31,315 nucleotides of DNA from an uncultured Bdellovibrionales bacterium (GCA_964641975.1 CAZXKY010000002.1:8070-39384), one strand, 5' to 3'; shown: positions 1 to 31,315, counted from the stretch's first letter. Notes: generated from the letters alone by a model not told the origin. A program made the numbers and translations.

Positions 1-451
1 CATTATTACCGAAATAATTTCTGGATTCTTCGATAGTTAAAGATGGTTTTTCGCCGGGACAATTGACACTGGGGGCTAAAAGCGGTCCAGCTTGTCTTAA
101 AAGATCCAATAAATCTTTTTTATCTGGCATCCTGAAGGCCAATGTTTTTGTTCCCATATGAAGATGCGAAAACTTTTCTCTATCGCAAGGCAAAATTACG
201 CTTATTTTTCCAGGCCAATATTTTTTCAATGTTTTTTTGGATTCTTCGCTGATTTCAATATCAAACAATTTCAAATCTTCAATTGAATTGATTAATATGA
301 TAAACGGGCTTTGAGAATTTCTTTTTTTTAATTCAAAAATCCTGTCGAAAGCTTCCCTGGAAAGCGCGCTTCCGACTAATCCATATAAAGTATCCGTTGG
401 TAAAATGCCAATGCCATTATTCAATAATTTTTCGATAGCTATTTTATACAC
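1..451 (-). CDS. tsaC: L-threonylcarbamoyladenylate synthase (TsaC/YrdC/Sua5 family), 3'-truncated by window edge
   Basis: Not in ORF track; translated by hand from GTG at 451: VYKIAIEKLLNNGIGILPTDTLYGL...KYWPGKISVIL...LAFRMP...LLAPSVN. PTDTxYGL, WPG, FRMP and APSxN are YrdC hallmarks. Confidence 0.93.
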   Translation of the reverse strand, partial: MYKIAIEKLLNNGIGILPTDTLYGLVGSALSREAFDRIFELKKRNSQSPFIILINSIEDLKLFDIEISEESKKTLKKYWPGKISVILPCDREKFSHLHMGTKTLAFRMPDKKDLLDLLRQAGPLLAPSVNCPGEKPSLTIEESRNYFGNN

Positions 452-452
452 A

Positions 453-1433
453 CTATTTTAGAAACTTAATAAAATATTCTTTGGATTTTGATTCTTCTTT
501 AATCACTTCTTTCCATTTTTTATCAATATTGGAAACTTTTAATAATCTCCCGTCTTTCAGATATAGAGGATTGACGGCCCTAGATTTGCATATTACCCTG
601 AGGCCATTGTTTTTGCTAAATTTATATTTTATCTCCTTATTCATCCTTTTCCAAAGAAGATTCAATTTTTCATCTTTTTTGATTTTTTCTTTAACTTTAT
701 TTGTTACTTCTTTATCAGTAGTATATAAATCTTTTTCACTGATATATCCTTTATCTAAAGCGTATTTTAGGCAATCGCCCACAGTTCTAAACATTAATGC
801 CGTTGAAGGTCCGGCGTAATATTTCTTATTCATATGTTGATAGATTTTAGCAAACATTTTCGCACTTCGATAATTTTTAAAAAACCATTTTCCATCTTTC
901 GTCTCCAAATTCTTTAAAAAATAATCTATTTTTTTCCTATCTATCACATTGAAACATCTGGCATCACGAAAAAAATAATCAATCCTATCAGCACAAATGT
1001 CCGGAAGATTTTTTTCTTTAAGTGAAAAATTTTTATCATCAAGGATGTAGCTTAAATTTATTTTATATTTTTTGAGTATGCTGGGAATCTCTGTTTTTTT
1101 GACATATTCTTCAAAAATATCATCTTGATGGCTTTGCTTTTCGGCCGTTTTTCTCTTTAAAACATAGTCGACACAATGAGAAAAGGCTGCATGGGAAACA
1201 TCATGAATAAGGCCGGCTATTTGCTCGTCAAGAGTGGCTCCGTGTTTTCGAAGCAAACAAAAAACACCCATTGAATGCTCAAACCTATTAGTTTTTGCTC
1301 CCGAAAGATACGATCTGATATATCCCTGCTGATTAATCTTCCTGAGTCTTTGCATCGATGAGCATTTAATCAGCTCTAAAATCACCGGTTCTTTGATATT
1401 ATATTTTCCATAAATCTCGTCTTTGTAAATCAT
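453..1433 (-). CDS. HD-domain phosphohydrolase (YwfO/SAMHD1-like dNTPase family)
   Basis: MQRLRKINQQG, RFEHSMGV, LIHDVSH (HD) and ADRIDY motifs. Confidence 0.85.
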   Translation of the reverse strand: MIYKDEIYGKYNIKEPVILELIKCSSMQRLRKINQQGYIRSYLSGAKTNRFEHSMGVFCLLRKHGATLDEQIAGLIHDVSHAAFSHCVDYVLKRKTAEKQSHQDDIFEEYVKKTEIPSILKKYKINLSYILDDKNFSLKEKNLPDICADRIDYFFRDARCFNVIDRKKIDYFLKNLETKDGKWFFKNYRSAKMFAKIYQHMNKKYYAGPSTALMFRTVGDCLKYALDKGYISEKDLYTTDKEVTNKVKEKIKKDEKLNLLWKRMNKEIKYKFSKNNGLRVICKSRAVNPLYLKDGRLLKVSNIDKKWKEVIKEESKSKEYFIKFLK

Positions 1434-1439
1434 ATTAGG

Positions 1440-1468
1440 ACTATATAACAGAAAAACTCCGAAAACAA
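1440..1468 (-). promoter_or_regulatory. Putative sigma70 promoter giving a leaderless HD-gene mRNA
   Basis: TTGTTT-17 bp-TATAGT, then 6 nt to the ATG at 1433. Confidence 0.45.
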
Positions 1469-1487
1469 GTAATCTTGCTTATTTATA

Positions 1488-1516
1488 TTGACCTTTTCGT
1501 TCCCAACTGATACACT
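1488..1516 (+). promoter_or_regulatory. sigma70 promoter for the rpmH operon
   Basis: TTGACC-17 bp-TACACT with extended -10 TG. Confidence 0.7.
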
Positions 1517-1613
1517 CTTAAATAGTTTATTACACATAAAATACATAGCATTGAGCATATAACATTTGTATTTTTACAAACTGTTCTCTGTTCCCTGTTC
1601 TATGTTTCATGTC

Positions 1614-1748
1614 ATGAAACGAACTTACCAGCCAAAAAAGTTAAAAAGAAAACGAAGACACGGATTTAAGAAAAGAATGCGCACTAAAGACGGACAAAAT
1701 GTAATTAAAGCCCGAAGAAGAAAGGGAAGAAAAAAATTAACAGTATAG
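1614..1748 (+). CDS. rpmH: 50S ribosomal protein L34
   Basis: [22 protein letters not shown]...; true start is ATG 1614, not the track's 1566. Confidence 0.98.
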
Positions 1749-1830
1749 GTTCATATAACACATAGCATAGAACATATAAATATTTTTTAAAAAATCGTTT
1801 CATGTTCCATGTTTTATGTTTAATGCTTAT

Positions 1831-2163
1831 ATGCTTCCAATTAAAAACCGCCTCATTAAAAGAACAGATTTTAACAACGTTTACCGCAAGGGCGCTTTTT
1901 TTTCCGAAGGTCCGCTTTCTTTGAAAATAACTCCCAACGAAAGAGAAACAGCCAGAATCGGATTTTCCATTGAAAAGAAATTTTTCAAAAAAGCAGTAGA
2001 AAGAAATAAAATCAAAAGGCTACTCAGAGAAGCCTTTTACCAAAATCTTAAAAAAATAAAAGAAGGGGTTGATATTGTCGTTTTTTACAAAAAAAGCGAA
2101 GAAAATCCCAGTTTTAAAGCAATTTTGAAGTTAGTTGAAAAAATAATCAATAAAATAAAATAA
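1831..2163 (+). CDS. rnpA: Ribonuclease P protein component
   Basis: MLPIKNRL...F..VY; RIGFSIEKK; KAVERNKIKRLLRE (RNR motif); directly follows rpmH. Confidence 0.95.
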   Translation: MLPIKNRLIKRTDFNNVYRKGAFFSEGPLSLKITPNERETARIGFSIEKKFFKKAVERNKIKRLLREAFYQNLKKIKEGVDIVVFYKKSEENPSFKAILKLVEKIINKIK

Positions 2164-2167
2164 TAAA

Positions 2168-2932
2168 ATGTTTCAAATTTTTTATCCGACAATTTATCAA
2201 CCTTTGTATAATATTCTGATTTTTCTTTATAACCACTTTGCTTTTCATGATTTTGGAATTGCCATAATTATTATCACCTTAATTCTCAAGACTATCTTGC
2301 TTCCGCTTTCCAAAAAACAGATCGAGTCCCAGAAAAAAATGCAGGAGATGCAACCAAAGATAAAGGAAATACAAAACAAATACAAAGACAATAAAGAGAA
2401 ACAATCTCAGGAGCTCATGAAATTCTACAAGGAAAATAAAACCAACCCATTTGGCGGATGCCTTCCGATGATAATCCAATTGATTTTCTTAATTGCAATT
2501 TACCAGGTATTCTTCAGAATTTCATCCAATAACCTAAACGTTCAAGGTGAAGTTCTTTATTCTTTTGTAGCCAATCCGGGGCAAATTAACAACATGTTTA
2601 TTGGCATTATCGACCTGGCAAAATCAAGTATTCCGCTAGCAATCATGGCTGCTGCCGCACAGTTCTATCAGACAAAGATGCTAATGGCTAAACAAAAACC
2701 AGCCGCCCCTAGCAAAGATGGAAAGAATCCTGATTTTTCCCAGATTATGAACAAGCAGATGCTTTATCTCGGGCCAGCACTGACCCTTTTCATTGGAATA
2801 AAATTTCCCGCAGGACTCGCACTTTATTGGTTAGTTTCTACCCTGTTTGCCATCGGACAACAAATGTATTTGGAAAAAGATTTTCCGTTTTTCAAAAAAA
2901 TCAATACTGCAAAAGTAGTTTCAAAAAAATAG
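2168..2932 (+). CDS. yidC: Membrane protein insertase YidC/Oxa1 (short form)
   Basis: FGIAIIIITLILK, MQEMQPKIKEIQ, NPFGGCLPMIIQ, PAGLALYW; conserved synteny. Confidence 0.96.
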   Translation: MFQIFYPTIYQPLYNILIFLYNHFAFHDFGIAIIIITLILKTILLPLSKKQIESQKKMQEMQPKIKEIQNKYKDNKEKQSQELMKFYKENKTNPFGGCLPMIIQLIFLIAIYQVFFRISSNNLNVQGEVLYSFVANPGQINNMFIGIIDLAKSSIPLAIMAAAAQFYQTKMLMAKQKPAAPSKDGKNPDFSQIMNKQMLYLGPALTLFIGIKFPAGLALYWLVSTLFAIGQQMYLEKDFPFFKKINTAKVVSKK

Positions 2933-3021
2933 ATTTATAAAGTTTTAATTAAGATTTTAATAATAGAAAGGTTTCTTTTGGATTTTTCATAAAAAATCCA
3001 TCTGAAATTCTCTTGCCAGAT

Positions 3022-3501
3022 ATGGAAGAAAATAGTAAAAAAATAATCCAAGAATCTGTTAAGGAACTTCTGGAAAAAGCCGGGTTTCCTTCTGAAGTGG
3101 AGATAACCGAGTCTCATTCAGATGATCAAGATGGCATAATCTGCAACGTAAAAACAACCGAAGATTCCAATTTGCTTATTGGACAATACGGAGTAAACCT
3201 TCAGGCTTTCCAGCATATTGCCAGACTAGTGATAAGAAAAAAACTTTCTGAAGAGAGAGTAAACTTTACTTTAGACGTAAATTCATACCGAGACCAAAAA
3301 AACCAAGCCATCATTGAACAGGCCGATGAAGCTGCCAAACAAGCAATCAATGAAGGACGAGTAATCATAATGAAACCGATGTCTGCTTACGAAAGAAGAT
3401 TGGTCCATATGGAACTTTCAAAAAATGATAAAGTGGCAACTGAAAGCGTCGGAGAGGGAGAAAACCGAAAAATCTTAGTTAAACCCGTAAACCTTATTTA
3501 G
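3022..3501 (+). CDS. jag: Jag/KhpB (EloR) KH-R3H RNA-binding protein lacking the Jag_N domain
   Basis: LLIGQYGVNLQAFQ (KH), DVNSYR, MSAYERRLVH (R3H), SVGEGENR; follows yidC. Confidence 0.92.
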   Translation: MEENSKKIIQESVKELLEKAGFPSEVEITESHSDDQDGIICNVKTTEDSNLLIGQYGVNLQAFQHIARLVIRKKLSEERVNFTLDVNSYRDQKNQAIIEQADEAAKQAINEGRVIIMKPMSAYERRLVHMELSKNDKVATESVGEGENRKILVKPVNLI

Positions 3502-3617
3502 AATTTTAAGTTTTAAGTTCTAAATTTTAAATAAATTTTAAATTTATAAATGATTAAATGTTTTGGTTTTGTCATTTTGTAATTTAATTTAAAATTTAGC
3601 CTTTTAAATTACCGCCT

Positions 3618-5072
3618 ATGGCTGTTGTCAGAAAAATCGCTTATAATGTATTTTTCAATGCTACTGCCAAAATCCTGGCCACTGTTTTAGCCTTAGTTTC
3701 AATTGGATTTATCACCCGCTATCTTGGTCGAGATGGATTCGGAGATTATGCAACCGTTCTCGCATTTTTTTCTTTTTTCGGATCTTTGGCGGACTTAGGA
3801 CTTTATTCAATCGCCACCAGAGAAATTTCAAGAGTGGGAGCCGACGAAAAGAAAATAATGGGAAACGTTTTTTCATTAAGATTATTTTCTTCTTTAACGG
3901 TTTTTCTTTTTTCTCCCCTTGTTTTTCTCCTTCCGTATTCCCATGAACTTAAAATTGGGATTATTATTGCCGCTGCTTCTTTCGTTTTTTCCGCATCATA
4001 CTCAGTCCTCAACGGAATATTCCAAAAATATTTGGTTATGGACAGAGTGGCAATAACCGAGCTTATTGGAAAAGTAATCCAGCTTTCAATAATCATCCTG
4101 GCTGTCAAAATGGACTGGGGATTTTCAGTGATTATTTCTTCGCTTCTTTTCTACATGATTTTCAATTTTGTTGTAATTCTCATTCTTAGCCGAAAATACA
4201 TCAGATTTAAAATTGAAATTGATTTTGATTACTGGAAAAAATTCCTAAAGGAATCTCTTCCAATGGGAATCGCCGTTGTTATAACTTTTTTATACTTCAA
4301 GACCGATACTATAATGCTTTCCATGATGCAATCCAGTTCCGATGTGGGAATTTACAATGCCGCTTATAAGGTTATTGAAAATATCACCTTTTTCCCAGCA
4401 ATGCTGATCGGTTTAATTTTACCTTTAACTGCACGCTATATCTTCACCGACAAAGAAAAGTTCCAAAATATTTCCGATAAGACATTCAAGGTTCTTCTGG
4501 TTTTAATAATACCTGTCGTAATTGGAGCCTTATTTTTAGCAGATGGAATAATTCGATTGATTGGCGGTGGAGGATTCGCAGAATCAGCCAATGTGCTTCG
4601 CATCATAATTTTTTCCTTGGCTTTCATTTTCTTCGGTAGCTTCTTCAATAATGTTCTTCTGGCCGGAAATCTTCAAAAAAAATTGATGATAGCTTTGGGA
4701 TTTTGCGCTGTTTTTAACATTTCTCTTAATTTTTACCTGATTCCGCATTACTCCTATTTGGGCGCTTCTTATACTTCGGTTTTCACTGAAATGTTAGTAG
4801 CCTCTTTCGGATTTTATCTGACAAAAAAACATCTAAAATATACTCCCAGAGTAAACAACTTAGGAGGAATGCTTATCTCAGGATTGGCCATGGCTGCGTT
4901 TCTTTTCTTCTCTCAGGAATGGAATTTATTCTTAGCTGCTCCAGCTAGCGCCATAGTCTATTTCGCCTCTCTCTATTTGACCAAATCCATAAGCCAAGAA
5001 GAAATCAAAAGTCTTTTTAACAGAGATAAGGTTCAAATTGAAGAAGTGTTTCCCGAAGAACCAATCGGATAA
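3618..5072 (+). CDS. Wzx-type polysaccharide flippase
   Basis: RYLGRDGFGDY, DLGL, many TM segments, VGIYNAAYK, YSYLGASY. Confidence 0.9.
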   Translation: MAVVRKIAYNVFFNATAKILATVLALVSIGFITRYLGRDGFGDYATVLAFFSFFGSLADLGLYSIATREISRVGADEKKIMGNVFSLRLFSSLTVFLFSPLVFLLPYSHELKIGIIIAAASFVFSASYSVLNGIFQKYLVMDRVAITELIGKVIQLSIIILAVKMDWGFSVIISSLLFYMIFNFVVILILSRKYIRFKIEIDFDYWKKFLKESLPMGIAVVITFLYFKTDTIMLSMMQSSSDVGIYNAAYKVIENITFFPAMLIGLILPLTARYIFTDKEKFQNISDKTFKVLLVLIIPVVIGALFLADGIIRLIGGGGFAESANVLRIIIFSLAFIFFGSFFNNVLLAGNLQKKLMIALGFCAVFNISLNFYLIPHYSYLGASYTSVFTEMLVASFGFYLTKKHLKYTPRVNNLGGMLISGLAMAAFLFFSQEWNLFLAAPASAIVYFASLYLTKSISQEEIKSLFNRDKVQIEEVFPEEPIG

Positions 5073-5080
5073 AACTTTAT

Positions 5081-5968
5081 ATGAACAATTCAAAAGTCTT
5101 TATTATAATTTTAAACTACAACGGAAGAGATACCATTAAAAAATGTCTCGACTCCGTTTTTTATTCTGATTATCAAAATTTTGAAGTCGTCATAGTCGAC
5201 AATGATTCAAAAGACGGGTCCCTTGAACTTGCTAAGGAAATTTTTCCAAAATTCCATTTCATAAAAAATGAAAAAAACGTTGGATTTTCCAAAGGAAATA
5301 ATATTGGTATTCGCTTTGCTTTGGAAAAAATGGCCGATTATATTTTTCTCCTTAATAATGATGCTATCATAGAAAAAAATACTATTTCAAAACTAGTCGA
5401 AGCGGCAGAGAAAGAAAAAGGGGAGGCTGGCATTTTTAGTCCGTTAATTTATAATCGAGAAAATAGGATTTGGTTTGCCGGAGGAAGAATAAAATGGCTT
5501 CAAATGAAAGCGATCCACGAAGGCCATATTTCAGAGAAAAACCATCCCTACAAAACCGACTATATTTCCGGATGCGCAATGCTTGTTAAAAAAGAGGTTT
5601 TCAAGAAGATAGGCCTCTTTAGTGAAGATTATTTCCTTTATTATGAAGACGCCGACTTTTGCGTCCGAGCTCGAAAGAATGGATTTGAATGTATGATTAT
5701 TCCAAACGCAAAATCGACTCATTTTGAAAAAAGCGAATCGGACTTATCCAATAAACTTTACTGGCTGGTTATTTCTGGACTCATCTTCTTCGAAAAAAAT
5801 ACCCCGAAAATATTAAAGTTTTGGGTTCGACCATATCTACATCTTCGAAAGGTAAAAAATATGCTGGATAATCTGAATAACAAAAACAAATACGCACCTA
5901 TCGTCAAAAAGGCTCATACTGACTTTAAAATATGGAAACAAAACCGCAAATATCCTTTATCATCGTAA
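5081..5968 (+). CDS. Glycosyltransferase family 2 (RfbF/WbbL-like)
   Basis: IIILNYNG, VVIVDNDS, NVGFSKGNNIG, LLNND, SGCAML, YYEDADF. Confidence 0.92.
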   Translation: MNNSKVFIIILNYNGRDTIKKCLDSVFYSDYQNFEVVIVDNDSKDGSLELAKEIFPKFHFIKNEKNVGFSKGNNIGIRFALEKMADYIFLLNNDAIIEKNTISKLVEAAEKEKGEAGIFSPLIYNRENRIWFAGGRIKWLQMKAIHEGHISEKNHPYKTDYISGCAMLVKKEVFKKIGLFSEDYFLYYEDADFCVRARKNGFECMIIPNAKSTHFEKSESDLSNKLYWLVISGLIFFEKNTPKILKFWVRPYLHLRKVKNMLDNLNNKNKYAPIVKKAHTDFKIWKQNRKYPLSS

Positions 5969-6705
5969 ATTACAATAGCACTCATTATATTGAAAGATGT
6001 TTGAGTTTGCTTCTTCTTAAATCTGAAAATATTGAAAAAGAAATTATTATCGTCAGCAACGATGGTTTCCTTTTAAGTGCGGATAGTCGCATCAAAATAT
6101 TAACTTCTTCCCAAAATTCTGGATTTGGAAGCGCTTGCAATTTGGGAGCCAAAGAAGCCCTTGGAAAATATCTTTGCTTTCTCAATCCTGACACTGAAAT
6201 TGTTTCAGATAATTTTCAGGAAATTATTTCTGAATTTGAAAATAATGAAAAAACTGGAGTTATTGGAATAAGGCTCGAGAAAGAAAATGAAAAGATACAG
6301 GAGTGGAGCGCCGGAAAAGAAATGAATCTTTGGGATATTATTGGGAATAATCTAGGGCTTAAGCGAAGTAAAAAAATTTGGGAAAGTAAAGAAAAAGTTG
6401 AATGCTTCTGGGTTAGCGGAGCTTGCCTTTTCATCCGAAGAGAATTATTCGAAGAACTCGAAGGATTTGATGAAAAATTTTTCTTGTATTTCGAGGATAT
6501 TGATCTTTGCAAGCGCGCAATAAATCTAAATTATAAAATATTATATTTTCCCAAATTCATCATTAAACATTTCGGCGGGAAAAGTTCTGGAAGCAAAAAA
6601 GAGCAAAAAAAACACTACTATTCTTCGCAAGATTATTACTTTCAAAAGCATTTTGGAAAAATATATTCTTTAATGATAAAAATAATAAGAGAATTGACAT
6701 TTTGA
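5932..6705 (+). CDS. Glycosyltransferase family 2 (WbbL-like)
   Basis: IIVNYNS, NSGFGSACNLG, FLNPD, VSGACL, FFLYFEDIDLC. Confidence 0.92.
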   Translation: METKPQISFIIVNYNSTHYIERCLSLLLLKSENIEKEIIIVSNDGFLLSADSRIKILTSSQNSGFGSACNLGAKEALGKYLCFLNPDTEIVSDNFQEIISEFENNEKTGVIGIRLEKENEKIQEWSAGKEMNLWDIIGNNLGLKRSKKIWESKEKVECFWVSGACLFIRRELFEELEGFDEKFFLYFEDIDLCKRAINLNYKILYFPKFIIKHFGGKSSGSKKEQKKHYYSSQDYYFQKHFGKIYSLMIKIIRELTF

Positions 6706-6722
6706 AATAATAATGATAGTTT
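6694..6722 (+). promoter_or_regulatory. Putative sigma70 promoter for the orphan ORF at 6755
   Basis: TTGACA-17 bp-TAGTTT with extended TG; SD AAGGAGGT lies before the ATG. Confidence 0.5.
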
Positions 6723-6754
6723 ATCAACAAATATAGCAAGCAAAGGAGGTTTAC

Positions 6755-6997
6755 ATGTCAACATTTCTTAATGGTTGTTTATTGGATAGAACAGATGATA
6801 ATCCTGCAGATGAAATTATGGTTTTGGGATTTGCATCTCATCCGATTCCAGTGAGAATCATTGCGATTCTCGAGGATTGCGCGCAAATAGAAATAGTACC
6901 GAAAGTTCATCCTTTCTATAAAATTCCTATCTCAGAAGAGATCGTTGGATTTTACACAGTTCCTCTATCAATCTTAATAGCAAAAAGAAGCTACTAA
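6755..6997 (+). CDS. Hypothetical protein (80 aa)
   Basis: Perfect SD, own promoter and terminator; no recognisable motif. Confidence 0.65.
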   Translation: MSTFLNGCLLDRTDDNPADEIMVLGFASHPIPVRIIAILEDCAQIEIVPKVHPFYKIPISEEIVGFYTVPLSILIAKRSY

Positions 6998-7014
6998 TAC
7001 ACACATACAGTCTC

Positions 7015-7048
7015 GGAGGAGCAAACACGCCAGTTTACTCCTCCTTTT
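7015..7048 (+). terminator. Intrinsic terminator
   Basis: GGAGGAGCAAAC-acgcca-GTTTACTCCTCC (one mismatch) followed by TTTT. Confidence 0.75.
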
Positions 7049-7173
7049 CTATCTAACTTTAATAGCTCATAAAAAAATAACTTGGAAAAATAACAGTTAA
7101 TCTGATAGAATTAGTCATGTAGCTTAAGCCTTTTTTAATTTTAGTTATTAGAAATTAGAAATTTTAAATAATT

Positions 7174-8430
7174 ATGCTCTACAAACTACTTTTACTATTT
7201 TGTCTTTACCTTCCTTTCCAACTTGCTCTCAATGCCTCTGAGGGCTTTGATTTGGCAGCAGGGCGGGTTTTCGCACTGATCCTGGGCATCCTATGGCTTT
7301 TCAAAAGCTTGACTCAAAAAAAACTTCTTATTCCCAACCGGATTCAATCTTTACTTCTTCTTTCCTTCCTCTTTTTAAGCGCTTTTTCCTTTATTTTCGC
7401 TCAGAATATTGATTGGGCTTATCGCAAACTGTTATTCTTGATGTCTTTTATTCCATTATATTTTATTGTTGCCGATATTGCCCAGATTAAAGAAAGGGCG
7501 AGAAAGATAATCGAATTCCTAATTTATGGAGCCGGATTAATTTCATTAGTGGGAATCCTTCAATTTATCTTACAATTTTTTATTGGAATAGATGAAGCTC
7601 TTTCGCTTTGGCAAAGAATCATTGCGCCATTTTTGGGAAATAGCTTCTCCCAATCCGTATTCCAATACCCAAGTTGGCTTGTCGGAGTTGCTGATAGCAC
7701 TTATATGCGCGCCATCGCTTTTTTTCCGGATCCGCATATGTTTTCTTTCTATCTCGGAATGCTTTTGCCATTTTCAATTGCCCTATATGCAACCTCAAAA
7801 AGAAACCGGTTTCTTGTGATTTCTGCTAGTATTTTGGTTGCCGATATTCTAACCTTTTCCCGGGGAGGATATCTAGGATTGCTTGCCGGATTAATTTTTG
7901 CGCTATTCATCTTCAAAAACAAGCTAATAGGAAGTTTCTCGCTTAAAAAATTTATTGCCCTAAATATCTTTATTTTATTAATTGCGATTGGCATAATGAT
8001 CCCTAACCCAGCAAGTGATCGACTATTCTCCAGTTTTGATACAAGTGAAGGGTCAAACATGGAAAGATTTAAAAATTGGAACCAATCACTGGAAGTAATT
8101 AAAAAAAATCCTCTAGGAGTTGGGATTGGAAATTATTCCTTGGAAATAAAGCCGAGCGCTGATTATCGAGAACCTATTTACTCTCACAACACATACCTGG
8201 ATATCGCCGCCGAAACAGGAGTTATAAATGCATTGATTTTTATTTGGCTGATAATTATTTCCGTCTTTAGCTTCATAAAGCTAGGAAACAAAAATAAATT
8301 TTATTTAGCCGGAGCAATTAGTCTTACGATATTTTCTGTTCATTCGATTTTCGAAACTCCTTTATATTCAATTCAAATATTACCCTTGCTCTTGATAATT
8401 TTTGCTCTAAGCGCTACTAAGAATGAATAA
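7174..8430 (+). CDS. O-antigen ligase / O-oligosaccharyltransferase-like (Wzy_C) membrane protein
   Basis: Multi-TM; FFPDPHMFSFYL, TFSRGG, GVGIGNY, HNTYLDIAAETG. Confidence 0.85.
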   Translation: MLYKLLLLFCLYLPFQLALNASEGFDLAAGRVFALILGILWLFKSLTQKKLLIPNRIQSLLLLSFLFLSAFSFIFAQNIDWAYRKLLFLMSFIPLYFIVADIAQIKERARKIIEFLIYGAGLISLVGILQFILQFFIGIDEALSLWQRIIAPFLGNSFSQSVFQYPSWLVGVADSTYMRAIAFFPDPHMFSFYLGMLLPFSIALYATSKRNRFLVISASILVADILTFSRGGYLGLLAGLIFALFIFKNKLIGSFSLKKFIALNIFILLIAIGIMIPNPASDRLFSSFDTSEGSNMERFKNWNQSLEVIKKNPLGVGIGNYSLEIKPSADYREPIYSHNTYLDIAAETGVINALIFIWLIIISVFSFIKLGNKNKFYLAGAISLTIFSVHSIFETPLYSIQILPLLLIIFALSATKNE

Positions 8431-9637
8431 GTTTACAAAAATCCTAATCTACATTACTGTTTTTTTGATTCCCACTTATTTAATAAAGTTCGGTATCTTT
8501 GGCATTCCGACTAATGTTTTGGAGATATTAATCTATTTAGCATTCATTTCCTGGATATTTGAAAAACAAAAAGTAAATTGGAAAAAATTGTTTCAAGAAT
8601 ATAAAATATATATCGTTTCCATTTTACTGATATTTCTCGGACTCATGTTATCAACTTTGATAAACAAAAATTACCAAGTCGGATTCGGAGTAATCAGGGG
8701 CTGGTTTTTTGATCCACTGCTTTTTTCCTTCGTTTTGATCCAGAAAATAAAGGAGCAAAAGAATATTGAAAATATCCTTAAAATCCTTTATTTTTCAGCT
8801 TTTACAGTGAGTCTTATAGCTCTTGAATATTTTTTCTATGGAAATCTTTCTTATGACGGAAGACTTTCGGCTTTTTGGAGTTCCCCTAACTACTTGGCAA
8901 TGTTTTTAGCTCCAGCAATTTTTATTGGAATACATCTTTTAAAAAGTAACAAACAAGAGCCAAAAAATAAAAATGTCATAATGATTTTCTCACTGATTAT
9001 AATCGCTTTTATAATTTACCTGACTCATTCTTATTCAGTTTGGGCATCGATAGTTCTGGGATTGCTAATTGCTGAATTGATAACAAAAAGAATAAACAAA
9101 AAATTTATAACTATTTCTTTCTTAATAATTTTATTCGCTTTTTTGACCCAATTTGGCAATCCCAAACTTAAAGATATTTTTTCCGAGCGTTCATCTCTAA
9201 GTTCAAGAATAATGATTTGGAAATCATCTGCTTTGATGCTAAAAAATAATTTCATTTTTGGAATCGGTCCGGGAAATTTTCAAAATAAATATTTGGAATA
9301 TCAAAAATATTTTCCGCCTTATTTGGAATGGGCAGTTCCCGAGCCGCATAATATATACCTGGCTTTTTGGCTCCAAAGCGGAATCATTGGGTTCACCGGA
9401 TTTATTATTCTTATTTTTTCTTGGCTCAAAAAAATCACAAAAGAAATATTAAATAATCAAAAAAACAGCCATATCTTGGCTGTTTCATTGGGAATTATGA
9501 CTTATATATTAATTCACGGAATATTTGACACTACTTATTGGAAAAATGACCTTTCTCTTGTTTTTTGGATAATATTTTCTATGGCTCTTCTGATTCAAGA
9601 CCGCGTGAAACTTGCTGAGCGCATTCCAAACTGCTAG
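8423..9637 (+). CDS. O-antigen ligase / O-oligosaccharyltransferase-like (Wzy_C) membrane protein
   Basis: GRLSAFWSSPNYLA, SRIMIW, GIGPGNF, PHNIYLAFWLQSGIIG. Confidence 0.85.
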   Translation: MNKFTKILIYITVFLIPTYLIKFGIFGIPTNVLEILIYLAFISWIFEKQKVNWKKLFQEYKIYIVSILLIFLGLMLSTLINKNYQVGFGVIRGWFFDPLLFSFVLIQKIKEQKNIENILKILYFSAFTVSLIALEYFFYGNLSYDGRLSAFWSSPNYLAMFLAPAIFIGIHLLKSNKQEPKNKNVIMIFSLIIIAFIIYLTHSYSVWASIVLGLLIAELITKRINKKFITISFLIILFAFLTQFGNPKLKDIFSERSSLSSRIMIWKSSALMLKNNFIFGIGPGNFQNKYLEYQKYFPPYLEWAVPEPHNIYLAFWLQSGIIGFTGFIILIFSWLKKITKEILNNQKNSHILAVSLGIMTYILIHGIFDTTYWKNDLSLVFWIIFSMALLIQDRVKLAERIPNC

Positions 9638-10313
9638 TAATATAGATTGAGTCATCAAGAACCTTGTAAAAAATAACTCTTTGCACCCCGTCCAGAGAAA
9701 CAAATTTTGCATATCTTCCGTAGAAGTTGTTGATAAATTTCACATTCTGCCCCTGCAATACATCTTTCGAAATATCGACATTGGAAAAAATAATTTTTTG
9801 AGAATTTGCGATGAGTGTTTTTTCCCATTCTTTCATAAACTTCACACTATCTTCATAATAATCTTTTATTATCTTGGCATTAAACAACACTCCCAAGTCT
9901 TTTTCATTGTTTTTCGATGTGCAAAAAAATAGATTGTAATTTTTCTCATCAATAATTTTTTGGAAATCACTATCAACAGCTAACCCGGAAACTTCTGAAA
10001 ATTTGCTAAATGGAATTCTTTCTCCTTTTTCATTATCGAAAGCCCAGAAACTAATGGTTTCTGGATTATTTTTTGCTCCCCACATATCAGCCATTAGCTT
10101 ATTAAATAAACTCTCGGCATTTTGGGTATCCTGAGCAAGACTGAGACCAAAATTTTCTGGAACATCGCTTATGGTTCCTTTTTGATTATTTTCTTGATTT
10201 GTGTCATTAAAAACGCTATTTGAATTACCGAAAATTAGCATAAAGTAAAAAACTCCTACTAAAATCAGGATGCAGCTAGCTATTAAAATAATTATAATTT
10301 TTTTTCTTGACAT
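9579..10313 (-). CDS. Membrane-anchored hypothetical protein; paralog of 19272..20390
   Basis: Basic N-terminus plus one TM helix; C-terminal domain aligns by eye with 19272..20390. Confidence 0.75.
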   Translation of the reverse strand: MSRKKIIIILIASCILILVGVFYFMLIFGNSNSVFNDTNQENNQKGTISDVPENFGLSLAQDTQNAESLFNKLMADMWGAKNNPETISFWAFDNEKGERIPFSKFSEVSGLAVDSDFQKIIDEKNYNLFFCTSKNNEKDLGVLFNAKIIKDYYEDSVKFMKEWEKTLIANSQKIIFSNVDISKDVLQGQNVKFINNFYGRYAKFVSLDGVQRVIFYKVLDDSIYITSSLECAQQVSRGLESEEP

Positions 10314-10328
10314 AAACTAAAAAAATAA

Positions 10329-11195
10329 TTAGCAAGACGTGCAAAAATCAGATACATTGACAACTTTTCCTCCCCAACTAGAATCTAAATAATAACTTGA
10401 GCTTCTCTCAACAAGTCCCTTATTTTTCCCCGCCGCATGGATAATGGTGCTGCACCCATCATTTTCACACATAACCACGTGCCCAGGACGAACAATCAAA
10501 TCTCCAGCTTTCAAAGAGCTCTTACTCACAATCGTTTTAGCATTAGCATAAATAGCCGAAGAAGTGCTACCTGGACTTTTGCATCCTGCTTTCAAATAGC
10601 TAGTGTTAACTAAATCAGAACAATCTGTATACGCAGGATTTCCTGTGCATCCATTTCTATTTTGCTGACTATAAACGCAGCCATTGTTTTTTTTCGCTAT
10701 TGCCGCGTCTACTACTTTTCCACATCCTACACTTGAAGAATTAGCTTCCCCAGATGCAGAGGGAACAGTCGTCCCCACTCCCGCTCCTCCTGTTCCCGAA
10801 CTGGTTCCCAGCTGTTCCATGCTTATGTTTATCTTTATCAAATCAGGATTAATAACATATAAGATGAGATAAGCGCCAAGAGCAACAACCAATCCGATAA
10901 TGGCATCAGTAACAACTTTTTTGGCTACATCCATTTTGGAGGTATTTCCAGCACTGGTGAGATACATGAATCCTCCAATAGTAATCATAAGAACGGCAGC
11001 GATTCCTACTGTCCAAATTCCAAATTTATAGATTGATTCAATGAAACTCTTCAGATCGCTGCCTGAATCTTCAAAACCAGGAATGCTTTCTAACTGGGTG
11101 TAGTTATACTGAGCATGAGAAGTTTCAAAGCACAAAAACGAAAGAATGAGAGAAAGAATTGCTACAGAAATTATTATTTTTGCTATTTTTTTCAT
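10329..11195 (-). CDS. VirB2/TrbC-like (T4SS_pilin-type) pilin fused to a C-terminal NlpC/P60 peptidase
   Basis: Signal peptide (..SHA|QY), LESIPG, two TM helices with GGFMYLTSAGN...AK...AIIGL...INPDL. After a G/S linker: YTDCSDLV (catalytic Cys), LKAGDL..RPGHV, IIHA. Confidence 0.85.
   Translation of the reverse strand: MKKIAKIIISVAILSLILSFLCFETSHAQYNYTQLESIPGFEDSGSDLKSFIESIYKFGIWTVGIAAVLMITIGGFMYLTSAGNTSKMDVAKKVVTDAIIGLVVALGAYLILYVINPDLIKINISMEQLGTSSGTGGAGVGTTVPSASGEANSSSVGCGKVVDAAIAKKNNGCVYSQQNRNGCTGNPAYTDCSDLVNTSYLKAGCKSPGSTSSAIYANAKTIVSKSSLKAGDLIVRPGHVVMCENDGCSTIIHAAGKNKGLVERSSSYYLDSSWGGKVVNVSDFCTSC
10787..11104. repeat. Direct repeat copy 1 (318 bp pilin core)
   Basis: Aligned by eye to 13542..13859 (offset 2755): 4 mismatches, at 10815, 10839, 10854 and 11098. 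Confidence 0.97.
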
Positions 11196-11206
11196 TAGGC
11201 TGAATT

Positions 11207-12370
11207 TTACATGCTTATTCCATAGAGCCTTTCATTGCTCTTATTGGTAAAAAACAGGATATCTCCAGAAAGCGACAAGAATAGATTAGTCACATCGTAA
11301 GAATTATTAATATCTTTTATTTCCACTACTCTTTCTGCTTTTCCAGAAGCAATATCCATTTTCCAAAAAGTATCTTTAGTGGAAACTTTTCCAGTCTGAT
11401 AATCATTTGGAAGAATATTATTTTCGGAAGAAAAACTCGGAACAGCATAATAAATTGTTTTGCTGTCCTTTGACCAGACGCATTTTGAAGCAAATGTCGG
11501 TATATTTAGATTTTGGAATTCCCCTCCATTGCTATTAATAACCCCCAGACTAATTTTTGATCCTCCTTTAGAATCAGTTGAACTCACCAGAGCCTTTGAG
11601 CCGTTTGGCGACCACAGATAATCAGCTCCAAATCTTCCAGAAAATATTTTTCTCGCCTCTCCCCCCACAGTGCTTACAACATTCAAAGATGTCTCTTCGA
11701 AAGCATTCGGACTATTCCAGAAAGAAACAAGGGAAGATTGAGGGACAACTGAGATAAAAGTATTGTTAAAATTGATATCCGCAATTTTCTTCCAGTTTTT
11801 CCCGTCAAAATTAGCCATATTCAGAGTTCTTTTTTTGTTTTTCCCATCAAAATAAATATAGAATATCTGATCTCCAAGATTATTCCAAATGGCATATTCT
11901 ACTCCATCAGAAAGCTTATATCCTCTTTTCTCCTTATAATCATACGTTGAGTATTGTATTTTACCGCTTTCATTTAAGCGCGTTATTACTTTGCTCCCAT
12001 CAGGAGACCAGAAAACATTCTTCAGTCCCGAAATGTTTTTGTCGCTGACTGTTTCCTTTCCCTCTCCATCCGAAAAAACTTTAAATACATTTCCGCTCGC
12101 TTTGGAATAATATTCCACACTTTCTCCACCATCAACGGAAATTGGACCTGTTATCGCTTCATCTGACAAGGAATAAATTTTTTCTTTCTTTATTTTTATT
12201 TTATCAAGAGCGCTGCTGTTTTCGTTTTTTCCATCATTCTGGCTAGTTTCTGTGCCAGTTTGAATTGAGGATTTTTCTTTTTTAAAAGAAACGTTATAAA
12301 TTCCCAAGAAAAAAAGCACCGCTGAAAGCAGAACTGCAGAAATTATAAAAATTTTCTTGGCAATTGACAT
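11207..12370 (-). CDS. Membrane-anchored beta-propeller (TolB/PD40-like repeats)
   Basis: N-terminal TM; repeated WSPDG / WSPNG / WSKDS / WNNLG blade motifs. Confidence 0.75.
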   Translation of the reverse strand: MSIAKKIFIISAVLLSAVLFFLGIYNVSFKKEKSSIQTGTETSQNDGKNENSSALDKIKIKKEKIYSLSDEAITGPISVDGGESVEYYSKASGNVFKVFSDGEGKETVSDKNISGLKNVFWSPDGSKVITRLNESGKIQYSTYDYKEKRGYKLSDGVEYAIWNNLGDQIFYIYFDGKNKKRTLNMANFDGKNWKKIADINFNNTFISVVPQSSLVSFWNSPNAFEETSLNVVSTVGGEARKIFSGRFGADYLWSPNGSKALVSSTDSKGGSKISLGVINSNGGEFQNLNIPTFASKCVWSKDSKTIYYAVPSFSSENNILPNDYQTGKVSTKDTFWKMDIASGKAERVVEIKDINNSYDVTNLFLSLSGDILFFTNKSNERLYGISM

Positions 12371-12380
12371 GATAATAATT

Positions 12381-13082
12381 TTATTTTCTTATTATTTTTT
12401 TTCTTATTATAAAATAAACAACACCAATAATAATTAATGACATAACCACAATCAAAACAATGCTCCACACTTTACTGCTTGAGCTTTGGACATTTTCATT
12501 TGCAACTTGTTCTTTGAAGATATTTTCTTTCAATAATATCGCTCCAGTTTTTTCATCTTTTAATATTCCGTTGTTTTTATCAAGAGTTTCTTTTGTTTGC
12601 TGACTAAATGTCACATTGCCAGAAGCGCAGTCTGAAATGCAAGTATTAATATTTTCCCTTTTTTCAAATTCACAAATTCCATTAGAATTACACGTAATAA
12701 ATTGCGATAAATCAACACTCAAAATTTCCTGATTATCAATTTTTGTATAAATTTTTAGATATTTAGCAGTACTAGCATAAGGAATTGACAATTGAAATGA
12801 TCCATTTTTTGGTTGAAGTTCTGCATCAAAAAGCTCATAGTCTTTTACGTCAAATACCCTAAGAACATAGCTACCCGCTTGCCTTTTCCCTGTCATAAAC
12901 TCTAAAATGGGAATATCATTTTCTTTATCTAGTATTACTTTTTCTTGTTCATCGAAGCTCAAAACATTTTTATTGAAATCATATTTGAAATTTAACACAA
13001 AAACATCAGCCTTAGCATTACCAAAAACACCAGCATAAAGTAAAATTACTGAAAAAAAATAAAAAAATAACTTCTTTTTCAT
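12381..13082 (-). CDS. Secreted, C-terminally anchored protein with Cys4 motif
   Basis: Likely start MKKKLFF at 13082; signal peptide (AKA|DV); CNSNGICEFEKRENINTCISDC; C-terminal TM plus RKKIIRK. Confidence 0.75.
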   Translation of the reverse strand: MKKKLFFYFFSVILLYAGVFGNAKADVFVLNFKYDFNKNVLSFDEQEKVILDKENDIPILEFMTGKRQAGSYVLRVFDVKDYELFDAELQPKNGSFQLSIPYASTAKYLKIYTKIDNQEILSVDLSQFITCNSNGICEFEKRENINTCISDCASGNVTFSQQTKETLDKNNGILKDEKTGAILLKENIFKEQVANENVQSSSSKVWSIVLIVVMSLIIIGVVYFIIRKKIIRK

Positions 13083-13089
13083 ATTTTTT

Positions 13090-13968
13090 TTAATTACAAG
13101 TTGCATAATAAGTAGCAACTCTTTGGCAATAGTTTTTCGTTCCGCATTTTCCTGTGTATCCAGCATTATAGCATGAGCCTATACTTTTTGCGTCAGTATT
13201 ACCAAAAACTTTTTTAGCACAAGGAATGGTATTCGTTTTTACAAACTTTGCCGTGCAATTGATGTCTAAGGTTGTATCATTTTTTATCTGAGAACAAATT
13301 TGCTCATTTGACCCGGAAAGACCGCAAACGCTTCTCATATATTGATATTGAACTTGACCATAACCGCATGATTTTCCATCGCTTGAATGATTATTATCGC
13401 AACCTTCTCCTCCAACTATCAATGATTTTAGAATGGCCGCATCAACTCCAGATGTATTATTTGCGATAGCGCTATCTATTTTGCTACATTTTCCATCTGA
13501 GCATGTTTTGCTTGATGCAGTAGAATTTGCCGTCATCCCCACTCCTGTTCCCGAACTGGTTCCCAGCTGATCCATGCTTATGTTTATCTTTATTAAATCA
13601 GGATTAATGACATATAAGATGAGATAAGCGCCAAGAGCAACAACCAATCCGATAATGGCATCAGTAACAACTTTTTTGGCTACATCCATTTTGGAGGTAT
13701 TTCCAGCACTGGTGAGATACATGAATCCTCCAATAGTAATCATAAGAACGGCAGCGATTCCTACTGTCCAAATTCCAAATTTATAGATTGATTCAATGAA
13801 ACTCTTCAGATCGCTGCCTGAATCTTCAAAACCAGGAATGCTTTCTAACTGGATGTAGTCATATGTATTTTGAGCATAAGCTGAAAAGGAAAAATCAAAA
13901 ATCGCTCCAGCAAAAAAAATAATCGCCAAAAAAATCAGTATTTTAAACCCCAAAACTCTATTTTTCAT
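13090..13968 (-). CDS. VirB2/TrbC-like pilin fused to a C-terminal SLT/lysozyme-like lytic transglycosylase
   Basis: Same pilin core as 10329..11195. Tail has ILKSLIVGGE (catalytic Glu position), SCGYGQ (GLMQ-like), LDINCTAKFV, SCYNAG (AxYNxG), NYCQRV. Confidence 0.8.
   Translation of the reverse strand: MKNRVLGFKILIFLAIIFFAGAIFDFSFSAYAQNTYDYIQLESIPGFEDSGSDLKSFIESIYKFGIWTVGIAAVLMITIGGFMYLTSAGNTSKMDVAKKVVTDAIIGLVVALGAYLILYVINPDLIKINISMDQLGTSSGTGVGMTANSTASSKTCSDGKCSKIDSAIANNTSGVDAAILKSLIVGGEGCDNNHSSDGKSCGYGQVQYQYMRSVCGLSGSNEQICSQIKNDTTLDINCTAKFVKTNTIPCAKKVFGNTDAKSIGSCYNAGYTGKCGTKNYCQRVATYYATCN
13542..13859. repeat. Direct repeat copy 2 (318 bp pilin core)
   Basis: 314/318 identical to 10787..11104. 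Confidence 0.97.
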
Positions 13969-14039
13969 ATTTACCCTGTTGAATAAATTTTTCCCTGAAA
14001 AATTGTTCCGATTTATCGAAACTATTCAACAGGGTGAAT
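13969..14039. repeat. Small inverted-repeat element (MITE/REP-like) filling the intergenic spacer
   Basis: Perfect 13-bp TIR ACCCTGTTGAATA (13973-13985) / TATTCAACAGGGT (14023-14035); internal 8-bp hairpin AATTTTTC/GAAAAATT. Confidence 0.7.
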
Positions 14040-14040
14040 T

Positions 14041-16536
14041 TTACTTTTTGTTTCTGCTAAAGTCAGGAGAAAAACTCATTGCAAGTCCTGACATCAAAAT
14101 TATCATAAAAACAACTAATACCGTTTTTAAAAGGAAAAGGGTTTGACTGGGTAAGTTTGAAATTATACTGGCTAAAAACTTTTTTGGACTTTTAAATGAA
14201 AGCGTTTCTACTGCATCTTCAGAAACAACCTCTCCTCTTATCGAACTGGAAATTAATTCTCCACTGCTCTCTGCTTGAGCAACTCCCCAATAATTTTTAA
14301 GAACCTTCCTTAGTTCATTGGGCATCACGTAGAAAGAATTAAAAGTCACATTATGAATTTCTCCAATATTTTTGGTTACAAGAAAATTAATCTCAGCAGG
14401 TGTTTCGGCGTCTGTGTTTTCCTCCCCGTCCAACATCCATGATAAACTTAAAATTCCTGTTTCAGGAAGCCAGGCAGGATGAAATTCTGCCATTAGAGAT
14501 GCGCCCGCCCCAACATAAGTTTCAAAGAGCGTATCACTGTAATCAGCATATCGTTTGCCATCTAAGTCGCTATAGGTTCCCAAGAGTTTTGGCCAAAAAG
14601 TTTCCGCATCGTTTGAAATAATTTTTATGTAAGGTTTAACTATTTGAAACTTCTTTGAAAGTTCAATACTTTTCCCATTTGAAATATTTTTAGCAGTCAT
14701 TCTCACATCAAATTCGTCTCCTTGTGTTCCTAATATTGGTAAAAAAACAATGTTTCCTTGAGAGCAATCAGCGGAAAGAGAGCTGTCGCAAGAAATGTTT
14801 GTTCCATCAACACTCCACGAGAAATCACTCATTCCATCCTTATCAACTTCCAGCCTTAAAATCTGATTTTTGACCACAGGACAAATGTAATAAGACATAC
14901 TATCTTCCACGGTTGTTGTTTCGTTACAAATAAGGCTTTTTTTGCTTAATGAATCGCCATCAGAACTACTGGTGAGATATGCTTTTATTCTGTTTCCAGT
15001 AGCGTTAATTCTTATAATGACTTCTCCGGTTCCAATTCTGGTTTTTTCAGGAATCACTTCCTTTGCCCTAACCTTTATTTTTAGATACCCAATATCATTA
15101 TCAAAATAATTATCATAATCGCTTCCCAAATTGAGACTCACCCCTATTTTTGGATTATTTATCCCTGAAAGCTTTCCGCTTATCAATCCGTCATTATCAA
15201 GCCTTTGGGAGATATCCGTAAAAGTTCCTGACACGCTTTTGCCAGCAGATATTTTCCACTCATTGTAAATTTGAGATGAATCCTGAGAGGGATTAGATAT
15301 TGAAGAATTGACAATTAATACATCACCTAAATTGTCACCGCTTGTATCGTTTATCGGATTTTCCGGAGTATAGGAAAGAGAAACATCCAGTTTTTCATTC
15401 GTCTTTTCTGCCGGATCAATTAAATTATCCTTGAAAGTTTCTTCTTCTCCATCTTCGCCACAATCGTTAGACATCGTATTGCATGCTGTTGGAATAGAAA
15501 CATCAAAATACCCATCGGCACAAGGAGAATGATCAGTTGCATTTGAAGCTGGCTGGCAATATATTTTAGTTGATGATTGACTAATAATAAATTTATTTTT
15601 GGGAAAAGCCCACATCGTCATATATGAAGCATCATCATATTTGGTGGCAATAATTGATGTTCCTTCAACTGCTACTCCCACCCTATCTCCAGATTGATAA
15701 ATCCAACTTAATGTATTTTGACCTAGCCCGGCTACATTGGCTTCATCCATCTGTCCATTTGCAGCCGTATTTGCATCCTGAGGATTGGTTCCCCAAAACC
15801 TTTCTTCTTGATGCCCAAAATCCTTATCTCCCACGCTCCCATGGCCATTAGTGCTAGGAAATAAATGTTTACATTCTGGTAATTCATGGGTTTGTCCTGA
15901 ATCAGCATTGTATATATAACAATGTTTGTTGTCATCGCCATCTGCTCCTTTATCACCCCCGCCAAAGTAGGCCTTGTATCCATCATCATCACCATTCCTT
16001 GAATAATCCGGCTTTGGTTCTTCCTGATTATCGTAGCCTTGGGTAGCAATTAACTTCATTGCTGCCACTTTCCAATCATTAACCTCAATTTCTCCATTTC
16101 CATCTGCATCGCACAATTCCTCTTTTGTGCTGCTGGGATTATTATCCAAATCTTCACATCCCTTGCGCACCAAATACCAAGTAAAATAAAGATTCTCCTT
16201 GGAATTACCAAAATACATCGGGAGAGCACTGGCAGTAAGTGTTTCTCCCTCTTTTGGATCTGAAGGATTAAAAGAAAGCGTTACTTCTGGAGTATTTATC
16301 TTGTTTGCGGAAACATTAAAACTCTGTGCCATATCCGACAGACTATCTGAACTGATATTGTATTGATTCAGAATATCAGCCCCGACTGATATCGGTTCCG
16401 GAACACCAACCGCTCCACCTTCTACGCCATACATGGTTGTATCATAAGCCGAAACAAAAGCATAGTTCAGAAATAATATTTGAAACATTAAAACAAAAAG
16501 CGCTATTATTTTTATTTTAATTTTCTTACCAAACAT
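14041..16536 (-). CDS. Large surface protein (831 aa), signal peptide plus C-terminal TM; probable Ig-like folds and Ca-binding loops
   Basis: Likely start MFGKK at 16536; AFVSA|YD cleavage; DADGNGEI; GTNPQDANT; beta-rich segments; hydrophobic C-terminus. Confidence 0.8.
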   Translation of the reverse strand: MFGKKIKIKIIALFVLMFQILFLNYAFVSAYDTTMYGVEGGAVGVPEPISVGADILNQYNISSDSLSDMAQSFNVSANKINTPEVTLSFNPSDPKEGETLTASALPMYFGNSKENLYFTWYLVRKGCEDLDNNPSSTKEELCDADGNGEIEVNDWKVAAMKLIATQGYDNQEEPKPDYSRNGDDDGYKAYFGGGDKGADGDDNKHCYIYNADSGQTHELPECKHLFPSTNGHGSVGDKDFGHQEERFWGTNPQDANTAANGQMDEANVAGLGQNTLSWIYQSGDRVGVAVEGTSIIATKYDDASYMTMWAFPKNKFIISQSSTKIYCQPASNATDHSPCADGYFDVSIPTACNTMSNDCGEDGEEETFKDNLIDPAEKTNEKLDVSLSYTPENPINDTSGDNLGDVLIVNSSISNPSQDSSQIYNEWKISAGKSVSGTFTDISQRLDNDGLISGKLSGINNPKIGVSLNLGSDYDNYFDNDIGYLKIKVRAKEVIPEKTRIGTGEVIIRINATGNRIKAYLTSSSDGDSLSKKSLICNETTTVEDSMSYYICPVVKNQILRLEVDKDGMSDFSWSVDGTNISCDSSLSADCSQGNIVFLPILGTQGDEFDVRMTAKNISNGKSIELSKKFQIVKPYIKIISNDAETFWPKLLGTYSDLDGKRYADYSDTLFETYVGAGASLMAEFHPAWLPETGILSLSWMLDGEENTDAETPAEINFLVTKNIGEIHNVTFNSFYVMPNELRKVLKNYWGVAQAESSGELISSSIRGEVVSEDAVETLSFKSPKKFLASIISNLPSQTLFLLKTVLVVFMIILMSGLAMSFSPDFSRNKK

Positions 16537-16549
16537 ATTTTTATTTTTT

Positions 16550-17200
16550 TTATTTGACGAGATGAATATAAAATGAATCAAAAATTATATTAAAAATTAA
16601 AAAGGAGATAAAAGAATAAAATATCGATCGACTAAAATACACGGTTATTCCAGAAAAAATCAGAAAAATCAGATAGGGCGTCAGAGTCCAATGCACTCCT
16701 CTGGAAAAAAAGAAAAGTGCCAAAAAAATTAATGCTTGCAAGGGAATTGCCCAAAGCTCAATCTTTTTAGAAAAACTCAGCATCAGAAACCCACGAAAGA
16801 AAACCTCATAAAGAAAAGTGAAAAAACCAAACAGAATAATTTCATAAAGGAGAAAAAATGCGAAGCTATCGATTATATGGCGAGGAAGGAAATATTTTTG
16901 TGCAAGCCCAAAATAGTTAAAAAGAATATATGCAACTGATATTGATATTACTAATGAAATTACTGACCAAGTTATACCAGTCTGCCAATTTCCCTTTCTG
17001 ATTCCAAGGTGTTTCAGATCCTTTTTTAATATTATTTTAACATAAAGAACCGGAATCACCAATAAAAAAGTCGCACTGGAAACGATTTGCTGAAAAACAT
17101 TATCAGTTGGGAAAACAGAATATAACAAAAGGCAGAAAAAAATAACAGCCGCAGTTATAGCATCTTCTTTATTAAAAATAGAAAATATTTTTTGTTTCAT
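16550..17200 (-). CDS. CPBP (CAAX-protease/Abi) family membrane protein, degenerate motifs
   Basis: Multi-TM; LKHLGI, YEVFFRGF (EExxxR-like), SRSIF; no His motifs. Confidence 0.6.
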   Translation of the reverse strand: MKQKIFSIFNKEDAITAAVIFFCLLLYSVFPTDNVFQQIVSSATFLLVIPVLYVKIILKKDLKHLGIRKGNWQTGITWSVISLVISISVAYILFNYFGLAQKYFLPRHIIDSFAFFLLYEIILFGFFTFLYEVFFRGFLMLSFSKKIELWAIPLQALIFLALFFFSRGVHWTLTPYLIFLIFSGITVYFSRSIFYSFISFLIFNIIFDSFYIHLVK

Positions 17201-17212
17201 ACAAACATTATA

Positions 17213-17635
17213 CTATAACTTCTTCCATCTCACTAGCAAAAAAACAGCTCCCAAGACTATGAAAATGTCTGCTAAATTAAAGACTGGCCAAAATTTCAAG
17301 TCAATAAAATCCGTTACGCATCCAAATGTTAGTCTGTCAATAATATTGGAAAATGCCCCAGATAATATCAGGATTATAAGGATATTATCTTGGTTGTTAT
17401 CAGTTGTTTTTTGCATTATGATTCTCTTAATAAAAAAAGAAATCAAAAAAACCATAATAACCACCCAAAATAGCCAAAAAATATAGCCAGGAAGAGACAC
17501 CCCCCAGGAAATTCCAGAATTACAAACATAAAATCCGCCAAAATGGCGGATTAAATATTTGGAAATTTGATCAAAGAAAACAAGAAGGCTGAAAAAAAAT
17601 AGATATTTTACTAGAATATATTTGTAAATTCGCAT
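17213..17635 (-). CDS. lspA: Lipoprotein signal peptidase II
   Basis: FDQISK, NSGISWG, GAFSNIIDR, VTDFI, FNLAD; start MRIY at 17635. Confidence 0.93.
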   Translation of the reverse strand: MRIYKYILVKYLFFFSLLVFFDQISKYLIRHFGGFYVCNSGISWGVSLPGYIFWLFWVVIMVFLISFFIKRIIMQKTTDNNQDNILIILILSGAFSNIIDRLTFGCVTDFIDLKFWPVFNLADIFIVLGAVFLLVRWKKL

Positions 17636-17648
17636 ATTCAAATCGGGG

Positions 17649-17999
17649 TTATTTGCATTTAATGCAAACCCTGGCTGCCGGATAAATTTTGAGTCTTTCA
17701 ATATCAATTTCCTGATGGCAGTTTTCACATATCCCATATGTTCCGTCCTCCATTCTCTTCAAAGCGTTTCTTATATCCTTAAGCTGATTTTCCAGACTGG
17801 TTTCTACCGACAGATTATCCGCATAAGTTTCAACTTCGGTTGCATTATCATCTTTATCGGTTCCTATTTCATCAAACTTCGTCTCAAAATCTCCAGGAGT
17901 TTCAGTCGGTTCAGCAATATTGCCAAGATCCTTTTCCAATTTTGTCTTTTCTTCTTCTAGCTTAGCTTTAAGTTCTGCTTTTATTTCTTCATTAATCAT
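17649..17999 (-). CDS. TraR/DksA C4-type zinc-finger protein
   Basis: Coiled coil with DKDDNATEVE; ALKRMEDGTYGICENC...ERLKIYPAARVCIKC. Confidence 0.9.
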   Translation of the reverse strand: MINEEIKAELKAKLEEEKTKLEKDLGNIAEPTETPGDFETKFDEIGTDKDDNATEVETYADNLSVETSLENQLKDIRNALKRMEDGTYGICENCHQEIDIERLKIYPAARVCIKCK

Positions 18000-18077
18000 A
18001 GAATTCTTCTTACCAAATTACATATAAATATTAACAAATATATCATCAACTGTCTATTGTAATTGATCTTTAAGAGG

Positions 18078-18473
18078 CTAAATGAAAATGTTCTCAATGT
18101 GTTTAATCTTATAATTCTTGAAATCTCGACTGAGCCACACGGAGATAGCATCAAAATGATGAGGGTAATCCCAAAGATTATTAATTTTTATATATGAAGT
18201 GGCAATTTTATTGAGTTTTTTTAGTTTTTGGAAGGTAATATTTTCTTCTGGAAGTGTTTCCTGATACCTTTCTAAGTTTCTTGTTTTTACTTCTACGAAA
18301 ATTATTTCTTTATTTTTCTCCGCAATAATATCAATTTCCCCCAACTGTCTGCCTTTAAAATTCTTAAAATTTCTCCCGATTATCTTATACCCTTTTCCCA
18401 CCAAAAATCTGGCAGCTACTTCTTCTCCCTTGGCGCCAGTGCTCTTACTTGCTTTTTTTCTCCAAAAAATCAT
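18078..18473 (-). CDS. yraN: YraN family (UPF0102) nuclease-like protein
   Basis: GAKGEEVAARFL, IIGRNF, GEIDIIA, FVEVKTR, FDAISV. Confidence 0.93.
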   Translation of the reverse strand: MIFWRKKASKSTGAKGEEVAARFLVGKGYKIIGRNFKNFKGRQLGEIDIIAEKNKEIIFVEVKTRNLERYQETLPEENITFQKLKKLNKIATSYIKINNLWDYPHHFDAISVWLSRDFKNYKIKHIENIFI

Positions 18474-18485
18474 ATTATTTCAACC

Positions 18486-18503
18486 AAAAAACCCCTTTCG
18501 GGG
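18486..18503 (-). terminator. Terminator-like hairpin just upstream of yraN
   Basis: CCCC-GAAA-GGGG followed by U6. Confidence 0.65.
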
Positions 18504-19059
18504 AATTTTCCGGCTAAATCTTAACAAATATCGAATAACAATTATTTTTACCCGGTATCTGTCAAGGTTTGGAAACCGGGCGCTACTAACGCCCACAAAA
18601 TAAAATTTTTAAGCTGTAGCGCCCAGTGTTTGTCATGTATTAACATGTTAACTGAAAACACTATAGCCCGGGTGAAAGGCAATTTCTTGTGTTATTTAGT
18701 AACATGTATTTTAGATACATGATTTATCTATTAATGATAATTCTGACTTTTATCATTTTCCTTCTACCGTTCTCTGGCTTTCGCCTTTATTTAGAAAGAA
18801 CTAACTTTTTATTATTTATTTTTATTTTAAAAAGTTTTTTTTGACATGTCCACTCGGAAAAGCAGTTGATAATCTATTTTCCCAAGTGGACATGCCATTT
18901 TTTGTTTTTGTTTTAGGGTCCTCCTGTCAGATAAGGAGGCGGTTCCATTTCATTGAATGAAACGCTTGAATAGTAGAAGAATTCCAATCACAAATAGGGG
19001 GAAATTGTGATTGGAAATTCTTCCACCATTTGAAATATTTGGATTTCAAATAACTTTAT
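18486..19059 (-). ncRNA. Candidate structured non-coding RNA or long leader (~570 nt)
   Basis: Bounded by a near-consensus promoter and a U-tailed hairpin; at least 10 stems; non-Watson-Crick pairs in the two longest hairpins are G.U only on the minus strand; no ORF >60 aa. Confidence 0.55.
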
Positions 19060-19065
19060 ACTCTT

Positions 19066-19094
19066 ATTATACCAAAAAAATATCCTCGGGTCAA
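19066..19094 (-). promoter_or_regulatory. sigma70 promoter
   Basis: TTGACC-17 bp-TATAAT. Confidence 0.8.
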
Positions 19095-19271
19095 AACAAA
19101 AATACAATTAACCTTAAAAAATGCTTCAAATAAAAGATTTCATAAGATGTTAATTTACATTTTGCAGAAAAATATCAAAAAATAGAAATATTGCTATTTA
19201 AAAAAGTAATTTACTTTCCAAAATAATCTCCAGTTCTCCACAGGTTATCAACAGAACTTGAAATTTCACGC

Positions 19272-20390
19272 CTATTCTCCTTCATCCAAAATCCTATCTA
19301 ATACCGCCCACATGCTATTTTTGCTTGTTGCAATGATTAAATGTGTGCTATCGAAAGAATAATCTATTGTAGCTACTTGATCTGGAGTTAAATTAAAATA
19401 CCTGACATTGACTCCCTTATAATTCGCCTCTTGAAAAACAACTTTTTCCTTAGGCAAAGAAATGTCATTCAAGAATAAAGGCAGCAGCTCCCCGGGAAGT
19501 TTAACTTCCTCGCTTTTAATGACAGAGCTGGCTTTTAGCTTGTCGAGCACCTTAACTAGCAAAACTAAGCGTGGATTCCCTGAATCATTATAAGCAAAAA
19601 TAGAAAAATCATCACTCAAATTTTTCAACAGCTCATTGGACAGCTTCAGCTTGGTAATAGCACTAAAAATCGGAAAGGCTATCGGATTATTTTTGTTGTC
19701 TGTAATAATAAACTCTACCGGTTTATTGATTTCCGGATCTTTAATGTCTGAAAATGCTCCAGACATGATCTCTTTAAAATTTTCATAGCTGGGATTTTCT
19801 GTATCTATAGAAAGATAATTTGGCTTATCGAATGAATATTTTAATGGCGTTTTTTCTTCTACCTTTATATCCTCGCTATCCTGAGACGCTTGAACCTCAG
19901 CTTCTTTAAGCTTTTGATCTTCTAATTTTTGTGCTTCCTTCTGAGCAATATTTTTTTTATTGATAAAATAATATCCTCCATAGGCAGAAGCCCCCGCCAC
20001 TACCACGATGATCAATGTAATCCAAATCCATTTCTTTGAAGAAGATTTTATTTGTATGTTTTCTTGCGGTTCCTGCTTATTTGGTTCCTGCTTATTTGGA
20101 ATATTTTGATTAGAAACAGGTTTTTTATCGGAAAAATCAACTATTCTATTTCTTTCTTGCTCGGTTTGTTTTTCTAAAAATGGATTAAAATACTGGCCAT
20201 TTTTAACTTCCGGCTTATTTTCTTTAAATGTAACTCTCTTTTCTTCCTCTGAAACATTCGTTTGCTTGTTTTTAGGGAAAATACCGCTTAAAGCATCCAG
20301 GTCTTCTTGCATGGTATGAATGGGAATATCTTCTTCGACTATTTCCGGATTATCTTTAGTGCTTGTGTTTTCTTTTTTTAAATCTAACAT
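19272..20390 (-). CDS. Membrane-anchored hypothetical protein (low-complexity N-terminus, central TM); paralog of 9579..10313
   Basis: IPIHTMQEDL N-terminal motif, acidic/polar region, TM WIWITLIIVVV, C-terminal domain ...RYFNL...IDY...IIATSK. Confidence 0.8.
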   Translation of the reverse strand: MLDLKKENTSTKDNPEIVEEDIPIHTMQEDLDALSGIFPKNKQTNVSEEEKRVTFKENKPEVKNGQYFNPFLEKQTEQERNRIVDFSDKKPVSNQNIPNKQEPNKQEPQENIQIKSSSKKWIWITLIIVVVAGASAYGGYYFINKKNIAQKEAQKLEDQKLKEAEVQASQDSEDIKVEEKTPLKYSFDKPNYLSIDTENPSYENFKEIMSGAFSDIKDPEINKPVEFIITDNKNNPIAFPIFSAITKLKLSNELLKNLSDDFSIFAYNDSGNPRLVLLVKVLDKLKASSVIKSEEVKLPGELLPLFLNDISLPKEKVVFQEANYKGVNVRYFNLTPDQVATIDYSFDSTHLIIATSKNSMWAVLDRILDEGE

Positions 20391-20409
20391 TTTTTTGTTT
20401 TTAAAATAA

Positions 20410-20439
20410 AAAATAGAGACGCTAATGCATCTCTATTTT
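20410..20439 (-). terminator. Probable pnp terminator
   Basis: AAAATAGAGATGC-atta-GCGTCTCTATTTT followed by a U-rich tail. Confidence 0.55.
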
Positions 20440-20478
20440 ACAACAAACTATGTTTTTTGAAAAGTCTTAATTGTTTTT

Positions 20479-22587
20479 CTATTCCATTATTTTGGCAACA
20501 GCCTTCATGGAAAGATTAATTCTTCCCTGTTCATCAATTTTAATCACCTTAACCGGAACAACATCTCCCACTTTGACAATATCCTCCACTTTCTCTACTC
20601 GATGGTCAGCTAATTCTGAAATATGAATGAGTCCCTCCTGTCCGGGTAGAATTTCCGCAAAAGCGCCAAAATTCATTATTCTGGTAACTTTTGCCTTGAA
20701 CATTTCTCCAGGCTTAACTTCATGAGTAAGATTGTCAATCCATTCCTGGGCCTTTCTGGCTGACTCCGCATCTGCTGAAGTGATAAATATCGATCCGTCA
20801 TCTTCAATGTCAATTTGGACTCCGGTTTCATCAATAATTTCATTGATAATCTTTCCTCCGGTTCCAATAACATTTCTAATCTTGTCCGGGTTTATCTTCA
20901 TAATGATAATACGAGGTGCATATTGAGACATCTCTTTTCTTGGAGAAGAGATAGCGGCGGTTATTTTTTCCAGTATTTCCATCCTATTACCATGAGATTG
21001 CGCTAAAACAGCTTTTAGCATTTCAATAGTAACGCCATCGACTTTAACATCCATCTGAAGCGCTGTGACACCTTTTTCCGTTCCAGCCACTTTAAAATCC
21101 ATATCTCCATAATGATCCTCCGCTCCTTGAATATCAGTCAGAATCTTGAAGTTGTCATTAGAATCAACAATAATTCCCATTGCAATTCCGCTTACCGGTC
21201 TTTTGATGGGAACGCCAGCATCCATAAGGGAAAGAGTTGATCCGCAAGTAGAAGCCATAGAAGATGAACCATTCGAAGAAAGCACTTCTGAAACTAAAAG
21301 TATTGTGTAGGGAAAATCTTCTTTGGAAGGAAGAACTGGAACTAATGCCTTTTCCGCTAAAGCCCCATGTCCAACTTCTCTTCTTCCTGGTCCTCTCATT
21401 GGTTTTATTTCTCCCACTGAAAATGGAGGAAAATTGTAATGATGAATATATCTTTTCTTTACATCCAATTCCATGGTATCGATAATTTGTTCATCTCCTG
21501 GCGATCCAAGGGTAGTCACGGTCAGGGCCTGGGTTTCTCCACGGGTGAAAAGACCAGTTCCATGAGTTCTTGGAAGCACTCCCACCTGACATTCGATTTT
21601 TCTGATTTCATCCAATTTTCTTCCGTCCGGTCTTTTCTCTTTATCTAAGATATTTTTGTGAACAATCTCGTCGGAAACTTCTTCTAAGATTTGAATAGCG
21701 ATTTCTTTTAATTTTGAAGTGTCCTCTTCGTTTTCCTGCTCAATATATTCAAAAACCTTCTTCTTTATAGCATCGACTTTTTCCGCAATAATCCTTTTGT
21801 CAGCATCATAAAGAGCATCTTCCAAATTTTCTTTAAGAAGCATTTCTTTTATCTTTTCCTCAAATTCGGGTTCTCCTTGGAGCAAGGCTGGCTCTGATTT
21901 TTCTTTTCCGGCTTCTTTTCGAATGTCTTCCAAAAAATTAACAATTTTCTTGACTGCTTCTTGGCCAAATTCAAAAGCCTTGATAATATCATCTTCCGGG
22001 ACTTCCTTGGCTCCAACTTCAATCATGTTAATTTTATCTTTTGTTCCGGCAATAACCAAATCCAGTTCACTTTCTTTTACTTCTCCGTTAACCGGATTAA
22101 GTATCAGTTCTCCGTTGATTTTTCCAACCCGCACCGCCCCAATCGGACCGTTCCACGGGATATTGGAAATATGAAGAGCCGCAGATCCAGCAATCATCGA
22201 GATGATATCAGTGTCATTTTCTCCGTCGATAGAAAGCACGGTTATCACAACCTGGACTTCATTTCTCATCCGTCCATCAAAAAGCGGTCTAATGGTTCTG
22301 TCTACCACTCTTCCGGTAAGAATAGCCTCATCAGAAGGCCGTCCCTCTCTCTTGATAAATCTTGATCCTTTTATTTTTCCGGCCGCATAATACCTTTCTT
22401 CATAATCCACCATCAGCGGAAAATAACCTGATATTCGGCTGGCTTCCTTGCTCATCACGGCAGTTGCCAAAACAACCGTATCGCCATAACGAACAGTTAC
22501 TGAACCATTGGCTTGTCCCGCCAGCAGTCCGGTTTCAACCTCAAGAATCCGTCCCCCGATTTGGAGAGACCATTTTTTTTGCTCCAT
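20479..22587 (-). CDS. pnp: Polyribonucleotide nucleotidyltransferase (PNPase)
   Basis: FFKREGRP-like FIKREGRP, RPDGR, RREVGHG, SNGSSSMAS, GDMDFKVAG, KH and S1 domains; start MEQKK at 22587. Confidence 0.98.
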   Translation of the reverse strand: MEQKKWSLQIGGRILEVETGLLAGQANGSVTVRYGDTVVLATAVMSKEASRISGYFPLMVDYEERYYAAGKIKGSRFIKREGRPSDEAILTGRVVDRTIRPLFDGRMRNEVQVVITVLSIDGENDTDIISMIAGSAALHISNIPWNGPIGAVRVGKINGELILNPVNGEVKESELDLVIAGTKDKINMIEVGAKEVPEDDIIKAFEFGQEAVKKIVNFLEDIRKEAGKEKSEPALLQGEPEFEEKIKEMLLKENLEDALYDADKRIIAEKVDAIKKKVFEYIEQENEEDTSKLKEIAIQILEEVSDEIVHKNILDKEKRPDGRKLDEIRKIECQVGVLPRTHGTGLFTRGETQALTVTTLGSPGDEQIIDTMELDVKKRYIHHYNFPPFSVGEIKPMRGPGRREVGHGALAEKALVPVLPSKEDFPYTILLVSEVLSSNGSSSMASTCGSTLSLMDAGVPIKRPVSGIAMGIIVDSNDNFKILTDIQGAEDHYGDMDFKVAGTEKGVTALQMDVKVDGVTIEMLKAVLAQSHGNRMEILEKITAAISSPRKEMSQYAPRIIIMKINPDKIRNVIGTGGKIINEIIDETGVQIDIEDDGSIFITSADAESARKAQEWIDNLTHEVKPGEMFKAKVTRIMNFGAFAEILPGQEGLIHISELADHRVEKVEDIVKVGDVVPVKVIKIDEQGRINLSMKAVAKIME

Positions 22588-22810
22588 AAGATAGCGCTCT
22601 ATTTCTAGTAACGCCAATAAACACGACAATAAGTTAAAAGTAGAAAGTTTGTAAAGTTCTTAAAGTTTAATCAATTTAACTTTATGAACTCTATAACTTT
22701 ATAAACTTTGACCTCATTACAGTGCCTGTTAGCTACTAGCAATAGCTTTTGCTTATTTATAAATTACTCCGTTAATACTATCACTTTTAAAGTGTTTTGT
22801 CAAAAATAAA

Positions 22811-22832
22811 GAGGCGTCGTGAAAACCGCCTC
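22811..22832. terminator. Intrinsic terminator (possibly bidirectional)
   Basis: GAGGCG/CGCCTC stem flanked by A/T runs; lies after the 22856..23293 stop. Confidence 0.6.
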
Positions 22833-22855
22833 GTTTTTATTATCAGTTGTCGATT

Positions 22856-23293
22856 TTACCAGCTTTCCCAACTAAGAGTAAGGATTCCTAATCTAATATT
22901 GGGTGAATAGGGTCCATGGAAATAAAGAGGAAGAGGGTTTGGCTTTTCAACTTGAACATGACAAGGGAAAAGAGAAATTAGATGTGGATTCTTCTTAATG
23001 TCAGGGACCACGATCCATTCATTGAAGCGATGACTATGTATGGTTTTTAATTCTCCGTCTATTTTTTCTCCCTTGTTGTTTTTCCCATATCGCGTAATTA
23101 TCGCAATTGCTTTGTCAATAATTCCGAATTCACTGTAAGAGAATCCCCTGAATTCAAACATTATTTCTCTTTCTACTGATTTGATTATGCGATTGCCTCT
23201 TCGCAACGATACCACGGGTTCGAAAAGAATATTTTTAATATCGTCTTTTCCCGGACCATTTGTTACTTGAACCACAATTTTCTCAGATGCCAT
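22856..23293 (-). CDS. Hypothetical protein (145 aa)
   Basis: Perfect SD AAGGAGGT 5 nt before ATG; downstream terminator; no family recognised. Confidence 0.7.
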   Translation of the reverse strand: MASEKIVVQVTNGPGKDDIKNILFEPVVSLRRGNRIIKSVEREIMFEFRGFSYSEFGIIDKAIAIITRYGKNNKGEKIDGELKTIHSHRFNEWIVVPDIKKNPHLISLFPCHVQVEKPNPLPLYFHGPYSPNIRLGILTLSWESW

Positions 23294-23440
23294 ACAGCAC
23301 CTCCTTAAAATAACATAAGCAAAAGCTATACAGCTTCAGCTCCCAACCCATACAGGAAGGTAGCTAAAAGATACTACTATGTGGCAAGAAGTCAATATAT
23401 TCCTTGGTAACATACCAAGGTGCATTGCTGAGATTAAGTG

Positions 23441-24361
23441 TTATTTCCCCCGTTTCCCGTGGAACTTTTTGTGGATGTCTTTGAGTCCTTGATTGGTCAC
23501 ATGCGTGTATATTTGCGTAGTAGTAATGGAAGAATGTCCAAGCATAGCCTGAACGCTTCGGATATCGGCACCATTGGCCAAAAGATCCGTCGCGAAGCTG
23601 TGGCGCAAAGTATGAGGATGAACATCCTTCACAATCCCAGCTTTAGTCGCATAATATTTAACTATTCGCTGGATACTTCTCTGCGTAATCCTCAAATTTC
23701 CTTTTTTGTCCGTCTCTTTGGCGCCTTTCTTGGGAAGTCTGACGAATAATGCTGGATCAATATCAGTCCTTTTAGTCAAATACTTCCCCAATGCCTCCTT
23801 AGCAGTATCTGAAATAAAAACAATTCGCACTTTTCCTCCTTTTCCTCTAACGCTAAATTCTTGATTTTTAAGGTTAACCTGGTCGCGATTTATGCTGGTA
23901 AGTTCCGAAACTCGAAGGCCAGCAGAGAAAAGAAGCTCCAAAATTGCTCTGTCTCTCAAGGCTTTAGCATCTTTACTGCTAGCTGAACCCAATAATCTTT
24001 CAAGCTCAGGGGGATCAAGAAATTCAACCATCGTAGCCGGATTCTTGCCTACCTCTATTTTTTCCGCCGAAAGAACTAGAATATCTCTTTTAGATAAATA
24101 TTTAATAAAGCTGCGCAGGGCAATAATATGATAATTCTGGGTTATTTTTTTGAGTTCTTTGCCTTTCTCGTCCTGAAATCTATTGAGATAAATCCTGTAC
24201 TTTCTTACTGCGTCTAAAGTAATGCCTTCAGGCGTCTTGACTCCTGACCAGTCCAAAAAACGGTTTAGGTAATGATGATAATTTTCTATCGTTTTCTGAG
24301 AACGGTTCCTTTCAATTTCCAAATATTCCAAAAAGTCCACTAAAAGCTGGCGAATATTCAT
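23441..24361 (-). CDS. Tyrosine recombinase, XerC/XerD family
   Basis: RDRAILELLFSAGLRVSEL, GKGGKVR, HPHTLRHSFAT, LGHSSITTTQIYTH (R-K-H-R-H-Y); SAM-like N-domain. Confidence 0.93.
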   Translation of the reverse strand: MNIRQLLVDFLEYLEIERNRSQKTIENYHHYLNRFLDWSGVKTPEGITLDAVRKYRIYLNRFQDEKGKELKKITQNYHIIALRSFIKYLSKRDILVLSAEKIEVGKNPATMVEFLDPPELERLLGSASSKDAKALRDRAILELLFSAGLRVSELTSINRDQVNLKNQEFSVRGKGGKVRIVFISDTAKEALGKYLTKRTDIDPALFVRLPKKGAKETDKKGNLRITQRSIQRIVKYYATKAGIVKDVHPHTLRHSFATDLLANGADIRSVQAMLGHSSITTTQIYTHVTNQGLKDIHKKFHGKRGK

Positions 24362-24420
24362 TTTTTTTAATTTATTTAAAAGTTTTTTGCTTTATTTTAG
24401 CCAAAAACTGGCATTTTAGT

Positions 24421-24450
24421 TTGACAACTATAGCCTCCCATGCATATACT
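24421..24450 (+). promoter_or_regulatory. Putative sigma70 promoter for the LysM-CHAP gene
   Basis: TTGACA-18 bp-TATACT. Confidence 0.55.
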
Positions 24451-24641
24451 TATAATAGTAAAAATTAGGATTTTAGCCAATAGGAACAATGCCAGGTATT
24501 GTTTTTTAATTTGTTCCGTGGTTTCAATCATTTGAAAGGACTAAAACTATTAGTAAATTCAGTTTCAACCCTTTTTCTAAAATTCCAAGAAAAATTGATT
24601 TAAACGAAATCCAATCAAGAGCGCACTTTTATCAGAAAAAA

Positions 24642-25739
24642 GTGACCGACTTTATTAAACGACACCGAACAATACGAATCCTTCATATACTTAGAAATTA
24701 CTCAGCTCTCATGGTGGTGGTTTCAAGCTCTCTTTTGGTGACTTCCACCAATTTAGCTAAAAGCAGTGATTCCAATGGTTTTTTGTCTGAATACTTCAAA
24801 AGTAGTACGGAAATCAAGGAAGACACAAAAATGAACAGCCAGGAGAGCCGAAAGGACAATCTCGCCTTTGTTCCTCTGTCAAAAGCTCCTACTGCTGTTA
24901 ATCCTAATATGAAAGAAGAAGCAGATAATGGGAATCTCTCTTTAGTTGAAGGGCAAGCGTTGACTGCTAGTTTCGGAACGCCTCTTAAGGATCCGGAGGA
25001 AGATGGGGGAGTAAAAATATATGAAGTCCAGCCAGGAGATACCATGAGTGCCATAGCTGCCAACAATAAAATTACCGTAAATACAATACTTTGGGCTAAT
25101 GACATTGATAATGTTGACTCCATAATGCCGGGAGATAAAATATTTATCCTTCCAGTTGCCGGTCTTTCTTATACTGTAAAAAGTGGAGATACTATAGATT
25201 CAATTGCAGATAAATATAAATCAGAAAAGCAAAAAATAATATCCTTTAATAGTCTTCCAGCTGACGGGCAATTAAAAGAAGGAGAAGAAATTATTATTCC
25301 AGACGGCCAGAAAGAAACTCCTCAATCAACTACCGGAACGACAGAAACAGGAATAGCCAGAAGACAATATGCTACTTCGACCGGAGGAACTCCGACAGTT
25401 TCCGGATTCAGGAAACTTGATGGTAAAGCCGGAACTGGACACAGGTTTCCTTACGGATACTGCACTTGGTATGTAGCCCAAAAACGCTATGTTCCTTGGG
25501 GAGGAAACGCTGGAACCTGGCTTTATCACGCAAAATCAGCCGGTTATCAGACCGGGAAAGCTCCGAGAGTTGGAGCTATTATGGTTTCTTCGGAATCTTG
25601 GTGGGGTCATGTAGCCATTGTGGAAAGTGTAAAGGGAAGCACCTTTACTATATCTGAGATGAATTACAAGGGATGGGCGAAAACTAGCCGCCGGACGATG
25701 TCCATCTCAAACAGGGTAATTAAAGGATTCATCTATTAA
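24642..25739 (+). CDS. 2xLysM + CHAP peptidoglycan hydrolase
   Basis: YEVQPGDTMSAIA and YTVKSGDTIDSIA (LysM); FPYGYCTWYV, WGGNA, GHVAIVE (CHAP Cys/His). Confidence 0.92.
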   Translation: MTDFIKRHRTIRILHILRNYSALMVVVSSSLLVTSTNLAKSSDSNGFLSEYFKSSTEIKEDTKMNSQESRKDNLAFVPLSKAPTAVNPNMKEEADNGNLSLVEGQALTASFGTPLKDPEEDGGVKIYEVQPGDTMSAIAANNKITVNTILWANDIDNVDSIMPGDKIFILPVAGLSYTVKSGDTIDSIADKYKSEKQKIISFNSLPADGQLKEGEEIIIPDGQKETPQSTTGTTETGIARRQYATSTGGTPTVSGFRKLDGKAGTGHRFPYGYCTWYVAQKRYVPWGGNAGTWLYHAKSAGYQTGKAPRVGAIMVSSESWWGHVAIVESVKGSTFTISEMNYKGWAKTSRRTMSISNRVIKGFIY

Positions 25740-25743
25740 AAAC

Positions 25744-25769
25744 AAAAGCTGCTCCCTCAAGCAGCTTTT
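25744..25769. terminator. Intrinsic terminator
   Basis: AAAAGCTGC-tccctcaa-GCAGCTTTT. Confidence 0.7.
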
Positions 25770-25802
25770 GTTAAATTCGATTATTGGTAATATAATAAAA
25801 TT

Positions 25803-26408
25803 ATGCTGGATTTAGCTGGACAACAAATCTTTGATTTCCTTTCGCATTATGGCTATTGGATTATGCTTCCTTTGATGATTATCGAAGGACCGGTGATAAC
25901 CATAATTGCTGCTATGCTTGCTAAGCTTGGAGCTTTTAACATCTTTCTCGTTTTTGTTTTTTCAGTTTTAGGAGATATGATTGGTGACGCAATCCTTTAT
26001 GGACTCGGATATAAGTTCGGAATGACTTTCGTCCGAAAAGTCGGAAAATATATGGGAATTACGGAAAAACTAGTTCTGAAAATGGAAAAATATTTTGAAA
26101 AGCATGGAGGAAAAACTATTTTCACAGTAAAAGCAACCACCGGACTTTGTTGGGCAGCTTTCACTGCCGCCGGAATCGTAAAAATGGATTTCAAAAAATT
26201 TGTAAAGTATTCTTTTATAGGAGGCATGGCCTGGAGCGGATTTCTAATAGCTTTAGGATATTTTTACGGATACATGTGGTTCGAATTAAGAAATTATATC
26301 GAATGGGCCGGCTGGATAGCAATTGCTTTAGCAATAGTTTCGATTGCATCAGTTCAGTTATATAAAAAATATCAATCTAAAAAAATATTGATAAATAATT
26401 CCAATTAA
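25803..26408 (+). CDS. DedA/VTT family membrane protein
   Basis: IIEGPVITI, SVLGDMIGDAILYGLG, FEKHGGKTIF, AGIVKMDFKKF. Confidence 0.88.
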   Translation: MLDLAGQQIFDFLSHYGYWIMLPLMIIEGPVITIIAAMLAKLGAFNIFLVFVFSVLGDMIGDAILYGLGYKFGMTFVRKVGKYMGITEKLVLKMEKYFEKHGGKTIFTVKATTGLCWAAFTAAGIVKMDFKKFVKYSFIGGMAWSGFLIALGYFYGYMWFELRNYIEWAGWIAIALAIVSIASVQLYKKYQSKKILINNSN

Positions 26409-26485
26409 TCCTGCCCTTAAAATAACATTCAGAATCAGGCTGCAAGCCCTGTTTTTTTATCTGGAAATATGTTATTTATATAGTT

Positions 26486-27319
26486 ATGAATACCAAAAGA
26501 GCCAGTAAAATAATATCCAAGTCGAACAGTATTATCCTGGAAGACCCTAGGCTTTTATATGAGAAAGAGCGAGAACTTCTCAATAAACCTTTTTATTTTA
26601 AAGGAACCAATGGCAAGGGAGTGTTGCTTATTCACGGCTGGACAACCACTTCCTATGAACTAAGACGCCTAGGAAAATATCTAAATGAATCCGGATATAC
26701 TGTTTTTGCCCCACTTCTTCGAGGACATGGGACCGTTCCCAAAGACTTGGAAAACGTCCGGTGGAAAGATTGGATGGAAGACATTGAGGCTGCCTATGTG
26801 AAACTAAAGGAAAATTACCAACAGATTTATGTTGGTGGAACTTCAATTGGATCTTGCCTTACGATTATGCTAGCTAAAAATCACCCCGATATTTCTGGAC
26901 TCATCCTTATGGCGATGCCCTATAAAATAAAATTTGAGAGAATCCTAATACCCTTTGCTCATCTGTCAAAAAAAATAAAAAAATACAACAGAAAATATTA
27001 TCCACCTACCTTTGGAGCAATCAGTACCATTACTCGCCTTATTAGTTATCAATCCTATTCGCTAGACAGCGCCCTAGAAACATTTAAGCTGGTTCAGGAA
27101 GCACGAAAGAATATTTCTTGCATCAGCCAACCAGCTTTTCTCATTCAGTCGCTTAGCGATCATGTCGTTTCTAGAAAAAGTTTAGAAAAAATTTATAATT
27201 TATTAGGCTCAAAGATAAAAAAGAAAAAATACATCAAAAGAGCCTACCATACTTTTATTTCAGATATTAAAAATGAAAGTATTTTCAAAGAAATATTAGA
27301 CTTTCTTGATACAAATTAA
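26486..27319 (+). CDS. Alpha/beta hydrolase (carboxylesterase / monoacylglycerol lipase, Est30-like)
   Basis: LLIHGW, LRGHG, GTSIG (GxSxG), DHVV, YHT. Confidence 0.88.
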   Translation: MNTKRASKIISKSNSIILEDPRLLYEKERELLNKPFYFKGTNGKGVLLIHGWTTTSYELRRLGKYLNESGYTVFAPLLRGHGTVPKDLENVRWKDWMEDIEAAYVKLKENYQQIYVGGTSIGSCLTIMLAKNHPDISGLILMAMPYKIKFERILIPFAHLSKKIKKYNRKYYPPTFGAISTITRLISYQSYSLDSALETFKLVQEARKNISCISQPAFLIQSLSDHVVSRKSLEKIYNLLGSKIKKKKYIKRAYHTFISDIKNESIFKEILDFLDTN

Positions 27320-28488
27320 TGAATATTGCAATCTTCACTAATAATTATCTTCCTAACCCTTATGGCGTTTCCGGTTCGATTGAAAGTTTTCGGAAGCAAT
27401 TTGAAAGTCTCGGTCATACCGTGTATATTTTTGCTCCAGGCTGCAAGGGATATCAGGATAAAAATTCAAATGTCTTTCGCTACCCCGCTATCGATATCCA
27501 ATATAAAATAAAGTTTCCAATTGTTATTCCATACTCCTTAAAAATAAATTCCCTAATAAAAGATCTGAAAATAGACGTTATTCATTCTCAGCATCCCAAT
27601 CTTCTGGGAAGTGTCGCCAAAAAATGGGCAAGGAAAAAAAATATTCCTCTAGTTTTTACCTGGCATACCTTGTATGACCAATACACGCATTTTCTTCCAA
27701 TTATTCCCAAAAAATTATCCGGAAAAATAGCTATTAATCAGGCAGTTAGATATGCCAACAAAAGCGATTTTATAATTACCCCGACCGATTCCGTTCAAAA
27801 AATAATTAAAAATTGGGGTGTTATTAATGAAAATGTAGCTTCTATTCCCACTGGTGTCGAAGAAGAATTATATCAGAATCCCGACCGGAACAAAGTTAGA
27901 AGCAAATTCAACATTAAGAAAAACGAGATATTGTTGCTTTTGGTTTCCAGGTTGACTCAGGAAAAAAATATTTATTTTTTATTCAGCGCTGTCATCAAGG
28001 TGTTAAAAAACAATGCTAATACTAAGTTTTTAATTGTTGGCGATGGTTATCTGCTTCCAAAATTAAAAAAAATAGTCCAAGAAGAAAATTTTGAAGAAAG
28101 AATAACCTTTGAAGGAATTGTGGGAAAAGAAGAACTTAAAAATTATTATGCCGCTGGAGATATTTTCGTCTATTCTTCCAAATCCGAAACTCAAGGAATG
28201 ATCGTTTCTGAAGCTATGTATTCCGGACTTCCGATTGTCGCGGTTAAAGCTCCGGGTATTTGTAATTTGGTGCAAAATAATGTTAATGGGTTTTTGGTTT
28301 CAGAGATTGAAAACCGATTTGTTGAAACTGTAGAAAAATTAATAAAAGACAGCGAACTTAGAAAAAAATTCAGCGAAGAATCCAGAAGAATCGCCCACGA
28401 AAATTTTACCGATAAAATCTGCGCCGAAAAAATGATTGCTGTATACAAAAAAGTTATAGAAAAAACAGTAAGTAAACTATCTTCATGA
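27319..28488 (+). CDS. Glycosyltransferase family 4 (diacylglycerol glucosyltransferase-like)
   Basis: FTNNYLPNPYGVSGS, HSQHP, WHTLY, VSRLTQEKN, SETQGMIVSEAM. Confidence 0.9.
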   Translation: MNIAIFTNNYLPNPYGVSGSIESFRKQFESLGHTVYIFAPGCKGYQDKNSNVFRYPAIDIQYKIKFPIVIPYSLKINSLIKDLKIDVIHSQHPNLLGSVAKKWARKKNIPLVFTWHTLYDQYTHFLPIIPKKLSGKIAINQAVRYANKSDFIITPTDSVQKIIKNWGVINENVASIPTGVEEELYQNPDRNKVRSKFNIKKNEILLLLVSRLTQEKNIYFLFSAVIKVLKNNANTKFLIVGDGYLLPKLKKIVQEENFEERITFEGIVGKEELKNYYAAGDIFVYSSKSETQGMIVSEAMYSGLPIVAVKAPGICNLVQNNVNGFLVSEIENRFVETVEKLIKDSELRKKFSEESRRIAHENFTDKICAEKMIAVYKKVIEKTVSKLSS

Positions 28489-29021
28489 TTTTACCTAAGA
28501 AATTTTATCAAAAAGACACCCTCAAGGTTGCCCAAAATATTTTGGGCTGTTTTTTGATTAGAAAAGTTGGCAATAAAATTATCAAAGGAATAATTACCGA
28601 AACAGAAGCTTATGTGGGTGAAAATGATTTGGCCAGCCATGCTTCCAAGGGCAGAACCCCGCGAACTGAAATTATGTATGGAGAAGCGGGATATACTTAT
28701 GTTTATATGATTTATGGAATGTATCATTGCTTGAATATTGTAACTGAAAAAAAAGATTTTCCGGCAGCCGTACTGATTAGAGAAATAAAAATAGAAAATA
28801 TTAAATATAAGAAAACCAACGGTCCGGGAAAACTTTGCAGACTCCTGAAAATAGACAGAAAGTTAAATAATTGCGATATAACAAAAAATAAAGAACTATG
28901 GATAGAATCTGGAATAAAAATTAAAAAAACTCAAATTCATAAAGATAAGCGAGTTGGAATCGATTACGCCAAACATTGCAAAGATTACTTATGGAGATTT
29001 TCTGTTAAAATAGAGAAATAA
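28485..29021 (+). CDS. mpg: DNA-3-methyladenine glycosylase (MPG/AAG family)
   Basis: ITETEAY, ASHA, YVYMIYGMYHCLNIV, AVLIR, NGPGKLC, RVGI, WRF. Confidence 0.95.
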   Translation: MILPKKFYQKDTLKVAQNILGCFLIRKVGNKIIKGIITETEAYVGENDLASHASKGRTPRTEIMYGEAGYTYVYMIYGMYHCLNIVTEKKDFPAAVLIREIKIENIKYKKTNGPGKLCRLLKIDRKLNNCDITKNKELWIESGIKIKKTQIHKDKRVGIDYAKHCKDYLWRFSVKIEK

Positions 29022-29069
29022 ATTTTATTATCCGGGGTAATAATTAATGTAACTAATAAGCTAAATGTT

Positions 29070-29630
29070 ATGAGCAATAAAACGCAAGAAAATCTCGCCA
29101 AAGCATTTGTTGGCGAATCACAGGCCAGAAATAGATATTCATTCTTTGCATCTGTTGCAAAAAACGAAGGACTAAAGCAAATTGCCGCCATCTTTCAGGA
29201 AACCGCAGACAATGAGAAAGAACACGCCAAAAGACTATTTAAGCTCTTGGGGGAAGTTTCAGTCGATATTCCAACCAGCGTCGGAGCGGGAATCGGTGAT
29301 ACGAAAGCAAACTTAAAACATGCCGCTGAAGGAGAAAAATACGAATGGGGAACTTTGTATCCTAATTTTGAAAAAATTGCCCAAGAAGAAGGAGAGACTG
29401 AAGCTGCTGATCTATTTAAAGAACTTGCCGAAGTGGAAAAAGAACATGAAAAAAGGTATCTTAAATTGCTGGATAATGTGGAAAAAAATATGGTATTTAA
29501 AAGAGAACAGCCGGTTAAATGGCATTGCCGAAATTGCGGATATGTCCATGAAGGAATTGAAGCGCCCATTGAATGCCCTGCTTGCAAACATCCCCAAGCC
29601 TACTATGAAATATTGAGTGAAAACTATTAA
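29070..29630 (+). CDS. rbr: Rubrerythrin
   Basis: AFVGESQARNRY, NEKEHAK, AAEGEKYE, VEKEHEKRY; C-terminal CxxC...CPAC rubredoxin-like domain. Confidence 0.96.
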   Translation: MSNKTQENLAKAFVGESQARNRYSFFASVAKNEGLKQIAAIFQETADNEKEHAKRLFKLLGEVSVDIPTSVGAGIGDTKANLKHAAEGEKYEWGTLYPNFEKIAQEEGETEAADLFKELAEVEKEHEKRYLKLLDNVEKNMVFKREQPVKWHCRNCGYVHEGIEAPIECPACKHPQAYYEILSENY

Positions 29631-29641
29631 TTTCAAAAAAA

Positions 29642-30010
29642 ATGAACAAAATATACAAATGTTCTATTTGCGGAAATGTCATAGAATTGCTTCATGATGA
29701 CGAAAAAGAAATTATCTGCTGTGGAAAACCAATGGAACTTTTAGTTGAAAAAAATAATGACGAGGGCATGGAAAAACATGTCCCGATTGTTGAAAAGACA
29801 GAAACGGGAACCCGAGTAAAAATTGGCTCCATTGAACATCCAATGGAAGAAAATCACTATATTGAATGGATTGAAATAAATTTTGACGGAAAATCAGGAA
29901 AAAAATTTCTTCATCCTGGAGAAAAACCGGAAGCAGAGTTCGAAGCCAGACCGAAAAATTTTACCGCGAGATGTTATTGCAATGTTCACGGACTCTGGAA
30001 AAACAAGTAA
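29642..30010 (+). CDS. dfx: Desulfoferrodoxin (superoxide reductase)
   Basis: YKCSICGN...CCGKPM; EKHVP; HPMEENHYIEWI; CNVHG. Confidence 0.96.
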   Translation: MNKIYKCSICGNVIELLHDDEKEIICCGKPMELLVEKNNDEGMEKHVPIVEKTETGTRVKIGSIEHPMEENHYIEWIEINFDGKSGKKFLHPGEKPEAEFEARPKNFTARCYCNVHGLWKNK

Positions 30011-30017
30011 AAAAGCG

Positions 30018-30044
30018 AAAAATCCCGAGCAATCGGGATTTTTT
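30018..30044 (+). terminator. Intrinsic terminator
   Basis: AAAAATCCCGA-GCAA-TCGGGATTTTT. Confidence 0.85.
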
Positions 30045-30099
30045 ACTGGAGCTGTTTTTATTCAGAAGATCGAACTTTTTTTGAAAAGAATTTTTGATT

Positions 30100-30222
30100 T
30101 TACGCTCGGGCGGGCAAAAAGGGAAAGGGTCTGGGAAAAGGAATTTTTGCCCGCCCTCTCTTTCCGAATCCGATTTTTCCGCCACCGCCGAATTTCGTGC
30201 CAACTTCGTTGGCGCGCCGCCT
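30100..30222. repeat. GC-rich palindromic intergenic element (REP/MITE-like)
   Basis: Perfect 13-bp IR GGGCGGGCAAAAA (30108-30120) / TTTTTGCCCGCCC (30144-30156); second hairpin GCCAAC-ttc-GTTGGC (30199-30213). Confidence 0.6.
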
Positions 30223-30235
30223 AAATATTGATGAT

Positions 30236-30889
30236 CTAATTAATCAATAAAAAATTTTTAACCTTATTTATATCCACTGCGAAATTATCCTTATTTGTAA
30301 ATAAGTTTTTATTTGATTCTAATTTTAAATAGTTAATAAATTTAGAAAAATTATCAATATCATTTGAAAACATATTTACATATTCCTCAAATAAATCTTT
30401 CGCACCATTTGGAAGTTCTCTCTTAAGAGCATTCAAAAAATTTTCATATAATTGTTTATCTATTTTATTTTTTTCTTTTAGTTTCAAGTATGTTGTTGCC
30501 ATAAAAGCAAAATTAAATGGTTCTCCATCGCAGCCTCCATTGAAAATCTTTGGATCTTCTTTATTATTAATAATCGGATTAAAAAAAGCATGGTGAGTTT
30601 CATGAAATAGACATCCCCACAAATTTTCCGGATATTTTTTTTGAATATTCCTATTGTATATTCCCATTTTAACGATATGGGGATTACATGTAGGGTCGTA
30701 TATTGCTCCACCTGTTGAATTGTTCAATTCTATTTTTATTTGATCATCATTCCAGATTTGACCAAAAACTTCTTCAATGGTCGGGAAAATACCCTCAATA
30801 TCATCCAGATATTTTTTTAATTTTTCAACAGCCTCAATATCTTTAGCAAACTGTTGCAAATTTGTAATAAAATAATGTTTTGTTTCCAT
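30236..30889 (-). CDS. Hypothetical protein with HExxH zinc-metallopeptidase-like motif
   Basis: GCLFHETHHAFF, with a downstream Glu (DGEPF) as possible third ligand. Confidence 0.65.
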   Translation of the reverse strand: METKHYFITNLQQFAKDIEAVEKLKKYLDDIEGIFPTIEEVFGQIWNDDQIKIELNNSTGGAIYDPTCNPHIVKMGIYNRNIQKKYPENLWGCLFHETHHAFFNPIINNKEDPKIFNGGCDGEPFNFAFMATTYLKLKEKNKIDKQLYENFLNALKRELPNGAKDLFEEYVNMFSNDIDNFSKFINYLKLESNKNLFTNKDNFAVDINKVKNFLLIN

Positions 30890-30912
30890 GATAACAATGA
30901 AATATCTTATTA

Positions 30913-31077
30913 TTATTCACTATCAGACCAATTATGCTGGCAGTCTAAACAATAATATTGTGCGGGATGTGGTTTAGATGCAAATTCTTCTCCCTCTTTA
31001 GCTCTGGGAGAAAATGGTCCATTTTTTTCAATATTTTCCGAATTACATTTTGGACATTTTTCAATTTCTTTTTCCAT
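30913..31077 (-). CDS. Small zinc-ribbon protein (54 aa)
   Basis: Below the track cutoff; translated by hand: MEKEIEKCPKCNSENIEKNGPFSPRAKEGEEFASKPHPAQYYCLDCQHNWSDSE (CxxC...CxxC). Confidence 0.7.
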   Translation of the reverse strand: MEKEIEKCPKCNSENIEKNGPFSPRAKEGEEFASKPHPAQYYCLDCQHNWSDSE

Positions 31078-31128
31078 ATCGTTTTGTCGGATTTGCTACT
31101 TTATAAATTACTTTCTACAAGCTTTTTG

Positions 31129-31314
31129 CTATTTTAAAAACAAGGAGTTAATTAATTCGTTTTCAAATTTTCTTTTCTGTTTTTTTCGCTTATATGCAAA
31201 ATCTTCTGCCACCTTTTTTTCTGTGTTATTTCTAGTACTACTAAAAGTTAATCCTTGTTGAGCCATTTCTTTCGCTACTTCTTGTAATTTTAATTTTTCA
31301 TCACGTTTATTTAT
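31129..31314 (-). CDS. Hypothetical protein, 5'-truncated by window edge
   Basis: Open frame INKRDEKLKLQEVAKEMAQQGLTFSS...NSLFLK* ending at TAG 31129-31131. Confidence 0.55.
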   Translation of the reverse strand: MNKRDEKLKLQEVAKEMAQQGLTFSSTRNNTEKKVAEDFAYKRKKQKRKFENELINSLFLK

Positions 31315-31315
31315 C

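What the first reader, a model, noticed from the sequence alone, without database searches (positions are those of the whole stretch)
18486..19094. Unannotated ~570-nt structured transcript between a strong promoter and a terminator
Seen (minus strand): TTGACC-17-TATAAT at 19094-19066, then hairpins at 19029-19050 (8 bp), 18971-19028 (23 bp, 2 G.U, 1 bulge), 18920-18939 and 18843-18896 (3 G.U). A long-range 8-bp helix joins 18781-18788 to 18675-18682 and encloses two stems with the same CUAAA loop. More stems follow, ending in CCCC-GAAA-GGGG-U6. In the two long hairpins every non-Watson-Crick pair is G.U on the minus strand and A.C on the plus strand, as expected for selection on RNA structure. 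I see no tmRNA, RNase P (GAGGAAAGUC), SRP or tRNA signature. Inferred: a novel large ncRNA or an attenuating leader for yraN and the downstream block.
Basis: partly seen in the sequence, partly recalled or inferred. Interest (0 to 1): 0.65.

Follow-up and report, generated by a model that had tools for sequence, protein, structure and literature searches.

The report
New large structured RNA in Moranbacteria
The gene-free gap upstream of yraN is a separate gene for a roughly 575-base, elaborately folded non-coding RNA that is kept in almost every genome of the tiny-celled Moranbacteria, matches no described RNA family, and contains two competing, co-evolving helices that suggest a built-in structural switch; what it does is still unknown.

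Summary
On the minus strand a near-consensus promoter (19094-19066) leads into about 575 nt of exceptionally stable structure (z = -12.4, against -5.9 for the plus strand) and ends in a hairpin plus U6 (18503-18486).

It is a real, stand-alone ncRNA gene. The same promoter-to-terminator unit lies at the same place (membrane-protein gene, RNA, yraN, dksA-like, lspA) in 59 of 61 genomes of the order (Candidatus Moranbacteria). More than 117 species genomes carry its signature loop. Covariation is strong: 97-98% of cells paired, and 37 of 42 tested pairs show compensatory changes.

No Rfam family matches. It is not RNase P RNA or tmRNA, which lie elsewhere in the genome, and not SRP RNA, because the lineage lacks Ffh and FtsY. 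It is not group I-like or phage-borne, and it is not coding. The terminator has no covarying antiterminator, so the attenuating-leader reading is not supported.

New here: one pyrimidine strand (Y, 18983-18965) covaries with two purine strands, X (19031-19016) and X' (18775-18759). These form mutually exclusive helices of similar predicted stability, with a conserved toehold.

Function is unknown. This scan found the same RNA at least ten times before, on other Moranbacteria DNA.

The parts
19066..19094 (-). Promoter: -35 TTGACC (19094-19089), 17-nt spacer, extended -10 TGGTATAAT (19074-19066). The transcription start is inferred near 19059.
   Evidence: 11/12 matches, TG present. TTGAC and TGnTATAAT are conserved in 50 of 51 homologs at the same distance from P1.
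19028..19051 (-). 5' leader hairpin (9 bp), found only in the closest relatives. It overlaps the start of strand X. A UU(G/A)A(A/C)AA motif in the leader is more widely conserved.
19016..19031 (-). Strand X (AAAUGGUGGAAGAAUU): the 5' strand of the lower P1 helix. It pairs with Y (state A).
   Evidence: Official pair counts, helices 1-2 of A4. Cognate X:Y duplex -17.0 against non-cognate -7.9 kcal/mol. No other covarying partner.
18984..19014 (-). P1 apical helix CCAAUCACAA/UUGUGAUUGG with the almost invariant loop UUUCCCCCUAU. This is the most conserved element, up to 97% identical between families.
   Evidence: helix 3: 99.5% paired, 7 pairs with compensatory changes. The loop pattern is found in more than 117 species genomes.
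18965..18983 (-). Strand Y (AAUUCUUCUACUAUUCAAG): the 3' strand of lower P1 plus a 3' extension (the toehold). It pairs either with X or with X'.
18942..18963 (-). P2 hairpin (8 bp)
   Evidence: helix 5: 7 of 7 pairs with compensatory changes, 96.4% paired
18920..18940 (-). P3 hairpin (CCUCCU/AGGAGG) with the conserved loop UCUGAC
   Evidence: Stems differ between relatives (CUCCUU/AGGAG, CCCGA/UCGGG, CUCUG/CAGAG) while pairing is kept.
18898..18918 (-). Conserved A-rich single strand (ACCCUAAAACAAAAAC...)
   Evidence: AAAACAAAAA is nearly invariant in 43 sequences
18843..18896 (-). Variable expansion hairpin. It is present only in some lineages, with unrelated sequences.
   Evidence: BLAST matches break exactly at its ends. 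It shows as a gap in most rows of the alignment.
18803..18836 (-). Hairpin AACUUUUU/AAAAAGUU with the conserved A-rich loop AAAAUAAAAAUAAA
   Evidence: stem variants AUCUUUUU/AAAAAGAU and ACUUUUGUA/UACAAAGGU keep the pairing
18776..18801 (-). Nearly invariant GUUCUUUC (18801-18794), an A-rich internal loop, and the small hairpin GGC-GAAA-GCC (18785-18776)
   Evidence: GUUCUUU is invariant in the first 20 sequences.
18759..18775 (-). Strand X' (AGAGAACGGUAGAAGGA): a downstream look-alike of X that pairs with Y and its extension (state B)
   Evidence: Covarying stack of 11 bp with 6 covarying pairs. It is the best duplex partner of Y in 44 of 44 sequences, with cognate -18.5 against non-cognate -12.3 kcal/mol. 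Thirteen Y columns are paired, with 2-5 pair types, in 72 sequences.
18733..18757 (-). Hairpin with a variable stem and the conserved loop AAGUCAGAA
18633..18722 (-). Core of the 3' domain.
- Nested long-range helices S1 (18722-18715):S4 (18640-18633) and S2 (18709-18701):S3 (18649-18643).
- These enclose helix AACAC/GUGUU (18693-18689/18661-18657).
- Inside that lies the hairpin GCC...GGC (18680-18666) with the conserved loop UUCACCC.
   Evidence: helices 1-2: 9 of 9 pairs with compensatory changes, 97-98% paired. S1:S4 cognate -9.9 against -4.95 (42/42); S2:S3 -4.9 against -2.4 (44/46).
18575..18627 (-). Long G+C-rich hairpin (ACUGGGCGCUAC/GUAGCGCCCGGU) with an inner GCY...GGGC stem and an A/U-rich loop, followed by UUUCC
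   Evidence: helices 3-4: 8 of 8 pairs with compensatory changes, 96-98% paired
18521..18565 (-). Variable 3' hairpin, absent in several relatives
18486..18503 (-). Intrinsic terminator CCCC-GAAA-GGGG-U6. yraN's ATG (18473) follows 12 nt later.
   Evidence: A hairpin plus U-run ends the unit in 41 of about 50 homologs by an automatic search and in nearly all by eye.

Best explanation
What it is (shown): 19059-18486 (minus strand) is a stand-alone gene for a stable non-coding RNA of about 575 nt (about 400-600 nt in relatives). It has its own near-consensus sigma-70 promoter and intrinsic terminator. It is an order-specific, single-copy, near-universal RNA of Candidatus Moranbacteria and belongs to no described RNA family.

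Fold (shown by covariation):
- A 5' domain with P1, P2 and P3.
- Conserved A-rich single strands.
- A middle junction.
- A 3' domain of nested long-range helices and a long G+C-rich hairpin.

How it most likely works (inferred):
- It acts in trans as the RNA core of a ribonucleoprotein, not as a leader.
- Its 5' half has two alternative states. The pyrimidine strand Y first pairs with the upstream purine strand X, extending P1 into a hairpin of about 25 bp (state A).
- The look-alike strand X' is transcribed about 200-260 nt later. It can bind the unpaired 3' extension of Y as a toehold and displace X. This forms a long-range helix that closes the whole 5' domain (state B).
- Both helices are kept by compensatory evolution. 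The exchange is therefore a selected step, either an obligatory co-transcriptional folding or assembly step or a switch triggered by a partner.
- Read-through of the modest terminator probably also supplies transcription to yraN-dksA-lspA in this genus.
For: Promoter and structure:
- Promoter.
- Strand-specific excess stability, z = -12.4.

Conservation:
- The same unit is found in 55 of 61 genomes of the order by BLAST, plus 4 more by covariance models.
- More than 117 species genomes, titled Moranbacteria/Moraniibacteriota, carry the P1 loop.
- Synteny ORF372-RNA-yraN-dksA-lspA is kept.
- Promoter and terminator are conserved in nearly all 51 aligned homologs.

Covariation:
- 3' domain: 97.7% paired, 17 of 17 pairs compensatory, score 0.602 against 0.217 shuffled (0/500) and at most 0.115 when the partners are slid.
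- 5' domain: 96.7% paired, 20 of 25 compensatory, 0.591 against 0.203.

Two partners for Y:
- X:Y cognate -17.0 against non-cognate -7.9 kcal/mol. Y:X' -18.5 against -12.3, better in 43 of 44, always at the homologous site.
- Covarying 11-bp stack.
- Alignment columns 59, 60 and 64-68 are used in both helices. Columns 69-71 (the toehold) pair only with X' in 71-72 of 72 sequences.
- The two states differ by only 4.7 +/- 4.7 kcal/mol out of about -130.

Against a leader or a coding region:
- No antiterminator covariation.
- No ORF: median longest 38 aa, 9-11 stops per frame, lengths not in threes.

No known family or description:
- No Rfam family.
- The paper library holds no paper with both 'Moranbacteria' and 'Rfam', and the broader searches turned up no description.

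Precedent for rearrangement of a non-native 5' hairpin by strand displacement during transcription: E. coli SRP RNA (bioRxiv 10.1101/379222, found).
Against: - There is no direct evidence of the transcript or its ends. The only expression hint is that RNA-seq runs hold 14-69% of sampled 31-mers, and DNA carry-over could explain that.
- No protein partner is identified. The upstream ORF372 family also occurs in many families of the class that lack the RNA.
- The nearest-neighbour model favours state A in most sequences (45 of 72 by more than 3 kcal/mol), so state B needs extra stabilisation that is not shown.
- The Y:X' pair table comes from duplex predictions, which can only report standard pairs. 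Its control is the cognate against non-cognate test.
- yraN starts 12 nt after the U-tract in this genus, which fits a leader-like arrangement.
Confidence: 0.6

Rival explanations
1. The whole 0.5-kb unit is a cis-acting leader (attenuator or riboswitch-like) that controls transcription into yraN-dksA-lspA through its terminator.
For: - The order promoter, structured RNA, terminator, ORF is the classical attenuator layout.
- In this genus and several others the gap between U-tract and yraN is only about 7-60 nt, so yraN probably depends on read-through.
- Alternative helices exist in the RNA.
Against: - Terminator stems covary with nothing upstream.
- The alternative helices lie about 250-500 nt upstream of the terminator and do not touch it.
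- Many relatives have a new extended -10 promoter after the terminator, or a gap of 150-170 nt.
- Size and complexity (more than 12 helices) far exceed known leaders.
- Sequence conservation reaches 97% between families.
Confidence: 0.12
2. X:Y is only a transient folding guard that protects the pyrimidine strand Y until X' is made. The mature RNA has a single functional state (B), so there is no regulated switch.
For: - X has no other covarying partner.
- A conserved toehold exists for X'.
- There is a precedent in SRP RNA folding (10.1101/379222).
Against: - State A is predicted to be the more stable state in most homologs, which is unexpected for a mere intermediate.
- The tools here cannot separate this reading from a regulated switch. 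It is a sub-case of the best explanation, not a contradiction.
Confidence: 0.2
3. It is a very divergent member of a known RNA class: SRP RNA, 6S RNA, RNase P RNA, tmRNA, a group I intron, OLE, ROOL or GOLLD.
For: - SRP and 6S RNAs are not detected anywhere in the genome.
- Another first-stage note (e1-5293579) saw a group-I-like core at 18486-18682.
Against: - No Rfam hit even at E up to 10 in the region, other than chance hairpin matches.
- RNase P RNA is on contig C38 and tmRNA on C4.
- SRP models find nothing in 31 genomes of the order or 101 of the class. Ffh's M domain was not found in the 31 order genomes, and no SRP54 GTPase was found in the 81 class genomes. Parcubacteria are reported to lack ffh and ffs (PMC4508563).
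- The consensus fold is multi-domain, not a single 6S-like bubble hairpin.
Confidence: 0.04
4. It is a guide or accessory RNA of a mobile or defence element (TnpB/IscB omega-RNA, retron, phage-borne large RNA), or it encodes a small protein.
For: It lies directly downstream of an ORF of unknown function, in the same orientation.
Against: - ORF372 is a membrane-anchored protein with no Pfam match.
- The RNA is single copy and sits at a fixed chromosomal locus across the order.
- There are 0 matches in viral contigs.
- There is no conserved ORF.
Confidence: 0.02

Closest known systems
Orphan large 'ornate' bacterial ncRNAs: OLE (Rfam RF01071), ROOL, GOLLD, raiA motif
   Same: - Several hundred nucleotides long, with many covarying helices interspersed with highly conserved single strands.
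- Stand-alone gene with no obvious function.
- Like OLE, it lies next to a membrane-protein gene.
   Different: - No sequence or structure match to any of their Rfam models.
- Different phylum (Patescibacteria) and restricted to one order.
- Not found in phage contigs, unlike ROOL and GOLLD.
- The neighbouring ORF372 is not specific to RNA-bearing genomes, unlike OapA with OLE.
- The X/Y/X' competing helices are, to my knowledge, not a described feature of those classes.
E. coli SRP (4.5S) RNA co-transcriptional folding pathway
   Same: A 5' hairpin forms first and is later resolved by an invading downstream strand, giving a long-range helix (10.1101/379222).
   Different: - This is an analogy of mechanism only; the RNA is not an SRP RNA.
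- No SRP model match was found (order and class), no Ffh M domain in the order, and no SRP54-type GTPase in the class.
- Here the early hairpin is itself maintained by compensatory changes and is predicted to be as stable as the late helix.
6S RNA-ygfA type RNA-led operons
   Same: A stable ncRNA gene with a strong promoter lies directly upstream of, and is probably co-transcribed with, a protein gene in conserved synteny. (The ssrS-ygfA case is from my own knowledge.)
   Different: - No match to the 6S model.
- About three times longer.
- Multi-domain fold instead of one long hairpin with a central bubble.
Transcription attenuators and riboswitch expression platforms
   Same: One strand has two mutually exclusive, covarying partners (the 1:2 / 2:3 logic), and a terminator precedes the ORF.
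   Different: - The competing helices are far from the terminator and unconnected to it.
- The terminator has no covarying alternative partner.

Membership tests
Any Rfam 15 family (4227 models, including OLE, ROOL, GOLLD, HEARO, raiA, riboswitches and group I/II introns) | Score at or above the family's gathering threshold | tested here: not met
   There were 0 matches in the whole window. At E up to 10 in 18300-19300 only chance hairpin hits appeared, all far below their thresholds.
SRP RNA (4.5S / large bacterial SRP RNA) | Match to RF00169 or RF01854 | tested here: not met
   RF00169: 0 of 31 genomes of the order and 0 of 101 of the class. RF01854: 0 of 31. The controls rang in 12 of 14 and 7 of 14 genomes.
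SRP RNA (4.5S / large bacterial SRP RNA) | Presence of its protein partner Ffh (M domain, PF02978) and SRP-type GTPases (PF00448) | tested here: not met
   PF02978: 0 of 31 genomes. PF00448: only weak P-loop matches in 81 genomes of the class. This agrees with PMC4508563.
RNase P RNA | Being the genome's match to RF00010 with the P4 and other conserved elements | tested here: not met
   The RNase P RNA is on contig C38. It is cut by the contig start and carries ACAGAAUCCGGCUUACAG.
tmRNA | tRNA-like domain plus tag reading frame (ARAGORN, RF00023) | tested here: not met
   ARAGORN finds none in the window. The tmRNA is on C4 at 126.8 bits.
6S RNA | Match to RF00013 | tested here: not met
   No RF00013 match in the genome, but the control rang in only 5 of 14 genomes, so the model is weak.
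6S RNA | Single long hairpin with a large central bubble | tested here: not met
   The consensus fold is multi-domain, with several independent and long-range helices rather than one long bubble hairpin.
6S RNA | Binding to RNA polymerase holoenzyme | not testable with these tools
   Needs a binding assay with purified holoenzyme.
Group I intron (claimed by note e1-5293579 for 18486-18682) | Match to the group I model; P3-P7 core with G-binding site; interruption of a host gene | tested here: not met
   No group I hit at E up to 10. The stretch 18486-18682 resolves into the CACCC hairpin, S3/S4, the long G+C hairpin, a variable hairpin and the terminator. No host gene is interrupted.
Transcription attenuator / riboswitch leader | An alternative (antiterminator) pairing that competes with the terminator and covaries with it | tested here: not met
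   Terminator 5' and 3' strands against the upstream 3' domain: cognate -6.5 and -8.3 against non-cognate -7.0 and -8.5 kcal/mol, better in only 16-17 of 41.
Phage-associated large RNAs (ROOL/GOLLD-like ecology) | Occurrence in phage or prophage DNA | tested here: not met
   The signature pattern has 0 matches in 2.9 million viral contigs. The locus is a fixed chromosomal one.
OLE-like membrane RNP | A dedicated membrane-protein partner that co-occurs with the RNA | tested here: inconclusive
   ORF372 (one transmembrane segment, no Pfam match) is always adjacent. Its C-terminal domain also occurs in many families of the class in which the RNA was not found. Binding was not testable.

The most novel reading that the evidence does not exclude
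The RNA is the catalytic or scaffolding core of a lineage-specific ribonucleoprotein. Its 5' domain is a true two-state device: a cellular signal (a protein, ligand, temperature or helicase) triggers toehold-mediated exchange of X for X' on strand Y, which gates the RNA's activity. This would be a new class of trans-acting switchable large RNA in SRP-less, ultra-small bacteria.
Probability: 0.2. Interest if true: 0.85.

Novelty: categorically new. Interest (0 to 1): 0.7.

Why it matters
New large, highly structured bacterial RNAs are rare, and those that were solved turned out to be ribozymes, RNP cores or giant assemblies. This one is near-universal and single-copy in a whole order of candidate-phyla-radiation bacteria. 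Their genomes are only 0.7-1.3 Mb and have shed even the signal recognition particle, so keeping 0.5 kb of non-coding RNA under a consensus promoter argues for an important function.

The two co-evolving, mutually exclusive helices give an immediate, testable handle: compensatory mutants, co-transcriptional probing and cryo-EM of the in vitro transcript. The alignments and two covariance models made here define the family well enough for curation.

Tried and rejected
- Known RNA families: Rfam scans at gathering and permissive thresholds found nothing.
- SRP RNA: rejected. No model hits were found in the order or class, no Ffh M domain in the order, and no SRP54-type GTPase (Ffh/FtsY) in the class. 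This is consistent with PMC4508563.
- RNase P RNA and tmRNA: both located elsewhere.
- 6S RNA: no hit.
- Group I core (note e1-5293579): no support.
- Antiterminator: none.
- A second partner for strand X: none.
- A trans target of the conserved P1 loop, or of the CACCC loop, in the own genome: no distinctive complementary site.
- Coding: rejected.
- Phage origin: 0 hits.
- ORF372 as a specific partner: its family is wider than the RNA.
- Homologs in sister orders:
  - R1 and R2 gave only borderline hits on unrelated contigs.
  - Nothing significant appeared in the syntenic gaps.
  - nhmmer gave collinear but weak similarities.
  - BLAST with the sister-family RNA stays within that family.
- Literature: no description found.

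Full report
OBSERVATION. The gap 18474-19271 lies between a 372-aa ORF (19272-20390, minus strand, no Pfam match, one predicted membrane segment) and yraN/UPF0102 (18078-18473, minus). On the minus strand the scan finds TTGACC-17-TATAAT with an upstream TG at 19094-19066, the best promoter-like site in the region. The 575 nt that follow fold to -181.9 kcal/mol (z = -12.4 against dinucleotide shuffles). The plus strand reaches only -154.7 (z = -5.9). There is no tRNA or tmRNA. No Rfam family reaches threshold, and the permissive scan lists only chance hairpin hits.

IT IS A CONSERVED GENE.
- The genome is 741 kb and 94% complete. Record titles of the relatives name Candidatus Moranbacteria/Moraniibacteriota, in the Patescibacteria.
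- BLAST of the gap against 61 genomes of the same order finds it in 55. The P1 hairpin block is up to 97% identical between families.
- Covariance models of the 5' domain (R1) and the 3' domain (R2) recover four more (G016, G024, G038, G056), which makes 59 of 61. The two without a hit are 86% and 94% complete.
- Outside the order, R1 and R2 give one borderline hit each in about 145 genomes of the class, on contigs unrelated to the syntenic locus.
- There are no hits in viral contigs, and the gene is single copy in its own genome.
- Gene order ORF372-RNA-yraN-dksA-like-lspA is kept in most loci.
- In 51 aligned homologs the TTGAC / TGnTATAAT promoter sits 65-100 nt upstream of the P1 loop (50 of 51). 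Nearly all end in a hairpin plus U-run. The distance from the -10 box to the U-run is about 400-604 nt.
- There is no conserved ORF: the median longest is 38 aa, there are 9-11 stops per frame in the window, and lengths are not constrained to multiples of three.

STRUCTURE. Pair counts on model-based alignments:
- 3' domain (73 distinct sequences): 97.7% of cells paired, 17 of 17 pairs with compensatory changes, covariation score 0.602 against 0.217 for shuffles (0/500) and at most 0.115 when the partners are slid.
- 5' domain (86 distinct sequences): 96.7% paired, 20 of 25 pairs compensatory, 0.591 against 0.203 (0/500).

In the 3' domain the covarying helices are the nested long-range S1:S4 (18722-18715/18640-18633) and S2:S3 (18709-18701/18649-18643). 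They are not the local 'CUAAA' hairpins that this one sequence can also form. Cognate against non-cognate duplex energies are -9.9/-4.95 (42 of 42) and -4.9/-2.4 (44 of 46), and there is no clear signal for the local alternatives. The long G+C hairpin 18627-18575 has 8 of 8 covarying pairs. The hairpin 18896-18843 is an expansion segment that most relatives lack. Highly conserved unpaired elements are:
- the P1 loop UUUCCCCCUAU;
- AAAACAAAAA;
- the A-rich loop AAAAUAAAAAUAAA;
- GUUCUUU;
- the loop AAGUCAGAA;
- the loop UUCACCC.

TWO COMPETING, CO-EVOLVING HELICES. RNAalifold on the full alignment paired the 3' strand of lower P1 with a downstream segment rather than with its hairpin partner. 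Inspection shows that three segments change together: X (19031-19016, GGUGGAAGAA), Y (18983-18965, UUCUUCUACUAUUC) and X' (18775-18759, GAACGGUAGAAGGA).
- One lineage has X CUCACG, Y CGUGAG and X' UUUCAC.
- Another has X GCCAAUGA, Y UCAUUGGCUUCCCC and X' GGGGAGGUUGGUGA.
- In 44 sequences the best duplex partner of Y in the downstream 200 nt or so is always the homologous X' site.
- Cognate Y:X' averages -18.5 kcal/mol against -12.3 for Y strands of other lineages (better in 43 of 44). X:Y is -17.0 against -7.9.
- An alignment-wide search for covarying stacks ranks Y:X' first: 11 bp, 6 covarying pairs, 91% standard pairs.
- In 72 distinct sequences, 13 Y columns pair with X' using 2-5 pair types each.
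- Columns 59, 60 and 64-68 are the same columns that pair with X, so the helices exclude each other.
- Columns 69-71, just 3' of lower P1, pair only with X'. They are a conserved toehold.
- X has no other covarying partner.
- With either helix forced, the predicted energies differ by 4.7 +/- 4.7 kcal/mol in favour of X:Y, out of about -130.

My reading is that Y is first captured by X. X' then invades through the toehold and closes the 5' domain. This is either an obligatory folding or assembly step or a triggered switch. Strand displacement of an early 5' hairpin during transcription is documented for E. coli SRP RNA (10.1101/379222). That is a mechanistic analogy only.

WHAT IT IS NOT.
- RNase P RNA: this lies on contig C38, cut by the contig start, which explains its low score.
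- tmRNA: this lies on C4.
- SRP RNA: neither SRP model hits any of 31 genomes of the order or 101 of the class. Ffh's M domain was not found in the 31 order genomes and no SRP54-type GTPase in the 81 class genomes, while the controls ring. The absence of ffh and ffs in Parcubacteria was reported in 2015 (PMC4508563).
- 6S RNA: no model hit, and the fold is multi-domain.
- Group I core proposed by another first-stage note for 18486-18682: no model support. The stretch resolves into ordinary covarying hairpins plus the terminator.
- Regulated attenuator: the terminator stems covary with nothing upstream, and many relatives have a new promoter or a long gap before yraN. In this genus the 12-nt gap means yraN probably relies on read-through, so the RNA heads an operon.
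- ORF372 as a dedicated partner: this is not supported, because its C-terminal domain occurs in many families in which the RNA was not found.

EXPRESSION. Only indirect evidence exists. Several runs labelled RNA-seq or metatranscriptomic hold 14-69% of the sampled 31-mers.

POSSIBLE WIDER FAMILY (a lead, not a result). In a sister family (f40), the gap between the ORF372-like gene and the dksA-like gene holds a promoter (TTGCA-17-TGTTATAAT) and a conserved structured region of about 270-300 nt that ends in a G+C hairpin plus U-run.
- It has no Rfam match.
- Collinear with the Moranbacteria RNA, it shares UUAGUUCUUU and a GGGCG..CC...GGG..CGCCC hairpin.
- R1 and R2 do not score it, and BLAST keeps it within that family.

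COMPARISON AND NOVELTY. In size, ornateness and orphan status the closest things are OLE, ROOL, GOLLD and raiA. Membership in any of them was tested through their Rfam models and failed. The taxon, the ecology (no phage copies) and the X/Y/X' device differ. The searches of the held paper library found no description, and no paper holds both 'Moranbacteria' and 'Rfam'. Earlier follow-ups of this scan reached the same identification on other Moranbacteria genomes at least ten times. The family is therefore new to the literature as far as I can see, but not new to this scan.
- the competing-helix analysis;
- the correction of the 3' domain helices;
- the test against an attenuator;
- the explicit exclusion of SRP RNA;
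- the sister-family lead.

VERDICT. This is a real, stand-alone, order-wide ncRNA of a new family (confidence about 0.9 for that part). A selected two-state 5' domain is well supported. Its trans-acting RNP function is inferred. The biochemical role is unknown.

Noticed in passing
whole genome G000 and relatives (no window coordinates): No SRP RNA (RF00169, RF01854) was found in 31 genomes of the order or, for RF00169, in 101 of the class. No Ffh M domain (PF02978) was found in the 31 order genomes, and no SRP54-type GTPase (PF00448) in 81 genomes of the class. All control genomes ring for the two protein families. This matches the published absence of ffh and ffs in Parcubacteria (PMC4508563). 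FtsY seems to be missing too.
   Followed up: partly
L187:1300-1600, L191:1420-1700, L192:1210-1470, L193:1225-1520 (sister family f40, same class): At the equivalent locus (ORF372-like gene to dksA-like gene, no yraN) lies a promoter-led, conserved, structured region of about 270-300 nt that ends in a G+C hairpin plus U-run. It has no Rfam match. Collinear with the Moranbacteria RNA, it shares UUAGUUCUUU and a similar G+C hairpin. It may be a reduced distant relative, but homology is not shown.
   Followed up: partly
G000:C38:1-421 (locus L023): The RNase P RNA gene is cut by the start of contig C38. This is why it scores only 31-39 bits, below the Rfam threshold, and would be missed by annotation.
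   Followed up: yes
window 18843-18896: This lineage-specific hairpin of about 23 bp is followed on the plus strand by a U-rich run (AUUUUUUGUUUUUGUUUU). Read on the plus strand it therefore looks like a strong terminator, although no plus-strand gene runs into it.
   Followed up: no
window 18473-18503: yraN's ATG lies 12 nt after the U6 of the RNA's terminator, with no room for a promoter. The terminator stem has only four G-C pairs, so yraN-dksA-lspA are probably expressed by read-through in this genus.
   Followed up: partly
window 19272-20390: ORF372 has a long, low-complexity N-terminal part, one membrane segment and a C-terminal domain of about 120 aa. The C-terminal domain is conserved in at least 62 of 151 genomes of the class but matches no Pfam family.
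   Followed up: partly
   Followed up: no
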